Below are positions 1 through 64,000 of a stretch of DNA of 64,000 bases, piece by piece. A program made the translations under genes and the position numbers. The stretch lies in assembly GCF_044324875.1 (NCBI RefSeq), contig NZ_CP172185.1. One strand, given 5' to 3'. Positions within the stretch are counted from its first letter, which is position 1. Every line of letters starts with the position of its first letter. The notes under the pieces are model-generated. The model saw nothing but the letters and a program-made list of their open reading frames with translations, had not been told where the DNA came from and made no database searches. This stretch comes from Escherichia coli (GTDB taxonomy: Bacteria > Pseudomonadota > Gammaproteobacteria > Enterobacterales > Enterobacteriaceae).

Positions 1-956
1 TGCAAGGCGAACCGGAAGTCAAAGTAGAGTCAGCCGAACGTCATCATGCGATGGTTAACTTCTGGCGAACCACACTTTCCTGCATTCTGGGGACGCTTTT
101 CTGGCTGTGGACGGGCTGGACTTCCGGCAGTGGTGCAATGGTGATGATTGCGGTAGTGACGTCACTGGCAATGCGTTTGCCGAATCCACGCATGGTGGCG
201 ATCGACTTTATCTACGGGACGCTGGCAGCGCTGCCGTTAGGGCTGCTCTACTTTTTGGTGATTATCCCTAATACTCAACAGAGCATGTTGCTGCTGTGTA
301 TTAGCCTGGCAGTGCTGGGATTCTTCCTCGGTATAGAAGTACAGAAACGGCGACTGGGCTCGATGGGGGCGCTGGCCAGCACCATAAATATTATCGTGCT
401 GGATAACCCGATGACTTTCCATTTCAGTCAGTTTCTCGACAGCGCATTAGGGCAAATCGTCGGCTGTGTGCTCGCGTTCACCGTTATTTTGCTGGTGCGG
501 GATAAATCGCGCGACAGGACTGGACGTGTACTGCTTAATCAGTTCGTTTCTGCTGCTGTTTCCGCGATGACTACCAATGTGGCACGTCGTAAAGAGAACC
601 ACCTCCCGGCACTTTATCAGCAGCTGTTTTTGCTGATGAATAAGTTCCCAGGGGATTTGCCGAAATTTCGCCTGGCGCTGACGATGATTATCGCGCACCA
701 GCGCCTGCGTGATGCGCCGATCCCGGTTAACGAGGATTTATCGGCGTTTCACCGACAAATGCGCCGCACAGCAGACCATGTGATATCTGCTCGTAGCGAT
801 GATAAACGTCGTCGGTACTTTGGCCAGTTGCTGGAAGAACTTGAAATCTATCAGGAAAAGCTACGCATCTGGCAAGCGCCACCGCAGGTGACGGAACCGG
901 TTCATCGGCTGGCGGGGATGCTCCATAAGTATCAACATGCGTTGACCGATAGTTAA
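1..956 (+). CDS. aaeB: C-terminal part of AaeB-like efflux pump subunit (FUSC family); 5' end lies outside the window
   Basis: Frame open from window edge to stop at 954-956; C-terminus matches my recollection of AaeB; hairpin plus T-run follows. Confidence 0.8.
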
Positions 957-963
957 GTCAAAA

Positions 964-989
964 CCGACGCCAAAAGCGTCGGTTTTTTC
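964..989 (+). terminator. Rho-independent terminator after aaeB
   Basis: CCGACGC-loop-GCGTCGG stem followed by TTTTTT. Confidence 0.7.
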
Positions 990-1047
990 ATGGCTATACT
1001 TAGCGATGAACGGCAGAACTCGCCGCGAAACGTGACGGTGGCAACAG

Positions 1048-1320
1048 ATGAATATTTATACCTTTGATTTTGATGAGATTGAGAGTCAGGAGGATTTTTA
1101 TCGCGACTTCAGCCAAGCCTTTGGTCTGGCGAAAGATAAGGTACGCGATCTCGACTCACTATGGGATGTGTTAATGAACGATGTCCTGCCGCTACCACTT
1201 GAGATTGAATTTGTTCATCTGGGAGAGAAAACGCGTCGCCGTTTTGGCGCGTTAATATTGCTGTTTGATGAGGCAGAGGAAGAGCTGGAAGGGCATTTGC
1301 GTTTTAATGTTCGTCATTAG
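1048..1320 (+). CDS. yhcO: Barstar-like putative ribonuclease inhibitor YhcO
   Basis: 90-aa [24 protein letters not shown]..., recognised as YhcO. Confidence 0.85.
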
Positions 1321-1324
1321 CGCA

Positions 1325-1348
1325 AAAAAAAGCCCCCGAACCGGGGGC
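1325..1348 (-). terminator. Terminator hairpin downstream of yhcN
   Basis: GCCCCCG-AA-CCGGGGGC stem preceded by an A-run on the plus strand (U-run for the minus-strand transcript). Confidence 0.5.
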
Positions 1349-1375
1349 AATATCGTCGGACAAGACGATGAGGGT

Positions 1376-1639
1376 TTATTTGTACAGTTCAGCCGTAGCG
1401 TGCCAGGTGTCACCGCTACGAGCTTCAGTAATCTGGTAGGCCGTTGCGCCTTTCTCTTCCGCTTTTTTGTTCAGCATTTCACGCATATCCATTGGCGAAG
1501 ACGCCACACCACTTACGGATACGGTCCCGATTGCTTCACGATTTTGTGCTTGTGCAGCATCAATGGAGTCGGCAGCGAATGCACCGAAAGAGAGAACAGA
1601 AAGTACGCTTAATGCAGCAACAGTGGTTTTGATTTTCAT
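1376..1639 (-). CDS. yhcN: Stress-induced periplasmic DUF1471 protein YhcN
   Basis: ORF 1376-1690; start taken at internal ATG giving MKIKTTVAALSVLSVLSFGAFA signal peptide (87 aa). Confidence 0.85.
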   Translation of the reverse strand: MKIKTTVAALSVLSVLSFGAFAADSIDAAQAQNREAIGTVSVSGVASSPMDMREMLNKKAEEKGATAYQITEARSGDTWHATAELYK

Positions 1640-2003
1640 GATTTTTACCTCGACATAATCTTTTAGCTGGGCCTTTGTTTCGTGACCCATATCACAAAAT
1701 CAAGTATACACTAATTATTGAACTAATTAATACCACGCTAACTGTTTCAGTTGATACTAAGTGTTAAAAATGTGAGTTTTAATAACAAAAAAGAATTAAA
1801 AACACGGTTATTTATTATTAATTCTATTGTTTTCAATTAGATAATGAATTTTGCATAATGTGCTTTTTTTACCGTATGTATTCATTGTGTGAATGACATG
1901 TCGCAGTAAAACGCACTATTCGTTAAATTAATCGGAGAGGAAAGCAGGGGGTTGAGAGGGATAAGCAACATTTTCCCCGCCGCCAGAAGCGACGGGGCAG
2001 AGA

Positions 2004-2477
<474 letters not shown>

Positions 2478-2496
2478 TCACCCGATATGGTGGTTG

Positions 2497-2537
2497 ATAC
2501 AACATTATTGTGCATACAGATGAATTTTTATGCAAAC
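2497..2537 (-). promoter_or_regulatory. Putative tandem ARG boxes (ArgR autoregulation) in argR promoter
   Basis: TGCATA...TGAATTTTTATGCA palindromic motifs resembling the ARG box consensus, just upstream of argR. Confidence 0.45.
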
Positions 2538-2833
2538 AGTCAGCCCTGAAGAAGGCTGAAATAATGTTATGAAAGAGCGGGATTTTATCAAATTTCGTTA
2601 TTGAGAAACATGCCTGCGTCACGGCATGCAAATTCTGCTTAAAAGTAAATTAATTGTTATCAAATTGATGTTGTTTTGGCTGAACGGTAGGGTATATTGT
2701 CACCACCTGTTGGAATGTTGCGCTAATGCATAAGCGACTGTTAATTACGTAAGTTAGGTTCCTGATTACGGCAATTAAATGCATAAACGCTAAACTTGCG
2801 TGACTACACATTCTTGAGATGTGGTCATTGTAA

Positions 2834-3847
<1,014 letters not shown>

Positions 3848-3863
3848 TTGATTAGCGGATAAT

Positions 3864-3897
3864 AAAAAACCGGAGCACAGACTCCGGTTTTTTGTTT
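3864..3897. terminator. Bidirectional terminator between convergent mdh and degS
   Basis: ACCGGAG-loop-CTCCGGT stem flanked by A-run and T-run. Confidence 0.7.
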
Positions 3898-3909
3898 TGA
3901 GCGCACGAC

Positions 3910-4977
3910 TTAATTGGTTGCCGGATATTCCTGAATGGTGACCTGCAGCGTTAACTGCTTATCATCACGCATCACTACAACCGGGATCACCGAGCCAGGG
4001 CGAATTTCCGCCACCTGATCCATCGTCTCCAGAGCAGAGATGGCCGGTTTGTTATCCACCGAAATAATCAAATCGTTGACCTGAATACCCGCATTCGCCG
4101 CCGGGCCGTCAGGTGACACTTCATTAACCACGATCCCTTGCAGTTGATCTATACCACCGCCCTGCGCGTGCAGTGGTGCGATCTCACGTCCGCCGATACC
4201 AATGTAGCCGCGGATCACGCGACCATCGCGGATCAGCTTATCCATAATTTTGGTTGCTAACTGGAAAGGAATCGCAAAGCCGATGCCTTCCGGCGTTTCG
4301 CCATCGTTACTCTTATCAAACGATAGCGTGTTAATGCCCATCAGTTCGCCCAGCGAGTTCACCAGCGCGCCGCCAGAGTTACCGTGGTTAATGGAAGCAT
4401 CAGTTTGCAGGAAGTTTTGCCGCCCGGTTGGGTTCAGACCAATTCGACCCGTGGCACTAATAATCCCCTGGGTAATGGTCTGCCCGAGGTTGTACGGGTT
4501 ACCGATCGCCAGTACCACGTCGCCAATGTGCGGTACGCGACGTGCATTGATTGGAATAGTAGGTAAACCGCCAGTGGCATTAATTTTAAGTACCGCCAGA
4601 TCGGTTAGAGAGTCAGATCCCACCAGCAATGCTTCAAATACACGTCCATCCTGTAAGGCGACGATGATCTGATCGGCGTCGTTGATGACGTGTTTATTGG
4701 TGATGATATAACCGCGTTGATCCATGATTACACCGGATCCCAGGGTGCGGATCTCAAGCTGGTTGTGAGAGTTGGTGTTCAAACCTCGGTTGTAAACGTT
4801 AACCACCGCTGGCGCGGCGCGGCGAACCGCCAGATTATAGCTGGCAGGCGTCTCATCGGTACTGTCAAATTGCGGAGTGGAAAGCGGGTTAAGGCTGCGC
4901 AGCGAAGGCATGGCAACCAGCAGAATAGCGCCGACAATTAATCCAATCGCAACGGAACGTAAGAGCTTCACAAACAT
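3910..4977 (-). CDS. degS: Serine endoprotease DegS (sigma-E pathway)
   Basis: 355-aa ORF MFVKLLRSVAIGLIVGAILLVAMPSLR..., trypsin-like plus PDZ. Confidence 0.95.
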   Translation of the reverse strand: MFVKLLRSVAIGLIVGAILLVAMPSLRSLNPLSTPQFDSTDETPASYNLAVRRAAPAVVNVYNRGLNTNSHNQLEIRTLGSGVIMDQRGYIITNKHVINDADQIIVALQDGRVFEALLVGSDSLTDLAVLKINATGGLPTIPINARRVPHIGDVVLAIGNPYNLGQTITQGIISATGRIGLNPTGRQNFLQTDASINHGNSGGALVNSLGELMGINTLSFDKSNDGETPEGIGFAIPFQLATKIMDKLIRDGRVIRGYIGIGGREIAPLHAQGGGIDQLQGIVVNEVSPDGPAANAGIQVNDLIISVDNKPAISALETMDQVAEIRPGSVIPVVVMRDDKQLTLQVTIQEYPATN

Positions 4978-5066
4978 GATGGAGGCGTCATTAAAAAAGG
5001 GAACGGCAGCAGCATACCACGAGTTAACCGGACATCACACGTCAGCCTGATGCCCGGTTTACGACA

Positions 5067-6434
5067 TTAACGCATCAGCAGATAGATGCTTTCATTGCCG
5101 CGTACAATTTGCAGGGCGATGATGGCCGGTTTTGCCGCCAGCACTTTACGCATTTCAGCAATCGAGTTCACCCGATCGCGGTTGACGCCAATGATCACAT
5201 CGTCTTTTTGCAAGCCTGCCTGAGCAGCTGGGCTTCCTTTGACAACCTCATCGATCTTAATACCTTTGCCGCCATCTTTTAGCTGACCATCGCTCAACGT
5301 TGCACCTTCAAGCGCTGGCGTGATCATTTCAGCGCTGGCCGACGAAGAGGTGCTGGTATCGAGCGTCACTTCTACTTCCAGTGGTTTGCCGTTACGCAGC
5401 AGGCCAAGCTTCACTTTCGTGCCCGGCTCGGTGGTTGCGATACGAGAGCGCAACTCAGCAAAGCTATTCAGCGGTTTGCCGTTGAGGCTGGTAATAATAT
5501 CGCCCGCTTTGATGCCCGCTTTTGCCGAGCCAGAACCTGGCAACACTTCGCTGACAAACGCGCCACGCTGCACGTCAAGGTTGAAGGCTTTGGCGATATC
5601 GGCACTCATCTCTGTGCCTTTGATGCCTAACAGACCGCGTTTGATTTCACCAAAGTCGATAAGCTGCTGCGCCAGTGTTCGCGCCATATTACTGGGGATG
5701 GCAAATCCAATCCCGACGCTCCCGCCACCAGGCGCAAGGATTGCCGTGTTGATGCCAATTAACTCACCGTTAAGATTTAACAGTGCACCGCCGGAGTTAC
5801 CGCGGTTAATGGAAGCATCTGTCTGGATAAAGTTTTCCAGACCTTCAAGATTCAACCCACTGCGGCCTAATGCTGACACAATGCCAGAGGTGGCGGTTTG
5901 CCCAAGGCCAAATGGGTTACCGACCGCCACGGCAAAATCACCGACGCGCAATTTATCGGAGTCGGCAATAGCGATTTGCGTTAATTTGCTCGGGTTTTGA
6001 ATTTGCAACAGGGCGATATCGCTCTGGTCATCGCTACCAATCAGTTTTGCATCAAACTCGCGCCCATCATTGAGCTGGATACTGATTTTCTGTGCCTGAT
6101 TAATCACATGGTTGTTGGTAAGCACATAGCCTTTACTGGCGTTGATGATGACACCGGAGCCTAAACCTTCGAAGGGTTGTGCAGGTTGATCCGGTAAATC
6201 ATCACCAAAAAACTTTTTGAATTCTTCCGGGATTTTCTGTCCCTGACTGGCCGTTCCTTCCACCCGTACGCTCACCACTGCCGGAAGCACTTTTTCCAGC
6301 ATTGGGGCCAGACTGGGGAGAGGGGCCTGATCGGCAACCTGGCCTGGAATCGACGCAACGGCCTGAAATGACGCCGAGAGAGTTAACCCGACACTTAACG
6401 CTAATGCACTCAACAGCTGGGTTTGTTTTTTCAT
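5067..6434 (-). CDS. degQ: Periplasmic serine endoprotease DegQ
   Basis: ORF 5067-6476; start taken at internal ATG giving MKKQTQLLSALALSVGLTLSASFQAVA (455 aa). Confidence 0.93.
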   Translation of the reverse strand: MKKQTQLLSALALSVGLTLSASFQAVASIPGQVADQAPLPSLAPMLEKVLPAVVSVRVEGTASQGQKIPEEFKKFFGDDLPDQPAQPFEGLGSGVIINASKGYVLTNNHVINQAQKISIQLNDGREFDAKLIGSDDQSDIALLQIQNPSKLTQIAIADSDKLRVGDFAVAVGNPFGLGQTATSGIVSALGRSGLNLEGLENFIQTDASINRGNSGGALLNLNGELIGINTAILAPGGGSVGIGFAIPSNMARTLAQQLIDFGEIKRGLLGIKGTEMSADIAKAFNLDVQRGAFVSEVLPGSGSAKAGIKAGDIITSLNGKPLNSFAELRSRIATTEPGTKVKLGLLRNGKPLEVEVTLDTSTSSSASAEMITPALEGATLSDGQLKDGGKGIKIDEVVKGSPAAQAGLQKDDVIIGVNRDRVNSIAEMRKVLAAKPAIIALQIVRGNESIYLLMR

Positions 6435-6587
6435 TATTCCTGCTCTCGTACCTGAATGATAAGAAAAGAGATTCAAAACAGTTTGATGTTATTGAATTTT
6501 CAGACGGCTAACAATGAGACACCAGATTAAATGATAGTCGGGGAGGGGGAGAAGAGGAGGGCGCAATGGCTGCGCCCGAAAAATAAA

Positions 6588-6986
6588 TTAGTCGCGCTTC
6601 GCGCCAGTACGCAGCAGGCCGGACGCGCCTTCAGAATAGTCGCGAGGCATCTGCACCGGTGCCTGATCGTTGCTGGCTTCAGACTCTGCCAGACGATTAC
6701 GGAACGGGTTTGCTTCAGCAGACAGTTCCGGCAGCAGGCTGCTGGAGCTTTTCGCCATGTGTTGATACAGCTGGCGATAGTCGTGCGCCATGGTATCCAG
6801 TAATTCCGCGCTGCGGGCAAAGTGGCTGACCAGCTCTTCGCGATACTCGTCCAGTTCAGCTTTATTCTTTTCCAGTTCGTACTGCAACGCCTGTTGCTGG
6901 CGTAGTTTACGATTACCAAAACGCATGGCCACAGCACCAATAATGATGCCGACGACTAACCCAATTAGCGCATATTCCCAGGTCAT
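6588..6986 (-). CDS. zapG: Inner-membrane divisome-associated protein ZapG (YhcB)
   Basis: ORF 6588-6992; start at MTWEYALIGLVVGIIIGAVAMRFG (132 aa). Confidence 0.9.
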   Translation of the reverse strand: MTWEYALIGLVVGIIIGAVAMRFGNRKLRQQQALQYELEKNKAELDEYREELVSHFARSAELLDTMAHDYRQLYQHMAKSSSSLLPELSAEANPFRNRLAESEASNDQAPVQMPRDYSEGASGLLRTGAKRD

Positions 6987-7178
6987 GAACATCTCCCGTT
7001 GTCTTTTGTTTCCGTAGGGTGTTGGCTTCAGGCTCCATGCCTGCGGCTGATTATGCCACTATAACCGTTAATTCCACAGAAGTGGAATCCCGACTGCATA
7101 TCGCGTAGTGTAGAACGGCCTTTTTTCGTCAACCGTGAACAACGGCGCACCGATTATTCAAGGAATAACAATAAGATC

Positions 7179-8306
7179 ATGCAAAGCGTTACCCCAACAT
7201 CGCAATACCTGAAGGCGCTCAATGAAGGCAGCCATCAACCCGACGACGTTCAAAAAGAGGCCGTCAGCCGCCTGGAAATTATTTATCAGGAACTCATCAA
7301 TAGCACGCCACCAGCCCCCAGGACGAGTGGGCTAATGGCGCGGGTTGGTAAGCTGTGGGGTAAACGTGAAGACACAAAGCATACGCCAGTGCGTGGCTTA
7401 TATATGTGGGGCGGGGTAGGACGCGGGAAAACCTGGCTGATGGACCTTTTCTATCAAAGCCTGCCGGGAGAGCGGAAACAGCGTCTGCACTTTCACCGTT
7501 TTATGCTGCGGGTACATGAAGAGCTAACTGCTTTGCAGGGGCAGACCGATCCGCTGGAAATTATTGCCGATCGCTTTAAAGCAGAAACTGACGTGCTCTG
7601 TTTTGACGAATTTTTTGTTTCTGATATTACCGATGCCATGCTACTTGGCGGTCTGATGAAAGCCCTGTTCGCCCGCGGTATTACCCTGGTAGCGACGTCA
7701 AATATTCCGCCGGACGAACTTTATCGAAATGGCCTACAACGTGCGCGTTTTTTGCCTGCAATCGATGCCATTAAACAGTATTGTGATGTAATGAACGTGG
7801 ACGCTGGTGTTGATTATCGACTGCGTACACTCACTCAGGCGCATCTGTGGCTTTCGCCCCTCAACGATGAAACCCGGGCGCAAATGGATAAACTATGGTT
7901 GGCGCTGGCGGGGGCGAAACGAGAAAATTCACCGACGTTAGAAATCAACCATCGGCCATTGGCGACAATGGGCGTCGAGAACCAGACGCTGGCGGTCTCT
8001 TTTACTACGCTGTGCGTCGACGCCCGCAGTCAGCATGACTATATTGCGCTCTCACGCCTCTTTCACACGGTCATGTTGTTTGATGTACCAGTTATGACGC
8101 GGTTGATGGAGAGCGAAGCGCGGCGCTTTATTGCGCTGGTGGATGAGTTTTACGAGCGCCATGTCAAATTAGTGGTGAGTGCAGAAGTGCCGCTGTATGA
8201 AATTTATCAGGGCGAGCGGCTGAAGTTTGAGTTCCAGCGTTGCCTGTCACGTCTGCAAGAGATGCAAAGCGAAGAGTATTTGAAGCGTGAGCATTTAGCG
8301 GGTTAA
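7179..8306 (+). CDS. zapE: AFG1-like ATPase ZapE (YhcM)
   Basis: 375-aa ORF with Walker A GVGRGKT. Confidence 0.93.
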   Translation: MQSVTPTSQYLKALNEGSHQPDDVQKEAVSRLEIIYQELINSTPPAPRTSGLMARVGKLWGKREDTKHTPVRGLYMWGGVGRGKTWLMDLFYQSLPGERKQRLHFHRFMLRVHEELTALQGQTDPLEIIADRFKAETDVLCFDEFFVSDITDAMLLGGLMKALFARGITLVATSNIPPDELYRNGLQRARFLPAIDAIKQYCDVMNVDAGVDYRLRTLTQAHLWLSPLNDETRAQMDKLWLALAGAKRENSPTLEINHRPLATMGVENQTLAVSFTTLCVDARSQHDYIALSRLFHTVMLFDVPVMTRLMESEARRFIALVDEFYERHVKLVVSAEVPLYEIYQGERLKFEFQRCLSRLQEMQSEEYLKREHLAG

Positions 8307-8437
8307 AACCTGCCACAAATCACAAAAAGGGGTCGATCTTTGACCCCGACTTCTCTATAATCCTGCGACCCCACGTTACAAGAAAGTTTTTTTCCCAAAA
8401 CTTTTTGTGTGCTGGCATAGGCTATTCGAAGGGGTAG

Positions 8438-8953
<516 letters not shown>

Positions 8954-8965
8954 TCGGGATTATAG

Positions 8966-9361
<396 letters not shown>

Positions 9362-9393
9362 TTGGCTTCTGCTCCGGCAGAAAACAATTTGCG

Positions 9394-9421
9394 AAAAAAC
9401 CCGCTTCGGCGGGTTTTTTTA
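9394..9421 (+). terminator. Rho-independent terminator of rplM-rpsI
   Basis: ACCCGC-TTCG-GCGGGT stem followed by TTTTTTT. Confidence 0.8.
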
Positions 9422-9515
9422 TGGCCTAAGTCCGAATCCAGCCTCTTTTCCTTCTCACTACAGCATTATTCTCTGTAAACGGTATTTTCCTCGCACTATA
9501 GAAAAGGATATCGCG

Positions 9516-10310
9516 ATGGGATTTTTTAATACATTGTTTAATAAGAAAGAATCATTAACGCTGTCGAATAAATGGGAATTCTTTATTACCACGGTGGAAG
9601 ATAATGTAACGGGCATACGTGTAGATATTGGCGCAATTGAGGACGAAAAATTTGATCGTCTTATCCACACATGGTTTTTACGTGTCCGTTATACTGACTG
9701 TTATGAAAACGGTTTTCCGCAACCTGATGAAACACAGCGTTTAAATCGTATTGAGGACTGGCTTGAGGCGCAGGGTAAAACACTACCGATCTGGCTAGTG
9801 GGTGTGGTTACGCAACAAGGTTCACGCGATTTTGTTTTCCAGTCAGAAAAAGACCTGGACTGGGAAAAGACATTGGATAAATTGTTGGCAGGTGGCCCGG
9901 AGCTCGCTTGCAGCTTTAATGAGAGTAAAAACGACCACGGAAATTACTACCGCCAGTTTTTGTATCCAACCAAATACGACTGGAACTGGATACACGATTC
10001 CCGAGTATGCCGCGGGTTACTGGAGCATGGTGACGATTTGACTCTCCCACGCACCATCGATTATTACGCGACATTGCCGACAGAAACTGCGGCCCACGCC
10101 TTTGTGGAGGACGTGACGAAATTGCCATATGGCATCACGCTGGTGAGCATTCGGATGAACGACCAACAACCGGAGTATATGGCGTCATTGATTAACACTG
10201 ATGCTCCGGAACAATGGCATATGACCGATATCACATGCCAGCTTACCGATTTGGCGGAAAAGCATGGAGGTAGTTTTGATGGCTGGGGCGCACCGATAGC
10301 AACGGCATAA
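9516..10310 (+). CDS. Accessory protein, apparent DUF695 N-terminal domain fused to an RraB-like (regulator of RNase activity B fold) C-terminal domain
   Basis: First ATG after the rpsI terminator in ORF 9285-10310, AAGGA RBS about 9 nt upstream; 264 aa; C-terminal ...QLTDLAEKHGGSFDGWGAPIA resembles the RraB family; no gene at this site in K-12 as I recall. Confidence 0.6.
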   Translation: MGFFNTLFNKKESLTLSNKWEFFITTVEDNVTGIRVDIGAIEDEKFDRLIHTWFLRVRYTDCYENGFPQPDETQRLNRIEDWLEAQGKTLPIWLVGVVTQQGSRDFVFQSEKDLDWEKTLDKLLAGGPELACSFNESKNDHGNYYRQFLYPTKYDWNWIHDSRVCRGLLEHGDDLTLPRTIDYYATLPTETAAHAFVEDVTKLPYGITLVSIRMNDQQPEYMASLINTDAPEQWHMTDITCQLTDLAEKHGGSFDGWGAPIATA

Positions 10311-10578
10311 AGGTTTAAAACAACATTCCCGGTGGGGACTAAGTCAAGCATTTCAGACTAAAGCGCATCTCTTTTTCCCCATTTCCGGCATCGACTCACC
10401 ACAAAGGTCGCAAAATCTGGTAAACTATCATCCAATTTTCTGCCCAAATGTCGGGTATTGCTCATTTTTTGTTTAATTTTCGAACAAAGAGAGTCGTTCC
10501 TTACTGGGTAACACAACTTCTGACTGGCCACCTGGTGGCTGGTAGCAGTAAAAATTCTGACTATACCTGGAGGTTTTC

Positions 10579-11217
10579 ATGGCTGTCGCTGCCAACAAAC
10601 GTTCGGTAATGACGCTGTTTTCCGGTCCTACTGACATCTATAGCCATCAGGTCCGCATTGTGCTGGCTGAGAAAGGTGTAAGTTTCGAGATCGAACACGT
10701 GGAAAAGGACAATCCGCCTCAGGATCTGATTGACCTCAACCCGAATCAGAGCGTTCCGACCCTGGTGGATCGTGAGCTGACCCTGTGGGAATCTCGCATC
10801 ATTATGGAATATCTGGATGAGCGTTTCCCGCATCCGCCACTGATGCCTGTTTACCCGGTAGCTCGCGGTGAAAGCCGTCTGTACATGCATCGCATCGAAA
10901 AAGACTGGTACACGCTGATGAACACCATCATCAACGGTTCAGCTTCTGAAGCAGATGCCGCACGTAAGCAACTGCGCGAAGAACTGCTGGCGATTGCGCC
11001 GGTCTTCGGTCAGAAGCCGTACTTCCTGAGCGATGAGTTCAGCCTGGTCGATTGCTACCTTGCTCCGCTGCTGTGGCGTCTGCCGCAACTGGGTATCGAG
11101 TTCAGCGGCCCGGGTGCGAAAGAGCTGAAAGGCTATATGACCCGCGTCTTTGAGCGTGACTCTTTCCTTGCTTCTTTAACTGAAGCTGAACGTGAAATGC
11201 GTCTGGGCCGGAGTTAA
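10579..11217 (+). CDS. sspA: Stringent starvation protein A
   Basis: 212-aa ORF MAVAANKRSVMTLFSGPTDIYSHQVRIVLAEKGV..., GGAGG RBS. Confidence 0.96.
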   Translation: MAVAANKRSVMTLFSGPTDIYSHQVRIVLAEKGVSFEIEHVEKDNPPQDLIDLNPNQSVPTLVDRELTLWESRIIMEYLDERFPHPPLMPVYPVARGESRLYMHRIEKDWYTLMNTIINGSASEADAARKQLREELLAIAPVFGQKPYFLSDEFSLVDCYLAPLLWRLPQLGIEFSGPGAKELKGYMTRVFERDSFLASLTEAEREMRLGRS

Positions 11218-11222
11218 TCTGT

Positions 11223-11720
11223 ATGGATTTGTCACAGCTAACACCACGTCGTCCCTATCTGCTGCGTGCATTCTATGAGTGGTTGCTGGATAACCAGCTC
11301 ACGCCGCACCTGGTGGTGGATGTGACGCTCCCTGGCGTGCAGGTTCCTATGGAATATGCGCGTGACGGGCAAATCGTACTCAACATTGCGCCGCGTGCTG
11401 TCGGCAATCTGGAACTGGCGAATGATGAGGTGCGCTTTAACGCGCGCTTTGGTGGCATTCCGCGTCAGGTTTCTGTGCCGCTGGCTGCCGTGCTGGCTAT
11501 CTACGCCCGTGAAAATGGCGCAGGCACGATGTTTGAACCTGAAGCTGCCTATGATGAAGATGCCAACATCATGAATGATGAAGAGGCATCGGCAGACAAC
11601 GAAACCGTTATGTCGGTTATTGATGGCGACAAGCCAGATCACGATGATGACACTCATCCTGACGATGAACCACCGCAGCCACCACGTGGTGGTCGACCAG
11701 CATTACGCGTTGTGAAGTAA
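11223..11720 (+). CDS. sspB: ClpXP adaptor SspB
   Basis: 165-aa ORF MDLSQLTPRRPYLLRAFYEWLLDNQLTPHLVVDV... Confidence 0.95.
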   Translation: MDLSQLTPRRPYLLRAFYEWLLDNQLTPHLVVDVTLPGVQVPMEYARDGQIVLNIAPRAVGNLELANDEVRFNARFGGIPRQVSVPLAAVLAIYARENGAGTMFEPEAAYDEDANIMNDEEASADNETVMSVIDGDKPDHDDDTHPDDEPPQPPRGGRPALRVVK

Positions 11721-11724
11721 TACT

Positions 11725-11757
11725 AAAACAGGCCCTGGCGGCCTGTTTTGTCTTTTT
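11725..11757. terminator. Bidirectional terminator between sspB and dcuD
   Basis: AAAACAGGCC-CTGGC-GGCCTGTTTT stem followed by a T-run. Confidence 0.75.
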
Positions 11758-11763
11758 AATCGC

Positions 11764-13131
11764 TTAATAAAATAGCGTGATAGTGGCAATCATATTCACC
11801 ACGAAACCGACTGCCATGGGGATCGCTGTCCGCTTCACTACCGCAAAAGGCGAAACGCCTGCAATTCCTGACGTAACGACCACCACCGCAGTAATCGGCG
11901 AAACAGCGCGCGCTAGCGTCGTGGCAAAATGCATCGGCATAATCATTACAACCGCTGGTACATGTAGTCCGGCTGCGATATTCGGAATAAGACTGGCAAA
12001 TGACATAAACGGCGCATTGCCTGAGCCCATCACAATGGCACAAATGGCAATGACCAGCGCCATAATAATCATCACGCCAATACCGCCCAGGCCAGAATGC
12101 TCCGCACCCCTGATAACCGCATCGACAGTGCCAATCGTCGTTAAGCCTTTCGCAAATATTTCACCCGCGACCACCAGCGTTACCACGTTGGCAAACTGCG
12201 TACCCATGCCGTCAAAAAACGCCTGCACATCGTCCATTGTTTCGCGCAAGTTATGCTTGCGGAAGAACTCAACAAACATCGTCACCGTCAAACTCAGTAA
12301 CATCACCACCACCAGATGCAGTTCTGACTGCATCAGCCCGACGTGGGCAAGGAACAGCGAGCCGAGCATCAGGATTAACGGCATCACAGGTAAAATGGCG
12401 TAATAGAGCGGCGGGACATTATCGAGAGCTTTTTGCTCTGCCTGTTCGTGATTGATATTTTTATCTTTTTTGTCGAAAGCGCGTTGCACGAAAAAGTGGG
12501 AGATCGCCACCGAGATAATGACGCAAGAGGCGACCGGAAGCTGGTAGTGGAAGAAGTAAGTGGCAATTTTCATTCCTGCTACCTGGGCAGCAAAAATGGA
12601 GTTCGTTTCCAGAATCCCCCACTCAATGGACATGGTGGTTGCGATAACCGCCACCGCAGAGAGACGACTTACTCCCAGACTCACCAGCGTCGGAAATAAG
12701 GTGACCATCAGCAACATACCCAGACCGGAGGCGCTGGTAATAAACTGCGCCATGATTTGGCCGATGACGTAAGTTGCCGACAGAATAATATACGGCGAGC
12801 GAATAAGTTTTAACGGGCGGCTTAACAAGCTCACCATCGCACGACTGGCCCCTATGCGCTCCATATAGCGGGCATAACCGCCCACTGCCATAATCGACAG
12901 CCCCAATCCGGCAATGCGGTTGGACAGCATGCGCAGGATTTCATTATAAATATCGACGATCAAGTAGCCGCTGCTTTTGGCGGGATCGAGCACACCACCG
13001 AACCCTAACCAGACACCGCACATCATCAGGAAGATACCTGCGGCAGCCAGCACCACCTGAGGTTTGTAGTTTTTCAGGATCAAATAGCCCATCGTAATTA
13101 ATACGATGACAGATATAATTATGCCGAACAT
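11764..13131 (-). CDS. dcuD: Anaerobic C4-dicarboxylate transporter (DcuC family) DcuD
   Basis: ORF 11764-13149; start taken at [25 protein letters not shown] (455 aa). Confidence 0.9.
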
Positions 13132-13510
13132 TGTTGAACTCCGTGTCAAAAGAAAACGGTCAATCCCATAAACGGCAGATTGAAAACAATGATGTTATAT
13201 TTTTTGCAAGGCTATTTATGGTGCGGATGTCGTGTTTTTAATTGTAGATGAGGTGATTTTTCATTAAAAAATATGCGCTTATGATTATTTTGTAAGAACA
13301 CATTCATAATATTCATAATACTTGTTAATAGTCTTATGAATAATTCAATCGGGATGTTTTTATCTGCGTTACATTAATTTTTCGCAATAGTTAATTATTC
13401 AGTTAATTATAGTAATGATGAGGCACAAAGAGAAAACCCCGCCATTTCCCCCTACTTTCAATCCTGTGATAGGATGTCACTGATGATGTTAATCACACTG
13501 ACCTTACAGA

Positions 13511-14302
13511 ATGGGCCTTATGAACGCATTTGATTCGCAAACCGAAGATTCTTCACCTGCAATTGGCCGCAACTTACGCAGCCGCCCGCTGGCGCGTAAA
13601 AAACTCTCCGAAATGGTGGAAGAAGAGCTGGAACAGATGATCCGCCGTCGTGAATTTGGCGAAGGTGAACAATTACCGTCTGAACGCGAGCTGATGGCGT
13701 TCTTTAACGTCGGGCGTCCTTCGGTGCGTGAAGCGCTGGCAGCGTTAAAACGCAAAGGTCTGGTGCAAATAAACAACGGCGAACGCGCTCGCGTCTCGCG
13801 TCCTTCTGCGGACACCATCATCGGCGAGCTTTCCGGTATGGCGAAAGATTTCCTTTCTCATCCTGGCGGGATTGCCCATTTCGAACAATTACGTCTGTTC
13901 TTTGAATCCAGCCTAGTGCGCTATGCGGCTGAACACGCCACCGATGAGCAAATCGATTTGCTGGCAAAAGCACTGGAAATCAACAGTCAGTCGCTGGATA
14001 ACAACGCGGCATTCATTCGTTCAGACGTTGATTTCCACCGCGTGCTGGCGGAGATCCCCGGTAACCCAATCTTCATGGCGATCCACGTTGCCCTGCTCGA
14101 CTGGCTGATCGCCGCACGTCCAACCGTGGCTGATCAGGCTCTGCACGAGCATAACAACGTTAGCTATCAACAGCATATTGCGATCGTTGATGCGATCCGC
14201 CGCCACGATCCCGATGAAGCCGATCGTGCGTTGCAATCGCATCTCAACAGCGTCTCTGCTACCTGGCACGCCTTCGGTCAGACCACCAACAAAAAGAAAT
14301 AA
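13511..14302 (+). CDS. nanR: GntR/FadR-family repressor NanR
   Basis: 263-aa [34 protein letters not shown]... Confidence 0.93.
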
Positions 14303-14365
14303 TGCCACTTTAGTGAAGCAGATCGCATTATAAGCTTTCTGTATGGGGTGTTGCTTAATTGATCT

Positions 14366-14388
14366 GGTATAACAGGTATAAAGGTATA
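14366..14388 (+). promoter_or_regulatory. NanR operator: three GGTATA repeats in the nanA promoter
   Basis: GGTATAACAGGTATAAAGGTATA directly upstream of nanA. Confidence 0.8.
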
Positions 14389-14423
14389 TCGTTTATCAGA
14401 CAAGCATCACTTCAGAGGTATTT

Positions 14424-15317
14424 ATGGCAACGAATTTACGTGGCGTAATGGCCGCACTCCTGACTCCTTTTGATCAACAACAAGCACTGGATAAAGCGAG
14501 TCTGCGTCGCCTGGTTCAGTTCAATATTAAGCAGGGCATCGACGGTTTATACGTGGGTGGTTCTACCGGCGAAGCCTTTGTACAAAGCCTTTCCGAGCGT
14601 GAACAGGTACTGGAAATCGTCGCCGAAGAGGCGAAAGGCAAGATTAAACTCATCGCCCACGTCGGTTGCGTCAGCACTGCTGAAAGCCAACAACTTGCGG
14701 CATCGGCTAAACGTTATGGCTTCGATGCCGTCTCCGCCGTCACGCCGTTCTACTATCCTTTCAGCTTTGAAGAACACTGCGATCACTATCGGGCAATTAT
14801 TGATTCGGCGGATGGTTTGCCGATGGTGGTGTACAACATTCCTGCCCTGAGCGGGGTAAAACTAACCCTGGATCAGATCAACACCCTGGTTACGCTGCCT
14901 GGTGTCGGCGTGCTGAAACAAACCTCTGGCGATCTCTATCAGATGGAGCAGATCCGTCGTGAACATCCGGATCTGGTGCTCTATAACGGTTACGACGAAA
15001 TTTTCGCCTCTGGTCTTCTGGCGGGCGCTGATGGTGGTATCGGTAGTACCTACAACATCATGGGCTGGCGTTATCAGGGTATTGTGAAGGCTCTGAAAGA
15101 AGGCGATATCCAGACCGCGCAGAAGCTGCAAACCGAATGTAATAAAGTCATTGATTTACTGATCAAAACGGGCGTATTCCGCGGCCTGAAAACGGTCCTG
15201 CATTATATGGATGTGGTGTCTGTGCCGCTGTGCCGCAAACCGTTTGGTCCGGTAGATGAAAAATATCTGCCAGAACTGAAGGCGCTGGCCCAGCAGTTGA
15301 TGCAAGAGCGCGGGTGA
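14424..15317 (+). CDS. nanA: N-acetylneuraminate lyase
   Basis: 297-aa [34 protein letters not shown]... Confidence 0.96.
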
Positions 15318-15425
15318 GTTGTTTCCCCTCGCTCGCCCCTACCGGGTGAGGGGAAATAAACGCATCTGTACCCTACAATTTTCATACCAAAGCGTGTGGG
15401 CATCGCCCACCGCGGGAGACTCACA

Positions 15426-16916
15426 ATGAGTACTACAACCCAGAATATCCCGTGGTATCGCCATCTCAACCGCGCACAATGGCGGGCATTTTCCGCTGCC
15501 TGGTTGGGATATCTGCTTGACGGTTTTGATTTCGTTTTAATCGCCCTGGTACTCACCGAAGTACAAGGTGAATTCGGGCTGACGACGGTACAGGCAGCAA
15601 GCCTGATCTCCGCAGCCTTTATCTCTCGCTGGTTCGGTGGCCTGATGCTCGGCGCTATGGGTGACCGCTACGGGCGTCGGCTGGCAATGGTCACCAGTAT
15701 CGTTCTCTTCTCGGTCGGGACGCTGGCCTGCGGTTTTGCGCCAGGCTACATCACCATGTTTATCGCGCGTCTGGTCATCGGCATGGAGATGGCGGGTGAA
15801 TACGGTTCCAGCGCTACCTATGTCATTGAAAGCTGGCCAAAACATCTGCGTAACAAAGCCAGTGGTTTTCTGATTTCAGGCTTCTCTGTGGGGGCCGTGG
15901 TTGCCGCTCAGGTCTATAGCCTGGTGGTTCCGGTCTGGGGCTGGCGTGCGCTGTTCTTTATCGGCATTTTGCCAATCATCTTTGCTCTCTGGCTGCGTAA
16001 AAACATCCCGGAAGCGGAAGACTGGAAAGAGAAACATGCAGGCAAAGCACCGGTACGCACAATGGTGGACATTCTCTACCGTGGTGAACATCGCATCGCC
16101 AATATCGTGATGACGCTGGCGGCAGCTACTGCGCTGTGGTTCTGCTTCGCCGGTAACCTGCAAAATGCCGCAATCGTCGCTGTACTCGGGCTGTTATGCG
16201 CCGCAATCTTTATCAGCTTTATGGTACAGAGTACGGGCAAACGCTGGCCAACGGGCGTAATGCTGATGGTGGTCGTGTTGTTTGCTTTCCTCTATTCATG
16301 GCCGATTCAGGCACTGCTGCCAACGTATCTTAAAACTGAACTTGCTTATAACCCGCATACTGTCGCCAATGTGCTGTTCTTTAGTGGCTTTGGTGCGGCG
16401 GTGGGGTGCTGCGTCGGTGGCTTCCTCGGTGACTGGCTGGGAACCCGCAAAGCGTACGTTTGCAGTCTGCTGGCCTCACAGCTGCTGATTATTCCGGTAT
16501 TTGCGATTGGTGGCGCAAACGTCTGGGTGCTCGGTCTGTTACTGTTCTTCCAGCAAATGCTTGGTCAGGGCATCTCCGGGATCTTACCGAAACTGATTGG
16601 CGGTTATTTTGATACCGACCAGCGTGCAGCGGGCCTGGGCTTTACCTACAACGTTGGCGCATTGGGCGGCGCACTGGCCCCAATCCTCGGCGCGTTGATC
16701 GCTCAACGTCTGGATCTGGGGACGGCACTGGGCTCGCTCTCGTTCAGTTTGACGTTTGTGGTGATCCTGCTGATTGGTCTGGATATGCCTTCTCGCGTTC
16801 AGCGTTGGCTGCGCCCGGAAGCGTTGCGTACTCATGACGCTATCGACGGCAAACCATTTAGCGGTGCCGTGCCGTTTGGCAGCGCCAAAAACGATTTAGT
16901 CAAAACCAAAAGTTAA
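15426..16916 (+). CDS. nanT: Sialic acid MFS transporter NanT
   Basis: ORF 15396-16916; start at ATG 15426 giving [22 protein letters not shown] (496 aa). Confidence 0.95.
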
Positions 16917-16963
16917 TCCTGTTGCCCGGTCTCTGTACCGGGCCTTTCGCTAAGGGAAGATGT

Positions 16964-17649
16964 ATGTCGTTACTTGCACAACTGGATCAAAAAATCGCTG
17001 CTAACGGTGGCCTGATTGTCTCCTGCCAGCCGGTCCCTGACAGCCCGCTCGATAAACCCGAAATCGTCGCCGCCATGGCATTAGCTGCAGAGCAGGCGGG
17101 TGCGGTCGCCATTCGCATTGAAGGTGTGGCAAATCTGCAAGCCACGCGTGCGGTGGTGAGCGTGCCGATTATCGGGATTGTAAAACGCGATCTGGAGGAT
17201 TCTCCGGTACGCATCACGGCCTATATTGAAGATGTTGATGCGCTGGCGCAGGTGGGCGCGGACATTATCGCGATTGACGGCACCGACCGACCGCGTCCGG
17301 TGCCTGTTGAAACGCTACTGGCACGTATCCACCATCACGGTTTACTGGCGATGACCGACTGCTCAACGCCGGAAGACGGTCTGGCATGCCAAAAGCTGGG
17401 AGCCGAAATTATTGGCACCACGCTTTCTGGCTATACCACACCTGAAACGCCAGAAGAGCCGGATCTGGCGCTGGTGAAAACGTTGAGTGACGCCGGATGT
17501 CGGGTGATTGCCGAAGGGCGTTACAACTCGCCTGCTCAGGCGGCAGATGCGATGCGCCACGGCGCGTGGGCGGTGACGGTCGGTTCTGCTATCACACGTC
17601 TTGAACACATTTGCCAGTGGTACAACACAGCGATGAAAAAGACGGTGCT

Positions 17650-17653
<4 letters not shown>
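16964..17653 (+). CDS. nanE: N-acetylmannosamine-6-phosphate 2-epimerase
   Basis: ORF 16922-17653; start at ATG 16964 giving [23 protein letters not shown] (229 aa). Confidence 0.93.
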
Positions 17654-18986
<1,333 letters not shown>

Positions 18987-19005
18987 AACTTAGTTCGTTT
19001 TAAAG

Positions 19006-19030
19006 ATTCTCCAGACAGTGTCTGGAGAAT
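19006..19030. repeat. 25-bp palindrome ATTCTCCAGACA-G-TGTCTGGAGAAT between convergent yhcH and yhcG; probable bidirectional terminator and member of a local palindromic repeat family
   Basis: Perfect 12-bp arms around a 1-nt centre, read directly. Confidence 0.6.
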
Positions 19031-19045
19031 TCGAAACCGCTGAAA

Positions 19046-20134
19046 TTAACGGCGTCTATAGCCTTCCTCTAGCACCGCCTGTGTTCGAACGAGTTCATCT
19101 GCGAGTCGTTTCTCATCAGGTAGTTGCATCTTATATTCGCTTGCCAGAACGGTGTTAGGCAAACCTGCCAGAGCATAATGCGCTTCGCCGGCTCCTTTCT
19201 CTGCACAGAGAATCAGACCGATGGGCGGATTTTCATCCGGTAGCGTCCAGTGATCTTTGGCGTAGTTGAGATACATATTCATCTGTCCGGCATCGCTATA
19301 GCTGAATTTGCCCACTTTTAGATCGACGATTAGCAGGCAGCATAAACGGCGGTGGAAAAACAGCAGATCGACACGAAACCAGTTATCATCAATGCGTAAC
19401 CTTCGCTGCCGACCAACAAAGGCAAAATCATCCCCAAGTTCCAGCATGAAATCCATCAGGTGGTTGATCAGCGCCTCCTCGAAATCAGATTCTGAATATT
19501 CATCTTTCAATTCCAGAAATTCGAGCACAAAGGGATCGCGTATCGCCTGCTGCGGAAGAATATGCGTCTCGGTAGGAGCGTGTTGTTGCAGCATGGCTGA
19601 TTTGTCATGTGACAGTAGTGTTCGCTCATAAAATTGGGTCGCAATTTGCCGCTCTAGCTGGCGAACAGACCAGCCACAGCGGAGCGTCTCTTTTTCATAA
19701 AAGCTACGAGCGTCAGCGTTTTTAACAGAAAGCAAACGGACGTAAGTGGACCAGGGCCGGGGGAAAGATTTGGCAGACAGCGTCTGCCAAATCTTTCCCG
19801 ATGGGAATTCTGCAGACGGTGTCTGCGGAATTTCAACATGTTGAAAAAAGAGGTAAAAAAGTCTCATTTGGCGCAAGTTTTTTGCAGAGAACCCACGCTT
19901 ATACCTTAGACATAAATCCTTTGATAGTCGCTTGATTAGCTGCGCACCATACGCAGCCCTGGCCTCGCCACCTTGTTCAAATTCGACAATTCGTCGGCCA
20001 ATTTCCCAGTATGTCGCGGTCATCAGCGCGTTAACGCTACGTACCGTTTCCGTCCGGGCGCTATCGACCAGGTGAATAATACCGTCGTGGATTTGCTGGT
20101 AGCCTGTTGAGGTTCTCTCTGAGAGCGATTCCAT
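19046..20134 (-). CDS. yhcG: YhcG, DUF1016 protein with predicted PD-(D/E)xK nuclease fold
   Basis: 362-aa ORF MESLSERTSTGYQQIHDGIIHLVDSARTETVRSVNALMTATYWEIGRRIVEFEQGG... Confidence 0.85.
   Translation of the reverse strand: MESLSERTSTGYQQIHDGIIHLVDSARTETVRSVNALMTATYWEIGRRIVEFEQGGEARAAYGAQLIKRLSKDLCLRYKRGFSAKNLRQMRLFYLFFQHVEIPQTPSAEFPSGKIWQTLSAKSFPRPWSTYVRLLSVKNADARSFYEKETLRCGWSVRQLERQIATQFYERTLLSHDKSAMLQQHAPTETHILPQQAIRDPFVLEFLELKDEYSESDFEEALINHLMDFMLELGDDFAFVGRQRRLRIDDNWFRVDLLFFHRRLCCLLIVDLKVGKFSYSDAGQMNMYLNYAKDHWTLPDENPPIGLILCAEKGAGEAHYALAGLPNTVLASEYKMQLPDEKRLADELVRTQAVLEEGYRRR
19761..19832. repeat. Two adjacent palindromic units inside the yhcG reading frame, related to the 19006-19030 palindrome
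   Basis: 19761-19799 perfect 18-bp arms around AGC (GGGAAAGATTTGGCAGAC/GTCTGCCAAATCTTTCCC); 19805-19832 imperfect copy GAATTCTGCAGACGGTGTCTGCGGAATT; shared core CAGAC(A/G)G(C/T)GTCTG. Confidence 0.6.
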
Positions 20135-20317
20135 TATCTGTCCCTTTATATGGCGCTGCGTTGAATAATGGAATCAGCTATACGCCGGGCATCTACCGGT
20201 AACAATCCAGATGTGCGTATTACATTGGTTTTCTTCAGATTATGCGAGGCGCTTTCCAGTACGAAAGGAGAATTTCAGCGCCGACTCTTTTCTGAGGAGG
20301 CGGCGCTGGGACAGAGT

Positions 20318-21748
<1,431 letters not shown>

Positions 21749-24700
21749 TTACTGCGCCTGCACGCGCAACTCTGCTGCGCTACGACTACGGTGACCCAGC
21801 AGTGCTTTTACATCACTGGACTTCGGTTTAACCAGCGCAAATTTAGTGGCGAAGGTTGACCAGTTCGCCAGAATCTCTTCACCACGCTGGGAACCGGTAT
21901 GCTGCACATGCTCGGTGATAAGTCCACGCAGATGCTCTTCATGGATCGCCAGATCGTCAACGCTTAAGACCTCGACCAGTTCCGGGTTAACGCGTTTGCG
22001 GAAATCGCCGCTTTCATCGAGAACGTAAGCGAAGCCGCCGGTCATGCCCGCGCCGAAGTTAACGCCGGTTTTACCGAGAATACAGACAATACCGCCTGTC
22101 ATATATTCACAGCCGTTGTCGCCAATGCCTTCTACCACGGTGATAGCACCGGAGTTACGCACGCCGAAACGTTCACCCGCGCGGCCTGCGGCATACAGAC
22201 GACCTCCGGTCGCGCCATACAGGCAGGTGTTGCCGATAATGCTTGCTTCATGGCTGCGGAAGGCTGAGCCAACCGGAGGACGAATGGCGATTAAGCCGCC
22301 CGCCATGCCTTTACCAACATAGTCGTTGGCATCACCGGTCAGGTACAGTTCCACGCCGCCCGCGTTCCACACGCCGAAGCTCTGGCCTGCGGTGCCGTTG
22401 AAGTACGCTTTGATCGGATCGGCTGCCAGACCCTGATCGCCGTGCGTCTGGGCGATATAGCCTGAAAGCGACGCGCCGACAGAACGGTCGGTGTTGCGAA
22501 TATCGAACCAGAAGGTTTTGCTCTGACGCTCATCGACAAACGGTTTTGCCTGTTGCAGCAACTGCGCGTTCAGCAGACCGTTATCAAACGGCGGGTTGTT
22601 TTCGGTGCAGTAAAGTGCCTTACCAGCATGCGGCTCGGCAGTCTCCAGCAGCTTCGACAGTGCCAGTTTCTGCTGTTTGGCGGTGAAACCGTCCAGCTCT
22701 TTCAGCAGGTCGGTGCGACCAATCAGATCCACCAGACGCGTTACCCCCAGTTGTGCCATCAGCTCGCGGGTTTCTCGGGCGATAAACTCAAAGTAATTAG
22801 TCACCTTGAACGGCAGGCCGTGATAGTGATTCTTACGCAGTTTGTCATCCTGAGTTGCAACACCCGTAGCGCAGTTGTTCAGATGGCAAATACGCAGATA
22901 TTTACAACCGAGCGCCACCATCGGGCCAGTGCCGAAGCCGAAGCTTTCTGCGCCGAGAATCGCCGCTTTGATGATATCGACACCCGTTTTCAGGCCGCCA
23001 TCAACCTGCAAACGAATTTTATGACGTAAACCGTTGGCAACCAGCGCCTGTTGGGTTTCCACCAGGCCGAGTTCCCACGGACAGCCTGCGTATTTCACCG
23101 ATGAAAGCGGACTTGCGCCGGTGCCGCCGTCATAGCCTGCGATGGTGATCAAGTCCGCATAAGCTTTCGCCACGCCAGTCGCGATGGTGCCGACGCCCGG
23201 TTCGGACACCAGCTTCACGGAGATCATCGCTTTCGGGTTAACCTGCTTGAGGTCGAAAATGAGCTGCGCTAAGTCCTCGATAGAATAGATATCGTGGTGC
23301 GGCGGCGGGGAGATCAGCGTCACGCCCGGCACCGAATAGCGCAGTTTGGCAATGTAAGGAGTGACTTTATCACCCGGCAACTGACCTCCTTCGCCCGGCT
23401 TCGCGCCCTGGGCGACTTTAATCTGAATCACGTCAGCATTGACCAGGTACGCCGGAGTAACGCCGAAGCGACCAGAAGCCACCTGCTTGATGCGCGACAC
23501 TTTGTTAGTGCCGTAGCGCGCCGGATCTTCACCACCTTCACCGGAGTTCGAGTTACCGCCGATGCTATTCATCGCTTCCGCCAGCGCCTCGTGGGCTTCC
23601 GGGCTTAACGCGCCGATAGACATCGCAGCGGTATCGAAGCGTTTAAACAGTTCGCTTGCCGGTTCAACATCGGCAATGTTGACTGCGTTTTCACCCGGCG
23701 TAATTGCCAGCAGATCGCGCAGCGTGGTTGCCGGACGCTCATTAACCAGCTTCGCGTATTCCTGATAGTCGCTGTACTCGCCGCTTTGTACCGCCTGTTG
23801 CAGCGTGCGCACCACGTCCGGGTTGTAGGCGTGGTATTCGCCGCCGTGGACGTATTTCAGCAGGCCGCCCTGGCTGATGGGCTTACGCGCCAGCCAGGCA
23901 CGTTTCGACAGGTTCAGCAGATCCTGCTGGAAGTCTTCAAAGCTTGCCCCACCAATGCGGCTGACCGCTCCCTGGAAGCACAGGCCCACTACATCATCGT
24001 GTAGACCGACCGCTTCAAACAGTTTCGAGCAGCGGTAAGAGGCGATGGTGGAGATGCCCATTTTGGACATGATTTTGTACAAGCCTTTGTTGATGCCGTT
24101 ACGGTAGTTCAGCATCACTGTACGATAATCTTTGGCAATCGCATGGGTGTCTACCAGGCGGCCCAGCGTTTCATAGGCAAGGTATGGATAAATAGCCGTC
24201 GCACCGAAGCCCAGCAACACGGCGAAATGGTGCGGATCGCGGGCGCTGGCGGTTTCGACGATGATGTTGGCATCGCAACGCAGGCTTTGATCGACCAGAC
24301 GGGTCTGGATCGCGCCAACCGCCATCGGGGCTGGAACCGGCAGGCGATCTTTAGCGATATTCCGGTCGGAGAGCACCAGCAGCACGGTGCCGCTACGTAC
24401 CATTTTTTCGGCTTTGTCACACAGCTCTTTGACCGTCGCTTCGAGCGTTGTTTTAGTGACGTCAAAGGTGATATCCAGCGTATCTGCGCGGTAGTGCTCC
24501 TCTTTCATCGTCGTGAGCTGTTTGAAATCGGAGTAGAGCAGAATCGGCGATTTAAAGCTTAAACGGTGCGCCTGGCCTTCTGCTTCACAGAAGACGTTCA
24601 TTTCACGACCGATACTGGTGGCGAGCGACATAACATGCGCTTCACGCAGCGGGTCGATTGGCGGGTTAGTCACCTGGGCAAATTGCTGGCGGAAGTAGTC

Positions 24701-26302
24701 GTAAATGATGCGTGGCTGACTGGAGAGCACGGCGAATGGGGTGTCGTCGCCCATCGAACCGACCGCTTCCTGACCGTTTTCGCCCAGCACGCGAATTACG
24801 GAGTCCAGCTCTTCCGCGCTGTAGTTAAACTGTTTCTGGTAGCTGGCAAGTGTGTCGTCGTCCAGTTCGCGGCTACCTACTTCTTCATCGGGCAGATCTT
24901 CAAACGGTACCAGTCGGCGGACGTTTTTCTCCATCCACTCTTTATATGGATGGCGGCTTTTCAGATCGTCATCGGTTTCTGCCGAGTGCAGAATACGCCC
25001 ACTGCGGGTGTCGATAACCATCAGTTCGCCTGGCCCGACGCGGCCTTTTTCGACCACTTCGTCAGGCTGGTAATCCCAGATACCGACTTCAGAGGCGCAG
25101 GTGATGAGCTTATCTTTGGTAATGACGTAGCGTGCCGGACGCAGACCGTTACGGTCGAGGTTACAGGCGGCAAAACGACCATCGGACATCACGATGCCCG
25201 CCGGGCCATCCCACGGCTCCATATGCATGGAGTTAAAGTCAAAGAAGGCACGCAGTTCCGGGTCCATATCCGGGTTGTTCTGCCAGGCGGGTGGCACTAA
25301 CAGGCGCATGGCACGGATGATATCCATCCCGCCTGCCAGCAGCAGTTCCAGCATGTTATCCATGGAACTGGAGTCAGAACCGGTTTCGTTGACGAACGGC
25401 GCGGCGTCGTGCAGGTCAGGGATCAGCGGCGTCTGGAATTTATAGGTACGTGCACGCGCCCATTGGCGGTTACCGGTGATGGTGTTGATTTCACCGTTAT
25501 GCGCCAGATAGCGGAACGGCTGCGCCAGCGGCCAGCGCGGTACGGTGTTAGTGGAGAAGCGCTGGTGGAACAGGCAGATGGCCGATTCCAGACGCAGGTC
25601 CGCGAGGTCCAGGTAGAAGCGCGGCAGATCCGCCGGCATACACAGACCTTTATAGATGTTCACCAGATTCGACAGGCTACAGACGTAGAAGTCTTTGTCG
25701 GCTTCGAGACGCTTTTCAATGCGGCGGCGGGCGATAAACAGACGGCGCTCCATATCGCGCGGACGCCAGCCTGCCGGGGCGTTCACAAAAATTTGCTCAA
25801 TGCGTGGCAGAGAGGAGAGGGCGATTTCACCCAGCACGCCTTCGTTAGTGGGGACATCACGCCAGCCCACAATCGACAACGTTTCGCGTTGCAGCTCTTC
25901 TTCAACGATGCGGCGTGCGGCAGCGGCGAGTTCAGGATCTTTATTCAGGAAGAGCATCCCGACGGCGTAGTTTTTTGCTAAACGCCAGCCGCGCTCCTGC
26001 GCAACGATGCGAAAAAAGCGATCCGGTTTTTGTAACAGCAAGCCGCAACCGTCACCGGTTTTACCATCGGCGAGAATCGCGCCACGGTGCTGCATGCGGG
26101 CCAGTGCGTGTATTGCAGTACGCACTACCTTGTGGCTAGGTTCGCCTTCTATGTGGGCGATCAGGCCGAAACCACAGTTATCCCTCTCAAGGGATTTATC
26201 GTACAACATATCGTGAACCTCCCCCAGGCTCTGCGGGAACCCCACTTCCGAACCGCTGCGCACGGGCACAGAAAGAGCGTGGCGACGGGGTTTGCGTGTC
26301 AT
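21749..26302 (-). CDS. gltB: Glutamate synthase large subunit
   Basis: ORF 21749-26317; start taken at MTRKPRRHALSVPVRSG... (propeptide before Cys of CGFGL), 1517 aa. Confidence 0.93.
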   Translation of the reverse strand: MTRKPRRHALSVPVRSGSEVGFPQSLGEVHDMLYDKSLERDNCGFGLIAHIEGEPSHKVVRTAIHALARMQHRGAILADGKTGDGCGLLLQKPDRFFRIVAQERGWRLAKNYAVGMLFLNKDPELAAAARRIVEEELQRETLSIVGWRDVPTNEGVLGEIALSSLPRIEQIFVNAPAGWRPRDMERRLFIARRRIEKRLEADKDFYVCSLSNLVNIYKGLCMPADLPRFYLDLADLRLESAICLFHQRFSTNTVPRWPLAQPFRYLAHNGEINTITGNRQWARARTYKFQTPLIPDLHDAAPFVNETGSDSSSMDNMLELLLAGGMDIIRAMRLLVPPAWQNNPDMDPELRAFFDFNSMHMEPWDGPAGIVMSDGRFAACNLDRNGLRPARYVITKDKLITCASEVGIWDYQPDEVVEKGRVGPGELMVIDTRSGRILHSAETDDDLKSRHPYKEWMEKNVRRLVPFEDLPDEEVGSRELDDDTLASYQKQFNYSAEELDSVIRVLGENGQEAVGSMGDDTPFAVLSSQPRIIYDYFRQQFAQVTNPPIDPLREAHVMSLATSIGREMNVFCEAEGQAHRLSFKSPILLYSDFKQLTTMKEEHYRADTLDITFDVTKTTLEATVKELCDKAEKMVRSGTVLLVLSDRNIAKDRLPVPAPMAVGAIQTRLVDQSLRCDANIIVETASARDPHHFAVLLGFGATAIYPYLAYETLGRLVDTHAIAKDYRTVMLNYRNGINKGLYKIMSKMGISTIASYRCSKLFEAVGLHDDVVGLCFQGAVSRIGGASFEDFQQDLLNLSKRAWLARKPISQGGLLKYVHGGEYHAYNPDVVRTLQQAVQSGEYSDYQEYAKLVNERPATTLRDLLAITPGENAVNIADVEPASELFKRFDTAAMSIGALSPEAHEALAEAMNSIGGNSNSGEGGEDPARYGTNKVSRIKQVASGRFGVTPAYLVNADVIQIKVAQGAKPGEGGQLPGDKVTPYIAKLRYSVPGVTLISPPPHHDIYSIEDLAQLIFDLKQVNPKAMISVKLVSEPGVGTIATGVAKAYADLITIAGYDGGTGASPLSSVKYAGCPWELGLVETQQALVANGLRHKIRLQVDGGLKTGVDIIKAAILGAESFGFGTGPMVALGCKYLRICHLNNCATGVATQDDKLRKNHYHGLPFKVTNYFEFIARETRELMAQLGVTRLVDLIGRTDLLKELDGFTAKQQKLALSKLLETAEPHAGKALYCTENNPPFDNGLLNAQLLQQAKPFVDERQSKTFWFDIRNTDRSVGASLSGYIAQTHGDQGLAADPIKAYFNGTAGQSFGVWNAGGVELYLTGDANDYVGKGMAGGLIAIRPPVGSAFRSHEASIIGNTCLYGATGGRLYAAGRAGERFGVRNSGAITVVEGIGDNGCEYMTGGIVCILGKTGVNFGAGMTGGFAYVLDESGDFRKRVNPELVEVLSVDDLAIHEEHLRGLITEHVQHTGSQRGEEILANWSTFATKFALVKPKSSDVKALLGHRSRSAAELRVQAQ

Positions 26303-26883
26303 ACGCGCGCCTCGCATTCGCCCCCTTGTTGTCCTTTTCGCATCGGTTAATACGGTGAAGAGGGGATCTCAATTACTGCATAAATATGATGAGCAGGCTG
26401 CTCATCCAGAAAGCTTCCAGCGGATTTCCAACTTATCGGGAAAGCTGATACAGGTCAAATGGCAAGCTTATTGGTACAGAAATGTGCTTTAGCGCAAAAT
26501 TCTTTATTAATTGGCTGAAATTAAAATAGATTTTCTATTTAAGGCTAAAAGGGAAGTCGTTAGAGAAACATCCAATTCCTGACTGTCATAAAGGCGTGTT
26601 AACCCTTATCCTGCCTTGAACTGACGAGAAAACCAGCATTTTATACTGCCTTAATTGGTAATGACGTTTCATGCTACTGTTTTTGCCTAAAATCCATAAG
26701 GAGATAAAAAAATCTGACACAAGATAAGCAAAAATGATTTATGTGATCATGCATGAAATTTCGGTAATTTTGATTGATTATGCAGTTGATAAAAGCGGGC
26801 CGGGACGATTGATCCAGGTCATCGCCGAATTGAGCTAAAAATGGCAGGCTTTGGCCTCTTTTCAAGGCGCGGTCTATCAGATT

Positions 26884-27813
26884 ATGCAGTTACAGAAATT
26901 AGTCAATATGTTTGGTGGTGATCTCACCCGTCGTTATGGGCAAAAGGTGCATAAGCTGACGCTGCACGGCGGTTTTAGCTGCCCTAACCGTGACGGTACC
27001 ATCGGGCGTGGTGGCTGCACATTCTGTAATGTTGCCTCGTTTGCCGATGAAGCGCAGCAACATCGTTCCATTGCCGAACAACTGGCGCACCAGGCGAATT
27101 TAGTTAACCGCGCTAAACGCTATCTGGCCTACTTTCAGGCGTATACCAGCACCTTTGCGGAAGTTCAGGTGCTGCGTTCTATGTATCAGCAGGCGGTGAG
27201 CCAGGCCAATATTGTCGGTTTGTGTGTTGGTACCCGCCCGGACTGCGTGCCGGATGCAGTGCTGGATCTGCTTTGTGAATATAAAGACCAGGGCTACGAA
27301 GTGTGGCTGGAGCTGGGGCTACAAACCGCCCACGACAAAACGCTACATCGCATCAACCGCGGCCATGATTTTGCCTGTTATCAGCGTACAACCCAGCTGG
27401 CACGTCAGCGCGGGCTGAAGGTGTGTTCCCACTTAATTGTCGGCCTGCCTGGCGAAGGGCAGGCTGAATGTTTGCAAACGCTGGAGCGAGTGGTTGAAAC
27501 CGGCGTGGACGGCATAAAGCTGCATCCGCTGCATATTGTGAAAGGCAGCATTATGGCGAAAGCCTGGGAAGCGGGGCGTTTGAACGGTATTGAACTGGAG
27601 GATTACACGCTCACTGCCGGAGAAATGATTCGCCATACGCCACCGGAAGTGATCTACCACCGCATTTCCGCCAGCGCCCGTCGCCCGACGTTGCTTGCTC
27701 CGCTGTGGTGCGAAAATCGATGGACGGGAATGGTCGAGCTGGATCGTTATCTGAATGAACATGGCGTACAGGGATCGGCGCTGGGACGTCCGTGGCTACC
27801 TCCAACGGCGTAG
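26884..27813 (+). CDS. yhcC: Radical SAM protein YhcC
   Basis: ORF 26851-27813; start at ATG 26884 giving MQLQKLVNMFGGDLTRRYGQKVHKL (309 aa). Confidence 0.88.
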   Translation: MQLQKLVNMFGGDLTRRYGQKVHKLTLHGGFSCPNRDGTIGRGGCTFCNVASFADEAQQHRSIAEQLAHQANLVNRAKRYLAYFQAYTSTFAEVQVLRSMYQQAVSQANIVGLCVGTRPDCVPDAVLDLLCEYKDQGYEVWLELGLQTAHDKTLHRINRGHDFACYQRTTQLARQRGLKVCSHLIVGLPGEGQAECLQTLERVVETGVDGIKLHPLHIVKGSIMAKAWEAGRLNGIELEDYTLTAGEMIRHTPPEVIYHRISASARRPTLLAPLWCENRWTGMVELDRYLNEHGVQGSALGRPWLPPTA

Positions 27814-27908
27814 GCCATTGAGGGGAATTCCGCATTTCTCACACAATTTATAACGTAACTGTCAGAATTGGGTATTATTGGGGCAGGTTGTCGTGAAGGA
27901 ATTCCCTA

Positions 27909-30245
27909 ATGAAGCAAATTCGTCTGCTGGCGCAGTATTATGTTGACCTGATGATGAAGTTAGGTCTGGTGCGCTTCTCAATGTTGCTGGCGCTGGCCCT
28001 CGTCGTTCTTGCCATTGTGGTACAAATGGCGGTAACCATGGTGCTGCATGGTCAGGTCGAAAGCATTGATGTTATTCGTTCTATCTTCTTTGGTTTGCTG
28101 ATTACGCCGTGGGCGGTCTACTTTCTATCGGTGGTCGTCGAGCAACTGGAGGAGTCACGGCAACGTCTGTCACGGCTGGTGCAAAAACTGGAGGAGATGC
28201 GCGAGCGCGATTTGAGCCTCAACGTTCAGTTAAAAGATAATATTGCCCAGCTAAATCAGGAAATCGCCGTTCGTGAAAAAGCGGAAGCAGAACTGCAGGA
28301 AACCTTCGGCCAACTGAAAATTGAAATCAAAGAGCGCGAAGAGACACAAATTCAGCTCGAGCAGCAATCCTCATTCTTACGTTCCTTCCTTGATGCTTCA
28401 CCCGACCTGGTTTTTTATCGTAACGAAGATAAAGAGTTTTCTGGCTGTAACCGCGCGATGGAGCTGCTGACCGGAAAAAGCGAAAAACAACTGGTTCACC
28501 TGAAACCTGCTGATGTTTACTCACCGGAAGCCGCTGCGAAAGTCATTGAAACTGATGAAAAAGTGTTCCGTCATAATGTGTCACTGACCTATGAGCAGTG
28601 GCTGGATTATCCCGACGGACGCAAAGCCTGCTTTGAAATTCGTAAAGTGCCGTACTACGACCGCGTGGGTAAACGTCACGGTTTGATGGGCTTTGGTCGC
28701 GACATTACCGAGCGTAAGCGGTATCAGGATGCGCTTGAACGGGCCAGCCGCGACAAAACGACGTTTATCTCCACCATCAGTCACGAATTGCGTACACCGC
28801 TGAATGGTATCGTCGGCCTGAGCCGCATTCTGCTGGATACCGAACTCACCGCCGAGCAGGAAAAATATCTCAAAACCATCCATGTTTCGGCCGTCACGCT
28901 CGGGAATATCTTCAACGATATTATCGACATGGATAAGATGGAACGGCGTAAGGTCCAGCTTGATAATCAGCCGGTTGATTTCACCAGCTTCCTTGCCGAT
29001 CTGGAAAATCTCTCCGCATTGCAGGCGCAACAAAAAGGATTGCGCTTTAATCTGGAGCCTACGCTGCCATTACCGCATCAGGTCATTACCGACGGGACGC
29101 GTTTGCGGCAGATCCTGTGGAATCTCATCAGTAACGCCGTCAAATTCACCCAGCAAGGCCAGGTTACCGTGCGCGTGCGCTACGATGAAGGCGATATGCT
29201 GCATTTTGAAGTGGAAGACTCTGGTATCGGCATTCCGCAGGATGAGCTGGATAAAATCTTTGCCATGTATTACCAGGTGAAAGACAGTCATGGCGGTAAA
29301 CCTGCCACCGGCACCGGTATTGGTCTGGCCGTTTCTCGTCGTCTGGCGAAAAATATGGGCGGCGATATTACGGTTACCAGCGAACAGGGCAAAGGTTCTA
29401 CCTTTACGTTGACGATCCACGCACCGTCGGTGGCTGAAGAGGTCGATGATGCGTTTGATGAAGACGATATGCCTTTACCGGCGCTGAATGTGCTGCTGGT
29501 GGAAGACATTGAACTGAACGTGATTGTCGCGCGTTCTGTGCTGGAAAAATTAGGTAACAGCGTTGATGTCGCCATGACCGGCAAGGCGGCGCTGGAGATG
29601 TTTAAACCGGGCGAATACGACCTGGTATTGCTGGATATTCAGTTGCCAGATATGACCGGGCTGGATATCTCTCGTGAACTGACGAAGCGTTATCCGCGCG
29701 AGGATTTACCGCCGCTGGTGGCCTTAACCGCTAACGTGCTGAAAGACAAGCAAGAGTACCTCAATGCTGGAATGGATGATGTGCTGAGTAAGCCGCTTTC
29801 TGTTCCGGCGCTAACCGCGATGATCAAGAAATTCTGGGATACCCAGGATGATGAGGAAAGTACGGTGACGACAGAAGAGAACAGTAAATCAGAAGCATTG
29901 CTCGATATTCCCATGCTGGAACAGTATCTCGAACTTGTAGGACCGAAGCTGATCACCGACGGGTTAGCGGTGTTTGAGAAGATGATGCCGGGCTATGTCA
30001 GCGTGCTGGAGTCGAATCTGACGGCGCAGGATAAAAAAGGCATTGTTGAGGAAGGACATAAAATTAAAGGTGCGGCGGGGTCAGTGGGGTTACGCCATCT
30101 GCAACAGCTGGGTCAGCAAATTCAGTCTCCTGACCTTCCCGCCTGGGAAGATAACGTCGGTGAATGGATTGAAGAGATGAAAGAAGAGTGGCGTCACGAC
30201 GTAGAAGTACTGAAAGCGTGGGTGGCAAAAGCCACTAAAAAATGA
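27909..30245 (+). CDS. arcB: Aerobic respiration control sensor kinase ArcB
   Basis: 778-aa ORF with HisKA/HATPase, receiver and HPt regions. Confidence 0.96.
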   Translation: MKQIRLLAQYYVDLMMKLGLVRFSMLLALALVVLAIVVQMAVTMVLHGQVESIDVIRSIFFGLLITPWAVYFLSVVVEQLEESRQRLSRLVQKLEEMRERDLSLNVQLKDNIAQLNQEIAVREKAEAELQETFGQLKIEIKEREETQIQLEQQSSFLRSFLDASPDLVFYRNEDKEFSGCNRAMELLTGKSEKQLVHLKPADVYSPEAAAKVIETDEKVFRHNVSLTYEQWLDYPDGRKACFEIRKVPYYDRVGKRHGLMGFGRDITERKRYQDALERASRDKTTFISTISHELRTPLNGIVGLSRILLDTELTAEQEKYLKTIHVSAVTLGNIFNDIIDMDKMERRKVQLDNQPVDFTSFLADLENLSALQAQQKGLRFNLEPTLPLPHQVITDGTRLRQILWNLISNAVKFTQQGQVTVRVRYDEGDMLHFEVEDSGIGIPQDELDKIFAMYYQVKDSHGGKPATGTGIGLAVSRRLAKNMGGDITVTSEQGKGSTFTLTIHAPSVAEEVDDAFDEDDMPLPALNVLLVEDIELNVIVARSVLEKLGNSVDVAMTGKAALEMFKPGEYDLVLLDIQLPDMTGLDISRELTKRYPREDLPPLVALTANVLKDKQEYLNAGMDDVLSKPLSVPALTAMIKKFWDTQDDEESTVTTEENSKSEALLDIPMLEQYLELVGPKLITDGLAVFEKMMPGYVSVLESNLTAQDKKGIVEEGHKIKGAAGSVGLRHLQQLGQQIQSPDLPAWEDNVGEWIEEMKEEWRHDVEVLKAWVAKATKK

Positions 30246-30357
30246 CCCCGGCTAGACCGGGGTGCGCGAATACTGCGCCAACACCAGGGAAATCTTGGCT
30301 GCGCCGTAAATTATTATGATGAGTTACAAGGGCACAGCACTGTTTTTCAGGCCGCAC
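30237..30357 (-). ncRNA. arcZ: ArcZ (SraH/RyhA) Hfq-dependent sRNA, antisense to the arcB 3' end
   Basis: Minus strand reads GTGCGGCCTGAAAAACAGTGCTGTGCCCTTGTAACTCATCATAATAATTTACGGCGCAGCCAAGATTTCCCTGGTGTTGGCGCAGTATTCGCGCACCCCGGTCTAGCCGGGGTCATTTTTT, matching my recollection of ArcZ including the terminal hairpin and U-run. Confidence 0.8.
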
Positions 30358-30474
30358 GCAGTTAAGATAGCAAAACTTAAATGATTTGTTACATGAATCA
30401 GTTAAATGTGTGATGCGTAGCATTTTTATTAAAAAAATTAATGTGTTTCAGTCAATTGCGAAAGGATGATCACA

Positions 30475-31128
30475 ATGAAGAAAATTGGCGTAATTCTGAG
30501 CGGATGCGGCGTCTATGACGGTTCTGAAATTCATGAAGCGGTGTTGACGTTGTTAGCTATTTCACGCAGCGGTGCACAGGCGGTCTGCTTTGCACCGGAT
30601 AAACAGCAGGTTGATGTTATCAACCATTTAACGGGCGAAGCGATGACGGAAACGCGCAATGTGCTGATTGAAGCGGCACGAATAACGCGCGGTGAAATCC
30701 GTCCTCTGGCCCAGGCCGATGCCGCTGAACTGGATGCGTTGATTGTGCCGGGGGGGTTTGGCGCGGCGAAGAATTTAAGCAATTTTGCCAGTCTTGGTCG
30801 CGAATGCACCGTTGACCGTGAATTAAAGGCGCTGGCACAAGCGATGCATCAGGCCGGAAAACCGCTTGGTTTTATGTGTATTGCCCCGGCGATGCTGCCG
30901 AAAATTTTCGATTTCCCGCTGCGTTTGACCATCGGTACTGATATCGATACCGCAGAAGTGCTGGAAGAGATGGGTGCGGAGCATGTGCCGTGTCCTGTCG
31001 ATGATATCGTGGTTGATGAAGACAACAAGATTGTCACCACCCCGGCATATATGCTGGCGCAGAACCTTGCAGAAGCGGCGAGCGGCATTGATAAGCTGGT
31101 TTCCCGCGTGCTGGTCCTGGCGGAATGA
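30475..31128 (+). CDS. elbB: DJ-1/PfpI-like glyoxalase ElbB (YhbL)
   Basis: ORF 30466-31128; start at ATG 30475 giving [21 protein letters not shown] (217 aa). Confidence 0.9.
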
Positions 31129-31853
31129 GTAAAAGCCGCTTAACGGTGTTTAGTTTCATTCGCCGTTTTCTTTTGCGGTTAATGGTTGTCCTCGCCGTTT
31201 TTTGGGGCGGGGGCATCGCGTTGTTTAGCGTTGCGCCTGTTCCTTTCTCAGCGGTAATGGTCGAGCGACAGGTCAGCGCCTGGCTGCATGGCAATTTTCG
31301 TTACGTGGCACATTCTGACTGGGTCAGTATGGATCAAATCTCGCCGTGGATGGGACTGGCGGTGATTGCCGCAGAAGATCAGACATTTCCTGAGCACTGG
31401 GGCTTTGATGTCGCTTCCATTGAGAAAGCCCTGGCGCACAACGAGCGCAATGAAAACCGTATTCGCGGTGCTTCAACGATTTCTCAGCAGACGGCCAAAA
31501 ATCTCTTTTTATGGGATGGGCGTAGCTGGGTTCGAAAAGGGCTGGAAGCTGGATTAACGCTGGGGATAGAAACTGTCTGGAGCAAAAAGCGTATCCTGAC
31601 GGTTTACCTGAATATCGCCGAATTTGGCGACGGTGTGTTTGGCGTCGAAGCTGCGGCACAACGTTATTTCCACAAACCCGCGAGCAAACTTACCCGCTCG
31701 GAAGCTGCATTACTGGCAGCTGTATTACCTAATCCACTTCGTTTCAAAGTCTCCGCGCCATCGGGCTACGTGCGTGGCCGTCAGGCGTGGATTTTACGGC
31801 AGATGTATCAGTTAGGCGGTGAGTCGTTTATGCAACAGCACCAGCTTGATTAA
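31125..31853 (+). CDS. mtgA: Monofunctional peptidoglycan glycosyltransferase
   Basis: 242-aa ORF, 4-bp overlap with the elbB stop. Confidence 0.93.
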
Positions 31854-32482
31854 GCTTCGCGCGAAGTGAGGGCCAGCGTTTTGCTCTCACGAGGTTGCAG
31901 ATCTTTCTGCAGGGCAATAGCCAGCGCCGGTTGGGCGATAAATCGTTTCCATAACCGCTCTTGCTTACGCAGACAACACCACTTCGACCAGGTCGCCAGT
32001 GGAATCAATGTGCTTTCACCAATGTTGTCGCAGACGACGGGGATAACCTCTGACTCACTGATGCGGTGACAGAGGATATTCTGCGGCTTCAGCGACATCG
32101 TCACGATACGGTTATCCTGCAAATAACGCTTCAGCTGTTTCAGTAACTGGCGCAGTTGTGCAATGTCTTCTTCGTAACGGCATTGTTCAGCAAATTCGGT
32201 CAGCGTAATGGAGGGCTTGCCGTCAAAATCGGCAATCACATCGTAGACATAACCGGTTCCGCAATCCGTCTCAACGGTACCGTGATAGCGCGGTATTCCA
32301 CTCCAGTCTTTTAACCGGCGACCAAGATGCGTGTAGTACTTTAACTCACGGCGGATCTCTTTATCGCCACCATCGCCACGATGGTAGACAATCTTAATAC
32401 AACGTTGGGCATCTTCCGGATGCGCATAACATTTCCGATGTCTTCCGGTGCCCAGGGGACTTTGTTCAGATAAGCGAATCAT
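31850..32482 (-). CDS. yrbL: PhoP-regulated protein YrbL
   Basis: ORF 31850-32539; start taken at [22 protein letters not shown] (210 aa). Confidence 0.85.
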
Positions 32483-32532
32483 GCCATCTCCTGGAAATAT
32501 TTTCTGACGATCTCCAGTATGGTCGATTAACT

Positions 32533-32549
32533 TAAACAAAACCTAAACA
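32533..32549 (-). promoter_or_regulatory. PhoP box (TGTTTA-N5-TGTTTA direct repeat) upstream of yrbL
   Basis: Minus strand reads TGTTTAGGTTTTGTTTA about 50 bp upstream of the yrbL start. Confidence 0.65.
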
Positions 32550-32694
32550 ATGCCTCTTAAGGTTTTCTTAAGGTTCTTCTGAAAGTGAAAAGCGCACAAA
32601 ATGTACAAATGACGTTGATTGAGAACGATTTCAGTACGCGCTTTTCTTATTGTCGGGGGAGCTTGAAGGGATTTGAATGTCAAAGTGATGAAGA

Positions 32695-32967
32695 TTAATC
32701 TTCATCAAAACCAGAATTAAAGAGGGCGATAACGGCGGCCAGTGCTTCCTCTTCCTGTGGACCGGTCGCTTCAACTTCAATCTGCCGTCCTTTGGCAGAA
32801 TCCAGCATCAGCAGTGCAATAACGCTGTTGGCTTCAGCCTCGGTGCCTTCGTCATTACGTAACAGCACTTCAGCGTCGAAACCCTGCATTAATTCAAACA
32901 GCTTCATTGCAGGCCGGGCATGCATGCCCAGCTTGTTTGTGATTTCAACAGTTTGCTTGACGGTCAT
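32695..32967 (-). CDS. npr: Nitrogen PTS phosphocarrier NPr
   Basis: 90-aa [33 protein letters not shown]... Confidence 0.95.
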
Positions 32968-33818
32968 GGTTTACGTTTTTCCAGCGTACGATGGCGTGAC
33001 TGGACGTTTTTACCGCGCGAGCGGAAGTAGTCTGCCAGTTGCTCTGCAATATACACCGAACGGTGCTTCCCGCCGGTACAACCAATGGCAACCGTCAGGT
33101 AGCTACGGTTGTTGGTTTCCAGCATAGGTAACCATAGCTCAAGATAGCTTCGCGTCTGGTAGATAAAATTGTGTACTTCTGTGTGGCGGTCGAGGAACGC
33201 GGCGACAGGTTTATCAAGACCTGTCATTGGACGCAGTTTCGGATCCCAGTGCGGGTTCGGCAAGAAGCGCACGTCAAAGACGTAATCTGCATCGATAGGG
33301 ATACCGTGTTTGAAGCCGAAAGACTCAAAGACCATGGTCAGTTCGCGTTCACGTTTACCCAGCAGACGGGTACGCAGCATTTCAGCCAGCTCGTGAACGG
33401 ACATTTCTGAGGTATCGACAATCAGATCCGCTCGCGAACGCAGAGGCTCCAGCAGATCGCTTTCTTTGTCGATAGCACTTTCCAGCGACAGGTTTTTGCT
33501 GGAAAGCGGATGCAGTCGGCGCGTGTCACTGTAACGACGAATTAAGGTATTACGGTCGGCATCCAGGAACAGGAGTTGCGGTGAGAAAGCGTCAGGCAGG
33601 TTACTCATCGCCTGTTCGAATATTTCTGGTGACTCCGGCATATTACGAACATCAATGCTGACGGCGGCAGAAATCTCGCGATCGGCCAGAGTTCGAGCCA
33701 GATCGGGTAACAACACTACGGGAAGGTTATCCACGCAGTAAAAACCCATATCTTCCAGCGCACGCAGGGCGACAGATTTACCTGAACCTGAACGTCCGCT
33801 GACGATCATCAGTACCAT
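32964..33818 (-). CDS. rapZ: RNase adaptor protein RapZ (YhbJ)
   Basis: 284-aa ORF with Walker A GRSGSGKS. Confidence 0.95.
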
Positions 33819-33863
33819 GTACTGTTTCTCCTCACAACGTCTAAAAGAGACATTACCGAATAA

Positions 33864-34355
33864 CTACGCTTCATCCGGAGTACCTTCGGTATCCGTAATG
33901 ATTTGATACAGCTCTTCATCGCTCTGGGCAGCGCGTAAACGGCGGCAGATGGTTTTGTCCGCCAGACGTTTCGCCACCAGCGACAGAGTATGCAGGTGCG
34001 TTTTAGTTTGGTCTGCCGGCACCAGCAGGGCAAAAAGTAAATCCACCGGTTGGTTGTCGATGGCATCGAAAGCTATAGGCGTTTCGAGCTGAACGAAAAC
34101 GCCAACGGCGCGCAGAGTATCTTCTTCCAGTTTGCCATGCGGAATGGCAATACCATTGCCGATACCGGTACTGCCCATTTTTTCCCGCGTCAGGATAGCT
34201 TCAAAAACCACCTGAGGCGGCAGGCTAAGTTGTTTCGCCGCCAGCTCGCTGATGATTTCCAGGGCGCGTTTTTTGCTCTGACAGTGGACGCGGCTTCGCG
34301 TACATTCCCTGTTAAGAACACTGCTAAGCTGTAGAGTTGTATCATTATTTGTCAT
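33864..34355 (-). CDS. ptsN: Nitrogen PTS EIIA(Ntr)
   Basis: ORF 33864-34379; start taken at MTNNDTTLQLSSVLNRECTRSRV (163 aa). Confidence 0.93.
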   Translation of the reverse strand: MTNNDTTLQLSSVLNRECTRSRVHCQSKKRALEIISELAAKQLSLPPQVVFEAILTREKMGSTGIGNGIAIPHGKLEEDTLRAVGVFVQLETPIAFDAIDNQPVDLLFALLVPADQTKTHLHTLSLVAKRLADKTICRRLRAAQSDEELYQIITDTEGTPDEA

Positions 34356-34472
34356 AATTTCACCTAAGAACCTGCCCACTCAAACAGTGGAACAGGCTCG
34401 GAGCATTAACCGTACAAATGGCCCGTTGTGCCGCACAACAGGCCGCCATGCACATGCTAATTGCCCGGACAA

Positions 34473-34760
34473 TTAGTGTTGTTTCAGTTTATCTTTATGT
34501 TTGGTCAACTGGCGTGCCAGCTTATCAATTAAGCCATCAATGGCAGCGTACATGTCCTGACCTTCCGCGCTGGCATGAATTTCACCACCGTTTACATGCA
34601 GTGTTGCATCTGAGGTGTGGGTGACTTTCTCCACTTTCAGAACAACATAGACCTGGTTGATTCGGTCAAAATATTGCTCAAGTTTGGCAAATTTGGCTGT
34701 AACAAATTCGCGCAGTGCCTCGGTGATCTCGACGTTATTTCCGGTAATGTTGAGCTGCAT
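34473..34760 (-). CDS. hpf: Ribosome hibernation promoting factor
   Basis: ORF 34473-34844; start taken at MQLNITGNNVEITEALREFV (95 aa). Confidence 0.93.
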   Translation of the reverse strand: MQLNITGNNVEITEALREFVTAKFAKLEQYFDRINQVYVVLKVEKVTHTSDATLHVNGGEIHASAEGQDMYAAIDGLIDKLARQLTKHKDKLKQH

Positions 34761-34782
34761 AGTGTCTTCCTTATCGGTTGGG

Positions 34783-36216
34783 TCAAACGAGCTGTTTACG
34801 CTGGTTTGACGGCGGAATGGATAAAGACTCTCGGTACTTCGCAACAGTGCGGCGTGCCACCATGATACCTTGTTCCGACAGCAAAGAGGTTAACTTGCTG
34901 TCGCTCAACGGTTTCGCTGGGTTTTCCGCCGCGATTAATTTCTTCACCAGCGCACGAATCGCCGTGGAGGAAGCTTCGCCGCCGCCCTCGGTATTGACGT
35001 GACTGGAAAAGAAATACTTCAGTTCAAAAATGCCTCGTGGACTATGCAGGTATTTTTGCGTGGTCACGCGAGATATCGTCGATTCATGCATTTCGACAGC
35101 CTGGGCGATATCGGCCAGTACCATCGGTTTCATATATTCTTCGCCTTGCTCAAAGAAGGCTTGCTGCTGTTCAACGATACAGCGACTCACGCGCAGTAGC
35201 GTATCGTTACGGCTTTCCAGACTCTTGATCAACCATTTGGCATCCTGCAGATTGCTGCGGATAAACTGGCTGTCACCATCGTTGCGCGCGTTATTGCACA
35301 TCGAGGCGTAGTGCTGGTTGATTTGCAGACGCGGAATGCTGTCACTGTTGAGTTCTACCGTCCAGTGACCGTTATGCTTACGCACCAGCACATCTGGAAT
35401 GACATACTCAGGTTCGCCCGTCTGGATCGACTGCCCGGGGCGCGGATCGAGCGACTGGATCAGATTGACGGCTTCTTTCAGCACATCTTCTTTCAGACGC
35501 GTGACGCGCATTAAAGTGCGGAAGTCGTGATTGGCTAACAGATCGAGATGATCGCTAATGATCAGTCTGGCCTCTTCCAGCCATGGCGTGGTTTTATCGA
35601 ATTGGGAGAGTTGGATCAGCAGACAGTCACGCAGATCTTTTGCTGCCACACCGACCGGATCAAACCGTTGGATCCGCTTAAGGACGGCTTCAACTTCGTC
35701 GATGTCAATCTCTTCATCGCCCATACTTTCGAGAATATCTTCCAGTGGGACAGTCAGATAACCGGTGTCATCAACGGCATCGACGATAGAGGTAGCAATA
35801 GCGCGGTCAGTGTCAGAAAACGGTGTCAACTCGACCTGCCACATCAGGTAATCCTGCAAGGTCTGCGTCGTTTCGCCCTGATAGACCGGCAGCTCGTCGT
35901 CAATGTAGTCACCGCTGGTGCCGGATGGTGTACCAGCGGTGTAAATGGTGTCCCAACTGGCATCGAGCGGCAGCTCTTCCGGCATCTCTTTTTGTTCGAA
36001 CGCGTCGGCGGTGTCCAGCGTTTCACTGTCTTGCGTTTCGCGGGTGTCGATTTCTTCATGAGTGTCGATTTGCTCAAGCAGCGGATTACTCTCCAGCGCC
36101 TGCTGTAGCTCCTGCTGAAGTTCCAGCGTCGACAACTGCAACAGACGAATTGCCTGTTGGAGCTGTGGCGTCATCGCCAGTTGTTGGCTAAGCCTGAGTT
36201 GCAAACCTTGCTTCAT
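34783..36216 (-). CDS. rpoN: RNA polymerase sigma-54
   Basis: 477-aa [36 protein letters not shown]... Confidence 0.97.
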
Positions 36217-36263
36217 GTTCAGAATCGTACTCTCCTGCTAAAACGTCGCAAACTTCTACCCTA

Positions 36264-36989
36264 TCAGAGTCTGAAGTCTTCCCCAAGGTATACACGCTTA
36301 ACGTGTTCGTCTTGTAAGATTTCCGTAGGCGTGCCGTGGGCGATCAAATGCCCCTGACTGACGATATAAGCGCGTTCACAAACCGCCAGTGTTTCACGCA
36401 CGTTGTGGTCAGTGATCAGTACGCCCAGGCCGCTGTCGCGCAGGTGCTCAATGATGCGTTTAATGTCGATAACCGAGATCGGGTCAACCCCGGCAAACGG
36501 TTCGTCGAGCAGAATAAATTTCGGATTCGCAGCCAGTGCGCGGGCAATTTCTACACGGCGACGTTCACCCCCGGAGAGTGACTGCCCCATGCTGTCACGC
36601 AAGTGTTCAATGTGAAACTCTTCCATCAGCTCGTTCGCGCGGTCTTCACGTTGTTCAGCAGACAAGTCGTCACGAATTTGCAGTACCGCCATCAGGTTAT
36701 CGTAAACGCTGAGGCGACGGAAAATGGAGGCTTCCTGTGGCAGATAGCCGATACCGCGGCGCGCGCGTGCATGCAGTGGCAGCAGACTGATATCGTCATC
36801 ATCAATAATGATGTTGCCCGCATCGCGCGGCACAATGCCTACAACCATGTAGAAAGTGGTGGTCTTACCGGCACCGTTTGGCCCCAGCAGACCGACAATT
36901 TCCCCGGAGTTGACGGTCAGGCTGACGTCTTCTACCACGCGACGGCCTTTATAGGCTTTTGCAAGGTTCTTTGCAGTTAATGTTGCCAT
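36264..36989 (-). CDS. lptB: LPS export ABC transporter ATPase
   Basis: 241-aa ORF with Walker [10 protein letters not shown]. Confidence 0.96.
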
Positions 36990-36995
36990 AACGAA

Positions 36996-37553
36996 TTAAT
37001 TACCCTTCTTCTGTGCCGGGGTCTGGCCTTTGTTGTTTTTGTCCTGCAGCTGCGACGGCACCAGAACGGTGGTTACGCGCTTACCTTTGTCGCTGAAAGC
37101 CTGCATTTTCTGCTCTTTCACCAGGTAAGTGATCTTATCGCCCTTAATGTTGCTATCGACCTGCTGCAGATAAGCATTACCCGTCAGAACGACAAAATCT
37201 TTTGCCAGTTCGTAGTGCATCTGGGAAGCGTGACCTTCAACGGGTTTACCATTGTCCTGCATCTGGTAGAACGTTGCCGGTTTACCGTAGCCGTCAATCA
37301 CTTCTTTACCTTGTTCGCCGCCCGGACGGGTAACGACCACTTTGTCGGCATTAATTTTGATGGTACCCTGGGTGACGATGACATTACCGGTAAAGGTAAC
37401 CACGTTGCCTTGCATATCAAGAGATTGCTGGTCCGATTCAATGTGGATCGGCTGATCAGTGTCTCCGGTTACGGCAAATGCCGGAATGCTGGCGGCCAGA
37501 AGTGAGCTGGCAAGCACAAGATTAAGGCTGAGTTTGTTTGTTTTGAATTTCAT
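36996..37553 (-). CDS. lptA: LPS transport periplasmic protein LptA
   Basis: ORF 36996-37574; start taken at MKFKTNKLSLNLVLASSLLAASIPAFA (185 aa). Confidence 0.93.
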   Translation of the reverse strand: MKFKTNKLSLNLVLASSLLAASIPAFAVTGDTDQPIHIESDQQSLDMQGNVVTFTGNVIVTQGTIKINADKVVVTRPGGEQGKEVIDGYGKPATFYQMQDNGKPVEGHASQMHYELAKDFVVLTGNAYLQQVDSNIKGDKITYLVKEQKMQAFSDKGKRVTTVLVPSQLQDKNNKGQTPAQKKGN

Positions 37554-38097
37554 AGGATGTTCTAACCTTTTCAATCAGCTCGGCGTTCTTGCTGCGTAAG
37601 TTGCCGCGCATTTTCAGACCGCTGGAGTTAAATGTTGTTCCGTATAACGTGACGAGGTCTTCAGAGGTAACATCCTGCGTCACCAGATTGATCTGCGCGT
37701 TATCCGTCGTGATTCTGCGAAGTTGAGAGTCCGGCACAAGTGCGTTGACTTCAACGTGTCCATATAAATAGAGCATCCGGTCATTGGTCAGCTTGGCTTT
37801 ATCTGCTTTTACGGACCATGTCGGGATTTTATCCTTATCAAACGTGGTAAGTACCGGCTGCGTAAACCACGAAACGGCCTGATCGGAATAATATTCAACG
37901 TGTTGAGCAATCAATCGATAGCTTAGTGCCCCTTCTGGGTTATAGACGAGCGTGTCCGTATGCTCGCTTTTATAGGTGGGATCATTGTTGTTGACGACCA
38001 CCTGGGCGGTATCGTCTTTTTCGGCCATATTAATGCCGATCATCACCAGAACCGCCAGTGATAGCACAATGATAACCCAACGTCTGGCTTTACTCAT
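37522..38097 (-). CDS. lptC: LPS transport protein LptC
   Basis: 191-aa ORF MSKARRWVIIVLSLAVLVMIGINMAEKDD..., 3' end overlaps the lptA start. Confidence 0.93.
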   Translation of the reverse strand: MSKARRWVIIVLSLAVLVMIGINMAEKDDTAQVVVNNNDPTYKSEHTDTLVYNPEGALSYRLIAQHVEYYSDQAVSWFTQPVLTTFDKDKIPTWSVKADKAKLTNDRMLYLYGHVEVNALVPDSQLRRITTDNAQINLVTQDVTSEDLVTLYGTTFNSSGLKMRGNLRSKNAELIEKVRTSYEIQNKQTQP

Positions 38098-38660
38098 ATC
38101 GATTGCCCTTTGGCTTCATCCAGTTTGCCCTGCGCCAGGAGTAATAAGTCGCAAACTTCTCGCACTGCGCCACGACCGCCAGCAATGCGCGTCACGTAAT
38201 CGGCGCGCGGGATCAACAGTGGATGCGCATCGGCCACGGCGACGCTTAAACCCACTTTTTCCATTACCGGCCAGTCGATGAGATCATCGCCGACATAAGC
38301 CACATTTTCCGGGGCAATCGCCAGTTTTTCCAGCAGATCGCTAAAGGCGATCAGTTTGTTTGACTGCCCCTGATACAAGTGAGTGATCCCCAATGTGGCA
38401 CAACGATCTTCTACCAGTTTAGCCTTTCGCCCGGTAATGATAGCGACTTCAATATCAGAGGTGAGCGCACAACGAATGCCATAACCGTCACGAACATTGA
38501 ACGCTTTCAGCTCTTCGCCATTATTGCCCATATAAATCAGGCCATCTGACAGTACGCCATCGACATCGAGGATCAGCAGACGAATGTTCTCTGCTTTTGC
38601 TATAACGTCGGCGCTGACAGGGCCGTAACAGGTCGCAAGCGACGCACCTGCTTTGCTCAT
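38094..38660 (-). CDS. kdsC: KDO 8-phosphate phosphatase
   Basis: 188-aa ORF, HAD motif LLILDVDGVLSDG. Confidence 0.95.
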   Translation of the reverse strand: MSKAGASLATCYGPVSADVIAKAENIRLLILDVDGVLSDGLIYMGNNGEELKAFNVRDGYGIRCALTSDIEVAIITGRKAKLVEDRCATLGITHLYQGQSNKLIAFSDLLEKLAIAPENVAYVGDDLIDWPVMEKVGLSVAVADAHPLLIPRADYVTRIAGGRGAVREVCDLLLLAQGKLDEAKGQSI

Positions 38661-38680
38661 TGTTGTTTATCCTTGAATCT

Positions 38681-39667
38681 TTACACTACGCCTGCACGCA
38701 GTAAATCATGCATATGTAACACACCGAGTAAATGGTCGCCATCGGCAACCATCACGGAGGTGATATGGCGGGACTGCATTAAGTTCAGTGCCTCAACGGC
38801 CAGAATGCCAGGGCGCACGCGTATTCCCCCCGGCGTCATAACATCGGCAATACTTAACTGACGAACATCCACGCCCATATCGAAGACACGGCGTAAATCA
38901 CCGTCGGTAAAGATGCCTTCAATCATCATATTGTCATCGCAAATGACAGTCATACCAAGATTTTTGCGGGTAACTTCCAGCAATGCGTCACGCAGACTGG
39001 CCGTTTTTTTAACATGCGGGATCTCATCGCCCGTATGCATAATATCGTTTACGCGTAGCAGAAGTTTACGACCCAGTGCGCCGCCTGGGTGTGAGAGCGC
39101 AAAATCTTCAGCAGTAAAGCCGCGTGCTTTTAACAGAGCGACAGCGAGGGCATCGCCCATAACCAGCGTGGCGGTGGTGCTGCTGGTCGGTGCCAGCCCT
39201 AACGGACAGGCTTCTTTCGCTACTTTAACACACAGATGAACATCTGCGGCGCGCGCCATGCTGCTCTCCGGGCGACCGGTGATGCAGATTAACGGTACGT
39301 GAAGACGCTTAAGCACTGGAATTAAGGCCGTGATTTCGCTGGATTCACCTGAGTTAGAGATAGCAATCACCACATCCTGTGGGGTGACCATGCCTAAATC
39401 ACCATGCGCGGCTTCACCAGGATGGACGAAAAATGAAGGTGTACCGGTGCTGGCAAACGTTGCCGCCATTTTGCGCCCAATATGCCCCGATTTCCCCATC
39501 CCCATGACGACAACTTTCCCTTTACACCAGAACATCTTTTCACAGGCAAGCGTGAAATTCTGATTGATGTATTGATCAAGCTCCGCCAGGCATTCACGTT
39601 CAATCGCCAGGACTTCTTTACCTGCTTGCTGAAAGTCAAAACCCGGTTGTAACTCTACGTGCGACAT
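38681..39667 (-). CDS. kdsD: D-arabinose 5-phosphate isomerase
   Basis: ORF 38681-39688; start taken at MSHVELQPGFDFQQAGKEVL (328 aa). Confidence 0.93.
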   Translation of the reverse strand: MSHVELQPGFDFQQAGKEVLAIERECLAELDQYINQNFTLACEKMFWCKGKVVVMGMGKSGHIGRKMAATFASTGTPSFFVHPGEAAHGDLGMVTPQDVVIAISNSGESSEITALIPVLKRLHVPLICITGRPESSMARAADVHLCVKVAKEACPLGLAPTSSTTATLVMGDALAVALLKARGFTAEDFALSHPGGALGRKLLLRVNDIMHTGDEIPHVKKTASLRDALLEVTRKNLGMTVICDDNMMIEGIFTDGDLRRVFDMGVDVRQLSIADVMTPGGIRVRPGILAVEALNLMQSRHITSVMVADGDHLLGVLHMHDLLRAGVV

Positions 39668-39680
39668 AATGCGTTTCCAG

Positions 39681-40658
39681 TTATTCAACGAGTATTGGCG
39701 ATAACCAGTACAACATCGCCAGCCATACGATAAATCCGCCAGTTAATAATACCCCTACACCACGGCCCGGTTGCGGGGAGCGCCGCCAGCATAGCAACGC
39801 AAAAATAATGCTCACCAGCAACATCACGCTGTAGTCACGACTGTACGCCAGTGGATCAATCTCTCCTGGCGTTATCAGCGCGGGTAAACCCAACACGATG
39901 ACAATATTAAAAATGTTTGCGCCAATGATATTTCCGACAGCAATGTCGTTTTCACCTTTGCGAACCCCCGCTATTGCGGTTGCCAGTTCCGGCAGGCTGG
40001 TTCCGATAGCAATTGCCGTCAGACCCATCGTCAACTCGCTGATGGCAAAGTAATTCGCCAGCACCGTGGCGTTATCAACCACCATCCGCGTGGCCACTGG
40101 CATGATGATAAGCGCAATGCCGAGCCATAAAAACGCGACGGGCAATCCACCGTCACGCGGCAACTCTGCAAGCTGCTCTCTGGTCAGGCTGTCAGTCCCC
40201 TGACGTTCAGCCTGACGTGCAAGTTTAACAATGAACAGCAGCCATAGCACAGCCAGAAAGAGGAGAAAGATACCATCGCTGCGACTAAGTTGTCCGTCAT
40301 AGAGTACGGAACCGGCCACCACGCTGACCAACAACATTAAGGGTAATTCACGGCGTAGAACATCAGAATGGACGGTAAAAGGACGAACCAGCGCAGCCAG
40401 ACCGAGGATCAGCAATATATTGATAATGTTTGAGCCGAGGGCTGTACCAACGGCTAAATCGCGTTGTTCGTGCAAAGACGCGGCAAGCGAGACGATGATT
40501 TCTGGTAACGATGTACCAATACTGACCACCGTCATGCCGATGATCAGCGGCGGGATGCCAAAGGTTCGGCAAAGAATAGACGCGGCAAAAACCAGGCGGT
40601 CGGCACTGTAAACGACCAAAAGTAAACCAACAATTAACAGTGCCGTAGCTAAAAGCAT
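39681..40658 (-). CDS. yrbG: Putative Na+/Ca2+ exchanger family inner-membrane protein YrbG
   Basis: 325-aa hydrophobic ORF MLLATALLIVGLLLVVYSADRLVFAASILC... Confidence 0.9.
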   Translation of the reverse strand: MLLATALLIVGLLLVVYSADRLVFAASILCRTFGIPPLIIGMTVVSIGTSLPEIIVSLAASLHEQRDLAVGTALGSNIINILLILGLAALVRPFTVHSDVLRRELPLMLLVSVVAGSVLYDGQLSRSDGIFLLFLAVLWLLFIVKLARQAERQGTDSLTREQLAELPRDGGLPVAFLWLGIALIIMPVATRMVVDNATVLANYFAISELTMGLTAIAIGTSLPELATAIAGVRKGENDIAVGNIIGANIFNIVIVLGLPALITPGEIDPLAYSRDYSVMLLVSIIFALLCWRRSPQPGRGVGVLLTGGFIVWLAMLYWLSPILVE

Positions 40659-40867
40659 CTAACGTCCTTTCTTCAGGTATACTCGCCGGTCCGCTGAAGA
40701 TTTTCAGAAAGCCGTAACGGATTCTTAATTTTGACTTTATGCGGCTAAAAAGTAAAACAAATGCCAGCTTTCGCTAACCACGGCGGGTAATATTCTGTAA
40801 ATATGTTGGGTTCAAGGTTAAATTGAGCGCCATGCTTAGAAAATCAACGCAAGACGAAGGGTGAATT

Positions 40868-42467
<1,600 letters not shown>

Positions 42468-42471
42468 GTTC

Positions 42472-43023
42472 ATGCAAACGAAAAAAAATGAAATTTGGGT
42501 GGGTATCTTTTTATTAGCAGCACTACTGGCGGCGCTGTTTGTTTGCCTGAAGGCGGCGAACGTGACGTCCATACGTACTGAACCGACCTACACGCTTTAT
42601 GCGACGTTCGATAACATTGGCGGCCTGAAAGCGCGCTCTCCGGTCAGCATTGGTGGTGTTGTTGTGGGCCGGGTGGCGGATATTACGCTGGACCCGAAAA
42701 CATATCTGCCGCGCGTAACGCTGGAAATTGAACAACGTTATAACCACATTCCTGATACCAGTTCGCTGAGCATTCGTACTTCCGGCCTGCTGGGGGAACA
42801 ATATCTGGCATTAAACGTCGGTTTTGAAGACCCGGAACTGGGGACTGCTATCCTGAAGGATGGCGATACAATTCAGGACACCAAGTCTGCGATGGTGCTG
42901 GAAGATCTTATTGGTCAGTTCCTTTACGGTAGTAAAGGCGATGACAATAAGAATAGTGGCGATGCGCCAGCTGCTGCGCCAGGTAATAATGAAACCACTG
43001 AACCTGTGGGTACAACGAAATAA
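42472..43023 (+). CDS. mlaD: MCE-domain protein MlaD
   Basis: ORF 42457-43023; start at ATG 42472 giving MQTKKNEIWVGIFLLAALLAALF (183 aa). Confidence 0.93.
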   Translation: MQTKKNEIWVGIFLLAALLAALFVCLKAANVTSIRTEPTYTLYATFDNIGGLKARSPVSIGGVVVGRVADITLDPKTYLPRVTLEIEQRYNHIPDTSSLSIRTSGLLGEQYLALNVGFEDPELGTAILKDGDTIQDTKSAMVLEDLIGQFLYGSKGDDNKNSGDAPAAAPGNNETTEPVGTTK

Positions 43024-43676
<653 letters not shown>

Positions 43677-43677
<1 letters not shown>

Positions 43678-43970
43678 TGAGCGAGTCACTGAGCTGGATG
43701 CAGACGGGTGACACGCTGGCGCTATCCGGAGAGCTGGATCAGGACGTTCTGCTACCGCTTTGGGAAATGCGTGAGGAAGCGGTGAAGGGGATTACCTGCA
43801 TCGATCTTAGCCGTGTGTCCCGCGTGGATACGGGTGGACTGGCATTGCTGCTCCATCTTATCGATCTGGCGAAAAAGCAGGGCAACAACGTGACGCTTCA
43901 GGGGGTAAACGACAAAGTGTATACCCTGGCGAAATTGTATAATTTGCCTACTGATGTTCTGCCTCGTTAA
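43677..43970 (+). CDS. mlaB: STAS-domain protein MlaB
   Basis: ORF 43581-43970; start at ATG overlapping the mlaC stop (TAATGA), MSESLSWMQTGDTLALSGELDQD (97 aa). Confidence 0.9.
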
Positions 43971-44129
43971 ATTTTTTCAGGCCGGATATGGCGTTAACCG
44001 CCTGTCCGGCAAACCTGCCTGCAAGTCGAGCCTTGTCTGATTTATCAGCGAGGCTTTTTGCTTATTTATGCCAGCGCAACTTTGCTCTAAGATGTTTCGC
44101 TGGTTTATTAACTGATGATTGAAGATCCC

Positions 44130-44384
44130 ATGGAAAATAATGAAATTCAGAGCGTGTTGATGAACGCTCTCTCCCTCCAGGAAGTCCACGTTTCCGGCGA
44201 TGGCAGCCACTTTCAGGTTATTGCCGTGGGTGAGTTGTTTGACGGCATGAGTCGGGTTAAAAAACAGCAGACGGTCTATGGCCCGCTGATGGAATATATT
44301 GCGGATAACCGCATTCATGCTGTGTCGATCAAAGCGTATACCCCTGCGGAGTGGGCGCGCGATCGCAAACTGAACGGCTTTTGA
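44130..44384 (+). CDS. ibaG: BolA-family acid stress protein IbaG (YrbA)
   Basis: ORF 44115-44384; start at ATG 44130 giving [19 protein letters not shown] (84 aa). Confidence 0.9.
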
Positions 44385-44438
44385 GCTATGGGCGATTCGC
44401 CGGTAGCGGATATGAATTGTTAACTGAGAACAAACTAA

Positions 44439-45698
<1,260 letters not shown>

Positions 45699-45708
45699 TT
45701 GTCTGAGA

Positions 45709-45735
45709 GCTGGCAGCCCCGTTCGCGGGGCTACC
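45709..45735. terminator. Hairpin shared by convergent murA and sfsB
   Basis: AGCCCCG-TTCG-CGGGGCT stem between the two stop codons. Confidence 0.55.
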
Positions 45736-45745
45736 GCCAGACCAC

Positions 45746-46024
45746 TCATTTTTTCGGTTTAGTGTAGCTACGCATCAACTGCGTTCTGTCGATAAACTCA
45801 TGGGTCTGCGGATCATGGTAGCGAGATGGCCAGATAATCCAGGGGTCAGTTCCCAGGGCTTTCGCAATAATCATCTCTCCTTTCGGCCAGGGGCGCGATA
45901 ATGCGTTCGCCAGCGTTGAGGAACTCAAACCATTTCTGCGAGATTCCGCCGCCATTGACGTTCCCTTCTTGCGCAAACCCGCAATGATGTCAGCGGGATG
46001 CCAGTCAATGAAATTACTTTCCAT
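45746..46024 (-). CDS. sfsB: Ner-like DNA-binding protein SfsB (Nlp)
   Basis: 92-aa ORF MESNFIDWHPADIIAGLRKKGTSMAAESRRNGLSSSTLANAL... Confidence 0.9.
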   Translation of the reverse strand: MESNFIDWHPADIIAGLRKKGTSMAAESRRNGLSSSTLANALSRPWPKGEMIIAKALGTDPWIIWPSRYHDPQTHEFIDRTQLMRSYTKPKK

Positions 46025-46252
46025 CTTTCCTCACTCCTTAAGTTAGTCGCTTTCATTCAGAACATTTCTTCTGTCGGGCATCACTATACTCCTGATGGCG
46101 TATTGTTCTAAAAAGTTCCTGTAAAGAGTGTGAATATTCAGAATATATAAAGATGTACAGCCCTATTATTCAGGTGTTATAGAGCTGAATAAGTGTTTTT
46201 ATGGAATTTACTAGAACCATCCCGCGCGCTGCGCGGGATGCGGGGGAGGGGA

Positions 46253-47224
46253 TTAACGATCGCGTTGAACAGCGATGTGCGCGAGGCCGATGAGTGCTTC
46301 TCGCCACGGGGTGTCCGGGAGCACCTGTAACGCTGCGATGGCTTTGTCTGCTTCTTCCTCGGCACGCTGACGCGTCCATTCAAGAGAGCCACAAGCGTTC
46401 ATTGCTTCCAGAACCGGTTCCAGAAGATGACGACCGTTACCCTGTTCGATGGCGGTACGAATCATCTGTGCCTGTTCTGGTGTGCCATGATGCATTGCAT
46501 GCAGCAGCGGCAGCGTCGGTTTACCTTCGTTCAGATCGTCGCCGACGTTTTTACCTAACTGTTCGCCATCGGCATTGTAATCGAGTAAATCGTCGATCAA
46601 CTGGAAAGCAGTGCCGAGATAGCGCCCATAATCCTGCAGGCCTTTCTCCTCCTCCGGCGTACAGCCAGCCAGAATCCCGGAACACTGCGCGGCAGCCTCA
46701 AACAGACGCGCGGTTTTGCTATAGATAACGCGCATGTAGTTTTCTTCAGTGATGTCCGGATCGTTAACGTTCATCAGTTGCAGAACTTCACCTTCTGCGA
46801 TGACGTTTACGGCTTCTGACATGACTTCCAGCACTTTGAGCGAACCGAGGCTGGTCATCATCTGGAACGCGCGGGTATAAATAAAATCGCCTACCAGCAC
46901 GCTGGCGGCATTGCCAAATGCGGCGTTGGCGGTAGCTTTACCCCTGCGCATATCTGATTCATCCACAACGTCGTCGTGCAGCAGAGTCGCCGTGTGGATA
47001 AACTCGATCAGGGCAGCAATGGTGACATGCGCATTTCCCTCATAGCCAACAGCTCGTGCAGCCAGTACAGCAATCATCGGACGAATACGTTTACCGCCGC
47101 CGCTGACGATGTAATAGCCTAACTGATTGATCAGTTGGACGTCGGAATTAAGCTGCTCAAGGATTGCCGCATTAACACCCGCCATATCTTGCGCGGTTAA
47201 CTCATTGATTTTTTCTAAATTCAT
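46253..47224 (-). CDS. ispB: Octaprenyl diphosphate synthase
   Basis: 323-aa ORF with DDxxD motifs LLHDDVVDESDMRRG and FQLIDDLLD. Confidence 0.96.
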   Translation of the reverse strand: MNLEKINELTAQDMAGVNAAILEQLNSDVQLINQLGYYIVSGGGKRIRPMIAVLAARAVGYEGNAHVTIAALIEFIHTATLLHDDVVDESDMRRGKATANAAFGNAASVLVGDFIYTRAFQMMTSLGSLKVLEVMSEAVNVIAEGEVLQLMNVNDPDITEENYMRVIYSKTARLFEAAAQCSGILAGCTPEEEKGLQDYGRYLGTAFQLIDDLLDYNADGEQLGKNVGDDLNEGKPTLPLLHAMHHGTPEQAQMIRTAIEQGNGRHLLEPVLEAMNACGSLEWTRQRAEEEADKAIAALQVLPDTPWREALIGLAHIAVQRDR

Positions 47225-47381
47225 CGCAAAAGCCGGGCTTTTCGCCCCGATTACCTTACTGTGAACAAAGGCAACTTAGGGTTTATGGTTAGGAATATAG
47301 GGTGATTGTACTGAAAAAATGGCACAGATAAACGTTACCGTACAAGTTGTGTTTTTTTTCTTCGTGTATTGACTGTAGCAC

Positions 47382-47410
47382 TTGTCAAAGGCGTGCGTTT
47401 TGCGTAATAT
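47382..47410 (+). promoter_or_regulatory. Candidate sigma-70 promoter of rplU-rpmA
   Basis: TTGTCA, 17-bp spacer, TAATAT, about 70 bp upstream of rplU. Confidence 0.5.
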
Positions 47411-47446
47411 TCGCGCCCTATTGTGAATATTTATAGCGCACTCTGA

Positions 47447-48072
<626 letters not shown>

Positions 48073-48098
48073 GTTTTTCGCGTCCCGGTAACGGATGA

Positions 48099-48127
48099 AA
48101 GCCCCGCAACACGTTGCGGGGCTTTTT
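48099..48127 (+). terminator. Rho-independent terminator after rpmA
   Basis: AAGCCCCGCAAC-ACGT-TGCGGGGCTTTTT. Confidence 0.8.
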
Positions 48128-48198
48128 ACATTCGATAACCGGTAAAAATGCGCATGGTGCGACGTTAATCCGCAAATGCGCTTTGCAGGGAATACGGT

Positions 48199-49164
48199 AT
48201 GAAGCAGCAGGCAGGCATTGGCATTCTTTTGGCGCTCACCACAGCAATTTGCTGGGGGGCGTTGCCAATCGCAATGAAGCAGGTGCTGGAGGTGATGGAA
48301 CCTCCGACAATCGTGTTTTACCGTTTCTTGATGGCGAGTATTGGCCTGGGTGCCATTCTTGCGGTGAAGAAGAGGTTGCCGCCATTACGCGTGTTTCGTA
48401 AGCCACGCTGGTTGATTTTGTTGGCAGTGGCGACCGCCGGGCTGTTTGGGAACTTCATCCTGTTCAGCTCATCCTTGCAATACCTGAGTCCGACCGCTTC
48501 GCAGGTGATTGGGCAACTCTCGCCAGTTGGCATGATGGTTGCCAGCGTATTTATCCTGAAAGAGAAAATGCGCAGCACTCAGGTTGTAGGGGCATTGATG
48601 CTCCTGAGCGGCCTGGTGATGTTTTTTAACACCAGTCTGGTCGAGATATTTACAAAGCTCACCGATTACACCTGGGGAGTTATCTTTGGGGTCGGTGCGG
48701 CGACGGTTTGGGTGAGTTATGGCGTGGCGCAAAAGGTTTTATTGCGTCGGCTGGCCTCACCGCAGATCCTGTTTTTACTGTACACTTTATGTACAATTGC
48801 GCTCTTCCCTCTGGCAAAGCCTGGAGTGATAGCGCAGCTTAGCCACTGGCAGCTCGCATGTTTAATTTTTTGCGGACTGAATACATTGGTAGGATATGGC
48901 GCCCTGGCGGAAGCGATGGCTCGCTGGCAGGCAGCGCAGGTGAGCGCGATCATCACGCTCACCCCACTGTTTACGCTGTTTTTTTCAGATCTTTTATCAC
49001 TGGCCTGGCCCGATTTCTTCGCCAGACCGATGTTAAACCTTTTAGGTTATCTCGGTGCGTTTGTCGTGGTTGCGGGCGCGATGTATTCCGCCATTGGTCA
49101 TCGTATTTGGGGCGGATTACGTAAGCATACAACGGTGGTATCGCAACCCCGCGCAGGCGAATGA
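48199..49164 (+). CDS. yhbE: EamA/DMT-family inner-membrane transporter YhbE
   Basis: 321-aa hydrophobic ORF MKQQAGIGILLALTTAICWGALPIAMKQVLE... Confidence 0.9.
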   Translation: MKQQAGIGILLALTTAICWGALPIAMKQVLEVMEPPTIVFYRFLMASIGLGAILAVKKRLPPLRVFRKPRWLILLAVATAGLFGNFILFSSSLQYLSPTASQVIGQLSPVGMMVASVFILKEKMRSTQVVGALMLLSGLVMFFNTSLVEIFTKLTDYTWGVIFGVGAATVWVSYGVAQKVLLRRLASPQILFLLYTLCTIALFPLAKPGVIAQLSHWQLACLIFCGLNTLVGYGALAEAMARWQAAQVSAIITLTPLFTLFFSDLLSLAWPDFFARPMLNLLGYLGAFVVVAGAMYSAIGHRIWGGLRKHTTVVSQPRAGE

Positions 49165-50352
<1,188 letters not shown>

Positions 50353-50376
50353 TCACTGATGATAAACGCCAAATAA

Positions 50377-50475
50377 GCCTGATGCGCTACGCTTATCAGG
50401 CCTACAAGAGAATTGCAAAATGTTGAATTTGCACGACTTTGTAGGCCGGATAAGGCGTTCACGCCGCATCCGGCA
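50377..50475. repeat. REP/BIME-type extragenic palindromes (two units) between obgE and dacB
   Basis: GCCTGATGCGCTACGCTTATCAGGCCTACA and TGTAGGCCGGATAAGGCGTTCACGCCGCATCCGGCA, classic REP sequences. Confidence 0.8.
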
Positions 50476-50505
50476 TAAACAAAGTGCACTTTGTCAATAA
50501 TCTGA

Positions 50506-50535
50506 AGCCCCGGCCATGTGCCGGGGTTTCTCTTT
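50506..50535 (+). terminator. Terminator-like hairpin after the REP cluster
   Basis: CCCCGG-CCATGTG-CCGGGG followed by TTTCTCTTT. Confidence 0.5.
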
Positions 50536-50538
50536 AGA

Positions 50539-51972
50539 CTAATTATTCTGATAAATATCTTTATACAAACGGCTTTCAAATCGCACTAACGGAATACGGC
50601 GATTACGCTGATCCGCCGGTTCTACTGCATAGCCGGAAAGATATTGTACAAACGCCATTCGTTGCCCGCTCGCCGTGGTAATGAATCCCGCCAGGTTATA
50701 TACCCCCTGCAACGAGCCGGTTTTCGCTGAGACTTTGCCATCCACGCCCGCCTGATGCAGACCTGCACGGTACTGCAAAGAGCCGTCATAGCCCGCCAGC
50801 GGTAGCATAGAGATAAAGTTAAGTTCATTGTCGTGTTGGGCAATGTATTGCAGCACCTGCATCATGGTGGCGGGGGCAATCAGGTTATGCCGCGAAAGCC
50901 CTGAACCATCGGCAATAATGGTGTTACCAATATCGACACCGGCTTGCTGGCGCAGGATCTGACGCACGGCGTCCGACCCGGCCCGCCATGTTCCAGGCAC
51001 ATTGAAGCGCGCATGGCCTATCATGCGGAAAACCGTATCGGCAATCATGTTGTCCGACTTTTTCAGCATAATCTTAAGCAGATCGTGCAGCGGGGCCGAC
51101 TGTTTACTGGCAACTACCGTTCCAGGTTCGTTAACCTGAGTCTGGCGTAGCAGTGTTCCGCTCCAGGTGATACCTGCCTGTTTTAACTCATCTTTCAGAA
51201 TTGCCCCAGCATAGCTGGCTCCATCCTGCACGGCAAAAGCCAACGGGAGCGGCTCAGAACGTTGTGGCAGGCATCCGGTCAGCGTAAAGCGGTTCAGGTC
51301 GCCTGGCACCACATCCAGCTCGCAATATTGCGCTTCGGCAGAACCACGGGGGAGGGTGCGTACCTGGCTGAACATCGTAACGGGGTAATAAGATGCCACG
51401 CGTATAAAAGCCATATCACCAGGTTTTGGGGCACTGTAGAGCGAGACGGAGAAACAGTTGCGGTCAACTATGGCGGCGGCAGGCGGAGCGCTAAAGCATT
51501 GTGTCATGTCATTCCATGGCCAGCCGGGGGCTTTATCGTGGCTGGCGAAAATGGAGGTATCTATCAACACATTGCCATCGATTTGGTTGACGCCAGATTT
51601 TTTCAAAGTCGCGACCATATTGCGAATATCCTGACGTTTTAACGTCGGATCGGCACCAAATCGCGCCACTAAGTCACCCTTAAGTACGCCGTTTTCCACA
51701 TTGCCTTTGGTTTCAAGCGTCGTGGTAAAACGAAAATCGGGGCCGAGTTGAATCAACGCCGCCAGCGCAGTAATCACTTTCTGGGTACTGGCGGGCAGCG
51801 CCATCTGCTGACTGTGGTAATCAATAGCGGGGGCCGACGCGCCGACTTTTTGCACCATCAGGGCAAGGTTGGCACCAGCGGGGAGTTGAGTAATGTACTC
51901 ATCAACATTTGCGGCCTGAACACTGAACGCTATACAGCTGGTCAATCCGATGATAAATCTGGAAAATCGCAT
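50539..51972 (-). CDS. dacB: D-alanyl-D-alanine carboxypeptidase/endopeptidase PBP4
   Basis: 477-aa ORF with signal peptide and STQK active-site motif. Confidence 0.95.
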   Translation of the reverse strand: MRFSRFIIGLTSCIAFSVQAANVDEYITQLPAGANLALMVQKVGASAPAIDYHSQQMALPASTQKVITALAALIQLGPDFRFTTTLETKGNVENGVLKGDLVARFGADPTLKRQDIRNMVATLKKSGVNQIDGNVLIDTSIFASHDKAPGWPWNDMTQCFSAPPAAAIVDRNCFSVSLYSAPKPGDMAFIRVASYYPVTMFSQVRTLPRGSAEAQYCELDVVPGDLNRFTLTGCLPQRSEPLPLAFAVQDGASYAGAILKDELKQAGITWSGTLLRQTQVNEPGTVVASKQSAPLHDLLKIMLKKSDNMIADTVFRMIGHARFNVPGTWRAGSDAVRQILRQQAGVDIGNTIIADGSGLSRHNLIAPATMMQVLQYIAQHDNELNFISMLPLAGYDGSLQYRAGLHQAGVDGKVSAKTGSLQGVYNLAGFITTASGQRMAFVQYLSGYAVEPADQRNRRIPLVRFESRLYKDIYQNN

Positions 51973-52048
51973 AATCTCGCGCTAACAACCTGGAATCGAG
52001 CCGTCATACTACGGCGCAACGCCCTATAAAGTAAACGATGACCCTTCG

Positions 52049-52125
52049 GGAACTTCAGGGTAAAATGACTATCAAAATGTGAATTGTAGCTGACCTGGGA
52101 CTTGTACCCGGGTCGGTATTTTTTT
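52049..52125 (+). promoter_or_regulatory. greA leader: sigma-E-type promoter followed by an intrinsic terminator (GraL-type leader RNA)
   Basis: GGAACTT, 16-bp spacer, TCAAA (52049-52076); then GACCTGGG...CCCGGGTC hairpin plus TTTTTTT (52092-52125) upstream of greA. Confidence 0.45.
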
Positions 52126-52219
52126 GCTTCTGGTCCCGGTGAGGAGTTATGCCGGGCAGGCCGAACAGCCGGGGTGGGTGAAGACTTGCCCCATCAGGAA
52201 TATTCAAGAGGTATAACAA

Positions 52220-52696
<477 letters not shown>

Positions 52697-52738
52697 GAAT
52701 TACCCAATACTCAAGATGTTGATGTATTGTAAAGAAAG

Positions 52739-52765
52739 GAAAAAGGCCGCTATGCGGCCTTTTAT
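52739..52765. terminator. Bidirectional terminator between greA and yhbY
   Basis: AAAAAGGCCGC-TATG-GCGGCCTTTT. Confidence 0.75.
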
Positions 52766-52851
52766 CAACGAACAGAGCGTGGCATTTTGCTCTCCTGCCT
52801 GCGGAAAACCCCTCGTTTTACACAGCAAATGTGTGTAACTTTAGGATAATC

Positions 52852-53145
52852 TTAGCGTGGCAGCGAGATTTTACGTTCTTTAGTTGGGCGATAAAGCACC
52901 AGCGTTTTACCGATGACCTGTACATTACAGGCGCCGGTTTCGCGCACGATAGCTTCCACGATCAAGGTTTTAGTTTCGCGATCTTCGGTGGCGATTTTCA
53001 CCTTGATGAGTTCATGGTGCTCTAACGCTTGTTCAATCTCGGCCAGCACCCCTTCGGTCAAACCATTACTGCCAAGCAGAACAACTGGCTTGAGCGGATG
53101 TGCCAGACCTTTCAGGTGCTGTTTTTGTTTAGTACTCAGATTCAT
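52852..53145 (-). CDS. yhbY: CRS1/YhbY-family RNA-binding protein
   Basis: 97-aa ORF MNLSTKQKQHLKGLAHPLKPVVLLGSNGLTEGVL... Confidence 0.93.
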   Translation of the reverse strand: MNLSTKQKQHLKGLAHPLKPVVLLGSNGLTEGVLAEIEQALEHHELIKVKIATEDRETKTLIVEAIVRETGACNVQVIGKTLVLYRPTKERKISLPR

Positions 53146-53270
53146 CGTATTTTTTGCTTACGTTGGGATTGAAAACGGGTCATTCTACCGCCATCTCCCA
53201 TATATCACCAAATAGGCGCGTAAAAATTTACGCAATTGGTTACGATGAGTTATCCCCATGGGAAAGTTAA

Positions 53271-53900
53271 ATGACAGGTAAGAAGCGTTCTGCCAGCTCC
53301 AGCCGCTGGCTTCAGGAACACTTTAGCGATAAATATGTTCAACAGGCACAGAAAAAGGGGTTACGTTCCCGTGCCTGGTTTAAACTTGATGAAATACAGC
53401 AAAGTGACAAACTCTTTAAACCGGGAATGACGGTTGTCGACCTTGGTGCTGCTCCGGGTGGTTGGTCACAATATGTGGTCACCCAAATTGGCGGCAAAGG
53501 CCGCATCATCGCTTGCGATCTTTTACCTATGGATCCTATCGTTGGTGTGGACTTTCTTCAGGGCGATTTTCGTGATGAACTGGTGATGAAAGCACTGCTG
53601 GAGCGCGTTGGCGACAGCAAAGTCCAGGTTGTCATGTCCGATATGGCACCAAACATGAGCGGAACACCGGCGGTGGATATCCCCCGTGCCATGTATCTGG
53701 TGGAACTGGCGCTAGAAATGTGTCGTGATGTATTAGCGCCAGGTGGCAGTTTTGTAGTGAAGGTGTTCCAGGGCGAAGGTTTCGATGAGTATCTAAGGGA
53801 AATTCGCTCCCTGTTTACGAAGGTCAAAGTTCGTAAGCCGGACTCTTCTCGTGCACGTTCGCGGGAAGTGTATATTGTAGCGACCGGGCGTAAACCCTAA
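53271..53900 (+). CDS. rlmE: 23S rRNA 2'-O-ribose U2552 methyltransferase RlmE (FtsJ)
   Basis: 209-aa ORF with SAM-binding motif [13 protein letters not shown]. Confidence 0.96.
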
Positions 53901-53999
53901 CCGGGAGATTTCAGACGAAAGTTTGAAAGATGCTGGATATAGAGTATCCTGACGCTGTTTTTAACACAGTTGTAATAAGAGGTTAATCCCTTGAGTGAC

Positions 54000-55934
54000 A
54001 TGGCGAAAAACCTAATACTCTGGCTGGTCATTGCCGTTGTGCTGATGTCAGTATTCCAGAGCTTTGGGCCCAGCGAGTCTAATGGCCGTAAGGTGGATTA
54101 CTCTACCTTCCTACAAGAGGTCAATAACGACCAGGTTCGTGAAGCGCGTATCAACGGACGTGAAATCAACGTTACCAAGAAAGATAGTAACCGTTATACC
54201 ACTTACATTCCGGTTCAGGATCCGAAATTACTGGATAACCTGTTGACCAAGAACGTCAAGGTTGTCGGTGAACCGCCTGAAGAACCAAGCCTGCTGGCTT
54301 CTATCTTCATCTCCTGGTTCCCGATGCTGTTGCTGATTGGTGTCTGGATCTTCTTCATGCGTCAAATGCAAGGCGGCGGTGGCAAAGGTGCCATGTCGTT
54401 TGGTAAGAGCAAAGCGCGCATGCTGACTGAAGATCAGATCAAAACGACCTTTGCTGACGTTGCGGGCTGCGACGAAGCAAAAGAAGAAGTTGCTGAACTG
54501 GTTGAGTATCTGCGCGAGCCGAGCCGCTTCCAGAAACTCGGCGGTAAGATCCCGAAAGGCGTTCTGATGGTCGGTCCTCCGGGTACCGGTAAAACGCTGC
54601 TGGCGAAAGCGATTGCAGGCGAAGCGAAAGTTCCGTTCTTTACTATCTCCGGTTCTGACTTCGTCGAAATGTTCGTCGGTGTGGGTGCATCCCGTGTTCG
54701 TGACATGTTCGAACAGGCGAAGAAAGCGGCACCGTGTATCATCTTTATCGATGAAATCGACGCCGTAGGCCGCCAGCGTGGCGCAGGCCTGGGCGGTGGT
54801 CACGATGAACGTGAACAGACTCTGAACCAGATGCTGGTTGAGATGGATGGCTTCGAAGGTAACGAAGGTATCATCGTTATCGCCGCAACTAACCGTCCGG
54901 ACGTTCTCGACCCGGCGCTGCTGCGTCCTGGCCGTTTCGACCGTCAGGTTGTGGTTGGTTTGCCAGATGTTCGCGGTCGTGAGCAGATCCTGAAAGTTCA
55001 CATGCGTCGCGTACCATTGGCACCCGATATCGACGCGGCAATCATTGCCCGTGGTACTCCTGGTTTCTCCGGTGCTGACCTGGCGAACCTGGTGAACGAA
55101 GCGGCACTGTTCGCTGCTCGTGGCAACAAACGCGTTGTGTCGATGGTTGAGTTCGAGAAAGCGAAAGACAAAATCATGATGGGTGCGGAACGTCGCTCCA
55201 TGGTGATGACGGAAGCGCAGAAAGAATCAACGGCTTACCACGAAGCGGGTCATGCGATTATCGGTCGCCTGGTGCCGGAACACGATCCGGTGCACAAAGT
55301 GACGATTATCCCACGCGGTCGTGCTCTGGGTGTGACTTTCTTCTTGCCTGAGGGCGACGCAATCAGCGCCAGCCGTCAGAAACTGGAAAGCCAGATTTCT
55401 ACGCTGTACGGTGGTCGTCTGGCAGAAGAGATCATCTACGGGCCGGAACATGTTTCTACCGGTGCGTCCAACGATATTAAAGTTGCGACCAACCTGGCAC
55501 GTAACATGGTGACTCAGTGGGGCTTCTCTGAGAAATTGGGTCCACTGCTGTACGCGGAAGAAGAAGGTGAAGTGTTCCTCGGCCGTAGCGTAGCGAAAGC
55601 GAAACATATGTCCGATGAAACTGCACGTATCATCGACCAGGAAGTGAAAGCACTGATTGAGCGTAACTATAATCGTGCGCGTCAGCTTCTGACCGACAAT
55701 ATGGATATTCTGCATGCGATGAAAGATGCTCTCATGAAATATGAGACTATCGACGCACCGCAGATTGATGACCTGATGGCACGTCGCGATGTACGTCCGC
55801 CAGCGGGCTGGGAAGAACCAGGCGCTTCTAACAATTCTGGCGACAATGGTAGTCCAAAGGCTCCACGTCCGGTTGATGAACCGCGTACGCCGAACCCGGG
55901 TAACACCATGTCAGAGCAGTTAGGCGACAAGTAA
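54000..55934 (+). CDS. ftsH: ATP-dependent zinc metalloprotease FtsH
   Basis: ORF 53991-55934 (TTG); ATG at 54000 gives [19 protein letters not shown] (644 aa); AAA+ motif GPPGTGKT and HEAGH zinc site. Confidence 0.95.
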
Positions 55935-55965
55935 GTTCCCGCATCAGATGACTGTATTTGTACCG

Positions 55966-55996
55966 AAAACCCCGGGGCGTGCTCCGGGGTTTTTTC
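55966..55996 (+). terminator. Terminator-like hairpin after ftsH, upstream of folP
   Basis: CCCCGGGGCGTGCTCCGGGG followed by TTTTTT. Confidence 0.6.
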
Positions 55997-56023
55997 TTAT
56001 CAATTCATACCAGGGATAACACC

Positions 56024-56872
56024 ATGAAACTTTTTGCCCAGGGCACTTCACTGGACCTTAGCCATCCTCACGTAATGGGGATCCTCAACGTCACGCCTGA
56101 TTCCTTTTCGGATGGCGGCACGCATAACTCGCTGATAGATGCGGTGAAACATGCGAATCTGATGATCAACGCTGGCGCGACGATCATTGACGTTGGTGGC
56201 GAGTCCACGCGCCCAGGGGCGGCGGAAGTTAGCGTTGAAGAAGAGTTGCAACGTGTTATTCCTGTGGTTGAGGCAATTGCTCAACGCTTCGAAGTCTGGA
56301 TCTCGGTCGATACATCCAAACCAGAAGTCATCCGTGAGTCAGCGAAAGTTGGCGCTCACATTATTAATGATATTCGCTCCCTTTCCGAACCAGGGGCTCT
56401 GGAGGCAGCTGCAGAAACCGGTTTACCGGTTTGTCTGATGCATATGCAGGGAAATCCAAAGACCATGCAGGAAGCCCCGAAGTATGACGATGTCTTTGCG
56501 GAAGTGAATCGCTATTTTATTGAGCAAATAGCACGTTGCGAGCAGGCGGGTATCGCAAAAGAGAAATTGTTGCTCGACCCCGGATTCGGTTTCGGTAAAA
56601 ATCTCTCCCATAACTATTCATTACTGGCGCGCCTGGCTGAATTTCACCATTTCAACCTGCCGCTGTTGGTGGGTATGTCACGAAAATCGATGATTGGGCA
56701 GCTGCTGAACGTGGGGCCGTCCGAGCGTCTGAGCGGTAGTCTGGCTTGTGCGGTCATTGCCGCAATGCAAGGCGCGCACATCATTCGTGTTCATGACGTC
56801 AAAGAAACCGTAGAAGCGATGCGGGTGGTGGAAGCCACTCTGTCTGCAAAGGAAAACAAACGCTATGAGTAA
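56024..56872 (+). CDS. folP: Dihydropteroate synthase
   Basis: ORF 55958-56872; start at ATG 56024 giving [32 protein letters not shown] (282 aa). Confidence 0.95.
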
Positions 56873-58202
56873 TCGTAAATATTTCGGTACCGATGGGATT
56901 CGTGGTCGTGTAGGGGATGCGCCGATCACCCCTGATTTTGTGCTTAAGCTGGGTTGGGCCGCGGGTAAAGTGCTGGCGCGCCACGGCTCCCGTAAGATCA
57001 TTATTGGTAAAGACACACGTATTTCTGGCTATATGCTGGAGTCAGCACTGGAAGCGGGTCTGGCGGCTGCCGGTCTTTCCGCGCTCTTCACTGGCCCGAT
57101 GCCAACACCGGCCGTGGCTTATCTGACGCGGACTTTCCGCGCAGAGGCTGGGATTGTGATATCTGCATCGCATAACCCGTTCTACGATAATGGCATTAAA
57201 TTTTTCTCTATCGACGGCACCAAACTACCGGATGCAGTAGAAGAGGCCATCGAAGCGGAAATGGAAAAAGAGATCAGCTGTGTTGATTCGGCAGAACTGG
57301 GTAAAGCCAGCCGTATCGTTGATGCTGCGGGTCGCTATATCGAGTTTTGCAAAGCCACGTTCCCGAACGAACTTAGCCTCAGTGAACTGAAGATTGTGGT
57401 GGATTGTGCAAACGGTGCGACTTATCACATCGCGCCGAACGTGCTGCGTGAACTGGGAGCGAACGTTATCGCTATCGGTTGTGAGCCGAACGGTGTAAAC
57501 ATCAATGCCGAAGTGGGGGCTACCGACGTTCGCGCGCTCCAGGCTCGTGTGCTGGCTGAAAAAGCGGATCTCGGTATTGCCTTCGACGGCGACGGCGATC
57601 GCGTGATTATGGTTGACCATGAAGGCAATAAAGTCGATGGCGATCAGATCATGTATATCATCGCGCGTGAAGGTCTTCGTCAGGGCCAGCTGCGTGGTGG
57701 CGCTGTGGGTACATTGATGAGCAACATGGGGATTGAACTGGCGCTGAAACAGTTAGGAATTCCATTTGCGCGCGCGAAAGTGGGTGACCGCTACGTACTG
57801 GAAAAAATGCAGGAGAAAGGCTGGCGTATCGGTGCAGAGAATTCCGGTCATGTGATCCTGCTGGATAAAACCACTACCGGTGACGGCATCGTTGCTGGCT
57901 TGCAGGTGCTGGCGGCGATGGCACGTAACCATATGAGCCTGCACGACCTTTGCAGCGGCATGAAAATGTTCCCGCAGATTCTGGTTAACGTGCGTTACAC
58001 CGCAGGTAGCGGCGATCCGCTTGAGCATGAGTCAGTTAAAGCCGTGACCGCAGAGGTTGAAGCTGCGCTGGGCAACCGTGGACGCGTTTTGCTGCGTAAA
58101 TCTGGCACCGAGCCGTTAATTCGCGTGATGGTAGAAGGTGAAGACGAAGCGCAGGTAACTGAATTTGCACACCGTATCGCCGATGCAGTAAAAGCCGTTT
58201 AA
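56865..58202 (+). CDS. glmM: Phosphoglucosamine mutase
   Basis: 445-aa ORF with active-site SASHNP; overlaps the folP 3' end by 8 bp. Confidence 0.97.
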
Positions 58203-58220
58203 AGCGTTAGATAACTGGCT

Positions 58221-58248
58221 AAAAAGGCGGCGATTGTCGCCTTTTTTC
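58221..58248 (+). terminator. Rho-independent terminator after glmM
   Basis: AGGCGGCGA-TTG-TCGCCT followed by TTTTTT. Confidence 0.7.
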
Positions 58249-58429
58249 TCGGCGAACACATCGGTTTTGCTGTTTTTTTCCGCAGTTGATACAATGCAAT
58301 AAAATTGCCCTTGCGAAGGTCATTCGCTTTGGTTAGTATTCACACCCGCTTCAGTGGGAAAGATTAAAAACTCCCGCTTTATTGGTTGAAGCATTGGTAC
58401 GCGGCAACTCCGCAAGGAACAGGTTGATT

Positions 58430-58762
58430 ATGTACGAAGCTCTTTTGGTAGTTTTCCTTATTGTGGCAATTGGCCTTGTTGGTCTGATCATGCTGCAGCA
58501 AGGTAAAGGCGCTGATATGGGAGCCTCCTTCGGAGCAGGCGCTTCCGCTACGCTGTTTGGTTCAAGTGGTTCTGGTAACTTCATGACCCGCATGACGGCG
58601 CTGCTGGCAACGTTATTCTTCATCATCAGTCTGGTGCTGGGTAACATCAATAGCAATAAAACCAATAAAGGTAGCGAATGGGAAAACCTGAGTGCGCCGG
58701 CGAAAACCGAACAAACTCAGTCAGCTGCTCCGGCTAAGCCGACCAGCGATATCCCGAACTAA
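58430..58762 (+). CDS. secG: Protein translocase subunit SecG
   Basis: ORF 58382-58762; start at ATG 58430 giving MYEALLVVFLIVAIGLVGLIMLQQGKGADMGASFG (110 aa). Confidence 0.95.
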   Translation: MYEALLVVFLIVAIGLVGLIMLQQGKGADMGASFGAGASATLFGSSGSGNFMTRMTALLATLFFIISLVLGNINSNKTNKGSEWENLSAPAKTEQTQSAAPAKPTSDIPN

Positions 58763-58776
58763 AAAGTAGTATCCGT

Positions 58777-58863
58777 GCCGAGGTGGTGGAATTGGTAGAC
58801 ACGCTACCTTGAGGTGGTAGTGCCCAATAGGGCTTACGGGTTCAAGTCCCGTCCTCGGTACCA
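58777..58863 (+). tRNA. leuU: tRNA-Leu (anticodon GAG)
   Basis: GCCGAGGTGGTGGAATTGGTAGACACGCTACCTTGAGGTGGTAGTGCCCAATAGGGCTTACGGGTTCAAGTCCCGTCCTCGGTACCA; cloverleaf with long variable arm and encoded CCA. Confidence 0.93.
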
Positions 58864-58873
58864 AATTCCAGAA

Positions 58874-58905
58874 AAGAGACGCTGAAAAGCGTCTTTTTTC
58901 GTTTT
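58874..58905 (+). terminator. Rho-independent terminator after leuU
   Basis: AGACGC-TGAAAA-GCGTCT followed by TTTTTT. Confidence 0.8.
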
Positions 58906-59319
58906 GGTCCTGGTCTGAGGAATGGTTGTCAGGTATCTGTATCTCGTCCAGTTGCTTTACTCGTAGCTGGTACTTTGAAACGATGGTGCCGGTACGCCTT
59001 AGTTATAAACTTTTCCCTTCTGCTGACATAATTGGCACTTTATTGTGTCAACTCCAGTTCCGGTACGAATACGGATATGTTTACTTCTCGATAAACCATC
59101 CTGCTCCTGTCAGTATAACTACTGATGGCTACGTTCTGCGTAATGTTTAGAGACGCATTGATAATGTTATTTAATTACTGAGAACAATGGCCGCATCATT
59201 TAAAAAGAAAAAACTAACAGTGTTTCGGTCTGATATGGATCAGAGTTGAAAAACATGTCTGATATAAAATTGAACATTGTTGATAATTGTTTATATTGGT
59301 TGTGAACTTGGATTTCTGG

Positions 59320-60945
59320 ATGACAGTATTCAACAAATTTGTTAGAAGTTTTAAATCTCATTGGTTGTTGTATCTTTGTGTTATTGTTTTTGGTATTACG
59401 AACTTAGTCGCCTCTTCCGGAGCGCATATGGTTCAGCGATTGCTGTTTTTCGTTCTGACCATCCTGGTTGTTAAACGTATATCATCCCTTCCGCTTCGCC
59501 TGCTTGTTGCCGCACCATTTGTGTTACTGACAGCGGCAGATATGAGTATTAGCCTCTATTCATGGTGTACCTTTGGTACAACTTTCAATGATGGATTTGC
59601 GATTAGTGTGCTGCAGAGTGATCCGGATGAAGTTGTCAAAATGCTGGGAATGTATATCCCTTATCTATGTGCTTTTGCCTTTTTATCCCTTCTTTTTTTT
59701 GCAGTAATAATAAAATATGATGTTTCCTTGCCGACAAAAAAAGTGACAGGAATATTATTGCTGATTGTCATTTCGGGAAGTTTATTTTCCGCTTGTCAAT
59801 TTGCTTATAAAGATGCAAAAAATAAAGAGGCGTTCAGTCCATATATACTAGCGTCGCGATTTGCTACCTATACGCCGTTTTTCAATCTCAATTATTTTGC
59901 TTTAGCAGCGAAAGAGCATCAAAGATTACTCTCAATTGCAAACACGGTGCCGTATTTTCAACTATCAGTCAGGGATACAGGTATTGATACCTACGTGTTG
60001 ATTGTGGGGGAGTCTGTACGTGTCGACAATATGTCTTTGTATGGATATACACGCTCTACGACACCGCAAGTCGAAGCACAAAGAAAACAGATCAAACTGT
60101 TTAATCAAGCAATAAGCGGTGCACCTTACACTGCGCTGTCGGTTCCCCTTTCTTTAACTGCTGATTCCGTTTTGAGTCATGACATTCATAATTACCCGGA
60201 CAACATTATTAATATGGCTAATCAAGCAGGATTTCAGACTTTCTGGCTAAGCTCGCAATCCGCTTTTCGGCAGAATGGTACAGCAGTTACCAGTATCGCC
60301 ATGCGCGCCATGGAAACAGTCTATGTCAGAGGATTTGATGAATTGTTGTTGCCGCATTTATCGCAAGCGTTACAGCAAAAGACGCAGCAAAAGAAACTGA
60401 TTGTTCTTCATTTAAATGGAAGCCATGAACCGGCTTGTAGCGCCTATCCGCAATCCAGCGCCGTGTTTCAACCGCAGGACGATCAGGATGCCTGCTATGA
60501 CAACTCCATTCATTACACAGATAGTTTGCTAGGTCAGGTTTTTGAATTATTAAAAGATCGCCGCGCCTCGGTCATGTATTTTGCCGACCACGGCCTGGAA
60601 CGCGACCCTACGAAGAAGAACGTCTATTTTCATGGAGGCAGGGAGGCCAGCCAGCAGGCATATCATGTCCCGATGTTTATCTGGTATAGCCCCGTTCTTG
60701 GGGATGGCGTGGATCGCACAACGGAAAACGATATCTTTTCCACTGCGTACAATAATTACCTTATTAATGCGTGGATGGGGGTAACAAAGCCGGAACAGCC
60801 GCAAACGCTGGAGGAAGTGATTGCACACTATAAAGGAGACTCACGGGTTGTAGATGCAAACCATGATGTTTTCGATTTTGTGATGCTAAGAAAGGAGTTT
60901 ACTGAGGATAAGCAAGGTAACCCCACCCCTGAAGGGCAGGGTTGA
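59320..60945 (+). CDS. yhbX: Putative phosphoethanolamine transferase family protein YhbX
   Basis: ORF 59287-60945 (TTG); ATG 59320 gives MTVFNKFVRSFKSHWLLYLCV (541 aa); membrane N-terminus plus sulfatase-like domain. Confidence 0.88.
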   Translation: MTVFNKFVRSFKSHWLLYLCVIVFGITNLVASSGAHMVQRLLFFVLTILVVKRISSLPLRLLVAAPFVLLTAADMSISLYSWCTFGTTFNDGFAISVLQSDPDEVVKMLGMYIPYLCAFAFLSLLFFAVIIKYDVSLPTKKVTGILLLIVISGSLFSACQFAYKDAKNKEAFSPYILASRFATYTPFFNLNYFALAAKEHQRLLSIANTVPYFQLSVRDTGIDTYVLIVGESVRVDNMSLYGYTRSTTPQVEAQRKQIKLFNQAISGAPYTALSVPLSLTADSVLSHDIHNYPDNIINMANQAGFQTFWLSSQSAFRQNGTAVTSIAMRAMETVYVRGFDELLLPHLSQALQQKTQQKKLIVLHLNGSHEPACSAYPQSSAVFQPQDDQDACYDNSIHYTDSLLGQVFELLKDRRASVMYFADHGLERDPTKKNVYFHGGREASQQAYHVPMFIWYSPVLGDGVDRTTENDIFSTAYNNYLINAWMGVTKPEQPQTLEEVIAHYKGDSRVVDANHDVFDFVMLRKEFTEDKQGNPTPEGQG

Positions 60946-60952
60946 TGTCGAA

Positions 60953-62311
<1,359 letters not shown>

Positions 62312-62349
62312 TTAATTAACTGATGATGAGCCTGGATTTCCGCTCTCAC

Positions 62350-62386
62350 TGAATTTTTATGCAAAATAAATGAGTTTTCATTTAAT
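62350..62386 (-). promoter_or_regulatory. Tandem ARG boxes (ArgR operator) in the argG promoter
   Basis: TGAATTTTTATGCA and TGAGTTTTCATTTAAT, 55-90 bp upstream of argG. Confidence 0.65.
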
Positions 62387-62521
62387 CATCTTTTATCGGA
62401 GACAGGAAGAGTTTAGTGTGTTTTTTGTAAAATAATGCGCTTAAGGGAGAGCAGGAGAAGGCAAAAGTATTCAACAAATGAAAGTGAACCGGATATTCAT
62501 TCACGTGATTAGCAATAAACG

Positions 62522-62551
62522 TTGACAAAATGTGGCATGGATCACTATAAT
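62522..62551 (+). promoter_or_regulatory. Consensus sigma-70 promoter of the metY-rimP-nusA operon
   Basis: TTGACA, 18-bp spacer, TATAAT, about 90 bp upstream of metY. Confidence 0.75.
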
Positions 62552-62643
62552 GCCTGCAGATTTTACGTCCCGTCTCGGTACACCAAATCCCAGCAGTATT
62601 TGCATTTTTTACCCAAAACGAGTAGAATTTGCCACGTTTCAGG

Positions 62644-62720
<77 letters not shown>

Positions 62721-62842
62721 CTTTCCCTTAGAGTCCTTTTTCAAATATACTGTGAAGACTTCGGCCTTCGTAGTGGGATTTGAAAAAATCCTTCTGGAAA
62801 GTGCTCCAGACCGCAGTTGCGGTTATAGGGTTCAGTTATATA

Positions 62843-62868
62843 AAGCCCCGATTTATCGGGGTTTTTTG
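62843..62868 (+). terminator. Intrinsic terminator/attenuator between metY and rimP
   Basis: AAGCCCCGATTTATCGGGGTTTTTTGTT. Confidence 0.8.
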
Positions 62869-62926
62869 TTATCTGACTACAGAATAACTGGGCTTTAGGC
62901 CCTTTTTTTATGTCTTGGGGGTGGGC

Positions 62927-63379
62927 TTGTCCACATTAGAGCAAAAATTAACAGAGATGATTACTGCGCCAGTTGAGGCCCTGGGTTTTGAACTGGTTGG
63001 CATCGAATTTATTCGCGGTCGCACATCCACACTGCGCATCTATATTGATAGTGAAGATGGCATCAATGTTGATGATTGTGCTGATGTGAGCCACCAGGTA
63101 AGTGCTGTGCTGGATGTTGAAGATCCCATCACCGTTGCTTATAACCTGGAAGTCTCCTCACCGGGTCTCGATCGCCCACTGTTCACGGCTGAACACTACG
63201 CCCGTTTCGTCGGAGAAGAGGTGACTCTGGTTCTCCGCATGGCGGTACAAAACCGTCGTAAATGGCAGGGCGTTATCAAAGCGGTAGACGGTGAAATGAT
63301 CACAGTTACCGTCGAAGGTAAAGATGAAGTGTTCGCGCTGAGTAATATCCAGAAGGCGAACCTGGTTCCCCACTTTTAA
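62927..63379 (+). CDS. rimP: Ribosome maturation factor RimP
   Basis: ORF 62915-63379; start taken at in-frame TTG 62927 giving (M)[27 protein letters not shown] (150 aa). Confidence 0.88.
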
Positions 63380-63406
63380 TAGTCTGGATGAGGTGAAAAG
63401 CCCGCG

Positions 63407-64000
63407 ATGAACAAAGAAATTTTGGCTGTAGTTGAAGCCGTATCCAATGAAAAGGCGCTACCTCGCGAGAAGATTTTCGAAGCATTGGAAAGCGCGCTGG
63501 CGACAGCAACAAAGAAAAAATATGAACAAGAAATCGACGTTCGCGTACAGATCGATCGCAAAAGCGGTGATTTTGACACCTTCCGTCGCTGGTTAGTTGT
63601 TGATGAAGTCACCCAGCCGACCAAGGAAATCACCCTTGAAGCCGCACGTTATGAAGATGAAAGCCTGAACCTGGGCGATTACGTTGAAGATCAGATTGAG
63701 TCTGTTACCTTTGACCGTATCACCACCCAGACGGCAAAACAGGTTATCGTGCAGAAAGTGCGTGAAGCCGAACGTGCGATGGTGGTTGATCAGTTCCGTG
63801 AACACGAAGGTGAAATCATCACCGGCGTGGTGAAAAAAGTAAACCGCGACAACATCTCTCTGGATCTGGGCAACAACGCTGAAGCCGTGATCCTGCGCGA
63901 AGATATGCTGCCGCGTGAAAACTTCCGTCCTGGCGACCGCGTTCGTGGCGTGCTCTATTCCGTTCGCCCGGAAGCGCGTGGCGCGCAACTGTTCGTCACC
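63407..64000 (+). CDS. nusA: Transcription termination/antitermination factor NusA, N-terminal part; 3' end lies outside the window
   Basis: ATG 63407 opens [59 protein letters not shown]..., no stop before window end. Confidence 0.93.

Follow-up and report, generated by a model that had tools for sequence, protein, structure and literature searches.

Does the direct hexamer repeat in front of the yrbL gene of Escherichia coli act as an operator for the magnesium-sensing regulator PhoP, and what else does the short region between npr and yrbL hold that could control this gene? We addressed this question in a stretch of 64,000 nucleotides of E. coli chromosomal DNA (NCBI RefSeq contig NZ_CP172185.1), referred to here as the window. 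The repeat, TGTTTA-N5-TGTTTA, is almost certainly the operator at which phosphorylated PhoP (PhoP-P) acts on a sigma-70 promoter of yrbL, with activation of the class II type that would be dampened by PmrA. The yrbL PhoP box as such is already known and belongs to ordinary, textbook-level biology; an initial annotation of the same DNA had likewise filed it under known biology, and the repeat is indeed the published yrbL PhoP box. The primary work in E. coli is reportedly that of Minagawa et al. 2003 (J. Bacteriol.) and Zwir et al. 2005 (PNAS). The box confirms the start codon of yrbL, and its importance beyond annotation is small. With its adjoining PmrA/BasR operator, the locus is a clean case of a class II-type promoter under PhoP, and knowing more about its control could point to the conditions in which YrbL, a protein without an assigned function, acts.

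PhoP and PmrA/BasR boxes upstream of yrbL

On the minus strand, which is the strand of yrbL, the reverse complement of positions 32533..32549 reads TGTTTAGGTTTTGTTTA, that is TGTTTA-GGTTT-TGTTTA in direct orientation, without any mismatch to the PhoP consensus (T/G)GTTTA-N5-(T/G)GTTTA (Table 1). The initial annotation had placed a perfect TGTTTA-N5-TGTTTA repeat on the yrbL strand, about 50 bp ahead of the start codon, and the sequence bears out its coordinates, its strand and the word 'perfect'; the distance between the 3' end of the box (32533) and the A of the yrbL ATG (32482) is exactly 50 nt. Lone TGTTTA hexamers are frequent, with 40 in the window on the two strands together. The exact TGTTTA-N5-TGTTTA motif, searched on both strands of the 64-kb window, has a single occurrence (32549..32533), is expected from base composition about 0.006 times per window of this length, and was absent from 100 of 100 dinucleotide-preserving shuffles of the window. 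Within the npr-yrbL interval, neither strand carries a KGTTTA half-site besides the two of the box itself. With up to one mismatch to the degenerate consensus allowed, just one extra site was found in the window, at 40623..40639 (chance mean 0.66). This relative (TGTTAATTGTTGGTTTA, minus strand, one mismatch) sits 35 nt into the 5' end of an open reading frame of 325 aa (39681..40658), and it was dropped as a second PhoP site, its occurrence being at chance level.

Table 1 Features of the yrbL promoter region and its neighbourhood, in window coordinates
Feature	Position	Strand	Details and basis
20-nt invariant block	32608..32589	minus	TTGTACATTTTGTGCGCTTT; consensus TTGTACATTTnGTGCkCTTT; followed after about 17 nt by the PmrA box
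PmrA/BasR box	32556..32572	minus	CTTAAG-AAAAC-CTTAAG; half-sites 32572..32567 and 32561..32556; spacer 32566..32562
PhoP box	32533..32549	minus	TGTTTA-GGTTT-TGTTTA; half-sites 32549..32544 and 32538..32533; spacer 32543..32539
Weak -35	32540..32545	minus	TAGGTT; 2/6 matches to TTGACA; within the PhoP box; spacer of 18 nt to the -10
-10 hexamer	32521..32516	minus	CATACT; same hexamer and spacing as Salmonella yrbL, Zwir 2012, Tables 1 and 2 (PMC3335776)
Putative transcription start zone	32508..32514	minus	transferred from Zwir 2012 via alignments A1 and A2
Shine-Dalgarno	32492..32488	minus	AGGAG; sequence; conserved in alignment A1
yrbL CDS	31850..32482 (ATG 32482)	minus	210 aa + stop; PF10707, RefSeq annotation
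npr	32967..32695	minus	PTS-HPr family; upstream neighbour of yrbL, same strand
mtgA			on the other side of yrbL, convergent toward yrbL

A second direct repeat adjoins the PhoP box. The sequence CTTAAG-N5-CTTAAG at 32556..32572 is an exact match to YTTAAK-N5-YTTAAK and is unique in the 64-kb window. It lies upstream of the PhoP box, with a gap of 6 nt (32555..32550) and a start-to-start distance of 23 nt, and the four hexamers of the two boxes start 11, 12 and 11 nt apart and form one phased array. Previous studies describe yrbL as a target of PmrA repression in E. coli and, by prediction, in Salmonella, and place the PmrA box at a distance of about 24 bp from the PhoP box (PMC3335776, PMC2681069, PMC4196223). 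The CTTAAG repeat is this published PmrA repressor site of yrbL. In iron-adapted E. coli B, RNA-seq showed yrbL to be down wherever basR/eptA were up (PMC13405929), and this correlation is consistent with PmrA repression.

The close packing of the two boxes raises the question whether PmrA/BasR might also contest the PhoP repeat itself and repress yrbL partly by occupying it. Besides the published repression and the single 11/12/11-nt phase of the four half-sites, the composition of the repeat lends this idea some appeal, as the 3' PhoP half-site together with the next two bases contains TTTAAG (32536..32531), a PmrA-type half-site, and the position of the PhoP box matches YTTAAK-N5-YTTAAK with 0 mismatches in Citrobacter amalonaticus, in Citrobacter NCU1 and in an Enterobacter hormaechei locus. 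However, the first PhoP half-site of the window reads TTTAGG in the PmrA register, with one mismatch, and the published PmrA box at about 24 bp is the separate CTTAAG repeat. We therefore consider a shared box improbable for this promoter and treat the two repeats as separate operators, the TGTTTA repeat for PhoP and the CTTAAG repeat for PmrA/BasR.

Core promoter and PhoP control

The PhoP box ends 11 nt before the -10 hexamer CATACT (gap 32532..32522), which is the same in 12/12 sequences of alignment A1 and in the majority of those in A2. A consensus sigma-70 scan of 32300..32800 yielded no self-sufficient promoter, as expected for a promoter that depends on an activator, and this result was not counted against the promoter. 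Since the box overlaps the poor -35 and ends 11 nt before the -10, bound PhoP would substitute for the -35 contact. In all, the region combines a consensus box, its single occurrence, its location on the same strand as the gene, the 11 nt to the -10 and an overlapped, poor -35, which are the sequence features of an architecture I promoter.

This arrangement has been described in detail for Salmonella. Zwir et al. 2012 (PMC3335776) classified Salmonella yrbL as a PhoP-activated promoter of architecture I with one box in direct orientation, TCGTTTAGGTTTTGTTTAA. It is followed after 11 nt by the -10 CATACT (12 nt in the other members of the class) and overlaps a -35 TAGGTT with four mismatches and a spacer of 18 (PMC3335776). 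A single transcription start, giving a leader of 32 nt, was seen at low Mg2+ in the wild type but not in a phoP mutant; the start was determined by S1 mapping (Fig. S1A), and binding of PhoP-P was demonstrated by a DNase I footprint (Fig. S3A; both according to the supplement legends of PMC3335776). For Shigella flexneri, Lin et al. 2018 (PMC5775216) predicted a 19-mer yrbL site, tTGTTTAggtttTGTTTAa, which is identical to the window. An upstream fragment carrying tTGTTTAggtttTGTTTAa was shifted by PhoP-P in an EMSA, and yrbL fell to 0.02x in the microarray (about a 50-fold drop) and to 0.07x in qRT-PCR upon deletion of phoPQ (PMC5775216). Regarding E. coli, yrbL has been grouped with the classical PhoP targets (PMC2789325), and a reporter of its promoter responded to induced PhoP, with a weak and noisy signal compared to slyB, phoP and pmrD (PMC13215669).

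The initial annotation had proposed that the repeat fits the PhoP-activated promoter architecture reported for yrbL, and had suggested a comparison with published PhoP footprints. The proposal is supported by these data: spacing and -10 are the same as in Salmonella, the 19-mer is the same as in Shigella, and the box of the window is orthologous to the Salmonella yrbL site footprinted with DNase I. It had also named a mapped start incompatible with this spacing as an argument against the box. The Salmonella start is not of this kind, as it lies just past the -10 and 27 nt from the centre of the box, compared to 31-33 nt in other architecture I promoters (PMC3335776).

The position of the E. 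coli start can be estimated from the Salmonella data. The distance from CATACT to the ATG is 34 nt in Salmonella and 33 nt in E. coli, and the Salmonella leader is 1 nt longer than that of the window. With a leader of 32 nt, +1 in Salmonella is the third base past the hexamer, and its equivalent in the window would be around A 32513 (after CATACT-GG). However, the S1 start of Salmonella then lies 2 nt past the predicted -10, which is unusually short, so that either the start or the hexamer assignment is slightly off. By the alignment, we infer an E. coli start at about 32513, or at 32510..32508 if the canonical spacing of 6-8 nt from the -10 is applied. Across both choices, the PhoP box would span roughly -36..-20 to -41..-25 and cover the -35 position. 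Kim 2012 and the Cappable-seq paper have no yrbL entry in their supplements. A consensus scan for intrinsic terminators between npr and yrbL (32483..32694) gave no hit in this strain, and, judging from the sequence, read-through from the rpoN-npr operon into yrbL is possible. In C. amalonaticus, the npr-yrbL spacer contains a clear npr terminator.

Based on these features and on the published data, the following course of events may be proposed for yrbL. Low Mg2+ or other signals activating PhoQ would lead to phosphorylation of PhoP, and a PhoP dimer would bind both TGTTTA half-sites head-to-tail. Placed on the box, PhoP would replace the missing -35 contact and recruit RNA polymerase to CATACT in the class II-type manner of architecture I, and transcription would begin a few nucleotides past CATACT, so that the yrbL ATG would be preceded by a leader of about 26-31 nt. 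A PmrA/BasR dimer on the adjacent CTTAAG-N5-CTTAAG repeat would dampen this activation. Those parts of the model that concern sequence, uniqueness, geometry, K-12 identity and conservation were observed directly; PhoP-P binding, PhoP-dependent transcription, the Salmonella start and PmrA repression have their basis in the cited papers and not in this analysis. The class II contact has been demonstrated for mgtA only (PMC3335776), and for yrbL we infer it from the position of the box.

The view that the repeat is a chance occurrence without any regulatory role is refuted in practice. Single hexamers are common in the window, and the one-mismatch relative at 40623 did arise by chance within a coding region, but the expectation for the exact motif lies far below one occurrence, the box keeps a fixed position relative to the invariant -10 across genera, and footprint, EMSA and phoP dependence have been published for identical or orthologous sequences.

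Likewise, there is next to no reason to read the PhoP repeat as the coding part of a longer YrbL. The program-made list of open reading frames does carry the frame up to a TTG at 32539, which would give a product of 229 aa with the N-terminal peptides MFKLIDHTGDRQK. However, the 210-aa product matches the Pfam profile PF10707 (YrbL-PhoP_reg) with E = 2.8e-67 and from its residue 2, an AGGAG stands 5 nt ahead of ATG 32482, indels between species 5' of this ATG are not multiples of three, and every annotation takes the ATG, among them that of RefSeq in K-12 and other strains. In addition, the mapped Salmonella start falls downstream of the equivalent of TTG 32539, and a transcription start within the zone proposed for E. 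coli, which is also downstream of this codon, excludes the 229-aa frame. The initial annotation had taken the box as support for the yrbL gene call and its start, and the profile match from residue 2, the AGGAG and RefSeq agree with it. In the preferred reading, the TGTTTA repeat is thus the PhoP operator of a yrbL gene that starts at ATG 32482.

Relation to known promoters and conservation across genera

The yrbL promoter of the window resembles its Salmonella counterpart in most respects. Both lie in the npr/mtgA locus and have a single direct PhoP box with the spacer GGTTT, 11 nt to CATACT, the poor -35 TAGGTT, a short leader and a PmrA box about 23-24 nt upstream. They differ in the first PhoP half-site, which is CGTTTA in Salmonella and TGTTTA in the window, in the second half-site of some Salmonella (TATTTA), and in the PmrA box, which reads ATTAAG-N5-CTTAAA in Salmonella and is a perfect CTTAAG repeat in the window. 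In a wider sense, yrbL resembles mgtA, phoP, slyB and pmrD, the promoters of architecture I, each having one direct (T/G)GTTTA-N5-(T/G)GTTTA box over the -35. In this class, yrbL included, the box precedes the -10 by about one helical turn, and the genes are ancestral and show early PhoP-dependent expression (PMC3335776, PMC4196223). In contrast to the other members, yrbL has a spacing of 11 instead of 12 nt (PMC3335776); it is, like pmrD, additionally repressed by PmrA, and its output is low. Together, pmrD and yrbL represent the PhoP/PmrA 'bi-fan' promoters, in which an activating PhoP box is combined with a nearby repressing PmrA box, a layout leading to negative feedback from the PmrA branch. 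However, the two boxes are almost contiguous at yrbL, forming the phased array with its 6-nt gap, whereas those of pmrD are about 38 bp apart (PMC2681069).

Promoters of the PhoB pho-box/OmpR-family class II likewise employ a dimer of a response regulator on a direct repeat with an 11-bp period, which replaces a missing -35. This likeness is established knowledge and was also part of the discussion in Zwir 2012. The pho-box differs from the PhoP box of yrbL in the sequence of its half-sites, in the regulator and in the signal.

The conservation of these elements was followed in alignment A1, consisting of 12 sequences from Escherichia, Citrobacter and Salmonella arizonae, and in alignment A2. 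The order npr-yrbL-mtgA holds in all genera compared for the promoter islands. The npr-yrbL spacer is mostly diverged, with a mean column identity of 65% in A1 and 52% in A2, and three islands in it are conserved, each at a constant distance from the ATG: the PhoP box (-67) with CATACT (-39), the PmrA box (-90) and a block of 20 nt (-126). The PhoP box and the -10 keep their offsets in Escherichia, Citrobacter, Salmonella, Superficieibacter, Enterobacter and Siccibacter, with diverging flanks. Outside Escherichia, the PhoP half-sites are weaker: CGTTTA and CATTTA in Citrobacter, CGTTTA with TATTTA or TGTTTA in Salmonella, and TGTTGA and CATTTA in Superficieibacter, while in Pluralibacter and Cedecea they can hardly be made out. 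Due to this degeneration of half-sites in several genera (for example CATTTA and TGTTGA), PhoP control of yrbL may not be universal. The PmrA-type repeat is kept in Siccibacter, Pluralibacter, Cedecea and an 'Erwinia sp.', which is at least as widely as the PhoP box. Cedecea and the 'Erwinia sp.' carry it with an inverted spacer, an arrangement permitted by the palindromic nature of CTTAAG.

From Escherichia to Salmonella and Superficieibacter, the conservation of the 20-nt block is as strict as that of the PhoP and PmrA boxes. The block shows 0 mismatches to its consensus in 12/12 sequences of A1 and one each in S. enterica and Superficieibacter, and its flanks are diverged. Its centre would lie about 85 nt upstream of the proposed transcription start. 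We considered and rejected a role in RNA structure, be it the 3' arm of an npr terminator or some other element: its fold as a single sequence is unremarkable (z = -1.8), RNAalifold gives just a trivial 5-bp stem without covariation, and an Rfam search of the npr-yrbL spacer including the block returned no family match. In C. amalonaticus, the npr terminator sits upstream of the block, which speaks against a terminator function and places the block in the promoter region of yrbL. A second copy was not found in the window beyond chance. To our knowledge, and as judged by eye, the block fits none of the RstA box, the marbox, the MlrA half-site, the Ada box, the CRP site and the sigma-54 -24/-12 element. 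Probably, the block is one more site of protein binding in the yrbL promoter. One may speculate, at less than even odds, that it is the operator of a further regulator acting together with the phased PmrA-PhoP array, through which the promoter would respond to a third, so far undescribed input. It is the sole element of this region that might be undescribed.

Variation within E. coli and further observations on the locus

A 501-nt query around the box was 100% identical to E. coli MEI003 and was found in 5,425/5,426 complete E. coli genomes, annotated there as npr | yrbL; the 76-nt promoter core is present in 5,409 of 5,426. In K-12 MG1655, where yrbL occupies 3,348,452..3,349,084, the promoter matches the window exactly from -126 through the ATG, and results obtained in K-12 are therefore directly applicable.

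The alleles of the box were counted by exact 30-mer queries in the 5,426 complete genomes, at least 99% of which have one of three variants. TGTTTA-GGTTT-TGTTTA, the allele of the window and of K-12, is found in 3,342 genomes (62%), TGTTTA-GATTT-CGTTTA in 1,195 (22%) and TGTTTA-GGTTT-CGTTTA in 848 (16%). The polymorphic base is the first base of the second half-site, at window position 32538, with TGTTTA in 3,342 genomes and CGTTTA in 2,043. Among the sequenced carriers of the C alleles are O157:H7 and ST131. The perfect repeat is the majority allele and not a universal one. Consequently, the terms 'canonical' and 'perfect' used by the initial annotation are right for the allele of the window but do not apply to 38% of the complete E. 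coli genomes, in which the second half-site is CGTTTA. The C alleles deviate from (T/G)GTTTA in the same way as the first half-site of Salmonella yrbL. The three alleles provide a natural test of how the quality of a half-site tunes PhoP output.

Two natural lesions of the promoter were also observed, and, like the alleles and the 20-nt block, they may be of modest use. In ST131 strain 4993 (L015), an 11-bp deletion at the equivalent of about 32562..32572 removes one CTTAAG repeat unit, and with it half of the PmrA/BasR box. In strain Ecol_AZ161 (L014), the IS66-family element ISEc23 (tnpA, tnpB) is inserted at or just past CATACT, with the break at the equivalent of about 32517, and splits the PhoP box from yrbL.

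Within the putative start zone, a GATC Dam site is located at 32512..32509. It is invariant in six aligned E. coli alleles and is not kept in other genera. According to one preprint, yrbL is mildly up in dam and dcm mutants.

YrbL is annotated as kinase-like, its function is unassigned, and its similarity to Ser/Thr kinases is weak (best E = 0.008). Homologues of about 50% identity, which were taken to widen the footprint comparison, occur on three metagenome contigs (L023, L024 and L025) at a different locus, directly after dnaE, and have no comparable promoter. They lie beside genes of the LPS-core type (O-antigen-ligase-like Wzy_C, the Kdo kinase family and GT2 glycosyltransferases), and on one of the contigs they form a tandem convergent pair. 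These neighbours hint at a kinase-like family acting on envelope sugars. Besides that, the N-terminal 129 residues of YrbL were found with 98% identity to E. coli on a contig of 420 bp in the assembly of Tannerella forsythia ATCC 43037 (contig135; L012), most likely an E. coli contamination of this assembly.

The yrbL gene is also known from work on transcription itself. The 'yrbL consensus elemental pause' (G-10 Y-1 G+1) of single-molecule and structural studies of RNA polymerase pausing derives from its transcription unit (31850 to about 32513, minus strand; PMC11260103), and the yrbL start site serves as an example locus in a 2025 NAR paper. Elsewhere in the window, Rfam matches at gathering score comprise the ArcZ sRNA (30250..30357, minus strand) and, on the plus strand, the greA leader (52003..52124), the rimP leader (62809..62909) and two tRNAs (58777..58860 and 62644..62717).

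Follow-up and report, generated by a model that had tools for sequence, protein, structure and literature searches.

Upstream of sfsB (nlp), the gene of a Ner-like helix-turn-helix (HTH) protein, two inverted repeats lie close together, and the question that this locus raises is whether they form an operator for a dimeric regulator, possibly SfsB itself as proposed in the first-pass annotation of this DNA, or belong to regulatory elements of another kind. The window, i.e., the whole 64,000-nt stretch of Escherichia coli DNA that was analyzed, carries murA (44439-45698, plus strand), sfsB (45746-46024, minus strand; 92 aa, ATG at 46024), and ispB (46253-47224, minus strand), followed by rplU-rpmA; for the sfsB region, "sense" hereafter denotes the minus strand. 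The 601 bases around the repeats found a match in 5,425 of 5,426 complete E. coli genomes, where the flanking genes are annotated as sfsB and ispB. Both repeats reside within the 228-bp ispB-sfsB spacer (46025-46252), 110 to 168 bp upstream of the sfsB start codon. An inverted-repeat scan recovered them exactly as annotated: the 13-bp palindrome ATATTC-A-GAATAT at 46134-46146 and the inverted repeat TTATTCAG/CTGAATAA, with arms at 46166-46173 and 46185-46192 separated by an 11-nt gap. The ATTCAG half-site said to be common to all of them holds only approximately. The arms of the palindrome are ATATTC and GAATAT, so that ATTCAG spans its central base, and the opposite strand reads ATTCTG rather than ATTCAG. 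A fourth copy of ATTCAG, missing from that annotation, occurs in the sfsB 5′ untranslated region (UTR) at 46055-46060.

Simulations on random sequence set the background for these features. Across the whole window, ATTCAG occurs 35 times against 34 expected, i.e., without enrichment. Four copies within 140 bp were reproduced in none of 300 whole-window simulations and in none of 5,000 local simulations, while 5.5% of the local simulations contained some hexamer at least four times; the four-fold cluster is thus unusual in itself, and we counted it against the explanation favored below. In random intergenic regions of the same composition, a 6+6 palindrome with a gap of 0 to 1 appeared in 12 to 13% of cases, an 8+8 inverted repeat with a loop of 3 to 20 in 5 to 7%, and the two jointly in 0.9%. 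Neither repeat exceeds chance on sequence statistics alone. What sets them apart is conservation, which identifies the palindrome as real and constrained, whereas the second repeat is not.

The palindrome falls within a known regulatory site. In the searched literature, the study by Salscheider, Jahn & Schnetz (2014, PMC3950696) is the sole paper treating the sfsB promoter, and its published text counts sfsB among ten promoters that the BglJ-RcsB heteromer activates. As described there, start sites were determined by 5′-RACE, and lacZ fusions were compared in bglJ-constitutive and bglJ-deleted strains; activation required BglJ and was abolished upon mutation of the predicted sfsB box, the center of which lies 65 to 68 bp upstream of the 5′-RACE start. 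The same text gives the motif core as wwTTCykA, with TTC..AA as the most conserved bases, and notes that this core is similar to the RcsAB box's right half (full box TaAGaa|tatTCctA), the half that faces the promoter. We place this box on the present sequence as the 21-bp element TCTTTATATATTCTGAATATT at 46133-46153 (minus strand; center 46143), which corresponds to positions 3334780-3334800 of K-12 and holds TATATTCTGAATATT, the stretch expected within the published sfsB box under this reading. The palindrome makes up the right-hand two-thirds of the element. Its core, TATTCTGA (46138-46145, minus strand), matches wwTTCykA and is the presumed promoter-proximal RcsB half; it is the sole WWTTCYKA match within 46025-46252.

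To relate this element to its published counterparts, WWTTCYKA matches upstream of the other K-12 targets were listed and aligned by eye. Nine of these sites align with that of sfsB as tCTTTATAwATTCTGAAaaT. The sfsB 21-mer given above thereby stands beside those of ynbA (CCTTGATATATTCTGAATTTT), leuO (TCTTTATGTTTTCCGAATTTT), molR (TCTTTATAAATTCCTAAAGTT), and bgl (ACTTTATAAATTCCTAAAATT), and the sites of yecT, ygiZ, yqhG, ynjI, and ykiA resemble these five. A position weight matrix (PWM) was then built from the nine non-sfsB sites (bgl, leuO, molR, ynbA, ynjI, ygiZ, ykiA, yecT, and yqhG). In this leave-sfsB-out matrix, which is not fully independent as its sites were hand-picked by the published core and flank similarity, the sfsB 21-mer scored 27.6 bits, ranking first among 127,960 window positions and above every training site; the next best position reached 15.0 bits. 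Two of the nine boxes, those of yecT and yqhG, figure as predicted in the published text (PMC3950696). A further target, yidL, was omitted from the matrix because it lacks a WWTTCYKA match within 300 bp upstream, in agreement with the remark in the same paper that the yidL site required a manual search. The reconstructed bgl site is centered 226 bp before the ATG, which agrees with the published distance of 96 bp between the site and the Pbgl start downstream of it (PMC3950696). The identity of the sfsB box, as argued here, rests on the published core motif and distance and on this reconstruction of the motif from K-12 promoters. The second inverted repeat and the 5′-UTR copy of the box core scored 5.1 and 1.9 bits, respectively.

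The position of the box relative to the promoter points the same way. A consensus scan returned a single sigma-70-like promoter on the sfsB strand, with the −35 hexamer TTTAGA at 46107-46112 and the −10 hexamer TATAGT at 46083-46088, separated by an 18-bp spacer; the −35 is conserved across genera and the −10 in about 40 species. TTTAGA-18-TATAGT for the ispB>sfsB spacer is among the constitutive promoters bound by the RpoD holoenzyme (PMC3946193). The hexamers predict a transcription start site (TSS) near 46076 (46075-46077), about 52 nt before the ATG and equivalent to about 3334857 in K-12 (NC_000913.3). From the box center at 46143, it is 55 bp downstream to the beginning of TATAGT and therefore about 67 bp to the predicted TSS, inside the published 65 to 68 bp. 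The mapped feature is an upstream activator box centered near −67 rather than a promoter-overlapping operator. Nor do both repeats act as one unit: the functional unit is an asymmetric 21-bp box whose left half, CTTTAT or CTTGAT, lies outside the palindrome. On the sense strand, ATTCTGAAT forms its 3′ promoter-proximal half, and the 5′ half, TCTTTAT, aligns with the CTTTAT/CTTGAT of the other boxes.

A mode of action can be proposed from this layout. The proximal half, ATTCTGAAT, looks like the RcsB half of an RcsAB box and would be read by RcsB, and the distal TCTTTAT is presumably contacted by BglJ. Bound BglJ-RcsB would then activate TTTAGA-18-TATAGT, a weak sigma-70 promoter, from a class-I-like position that depends on helical phase, presumably through recruitment of RNA polymerase. 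We infer both this assignment of subunits to half-sites and polymerase recruitment at sfsB; in the text of PMC3950696, phase dependence is demonstrated at molR and bgl, not at sfsB. Under laboratory conditions, bglJ is silenced by H-NS.

Compared with the published BglJ-RcsB boxes, the sfsB site has the same core, extended consensus, orientation, and distance of 65 to 68 bp, and sfsB is itself a mapped target (PMC3950696). It differs in holding a 13-bp perfect palindrome, which the other boxes do not, and otherwise in nothing different in kind. The symmetry at sfsB is incidental because the other BglJ-RcsB boxes are not palindromic. The conserved palindrome is already known as a published activator site mapped by mutagenesis, an ordinary finding of low discovery value. 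The present analysis adds the identity of palindrome and box, the uniqueness of the box, and its conservation at fixed spacing.

This conservation was traced with an SfsB scan restricted to one genome per species, which returned 80 loci, 66 of them with the ispB-sfsB arrangement and a spacer shorter than 400 bp. Fixed distances separate box, −35 block, and TATAGT in about 40 species, namely 28 bp from the palindrome center to the −35 and 55 to 56 bp from the box center to the −10. The genera that keep the box are Escherichia, Salmonella, Citrobacter, Enterobacter, Leclercia, Klebsiella, Raoultella, Yokenella, Kluyvera, Kosakonia, Phytobacter, Pseudescherichia, and Superficieibacter. Across them, the box is preserved as ATATTCTGAATAT, the form in which the palindrome is near-invariant, preceded by CTTG or CTTT. 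Within E. coli, the 41-bp segment holding the box is present with at least 95% identity in 5,343 of 5,426 genomes and exactly in 3,211. Such fixed spacing fits a phase-dependent upstream activator. Conservation of the box and its spacing extends the K-12 result to about 40 species and speaks for an ancient origin of sfsB control by BglJ-RcsB. Orthologues of BglJ encoded in the syntenic yjjP-yjjQ-bglJ-fhuF arrangement were found in Escherichia, Salmonella, Citrobacter, and Intestinirhabdus (60 to 99% identity) and in Kosakonia and Enterobacter (about 51% identity). Among the best 120 of 334 matches, there was no genuine orthologue from Klebsiella or Raoultella, though both keep the box, and another factor might use it in these two genera. 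One BglJ sequence labeled Klebsiella pneumoniae, encoded on a contig of 966 bp, shares 93% identity with its E. coli counterpart and probably stems from a mislabeled or contaminating E. coli fragment.

The second inverted repeat, TTATTCAG-N11-CTGAATAA (46166-46192), behaves differently. Located in the most variable part of the spacer and outside the functional site, it belongs to a rare, nonconserved haplotype. The sense strand of K-12 reads TTATTCAG...CTGAAAAAT here, and in K-12 and five of six other E. coli strains one arm is CTGAAAAA, which renders the repeat imperfect; among the E. coli haplotypes sampled, the CTGAATAA arm was seen only in the window strain and in E69. The 41-bp segment that carries it has exact copies in 22 of 5,426 genomes, and 1,352 genomes reach 95% identity or more. 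Outside E. coli (E. albertii and all other genera compared), the repeat is absent, with nothing that can be aligned to it. The conservation of the motif among enterobacterial sfsB promoters, proposed as a check when the repeats were first described, is therefore borne out across genera for the palindrome and fails for the second repeat even within E. coli. The prediction of a site for a dimeric HTH regulator divides along the same line, since the palindrome lies within the site of a two-subunit regulator, the LuxR/FixJ-type heteromer BglJ-RcsB, and the second repeat is not conserved. The latter is, we conclude, a chance inverted repeat of one haplotype in a hypervariable spacer, a case in which perfect symmetry in a single strain can be an accident. 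Altogether, the palindrome is very probably the core of the known BglJ-RcsB box and the second repeat a chance feature without a role.

Several other explanations were weighed against this reading. One grants the second repeat a function specific to E. coli, as an RNA or DNA hairpin (e.g., a weak antisense terminator) or an auxiliary protein site. It draws on the perfect 8-bp stem followed by a T-rich run (GTGTTTTTAT) on the plus strand, on the retention of both arms in E69 while the loop differs, and on the scarcity of 8+8 inverted repeats in random spacers noted above. Nevertheless, the predicted RNA fold is not significantly better than that of shuffled sequences (z −1.0 and −1.35), no relevant Rfam match was obtained for the repeat, and no terminator was called, the stem being short of G-C pairs (2) and its loop 11 nt long. 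With one arm broken in most E. coli and the whole repeat missing from E. albertii and all other genera, a function of this sort is very improbable. Equally improbable is autoregulation, in which dimeric SfsB would occupy the ATTCAG/CTGAAT repeats to repress or activate the promoter of its own gene. SfsB is indeed a Ner-like HTH protein, 63% identical to Ner of phage Mu, and Ner can replace SfsB in the stimulation of maltose genes (PMC8987985). At both loci, inverted repeats are located upstream of the ner-type gene. In favor of SfsB autoregulation, we counted that Mu Ner controls the promoter from which it is itself transcribed, together with a weak Ner-like half-site, AGCTGAATAAGT, at 46183-46194, overlapping one arm of the second repeat. 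The resemblance does not extend to the DNA. As read from AF083977 (1029-1058), the Mu Ner operator is AGCTAGCTAAGT-TTTTAC-ACTTAGTTAAAT, i.e., AGCTAGCTAAGT-N6-ACTTAGTTAAAT; its CTAAGT-N6-ACTTAG arrangement has no counterpart in the sfsB spacer, and CTAAGT is unrelated to ATTCAG. The repeats are 6 bp apart in the Mu operator versus 1 or 11 bp at sfsB, and the Mu site overlaps the early promoter, whereas the sfsB repeats lie upstream of −55. A search of the spacer for two inverted 12-bp sites (ANYTARCTAAGT) 6 bp apart returned the half-site at 46183-46194, with two mismatches and no partner. Across the window, the degenerate Ner 12-mer had 18 matches versus 29 expected, fewer than chance. At about −58 to −116, the repeats are farther upstream than the core promoter, in a place where a repressor operator is not usually sited. 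Furthermore, the second repeat of the supposed SfsB site is not conserved, and the conserved element is asymmetric and matches the box experimentally mapped for another regulator (PMC3950696). The searched literature contained nothing on DNA binding or autoregulation by SfsB, and nothing supports the autoregulation suggested at the outset.

The box could be used by an RcsB homodimer, by RcsA-RcsB, or by another partner, besides or instead of BglJ-RcsB and especially where BglJ was not found, which we regard as unlikely. RcsAB and RcsB boxes do share with the sfsB box a right half-site, ATTCyyA/TCYNA, and the LuxR/FixJ-type HTH subunit RcsB, and the right half of the sfsB box matches the RcsB half of the RcsAB box. 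Counted manually, the overlapping E. coli 14-mer TCTGAATATTCACA carries GA-N4-TC as in RcsB boxes. At the box position, ATTCTGAATAT or ATTCCGAATAT is retained in Klebsiella and Raoultella, with no genuine BglJ among their matches; this absence is to be read within the best 120 of the 334 retrieved. On the other hand, the left half of the sfsB box is not of the (G/A)GA type, unlike that of the RcsAB and RcsB homodimer boxes. The homodimer consensus, TN(G/A)GAN4TC(T/C)NA (PMC7913699), scanned as TNRGANNNNTCYNA, has no match with one mismatch or fewer in 46025-46252; the best overlapping 14-mer, again TCTGAATATTCACA, carries two by manual count. Set against the RcsAB box TaAGaatatTCctA (Wehland & Bernhard 2000, cited in PMC3950696), this 14-mer agrees at 10 of 14 positions, also by manual count, and conservation of its right-hand TC, the second of its two, is confined to E. 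coli, K. pneumoniae, and one Citrobacter. Across genera, it is the CTTG/CTTT on the left, BglJ side that is conserved instead, and activation needed BglJ (PMC3950696). A further explanation joins the near-invariant block TTTACAnGAACTTTTTAGAAC at the −35, its inverted copy near ispB, the GAAC/GAGC palindromes of some genera, and the TTCTGAAT copies in the Escherichia 5′ UTR into the operator of a second sfsB regulator, possibly SfsB, or else has the box read by a non-BglJ partner of RcsB in Klebsiella and Raoultella. To this composite proposal, we likewise assign a low probability. Activation of sfsB by BglJ-RcsB through the 21-bp box thus remains the preferred reading.

The sequence elements named in that last proposal are observations in their own right. 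The −35 hexamer is embedded in the conserved block TTTACAGGAACTTTTTAGAAC (46105-46125, minus strand; about −49 to −29), whose consensus.TTACa.GAACTTTTTAGAaCa is kept in 42 loci. The block is almost invariant in 42 species, more so than a −35 hexamer would require. It continues into a palindrome, GAAC-N4-GTTC or GAGC-N4-GCTC, placed between the −35 and the −10, in Citrobacter, Enterobacter, Leclercia, Phytobacter, and Pseudescherichia. The two sides of this palindrome change in step; it is missing from E. coli and could be a candidate operator for some other factor. Directly after the hairpin that follows ispB, GGTTCTAGTAAATTCC at 46203-46220 repeats the −35 block in inverted orientation, with 78% complementarity. 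In K-12, this copy reads GTTCCA-GTAA-GTTCCA, a 10-bp direct repeat. The consensus of the ispB-side copy, gtTCcagtAAgtTCCa, is kept across genera, at a variable distance of 57 to 125 bp from the −35 block.

Within the sfsB 5′ UTR, a repeat scan identified ATGTTCTGAAT at 46055-46065 (minus strand; about +12 to +22), identical to the box core at 10 of 11 positions. The slightly longer ATGTTCTGAATG (46052-46065, minus strand) is invariant in 10 of 10 Escherichia haplotypes, including E. albertii, while neighboring bases vary; the copy is absent in the other genera aligned. E. coli DETEC-E1005 (L083) differs from all other haplotypes by six extra base pairs, ACTGAA, inserted into the 5′ UTR shortly after the predicted TSS.

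Elsewhere in the window, the second-best PWM match (15.0 bits; 32555-32575) is a tandem repeat, CTTAAGGTT-TT-CTTAAGGTT, upstream of a minus-strand open reading frame (ORF) at 31850-32539. The likely ATG of this ORF is near 32483, about 75 to 90 bp downstream of the repeat, which looks like a direct-repeat box of the PmrA/BasR type rather than a BglJ-RcsB site. The 12-mer AGCTGAATAAGT recurs at 48063-48074, overlapping the end of the rpmA ORF, and its presence both there and at 46183-46194 is probably a coincidence. Finally, a GC-rich hairpin, CATCCCGCGC-AGC-GCGCGGGATG, just after the ispB stop (46218-46240, minus strand; −19.8 kcal/mol, z −3.4) bounds the sfsB regulatory region. A T tract is missing from both strands, and the hairpin may be an atypical terminator or a 3′-end stabilizer; its stem shows compensatory changes between genera, e.g., CCCGCGC, CCCGTGC, and TTCCGCG.

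Follow-up and report, generated by a model that had tools for sequence, protein, structure and literature searches.

The 186-nt spacer between the convergent genes obgE and dacB very probably holds one full-length BIME-1 (RIP or RIB in other usage; REP243 in K-12), inserted beside an older intrinsic terminator that the two genes have in common and from which the element is distinct. We studied this spacer in a stretch of 64,000 nt from Escherichia coli (contig NZ_CP172185.1), hereafter the window, to which all positions refer. A REP243/BIME-1 beside a conventional terminator is an already catalogued feature, and the obgE-dacB repeat matters little in itself. A by-product of the analysis is more interesting than the site: sister copies of the element are often flanked by a duplicated terminator palindrome, which may be the insertion signature of BIME-1 and merits a census.

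A single BIME-1 in the obgE-dacB spacer

The open reading frames and the annotation of near-identical E. coli records place obgE (cgtA) at 49180-50352 on the plus strand, with its TAA stop at 50350-50352, and dacB at 50539-51972 on the minus strand, with its TAG stop (cta on the plus strand) at 50539-50541. Many complete E. coli genomes match the 4.35-kb block 5' of the spacer at 99.7% identity. The first-pass annotation of this DNA had reported two inverted REP units followed by a GC hairpin and a T-rich tract between the two genes, and it had called them typical extragenic palindromes. Its coordinates and description proved exact; the first unit has CTAC at its end and the second has GTAG at its start. 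Both units fold as hairpins, and an inverted-repeat search returned them as mutually inverted. The name extragenic palindrome also suits a dispersed repeat lying between two stop codons. The spacer as a whole folds with a predicted energy of -74.3 kcal/mol on either strand (z ~-6.1), and none of 200 shuffled sequences folded as well.

The whole element covers about 150 nt (50353-50503), as delimited by alignment of the long and short alleles of the locus, by paralogous copies and by a 153-nt family consensus; it is present or absent between strains. From left to right it comprises a left outer motif, a Z1-type unit, the L linker, a Y-type unit and a right outer motif. The heads of both units face the linker, and the ~150 nt together form one long imperfect palindrome. 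The left outer motif (50353-50375; 23 nt) is the left terminal inverted repeat and is common to the copies at mog-satP, fliC-fliA, artJ-rlmC, uspB-pitA and other loci. It abuts the obgE stop, against which its first 2 to 3 nt have been trimmed or altered relative to the BIME-1 consensus (tcaCTGATGATAAACGCCAAATA versus GAGACTGATGACAAACGCAAAAT). The Z1-type REP/palindromic unit, GCCTGATGCGCTACGCTTATCAGGCCTAC (50377-50405; 29 nt), has the iREP (complementary) orientation on the plus strand, with CTAC at 50402-50405, and is nearly invariant in five paralogous copies. The L linker, AAGAGAATTGCAAAATGTTGAATTTGCACGACTTT (50406-50440; 35 nt), is kept in all paralogous copies and matches the whole 43-nt Rfam ES036 model. 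The Y-type unit, GTAGGCCGGATAAGGCGTTCACGCCGCATCCGGCA (50441-50475; 35 nt), starts with GTAG at 50441-50444 and matches the first hairpin of naRNA4 nearly base for base. The right outer motif (50476-50503; 28 nt) is the right terminal inverted repeat; it is shared with sister copies and holds a perfect 16-nt palindrome, ACAAAGTGCACTTTGT, at 50479-50494. Besides the trimmed left end, the first Z1 base and two linker positions depart from the consensus in the present copy. The two unit types read GCCGGATG...CATCCGGC (35 nt) and GCCTGATG...ATCAGGC (29 nt), which we take to be y and z1, respectively, of the published consensus. The outer motifs are presumably the published external "A" (left) and "B" (right) motifs.

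The REP, or palindromic unit (PU), has been defined as an imperfect palindrome of 30 to 40 nt with GTAG (complement, CTAC) at its foot, and its types are named y, z1 and z2 (PMC3333891). Both units of the spacer carry these foot tetranucleotides, and the repeat is extragenic, dispersed and high in copy number. A comparison with the REP consensus, which the first-pass annotation had proposed as a check, bore out its reading: the 19-nt REP head pattern matched twice in the window, far above the 0.01 matches expected by chance. Megablast with the region placed it at a median of at least 39 places per E. coli genome. The same source describes BIME-1 as z1 plus y in single copy, joined by a long conserved L linker that often has an IHF site (PMC3333891), and the family measures about 140 bp (PMC1187871). 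According to a statement in PMC1187871, citing Bachellier 1997, whole BIME-1 elements are present or absent among natural isolates. The element studied here has one y and one z1 unit, inverted and without tandem repetition, a long conserved L linker with an IHF-type core, and the same present-or-absent behavior. It thus agrees with the family in units, linker, size, single copy and variation among isolates, and nothing essential differs. Judged by its sequence, it is a single BIME-1 with one Z1-type and one Y-type unit and not a generic REP cluster. In K-12 its core is listed as REP243 at MG1655 positions 3330461-3330558, equivalent to 50376-50473 of the window (bioRxiv 10.64898/2026.03.23.713779, supplement); the RefSeq annotation of MG1655 lists no repeat feature at the locus. 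The K-12 element is 96.9% identical to the window over the 386-nt query.

The presence of a Y unit with a second, inverted unit is also what one would see in a BIME-2 or an atypical BIME, that is, a DNA gyrase site built of tandem Y/Z2 units. We find this reading scarcely credible: the units are only two and form no tandem array, the second is short (29 nt), and the linker is the long L rather than the short S. Z1, L and Y are nearly invariant in the copies at fliC-fliA, sseB-pepB, gyrB-yidB and mog-satP, and they are kept at some 20 further sites from metagenome contigs. The outer motifs occur in many, not all, of the sister copies. When tested against those copies, neither the linker nor the flank motifs were unique to obgE-dacB. 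Sister loci were sampled in part by a blastn search of a 28-Gb database with a 46-mer from the linker only, which returned only near-identical copies (median, 3 places).

The linker contains an IHF consensus-like core, ATTCAACATTTTG, at 50416-50428 on the minus strand, with one mismatch to WATCAANNNNTTR that recurs in the family consensus, ATTCAATATATTG. A scan of the window for the IHF consensus gave 71 matches against 53 expected, and the motif alone is not significant. Because that scan was uninformative, the case for IHF rests on homology of the linker to the family. By analogy with family members for which this has been shown, the L linker on the DNA would be expected to bind IHF and be bent by it. 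The main text of the IHF ChIP-seq paper does not mention the obgE-dacB locus.

Similarity of the spacer to the ES036 and naRNA4 models raises the question of whether it is a REP-derived small RNA gene in its own right, of the naRNA4/CssrE or ES036/CssrF kind. Most REPs are transcribed, according to a statement in PMC4550694, and Rfam gave matches to naRNA4 (RF02564; 38.3 bits; 50444-50495, plus strand) and to ES036 (RF02751; 29.7 bits; 50398-50440, minus strand). Both fall below the gathering scores (59.5 for naRNA4 and 37.6 for ES036), as expected for generic REP-derived models, and what they match is confined to the Y hairpin and the L linker, generic parts found in every BIME-1. A promoter scan of 49900-51000 found no sigma-70-like promoter on either strand, and the model naRNA locus has been reported to act as a 3' UTR element and not as a nucleoid RNA (bioRxiv 10.64898/2026.03.23.713779). 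We therefore consider a small RNA gene very unlikely and treat the matches as part of the BIME-1.

The older terminator and the variable allele

Between the element and dacB lies a hairpin with a U-rich tail (50504-50535, plus strand), which corresponds to the GC hairpin and T-rich tract of the first-pass annotation. Its stem (50504-50514/50520-50530) and loop (50515-50519) read GAAGCCCCGGC-catgt-GCCGGGGTTTC (50504-50530) and run into TTTCTCTTT (50527-50535), three bases before the dacB stop. The predicted folding energy is -21.7 kcal/mol (z = -5.2), and on the obgE strand UUUCUCUUU comes next. If only the 7-bp GC core is counted as the stem, 6 of 8 positions in the tail, TTTCTCTT, are T. A stable GC stem-loop, an immediate U-rich tract and a position downstream of the stop codon are the sequence features of an intrinsic terminator. 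From sequence and folding, the hairpin is intrinsic-terminator-like and is predicted to serve obgE. A simple terminator scan did not list it, because a stem extended through GAA/TTC leaves too few T residues in the tail window. The table of Adams 2021 has no curated Term-seq 3' end inside the spacer, which may reflect thresholds or the handling of repeats.

The hairpin is stable in evolution, and the element is not. The element (at least 80% query cover) was present in 1,929 of the 5,425 complete E. coli genomes with a match. The other genomes, as far as sampled, aligned in two pieces over a span 146 to 147 bp shorter. Their short allele reads TAA-TCAGCAAAACCCCGGCCATG(C/T)GCCGGGGTTTCT, that is, the obgE stop and TCAGCA, followed by the same hairpin and T tract. 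In Citrobacter, a homologous hairpin (AAAACCCCGGCCATGTTGCCGGGGTTTTT) directly follows the obgE stop. Because the hairpin is found in the long and short alleles and in Citrobacter, we regard it as the ancestral obgE/dacB terminator and the BIME-1 as a later arrival; the same comparisons place the hairpin and its T tract outside the repeat. Across 71 Enterobacteriaceae species the obgE-dacB spacer measures 32 to 248 nt, or about 1.74 kb where it contains extra genes. The spacers of Citrobacter, Salmonella and Kluyvera have been colonized independently by unrelated REPs. The remark in the first-pass annotation that such sites are rearrangement hotspots, with its suggestion to look for variation across strains, is well supported by these colonizations and by the 146- to 147-bp block that some E. 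coli strains have and others do not.

This variation also bears on two further readings. The three hairpins could in principle be a composite terminator evolved by the host and devoid of a mobile history, given their position at the 3' ends of two convergent genes and the ability of REPs to attenuate transcription. Such an origin is very unlikely for a block of ~146 bp that is cleanly missing from most E. coli genomes while the hairpin stays, and that recurs with its flank motifs at many unrelated loci which also have empty alleles. Alternatively, the ORF list contains a minus-strand frame at 50349-50579 (76 amino acids, TTG start), and in MC1061 a pseudogene coding sequence is annotated over the repeat (positions 424 to 522 of our extracted locus L001), so that the frame, or the "hypothetical protein" fragment called by PGAP, might be a real gene. 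The frame is built from the repeat and extends across the terminator and the dacB stop, and short-allele genomes lack it entirely; PGAP itself flags the MC1061 fragment as incomplete at both ends. We give a real gene practically no chance and retain an inserted BIME-1 beside an ancestral terminator.

Duplicated palindromes at BIME-1 insertion sites

The ends of the 153-nt family consensus, AGACTGATGACAAA and AGATTGTTGACAAA, form 14-nt terminal inverted repeats that match at 12 of 14 positions, a fit attained by none of 2,000 shuffles; in the window's copy the repeats are weaker than in the consensus. At 12 independent sites with both flank motifs, we scored the left and right flanks of each element (45 nt each) against one another. 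Seven sites scored 11 to 18, corresponding to direct repeats of 18 to 27 nt that abut the element ends and hold a whole GC hairpin. Mismatched left/right pairings (n = 132) had a mean score of 5.95 and a maximum of 10. The count rises to 8 of 13 independent sites once obgE-dacB of Escherichia whittamii is added, and at a partial copy (locus L105) the duplication extends to about 35 nt. No duplication is seen at five sites with both flanks, among them the E. coli allele of the window.

Empty alleles were available at five loci (obgE-dacB, mog-satP, artJ-rlmC, uspB-pitA and metE-ysgA), and each has exactly one hairpin. The mog-satP site is filled in 467 of 5,425 genomes, and artJ-rlmC and uspB-pitA are filled in 3,192 and 1,940 complete E. 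coli genomes, respectively. No complete E. coli genome has the element at metE-ysgA, where only a related metagenome contig shows the filled state. At all five loci the target lies between convergent genes, and both boundaries of the duplicated segment fall within 2 nt of those of the palindrome in the empty site. From this logic of filled and empty sites, we read the pattern as a target duplication made on insertion. The length of the duplication looks as if it tracks a structure, the palindrome, and not a fixed stagger. Where the two hairpin copies differ, the changes for the most part fall within loops or, in stems, compensate for one another (T-A replaced by C-G at metE-ysgA, A-T replaced by C-G in E. 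whittamii).

Two other accounts of the paired hairpins were rejected. An inverted duplication was considered because the loops differ while the stems match; on inspection by eye, the loops are not reverse complements of each other. Transduction of a hairpin from the donor site would not account for the agreement of both copies with the locus's own empty allele. A second-pass nhmmer search of 1.5 Mb of loci gave no usable new site, and its null was contaminated because the palindromic element matches both strands; the comparison of flanks at the 12 sites supplies the clean statistic. The literature that we searched, whose reach did not extend to the key BIME papers of the 1990s, contained no description of a flanking duplication of BIME-1.

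The orthologous element of other Escherichia species indicates how the obgE-dacB site itself may have arisen. E. whittamii, E. albertii and Escherichia sp. MOD1-EC7003 carry the element; common to these orthologues are the linker start specific to this locus, AAGAGAAT (AGAGTAT in E. albertii, whose copy is decayed), and the end CAATAATCTG. In E. whittamii a copy of the terminator palindrome stands on each side, in the arrangement ...TCAGTAAAACCACGGCACTGCGCCGTGGTTT gg [element] AAACCCCGGCACTTCGCCGGGGTTTCT... The left side of the short E. coli allele agrees with the left E. whittamii copy, and its right side agrees with the right copy. Insertion would first have duplicated the terminator palindrome, giving hairpin-element-hairpin, and the long E. 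coli allele would later have lost the left copy; on this view, the hairpin in the window would be what is left of the duplicated target, namely its right-hand copy. The window itself has no left hairpin copy, and in E. albertii, as in E. coli, the left junction lacks a hairpin. A derived loop (CACTGCG and CACTTCG, versus CCATGCG elsewhere) is common to both E. whittamii copies, and this history would then require gene conversion between the copies or a later event. We also considered derivation of the short allele from the long E. coli allele by simple deletion between TAATC repeats and rejected it, since it predicts TAATCTGAAACCCC where TAATCAGCAAAACCCC is observed; the observed sequence matches the left copy in E. 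whittamii.

On balance, we lean toward the view that the full-length BIME-1 resembles a MITE: an element of about 150 bp bounded by 14-nt terminal inverted repeats, with two REPs facing inward around a central IHF site. It would insert at the foot of intrinsic-terminator palindromes, for the most part bidirectional ones between convergent genes, and duplicate the whole palindrome as it does so. In the simplest geometry, a duplication of palindrome length could conceivably come from a pair of strand transfers spanning the base of an extruded cruciform or of a fork hairpin, and a bend by IHF at the center might bring the two terminal repeats together. Recombination between the two hairpin copies would restore the empty site.

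Among known elements, bacterial MITEs with an IHF site, such as the Correia elements of Neisseria, come close. They share with BIME-1 a size in the range of 100 to 400 bp, terminal inverted repeats, one long hairpin, an internal IHF site, a location in 3' regions and cotranscription. The BIME-1 family shows the terminal inverted repeats of a MITE and a target duplication with a single-copy empty allele, although the pattern of the duplication is atypical: classical MITEs make a short duplication of fixed length (e.g., TA), whereas that of BIME-1 is long, variable and equal to the local palindrome. We know of no parent transposase with ends that match BIME-1.

REPINs moved by RAYT (TnpA_REP, a Y1 transposase resembling those of IS200/IS605) are likewise inverted REP doublets with GTAG heads and a spacer that are gained or lost as a unit. 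In addition, the ends of the BIME-1 element carry C|TGA, which resembles the C|T cleavage sites of TnpA_REP (PMC3333891). Transposition of the IS200/IS605 (Y1) type leaves no flanking target repeats and needs no terminal inverted repeats (PMC3333891). Unlike REPINs mobilized in that way, full-length BIME-1 has 14-nt terminal inverted repeats and flanking duplications of 18 to 27 nt, and with such terminal repeats and long duplications at its sister copies it does not fit the REPIN or IS200/IS605 type. This lowers the probability of an IS608-like mobilization of BIME-1 and is compatible with an action of RAYT on REPs.

REP dimers within palindromes have been described for GTAG-23 of Thermomicrobium roseum and CGTC-1 of Halothiobacillus neapolitanus (PMC3733652). 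These, too, are REP doublets tied to a target palindrome, with two differences. GTAG-23 and CGTC-1 are inserted within one palindrome, whose arms lie on either side (PMC3733652), whereas BIME-1 is bracketed on each side by a whole hairpin, the two in direct repeat; and the palindromes targeted by BIME-1 are unrelated to each other in sequence.

How REPs and BIMEs spread has been described as unknown (PMC3333891), and both their spread and their location at 3' ends have been open questions since the 1980s. A reproducible insertion signature would offer a testable target rule and a constraint on the enzyme. It would also explain the reported excess of REPs in bidirectional terminators, where 78 REPs have been counted, nearly 40% of those between convergent genes (bioRxiv 10.64898/2026.03.23.713779).

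Predicted consequences for obgE and dacB transcripts

With the element in place, the obgE mRNA would gain about 150 nt of very stable 3' UTR structure and would still end at the unchanged hairpin and U tract. General roles of REPs in 3' UTRs and between convergent genes have been examined: REP hairpins can block 3' exonucleases and act as partial Rho-dependent terminators in a context-dependent manner, and terminal REPs have no general effect on mRNA half-life (bioRxiv 10.64898/2026.03.23.713779). Because of the latter result, a role of the element as an mRNA stabilizer at obgE may be nil.

The two alleles differ more on the dacB strand. The hairpin resembles the bidirectional intrinsic terminators of convergent genes in its GC stem-loop and U run, placed a few bases past the dacB stop and downstream of obgE, and in its conservation across Escherichia and Citrobacter; in the short allele it has A and T runs on both sides. 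Past the hairpin, the dacB strand reads GGGGUUUUGCUG (UUUU) in the short allele and GGGGCUUCAGAU / CUUCAGAUU in the long allele. This comparison of alleles indicates that insertion of the BIME-1 removed the U tract on the dacB strand. Unlike typical bidirectional terminators, the long allele is probably effective in one direction only, and termination of dacB should be leakier in it because the U run is replaced by the element end. About a third of sequenced E. coli strains thus combine 150 nt of extra structure in the obgE 3' UTR with loss of the dacB terminator U tract, a natural experiment. The locus could show what a BIME-1 does to two genes of essential pathways, encoding a ribosome-assembly GTPase and a penicillin-binding protein.

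Transcripts reading through from dacB would cross the element and then meet a Rho-dependent stop just beyond it, antisense to the 3' end of obgE. On the dacB-sense strand of K-12, the start of a region bound by Rho in vitro coincides with the far end of REP243 (bioRxiv 10.64898/2026.03.23.713779, supplement), and this region overlaps a bicyclomycin-sensitive transcript antisense to obgE (bioRxiv 10.64898/2026.03.23.713779). Moved from MG1655 coordinates 3330557-3330725, this Rho-binding region for dacB-sense read-through RNA would lie at 50209-50377 on the minus strand of the present strain. Adams 2021 (supplementary file 2) likewise reports a region of Rho termination antisense to obgE, at MG1655 3331179(+). 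Both regions, which are K-12 data transferred by coordinates, fit a leakier termination of dacB.

Hairpin duplication around BIME-1

The obgE-dacB spacer of E. whittamii (locus L017; equivalent to window 50353-50535) carries the terminator palindrome on both sides of the orthologous BIME-1, as copies AAACCACGGCACTGCGCCGTGGTTT and AAACCCCGGCACTTCGCCGGGGTTT. A derived loop is common to both copies, and an A-T pair in the stem of one is replaced, through compensatory change, by C-G in the other. Direct repeats of 18 to 27 nt, each a whole local terminator hairpin, also flank full-length BIME-1 copies at unrelated loci, namely, mog-satP (L014/L095), artJ-rlmC (L111/L217), uspB-pitA (L100/L218), and metE-ysgA (L109/L219), as well as at L103, L104, L105, and L116. 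The empty alleles have a single hairpin. We compared the 45 nt on either side of the element at 12 independent sites with both flank motifs; the flank-repeat score was above all 132 mismatched controls at 7 of them. At L105 (2652-3281, minus-strand view), the BIME-1 has no left flank motif, and the duplication on its two sides is longer (~35 nt). Because this duplication includes CGCCAAAAGCAA as well as the hairpin with its T tract, the flanking duplication does not always end at the foot of the palindrome.

Alleles and haplotypes of the obgE-dacB spacer

Less than 30 bp from the BIME-1 indel, two flank haplotypes were distinguished, TTTCTCTTTAGAC..ATTATT and TTTCTTTTT-GAC..ATTGTT (window 50527-50560 versus L001 to L006, from other genomes). 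Long and short alleles were both found with each haplotype in this comparison, which implies that recombination took place long ago or that the element was gained and lost repeatedly.

In Citrobacter, Salmonella enterica subsp. arizonae and diarizonae, and Kluyvera, the spacer contains unrelated REPs, single or paired (L020 to L032, L075, L078, and L080), and several species of this set have a terminator hairpin of different sequence, AACGGGCCGCATTTGCGGCCCGTTTT. These observations indicate that one spacer was colonized independently. The distance from dacB to obgE is ~1.74 kb in Enterobacter, Silvania, and Buttiauxella (L049 3434-5139 in Enterobacter asburiae; also L050, L057, L062, L065, L067, and L085 to L094). 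Immediately downstream of dacB in E. asburiae, this interval encodes an OmpR-type response regulator of 221 amino acids (aa) and a 347-aa histidine kinase.

Transcription, annotation, and other features of the window

In K-12, a region bound by Rho and an antisense transcript sensitive to bicyclomycin cover the 3' end of obgE, beginning at the BIME-1 edge (window 50209-50377, minus strand; coordinates transferred from MG1655 3330557-3330725). These Rho/bicyclomycin data suggest read-through from dacB. In E. coli MC1061, the REP units are overlaid by a pseudogene fragment that PGAP labels "hypothetical protein" (L001 424-522, about window 50376-50474), almost certainly an annotation artifact from translated REP sequence.

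Elsewhere in the window, a lone decayed REP-like palindrome, CAGGCCGGATATGGCGTTAACCGCCTGTCCGGCA (43979-44012), lies ahead of a distinct hairpin and T tract, GAGCCTTG...CGAGGCTTTTTG (44028-44062), another instance in which a REP precedes a terminator. Rfam matches above threshold comprised the greA leader (52003-52124, plus strand), the ArcZ sRNA (30250-30357, minus strand), the rimP leader (62809-62909, plus strand), and two tRNAs (58777-58860 and 62644-62717, plus strand), all of which are expected in this chromosomal region.

Follow-up and report, generated by a model that had tools for sequence, protein, structure and literature searches.

GreA is the main transcript-cleavage and fidelity factor of Escherichia coli, and it competes with GreB and DksA for the secondary channel of RNA polymerase, so that the GreA level has to be kept under tight control. 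The closest described system to the locus analysed here is the greA leader of E. coli K-12, which produces the small RNA GraL and is classified in Rfam as RF01769 (Potrykus et al. 2010; Dylewski et al. 2019). In K-12, the transcripts meet an intrinsic terminator, made of an 11-bp stem with AU7GCU2 behind it, which stops about 66% of them in vivo and about 60% in vitro, and mutagenesis of the stem has been reported (PMC2836576). GraL and the greA leader are already known in detail from the literature of 2010-2019, and another E. coli genome adds nothing new; a search of the accessible literature found no mechanistic work on GraL later than 2019. The specialist interest lies in the unusually imprecise intrinsic terminator and in the released RNA, which may also act in trans. 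The leader is also a rare case of a regulated protein that raises termination in its own leader.

Other described systems are more distant. The leader terminators of the greA/rnk family likewise stand 5' of Gre-family genes, where such terminators are widespread, whereas the leader sequences are unrelated (Naville & Gautheret 2010, PMC2965389). The Listeria SreA riboswitch, a 5'-UTR-derived sRNA to which the GraL authors refer, resembles GraL in that a leader terminator frees a short RNA with proposed cis and trans roles. In contrast to SreA, the GraL leader has neither a ligand-binding aptamer nor an antiterminator fold in its 18-nt 5' segment, and GreA raises termination. The sigma-E (RpoE) regulon promoters of E. 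coli and Salmonella are the reference for the second greA promoter, P2, which matches both elements perfectly with a 16-nt spacer. Unlike the sigma-E regulon promoters generally, greA P2 is superimposed on a strong sigma-70 promoter and has the -10 hexamer of the latter within its own spacer.

The greA leader locus and its two promoters

The window (the whole stretch of 64,000 nucleotides analysed) shares 99.17% identity with K-12 over 10 kb, and comes from an E. coli strain other than K-12. The 247-bp intergenic region lies between the divergent dacB and the downstream greA, which is the same gene order as in the K-12 annotation, and the greA product is annotated in E. coli genomes as transcription elongation factor GreA. 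The Rfam family RF01769 'Enterobacteria greA leader' matched positions 52003-52124 on the + strand with 127.5 bits (E = 3e-24). The match covers model positions 1-124 of 124, scores more than twice the gathering score of 60 bits, and lies on the same strand directly upstream of greA. The segment 51960-52140, which includes the promoters and the terminator, is 100% identical to K-12 MG1655. The only intergenic differences from MG1655 are at 52141 (G; A in K-12) and 52192 (C; T in K-12), and both of them fall in the read-through leader, downstream of the terminator and outside GraL. The region was found in 5425 of the 5426 complete E. coli genomes, with at least 99% identity in 5423 of the 5425 matching records.

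These data show that the element is almost certainly the E. coli greA promoter and leader region producing GraL, and no observation speaks against this identification. The sequence-only reading had named a GraL-type greA leader, and this identity is supported by the RF01769 score together with the complete K-12 identity of the promoter-terminator segment. Sequence, gene context, the 11-bp stem and UAU7GCU2 are the same as in the described GraL locus of K-12, and the window differs from it by the two substitutions. The promoters, starts, termination, RNA release, in vivo 3' end, and GraL- and D41-dependent feedback have been shown in published work on the identical sequence. The promoter, start and termination data were mapped in K-12, and are expected to apply to the window strain on the basis of this identity. 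The coordinates are listed in Table 1.

Table 1. Features of the dacB-greA region, in positions of the window
Feature	Positions	Strand	Basis or remark
dacB	50539-51972	-	ORF list
P1 (sigma-70) -35, ATGACC	52038-52043	+	consensus scan; sigma-70 dependence PMC2836576
P2 (sigma-E) -35, GGAACTT	52049-52055	+	exact match
P1 -10, TAAAAT	52061-52066	+	consensus scan; inside the sigma-E spacer
P1 +1, A of AU	52071	+	K-12 mapping transferred by 100% identity
GraL small RNA	52071-52124	+	54 nt from P1, 43 nt from P2 (start 52082)
P2 -10, TCAAA	52072-52076	+	exact match
P2 +1, first A of AA (52082-52083)	52082	+	11 bp downstream of P1; ApA initiation
GraL intrinsic terminator hairpin	52089-52117	+	5' arm 52089-52099, loop 52100-52106, 3' arm 52107-52117
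U-rich tract A-U7-GCUU, imprecise termination zone	52118-52129	+	sequence; published 3' ends
Read-through part of greA 5' UTR	52130-52219	+	hairpin 52171-52192, Shine-Dalgarno AGAGG 52207-52211
greA coding sequence, 158 aa	52220-52696	+	ORF list; GreA annotation in E. coli genomes

Two promoters can be recognized in this region. The consensus scan identified P1 as ATGACC-N17-TAAAAT, which agrees with the sigma-70 consensus at 9 of 12 positions. The sigma-E elements GGAACTT and TCAAA are separated by a spacer of exactly 16 nt (52056-52071), and both elements with this spacing are kept at orthologous positions, as expected for a sigma-E-dependent promoter. The promoter GGAACTT-N16-TCAAA at 52049-52076 had been recognized by the sequence-only reading base for base, and the sigma-E dependence of P2 is published (PMC2836576); however, that reading overlooked the sigma-70 promoter P1, which overlaps P2. 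In K-12, P1 was described as sigma-70-dependent, and P2 was transcribed in vitro by the sigma-E holoenzyme (PMC2836576). GGAACTT has been named as the sigma-E -35 motif (PMC3326320). In Salmonella, a sigma-E ChIP-seq peak was located between dacB and greA, and replacement of the motif abolished binding (PMC4577112).

The starts could be placed by combining the published data with the sequence. Initiation in vitro used ApU at P1 and ApA at P2, with starts 11 bp apart (PMC2836576); the window has both motif pairs, together with AU at 52071-72 and AA at 52082-83, which are also 11 bp apart. Relative to P1, the published positions are +19 to +48 for the hairpin, +150 for the greA AUG, and +59 for a deletion point (PMC6829880). 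Counting from 52071, the stem start is reached at 52071 + 18 = 52089 and the ATG at 52071 + 149 = 52220. The assignment of +1 to 52071 for P1 and 52082 for P2 is the only one which fits all of the published coordinates and dinucleotides.

The contribution of sigma-E to greA expression is moderate in vivo. The lacZ fusions with P1 alone and with P1+P2 had nearly equivalent activity (PMC2836576), and induction of sigma-E gave only a moderate rise of expression in vivo (PMC6829880). Since P2 overlaps a strong sigma-70 promoter, sigma-E adds to a high basal level, and the induction by envelope stress is only moderate.

The exact 12-base sigma-E pattern has one occurrence in the 64-kb window. With one mismatch allowed, the shuffled windows contained 0.28 matches on average, and 27 of 100 shuffles had at least one match; the rarity of the motif alone is suggestive, short of decisive. 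The shuffles might be taken to favour the view that a sigma-E-like motif and a hairpin stand together here by chance and without function, as might the frequency of terminator-like sites, of which 2.6 were expected in the 1.9 kb scanned. However, the match is exact, its spacing to greA and that of the hairpin are the same in about 100 species of the Enterobacteriaceae, and it is backed by published experiments, so that the probability of chance co-occurrence is practically nil.

Two further blocks of the intergenic region, GTCATACTACGG (52003-14) and AAAGTAAACGATGACCC (52028-44), show almost no variation in the Enterobacteriaceae. The minus strand carries TTTACT (52035-52030)-N18-TAGTAT (52011-52006), with 8 of 12 matches to the sigma-70 consensus, about 27-35 nt upstream of the dacB ATG (51972). 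This pair may plausibly serve dacB as a divergent promoter; an equally good alternative is that the A-rich block acts as an UP element of greA P1. The dacB transcript was not detected by primer extension (Potrykus et al., PMC2836576).

Terminator hairpin and release of GraL

The hairpin was described in the sequence-only reading as imperfect, with the arms GACCTGGG at 52092-52099 and CCCGGGTC at 52107-52114. These arms are present at the positions given, whereas the full stem found by the terminator scan and ViennaRNA is longer: it has 11 bp, formed by GCUGACCUGGG (52089-52099) and CCCGGGUCGGU (52107-52117), with a 7-nt loop. The stem contains seven G-C, one A-U and three G.U pairs. The imperfection is the lone DNA mismatch, T52096 opposite G52110, which is a G.U pair in the RNA. 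TCAAA, whose distance from the hairpin had been estimated as about 10 bp, lies 12 bp before the full stem and 15 bp before the arm quoted earlier. The T7 run occupies 52119-52125, between A52118 and GCTT at 52126-52129, and its last T is exactly 95 nt from the greA ATG, in line with the earlier estimate of about 95 bp.

The predicted stability of the hairpin is high. The minimum free energy was -19.6 to -21.4 kcal/mol, compared with -9.3 to -10.6 kcal/mol for the shuffles (z = -4.3 to -4.7), and none of 200 dinucleotide shuffles folded as well. The stable G+C-rich hairpin, the adjoining U-tract, and the pairing kept in relatives are the characters of an intrinsic terminator, and the 11-bp stem and AU7GCU2 agree with the published description (PMC2836576). 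A terminator on the opposite strand was considered and rejected: the minus strand has its A-run ahead of the hairpin, and this region holds the start of dacB and not its end, so the element is unidirectional.

The released RNA has been characterized in K-12. The published lengths of GraL are 49-59 nt from P1 and 37-47 nt from P2 (PMC6829880), which place the 3' ends at about 52118-52129 of the window. The 3' ends are scattered over about 10 nt within UAU7GCU2, each with an uncertainty of +/-2 nt; the RNAs are physically released from the transcription complex, and in vitro they are Gre-insensitive (PMC2836576). Northern blots showed GraL clusters of about 55 and 45 nt, and the native single-copy GraL was barely detectable (PMC2836576). 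The K-12 Term-seq data (Adams et al. 2021, PMC7815308, supplementary files 1 and 3) place a minus-strand 3' end at 3328811, which lies 96 nt before the greA ATG and was covered by about 65,000 and 61,000 reads in two conditions. Aligned via the ATG, this end corresponds to window position 52124, the sixth T of the T7 run. The absence of transcript 3' ends from 52119-52125 had been set as the observation that would speak against the terminated leader; the dominant K-12 end falls inside this interval. The comparison with the published greA leader and GraL coordinates, which had also been suggested as a check, showed agreement for the hairpin, the starts, the ATG and the 3' ends.

The unusually wide spread of the 3' ends might also be explained by Rho-dependent termination, or by nuclease processing of a longer transcript, and a conditional role of Rho was left possible by the authors of the 2019 study (PMC6829880). 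However, purified RNA polymerase gives the same ladder, with release of the RNAs, and mutations in rnc and rne leave the GraL pattern unchanged (PMC2836576). At the Term-seq site, the Rho score is 0.67 ('No'), and the site is located outside the significant Rho regions; its intrinsic-terminator score is 5.2, with a threshold of 3.0 (PMC7815308). Formation of the ends by Rho or by nucleases is accordingly highly improbable, and intrinsic termination is the reading preferred here.

The released RNA could have a function of its own. The element might exist chiefly to produce GraL, a small RNA acting in trans, and the attenuation of greA might be a by-product. Overproduction of GraL improved competitive fitness while a scrambled version did not, and more than 100 genes changed in expression (PMC2836576); PMC6829880 relays nudE as a proposed target, together with a report of about 40 synthetic-lethal partners. 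The high conservation of the stem sequence, beyond its pairing, points in the same direction. However, the 2010 work validated no direct target of GraL, and the low abundance of the native single-copy RNA noted above also speaks against this reading. Autoregulation by GreA did not need Hfq, and the cis role of GraL in the GreA feedback was directly shown (PMC6829880). The trans and cis roles are compatible, and the authors used the term dual-action RNA. A primary trans function is somewhat doubtful on this evidence; the trans role, with the fitness gain and the nudE candidate, has been proposed and is less firmly established than the cis role.

GreA feedback and the antiterminator question

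The mechanism of the element can be outlined as follows. Two overlapping promoters, the sigma-70 P1 and the sigma-E P2, start transcription at 52071 and 52082, so that no more than 18 nt of unstructured RNA from P1, or 7 nt from P2, precede the hairpin. The 11-bp G+C-rich hairpin at 52089-52117, with UAU7GCUU, then causes Rho-independent termination. About two thirds of the transcripts are released as GraL RNAs of 37-59 nt, with the dominant 3' end at 52124; about one third read through into greA mRNA, whose 5' UTR measures about 150 nt. The terminator thus acts as a constitutive 'valve', which keeps greA expression well below the promoter strength. A negative feedback is placed on top of it: more active GreA leads to more GraL and less read-through, and this feedback needs the GraL sequence in cis and the RNA-cleavage residue D41 of GreA.

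The feedback has been studied in K-12 (PMC6829880). Deletion of greA derepressed the leader fusion about 3-fold and made GraL about 4-fold lower, and the GreA D41A variant could not restore the repression. Replacement of the promoter kept the GreA regulation, whereas scrambling of GraL or swapping of the stem arms largely abolished it, and the sequence past +59 was dispensable. Nus factors, Hfq and sigma-E induction had no part in the autoregulation. The enhancement of termination was seen in vivo with catalytically active GreA, and it was not reproduced in vitro. The failure in the purified system suggests that an accessory factor or an indirect route is presumably involved. The regulated read-through that had been postulated from the sequence stands in part: GreA-dependent enhancement of termination occurs in vivo; however, the termination efficiency is constant through growth (PMC2836576), and the GreA effect is absent in vitro.

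Regulated read-through could also be provided by a classical attenuator or riboswitch, in which an upstream antiterminator in the 5' two thirds of RF01769 (52003-52070) competes with the terminator and is switched by a signal. A 'clear antiterminator structure' was reported for greA leaders (Naville & Gautheret 2010, PMC2965389), the RF01769 consensus has four helices upstream of the terminator, and 52003-52106 folded as RNA sequesters the 5' arm of the terminator at -18.6 kcal/mol. However, these helices span 52003-52073, and three of them are wholly upstream of both starts; the fourth overlaps the P1 transcript by its last three bases. The 15 upstream pairs showed no compensatory changes among 77 distinct sequences, and the variation only breaks pairs, one of them in 52 of the 77 sequences. 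In the P1 transcript, the best fold avoiding the terminator has -3.9 kcal/mol, compared with -21.4 kcal/mol for the fold with the terminator, and the 36 nt transcribed ahead of the 3' arm fold at only -0.2 kcal/mol. Moreover, the known effector, GreA, raises termination instead of relieving it (PMC6829880).

Neither an alternative fold in the transcript, by constrained folding of the P1 transcript, nor covariation in the 77 sequences was found for an attenuator, and this reading is very unlikely. The greA leader is a fixed terminator, not a two-state switch. The absence of covariation, together with the location of the helices before the mapped starts, suggests that the upstream blocks are conserved as promoter DNA and not as RNA structure. 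The 5' part of RF01769 (about 70 positions, about 68 nt upstream of +1) appears to include promoter DNA. The upstream extension of the family probably derives from attenuator candidates, which were defined between the upstream gene boundary and the terminator (PMC2965389).

Conservation in relatives and the read-through leader

The greA leaders of related species were collected using the first 11 greA codons as the anchor, with free wobble positions and one genome per species; the leader itself was not used in the selection. The set contains 107 loci from about 25 genera of the Enterobacteriaceae, plus two from Aliagarivorans. Of the 107 loci, 103 have the sigma-E motif with no more than one mismatch, about 150-180 nt upstream of the ATG, and the spacer is 16 nt in all of the motif-bearing loci but one (17 nt). 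Within the -35 element, GAACT is invariant across species, with the variants TGAACTT and GGAACTC. The P1 hexamers are as well conserved: GATGACCC is near-invariant in 77 distinct sequences, and TAAAAT is found in nearly all.

Across 88 distinct sequences, 98.7% of the terminator stem is paired; in comparison, shifting the 3' partner by 1-3 columns lowers this value to 24-56%. Three stem pairs have changes on both sides, and the top pair occurs as G-C (42 sequences), A-U (26) and G.U (16). The covariation of the stem is modest: the stem is mostly sequence-invariant, the changes are largely from G.U to A-U or G-C, and free variation is confined to the top pair. Since the stem is mostly invariant, its conservation supports a constrained sequence as much as a structure. 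The invariant stem sequence fits the published need for the GraL sequence, beyond its shape, in the GreA feedback. The bottom G.U pair is kept in 80 of the 88 sequences, and the A following the stem is not conserved, with most genera having UUUUCUUUUGCUU; both features were also remarked in PMC2836576. All aligned species have the U-rich tract, in the form TTTTCTTTTGCTT or ATTTTTTTGCTT.

Some divergent leaders differ from this pattern. Two loci of divergent Enterobacteriaceae (L087 and L094) have lost the sigma-E -10 and kept P1 and the hairpin with its U-tract; their stem sequence, compared by eye, is altered to GGUUUGGGG...CUCCGAACC. In the same set of loci (L087, L094, L023 and L085), the Aliagarivorans greA leaders have a hairpin followed by T8 as the E. 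coli leader has a hairpin and T-run; whereas the hairpin is unrelated and the sigma-E motif is absent. In this small sample, the leader terminator looks more widely retained than the sigma-E input.

The read-through part of the 5' UTR contains a further conserved hairpin. It is formed at 52171-52192 by GGGGUGGGU-GAAG-ACUUGCCCC, and RNAalifold analysis of 59 species revealed compensatory changes in four of the six predicted pairs. The C at 52192, which is T in K-12, changes the closing G.U pair of this hairpin to G-C. Just downstream is the near-invariant ribosome-binding region ACAGGAAUGUUYAAGAGGUAUAAC, and ACAGGAATGTTYAAGAGGTATAAC before the greA ATG is near-invariant. Another hairpin preceding it, at about 52132-52158 (CUGGUCCCGG...CCGGGCAG), was seen in individual sequences, is species-variable and was left unscored; it was not recovered by RNAalifold on the read-through leader, which at this place is too variable for the MAFFT alignment. 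No description of either hairpin was found in the two GraL papers (PMC2836576, PMC6829880). The 2019 deletion downstream of +59 (PMC6829880) indicates that both are unneeded for the GreA feedback. The segment 52130-52219, outside GraL and RF01769, may carry a second regulatory layer that acts on the stability, processing or translation of greA mRNA, although this is unlikely. The primer-extension bands 'P3/P4', which the 2010 authors judged in their account of them to be likely post-transcriptional (PMC2836576), could conceivably be related to the read-through hairpins.

Three small open reading frames in the leader were rejected. A leader peptide of ATG-TGA at 52077-52082 would be present in P1 transcripts only and lacks a Shine-Dalgarno sequence, and other genera have ATCAAATTGAAAA at this place; it was treated as a chance occurrence. 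The start, frame and length of a 10-codon ORF at 52149-52181 (MPGRPNSRGG) are not conserved in Salmonella, Citrobacter and Kluyvera, and it was rejected as probably spurious. In K-12, the A at 52141 creates TAAGGAG just ahead of the ATG at 52149. A 50-aa ORF with a TTG start at 52102-52254 overlaps greA out of frame and is unsupported.

Downstream of greA, a perfect 10-bp palindromic hairpin, AAAAGGCCGC-TAT-GCGGCCTTTT, is located at 52741-52763, with A-runs and T-runs on its flanks. It lies between the convergent greA (end 52696) and yhbY (minus strand, 52852-53145), and looks like a bidirectional intrinsic terminator. Sub-threshold Rfam matches to the terminator part of STnc540 were obtained on both strands, and the K-12 Term-seq 3' end at 3328197 (+) bears the same hairpin sequence.

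Follow-up and report, generated by a model that had tools for sequence, protein, structure and literature searches.

Tandem ARG boxes upstream of argG, argR and gltBDF in a 64-kb window of the Escherichia coli chromosome

The DNA analysed here, a stretch of 64,000 nucleotides of the E. coli chromosome that we refer to as the window, carries three tandem pairs of ARG boxes, located upstream of argG, gltBDF and argR. We are highly confident that these sites belong to the arginine regulon of E. coli as canonical ArgR operators; that ArgR actually binds and represses at them is taken from the literature. A previous, sequence-only reading of the window had described two sets of ARG boxes, at argG and argR, and had called them known biology. 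Both sets are present and the description as known biology is apt, as the two operators are identical to those of K-12 and their regulation is established; a third pair, upstream of gltBDF (26748-26786), had been missed. The operators and their regulation are already known, textbook E. coli, and there is no new biology in them. The value of the window is that of a calibration point, with three documented ArgR operators of ~31, 22 and 21 bits within 64 kb that can be used as a benchmark for motif callers. With a single-box matrix, only the best box rises above the background, while all three sites do so with a model of two boxes spaced by 2 or 3 bp; the use as a positive control for motif calling that had been proposed is thus supported by three graded sites, but it requires that tandem pairs are scored.

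The argG and argR operators and their setting

Several complete E. coli genomes contain the argG end of the window (60900-63400) with 100% identity, and 5,419 of 5,426 genomes match it with a query coverage of 80% or more; yhbX, argG, tRNA-Met and rimP are annotated there. The argG gene itself (60953-62296, minus strand) encodes argininosuccinate synthase (447 aa); its open reading frame scores 919 bits against the NCBIfam equivalog NF003779, and it is annotated as argG in the 5,419 E. coli genomes. The gene neighbours (argG, metY, rimP, nusA) are the same as in K-12. The divergent neighbour of argG is metY, the initiator tRNA-Met gene (62644-62720, plus strand; called by ARAGORN, and annotated as metY in K-12), and the control region is common to both genes; a CRP site shared in the argG-metY region is mentioned in PMC3105977.

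Some further features of this region were seen in passing. An open reading frame of 357 aa on the plus strand (61250-62323), antisense to argG, is a shadow of the argG coding region and not a gene. Upstream of metY, a sigma-70-like promoter on the plus strand (62522-62551) has a perfect 12/12 match, TTGACA-18-TATAAT, and a second promoter-like element, TTTGCA-18-TAGAAT (62599-62628, plus strand), lies just before the tRNA in a block that is strongly conserved in 13 genera; the metY promoters were detected by the sigma-70 scanner. Between metY and rimP, at ~62844-62867 on the plus strand, a GC-rich hairpin (GCCCCGAT...ATCGGGGT) is followed by a T run, which, read by eye, looks like an intrinsic terminator or attenuator inside the metY-rimP-nusA operon.

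At the other end of the window, the sequence-only reading had placed argR at 2004-2474, and this assignment is borne out: the open reading frame (minus strand, 156 aa) reaches 290 bits against the NCBIfam equivalog NF003457 (cut-off 194) and 165 bits against TIGR01529, and the encoded protein is identical to ArgR of K-12 MG1655. The domains PF01316 and PF02863 are present in ArgR homologues, and the genome does encode the cognate ArgR, with its winged-helix N-domain and its arginine-binding hexamerisation C-domain.

On the argG strand, the operator consists of ATTAAATGAAAACTCATT, the spacer tat and TTTGCATAAAAATTCAGT, with 51 nt between it and the ATG; this 18+3+18 layout occupies 62348-62386. 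The strong, promoter-proximal box (ACTGAATTTTTATGCAAA, which is TTTGCATAAAAATTCAGT on the argG strand; 62348-62365, minus strand) scores 19.8 bits and has one mismatch to the consensus WNTGAATWWWWATTCANW, while the distal box (AATGAGTTTTCATTTAAT, or ATTAAATGAAAACTCATT on the argG strand; 62369-62386, minus strand) scores 11.6 bits alone and has three mismatches. The operator had previously been given as 62350-62386; the tandem boxes are indeed there, but this start clips two nucleotides of the proximal box. The site is base-for-base identical to the K-12 argG operator (K-12 3318547-3318585), and the 639 nt around it differ from K-12 at 4 positions.

A further single ARG box has been described upstream of the argG operator. 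Two candidates for such a third box were considered and rejected: 62424-62441 scores 11.5 bits, which is at chance level, and is not conserved, and 62488-62505 scores 9.3 bits, again at chance level. Our literature search turned up no description of a third argG box.

The argR operator is made up, on the argR strand, of TTTGCATAAAAATTCATC, the 2-bp spacer tg and TATGCACAATAATGTTGT; it spans 2499-2536, and 24 nt separate it from the ATG. Its strong box (TTTGCATAAAAATTCATC; 2519-2536, minus strand) has two mismatches to WNTGAATWWWWATTCANW and with 15.8 bits is the third best single box in the window; the weak box (TATGCACAATAATGTTGT; 2499-2516, minus strand) scores 5.1 bits alone. The putative autoregulatory boxes that had been placed within 2497-2537 are thus enclosed by that interval, with 2 and 1 extra nucleotides at its ends. 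The operator is identical to the K-12 autoregulatory operator (3384641-3384678), as are the flanking 150 nt on either side. The argG and argR sets lie ~59.8 kb apart, in agreement with the separation of about 60 kb that had been noted.

Pair statistics and the operator upstream of gltBDF

Sites were scored with a symmetrised ARG-box matrix built from 14 boxes of K-12 loci outside the window (carAB, argA, argECBH, argD, argF, argI, artJ and artP); the K-12 control regions fetched for this purpose also included hisJ and astC, and none of the fetched regions lies inside the window. In the K-12 reference regions the two boxes of each pair keep a register of exactly 21 bp and lie 30-130 nt ahead of the start codon. 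Unsupervised EM on nine reference upstream regions returned the same motif with no consensus supplied; the two top matches of this de novo matrix in the window are the argG and argR boxes, with the proximal argG box ranking first. With the ARG-box matrix, argG, gltB and argR take the first three places in the 64 kb, both among single boxes and among tandem pairs.

These matches could in principle be fortuitous hits of a palindromic, AT-rich motif in intergenic DNA that is itself rich in A and T, with no regulatory meaning. To some extent the single-box results agree with such a view. Counting matches to WNTGAATWWWWATTCANW with at most three mismatches gave 11 in the window and 7.3 ± 2.6 in shuffles, that is, no enrichment. 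The best single box arising by chance in the shuffled windows scores ~14 ± 2 bits, and 15.8 bits was reached in 150 of 1000 shuffles (local composition preserved in 60-nt blocks); the weak partner boxes, with 5.1 (argR), 5.7 (gltB) and 11.6 bits (argG distal), fall below this ceiling when taken alone. The score of the proximal argG box, the best single box in 64 kb, was reached by 8 of the 1000 shuffles. A weight-matrix scan had been named as the check for the ARG boxes, and its outcome depends on what is scored: the tandem pairs pass, but the weak partners do not as single boxes. Since these partners lie below the single-box chance ceiling, a clean call of the sites requires a tandem-pair model.

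When pairs are scored, the chance view fails. The argG pair, with its 3-bp spacer, reaches 31.4 bits, a score met by none of the 1000 locally shuffled windows; the gltB pair (21.6 bits) was matched by 10 of the 1000 and the argR pair (20.8 bits) by 13, while the best pair in the shuffled windows averaged 10.7-12.6 ± 3 bits. With a 2- or 3-bp spacing, a mean of 0.023 pairs of at least 20 bits is expected per shuffled window; the real window has three, all of them upstream of known ArgR-regulon genes. Together with the conservation described below, where blocks at argG (13 genera) and argR (9 sequences) are retained while their flanks diverge, these pair statistics exclude pure chance, and the probability that we would still assign to it is negligible.

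Several other matches were set aside. Unpaired matches at 46125-46142, 41127-41144 and 6091-6108 are in the chance range, and those at 21089-21106 (13.6 bits, inside gltD) and 1810-1827 (in an AT-rich stretch downstream of argR) are within the shuffle range. The same holds for two weak matches between dcuD and nanR, 13332-13349 and 13386-13403, which are at a distance of 54 bp from each other.

The third pair, ACTGCATAATCAATCAAA att ACCGAAATTTCATGCATG on the gltB strand (26748-26786, minus strand), also has a 3-bp spacer and is the second best pair in the window. Its stronger box (26769-26786) scores 15.8 bits and is the second best single box. The gltB start, as annotated in K-12, is ~540 nt downstream of the pair, and if the gltB promoter is read as TTGACC-16-ATAAGT (26458-26431), the boxes occupy roughly -320 to -360. 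An ArgR DNase I footprint on gltBDF has been mapped at -361 to -318, and removal of the DNA upstream of -270 abolishes the effect of arginine (PMC1784095, Paul et al. 2007). The agreement between the position of the boxes and that of the footprint makes this pair the third documented ArgR operator in the window. The gltB-promoter primers used for ChIP-qPCR by Cho et al. (PMC4381063) match the window at 26332-26351 and 26450-26469.

Conservation across genera and overlap with putative promoters

For argG, an ArgG scan of species-representative genomes gave 80 loci, 78 of which were scored; the remaining two (L027 and L034) were left out as the match began inside the gene. A tandem pair with a 3-bp spacer and 26-34 bits was found upstream of argG in 20 loci, 19 from Enterobacterales and one from Tolumonas. 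These loci include Citrobacter, Pluralibacter, Phytobacter, Superficieibacter, Kluyvera, Enterobacter and Shimwellia, as well as Pectobacterium, Brenneria and Dickeya; Yersinia, Rahnella and Acerihabitans differ. The 55 loci from outside the Enterobacterales (mostly Betaproteobacteria, and also Acinetobacter, Neisseria and Pasteurellaceae) served as a negative control, and score at or below ~12 bits, most of them negative, with the exception of one Pasteurellaceae locus that has 29.6 bits and a 2-bp spacer.

In an alignment of the argG-metY intergenic region from 13 genera, a single invariant block, 62350-62394, stands between the ribosome-binding site and the metY promoter region; it consists of both argG boxes and an 8-nt extension, AAAAGATG, while the flanks are unalignable. 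The extension (62387-62394, minus strand) lies directly upstream of the distal box and outside of the 39-bp operator; in it, all 13 genera share AAAAG-TG, and 12 of them have A as the remaining base. It is possibly an UP-element-like part of the argG promoter. The distal box is itself nearly invariant in the 13 genera, more so than the degenerate ARG-box model requires.

The leader between the ARG boxes and the argG start varies in length. In Phytobacter (L014), Enterobacter sp. ENT03 (L017), Escherichia sp. ESNIH1 (L020) and Enterobacter sp. Bisph1 (L022) it is 30-50 nt longer; the extra DNA of L014, L020 and L022, the three that were aligned, has a common motif, GGCGnGGCTGTTAAGTCTCTCACCAT, that is absent from E. 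coli.

The argR comparison covered loci of Salmonella, a Scandinavium-type cluster, Pectobacterium, Serratia, Pantoea, Edwardsiella, Xenorhabdus and Morganella, all of which have kept the divergent mdh neighbour. The core of the strong box, TTG[C/A]ATAAAAAT[T/G]CA, is invariant in 9 of 9 aligned sequences, and so is the left half of the weak box, GCA[T/C]AAT; no other block upstream of the ATG is invariant. In E. coli, as in 8 of the 10 other loci scored, the argR pair scores best with a 2-bp spacing; three of these loci are near-identical places of one protein cluster. At the level of the aligned sequences, the 2-bp spacer at argR is conserved across Enterobacterales.

Both conserved regions coincide with possible promoters. 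Read by hand, the putative argG promoter (62353-62381, minus strand) has a -35 element ATGAAA (62381-62376), a 17-bp spacer and a -10 element AAAAAT (62358-62353), which would put the transcription start near 62346 and have both boxes covering the promoter. The sigma-70 scanner called no promoter over the argG operator, and the hand-read hexamers match at only 8 of 12 positions. At argR, the putative autoregulated promoter (2507-2535, minus strand, likewise hand-read) has TTGCAT (2535-2530), a 17-bp spacer and CACAAT (2512-2507), the latter being CATAAT in most other genera; the -35 element would then lie under box 1, and the -10 element and a start near 2500 under box 2. Here too the scanner called no promoter over the operator, and the proposed -35 element matches at only 3 of 6 positions. 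The only call in the argR region is an upstream TTGATA-16-TAACAT (2591-2564), for which the boxes would lie downstream of the start. The operators do sit upstream of arginine-regulon genes and close to their ATG, with promoter hexamers that are hand-assigned and weak.

This overlap raises the question of whether conservation of the blocks is mainly owed to core promoter or UP elements, or to binding by another protein (e.g. CRP in the argG-metY region), so that the likeness to ARG boxes is secondary and ArgR contributes little. The blocks do coincide with the only plausible -35/-10 hexamers of argG and of the proximal argR promoter, AAAAGATG and the distal argG box show less variation than the matrix would permit, and in box 2 of argR the conserved half is the -10-like one (CATAAT). 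On the other hand, the matrix that finds these blocks was trained on unrelated operators with non-homologous promoters, and both palindromic arms are kept in the strong boxes (TGCAT...ATTCA), from which recognition by ArgR emerges as the economical reading. The substitutions seen in the argG boxes across genera also stay among ARG-box variants, as in ATTCA to ATGCA, and both argG and argR are listed among the ArgR targets in the literature. Furthermore, an overlap of operator and promoter is needed for steric exclusion, so that promoter function and ArgR recognition are complementary rather than exclusive, and a promoter-only reading is separable from ArgR binding only in part. We therefore consider it very improbable that conservation here has little to do with ArgR.

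A weaker form of this idea, in which ArgR recognition is joined by something else, deserves somewhat more credit. The near-invariance of 62369-62394 in 13 genera exceeds what the ARG-box model demands, and because of this the segment might be under a second constraint, as a composite of UP element and -35 element or as the site of another factor that couples argG to the metY promoters. Likewise, the 2-bp spacer and the conserved half-box at argR might represent a detuned operator that sets the ArgR level. We regard these proposals as speculative and rather unlikely.

Proposed mechanism and comparison with known ArgR operators

It is established that an ArgR hexamer loaded with arginine occupies two 18-bp boxes in a cooperative manner, the boxes being 3 bp apart (2 or 3 bp), and that it contacts one face of the helix and bends the DNA; in biosynthetic operators the boxes overlap the -35 and/or -10 elements, and ArgR and RNA polymerase are mutually exclusive (PMC6640053, PMC4381063, PMC6245113). 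By the same mechanism, hexameric ArgR loaded with arginine would occupy 62348-62386 over the putative -35/-10 elements of argG and exclude RNA polymerase, and argininosuccinate synthase would be repressed when arginine is plentiful. At argR, the repressor would sit on 2499-2536 over the putative proximal promoter, leading to negative autoregulation. The third pair, which precedes the start site of gltBDF by about 320-360 bp, would act from a distance and cause a modest drop in transcription.

The operators of carAB P2, argA, argECBH, argD, argF and argI have the same motif, the same tandem layout and the same 21-bp register as the sites in the window. These canonical biosynthetic operators, which are part of the training data of the matrix, score 30-40 bits; argG with 31.4 bits is inside that range, while argR and gltB are weaker at ~21 bits, in line with weak autoregulation and with a roughly 2-fold repression of gltB. 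The argR operator differs from other ArgR operators by its spacer of 2 bp rather than 3 bp and by a very degenerate second box; this is a known peculiarity, the box spacing being given as "2 or 3 bp" (PMC4381063). The gltB pair differs from its K-12 counterpart (3354148-3354186) by one base, at the last, degenerate position of the weaker box, and the K-12 version scores 26.0 bits compared to 21.6 bits in the window. When compared to the site of Paul et al. (2007), the gltB operator of the window has two consensus-like boxes with a 3-bp spacer, in a position that fits the footprint.
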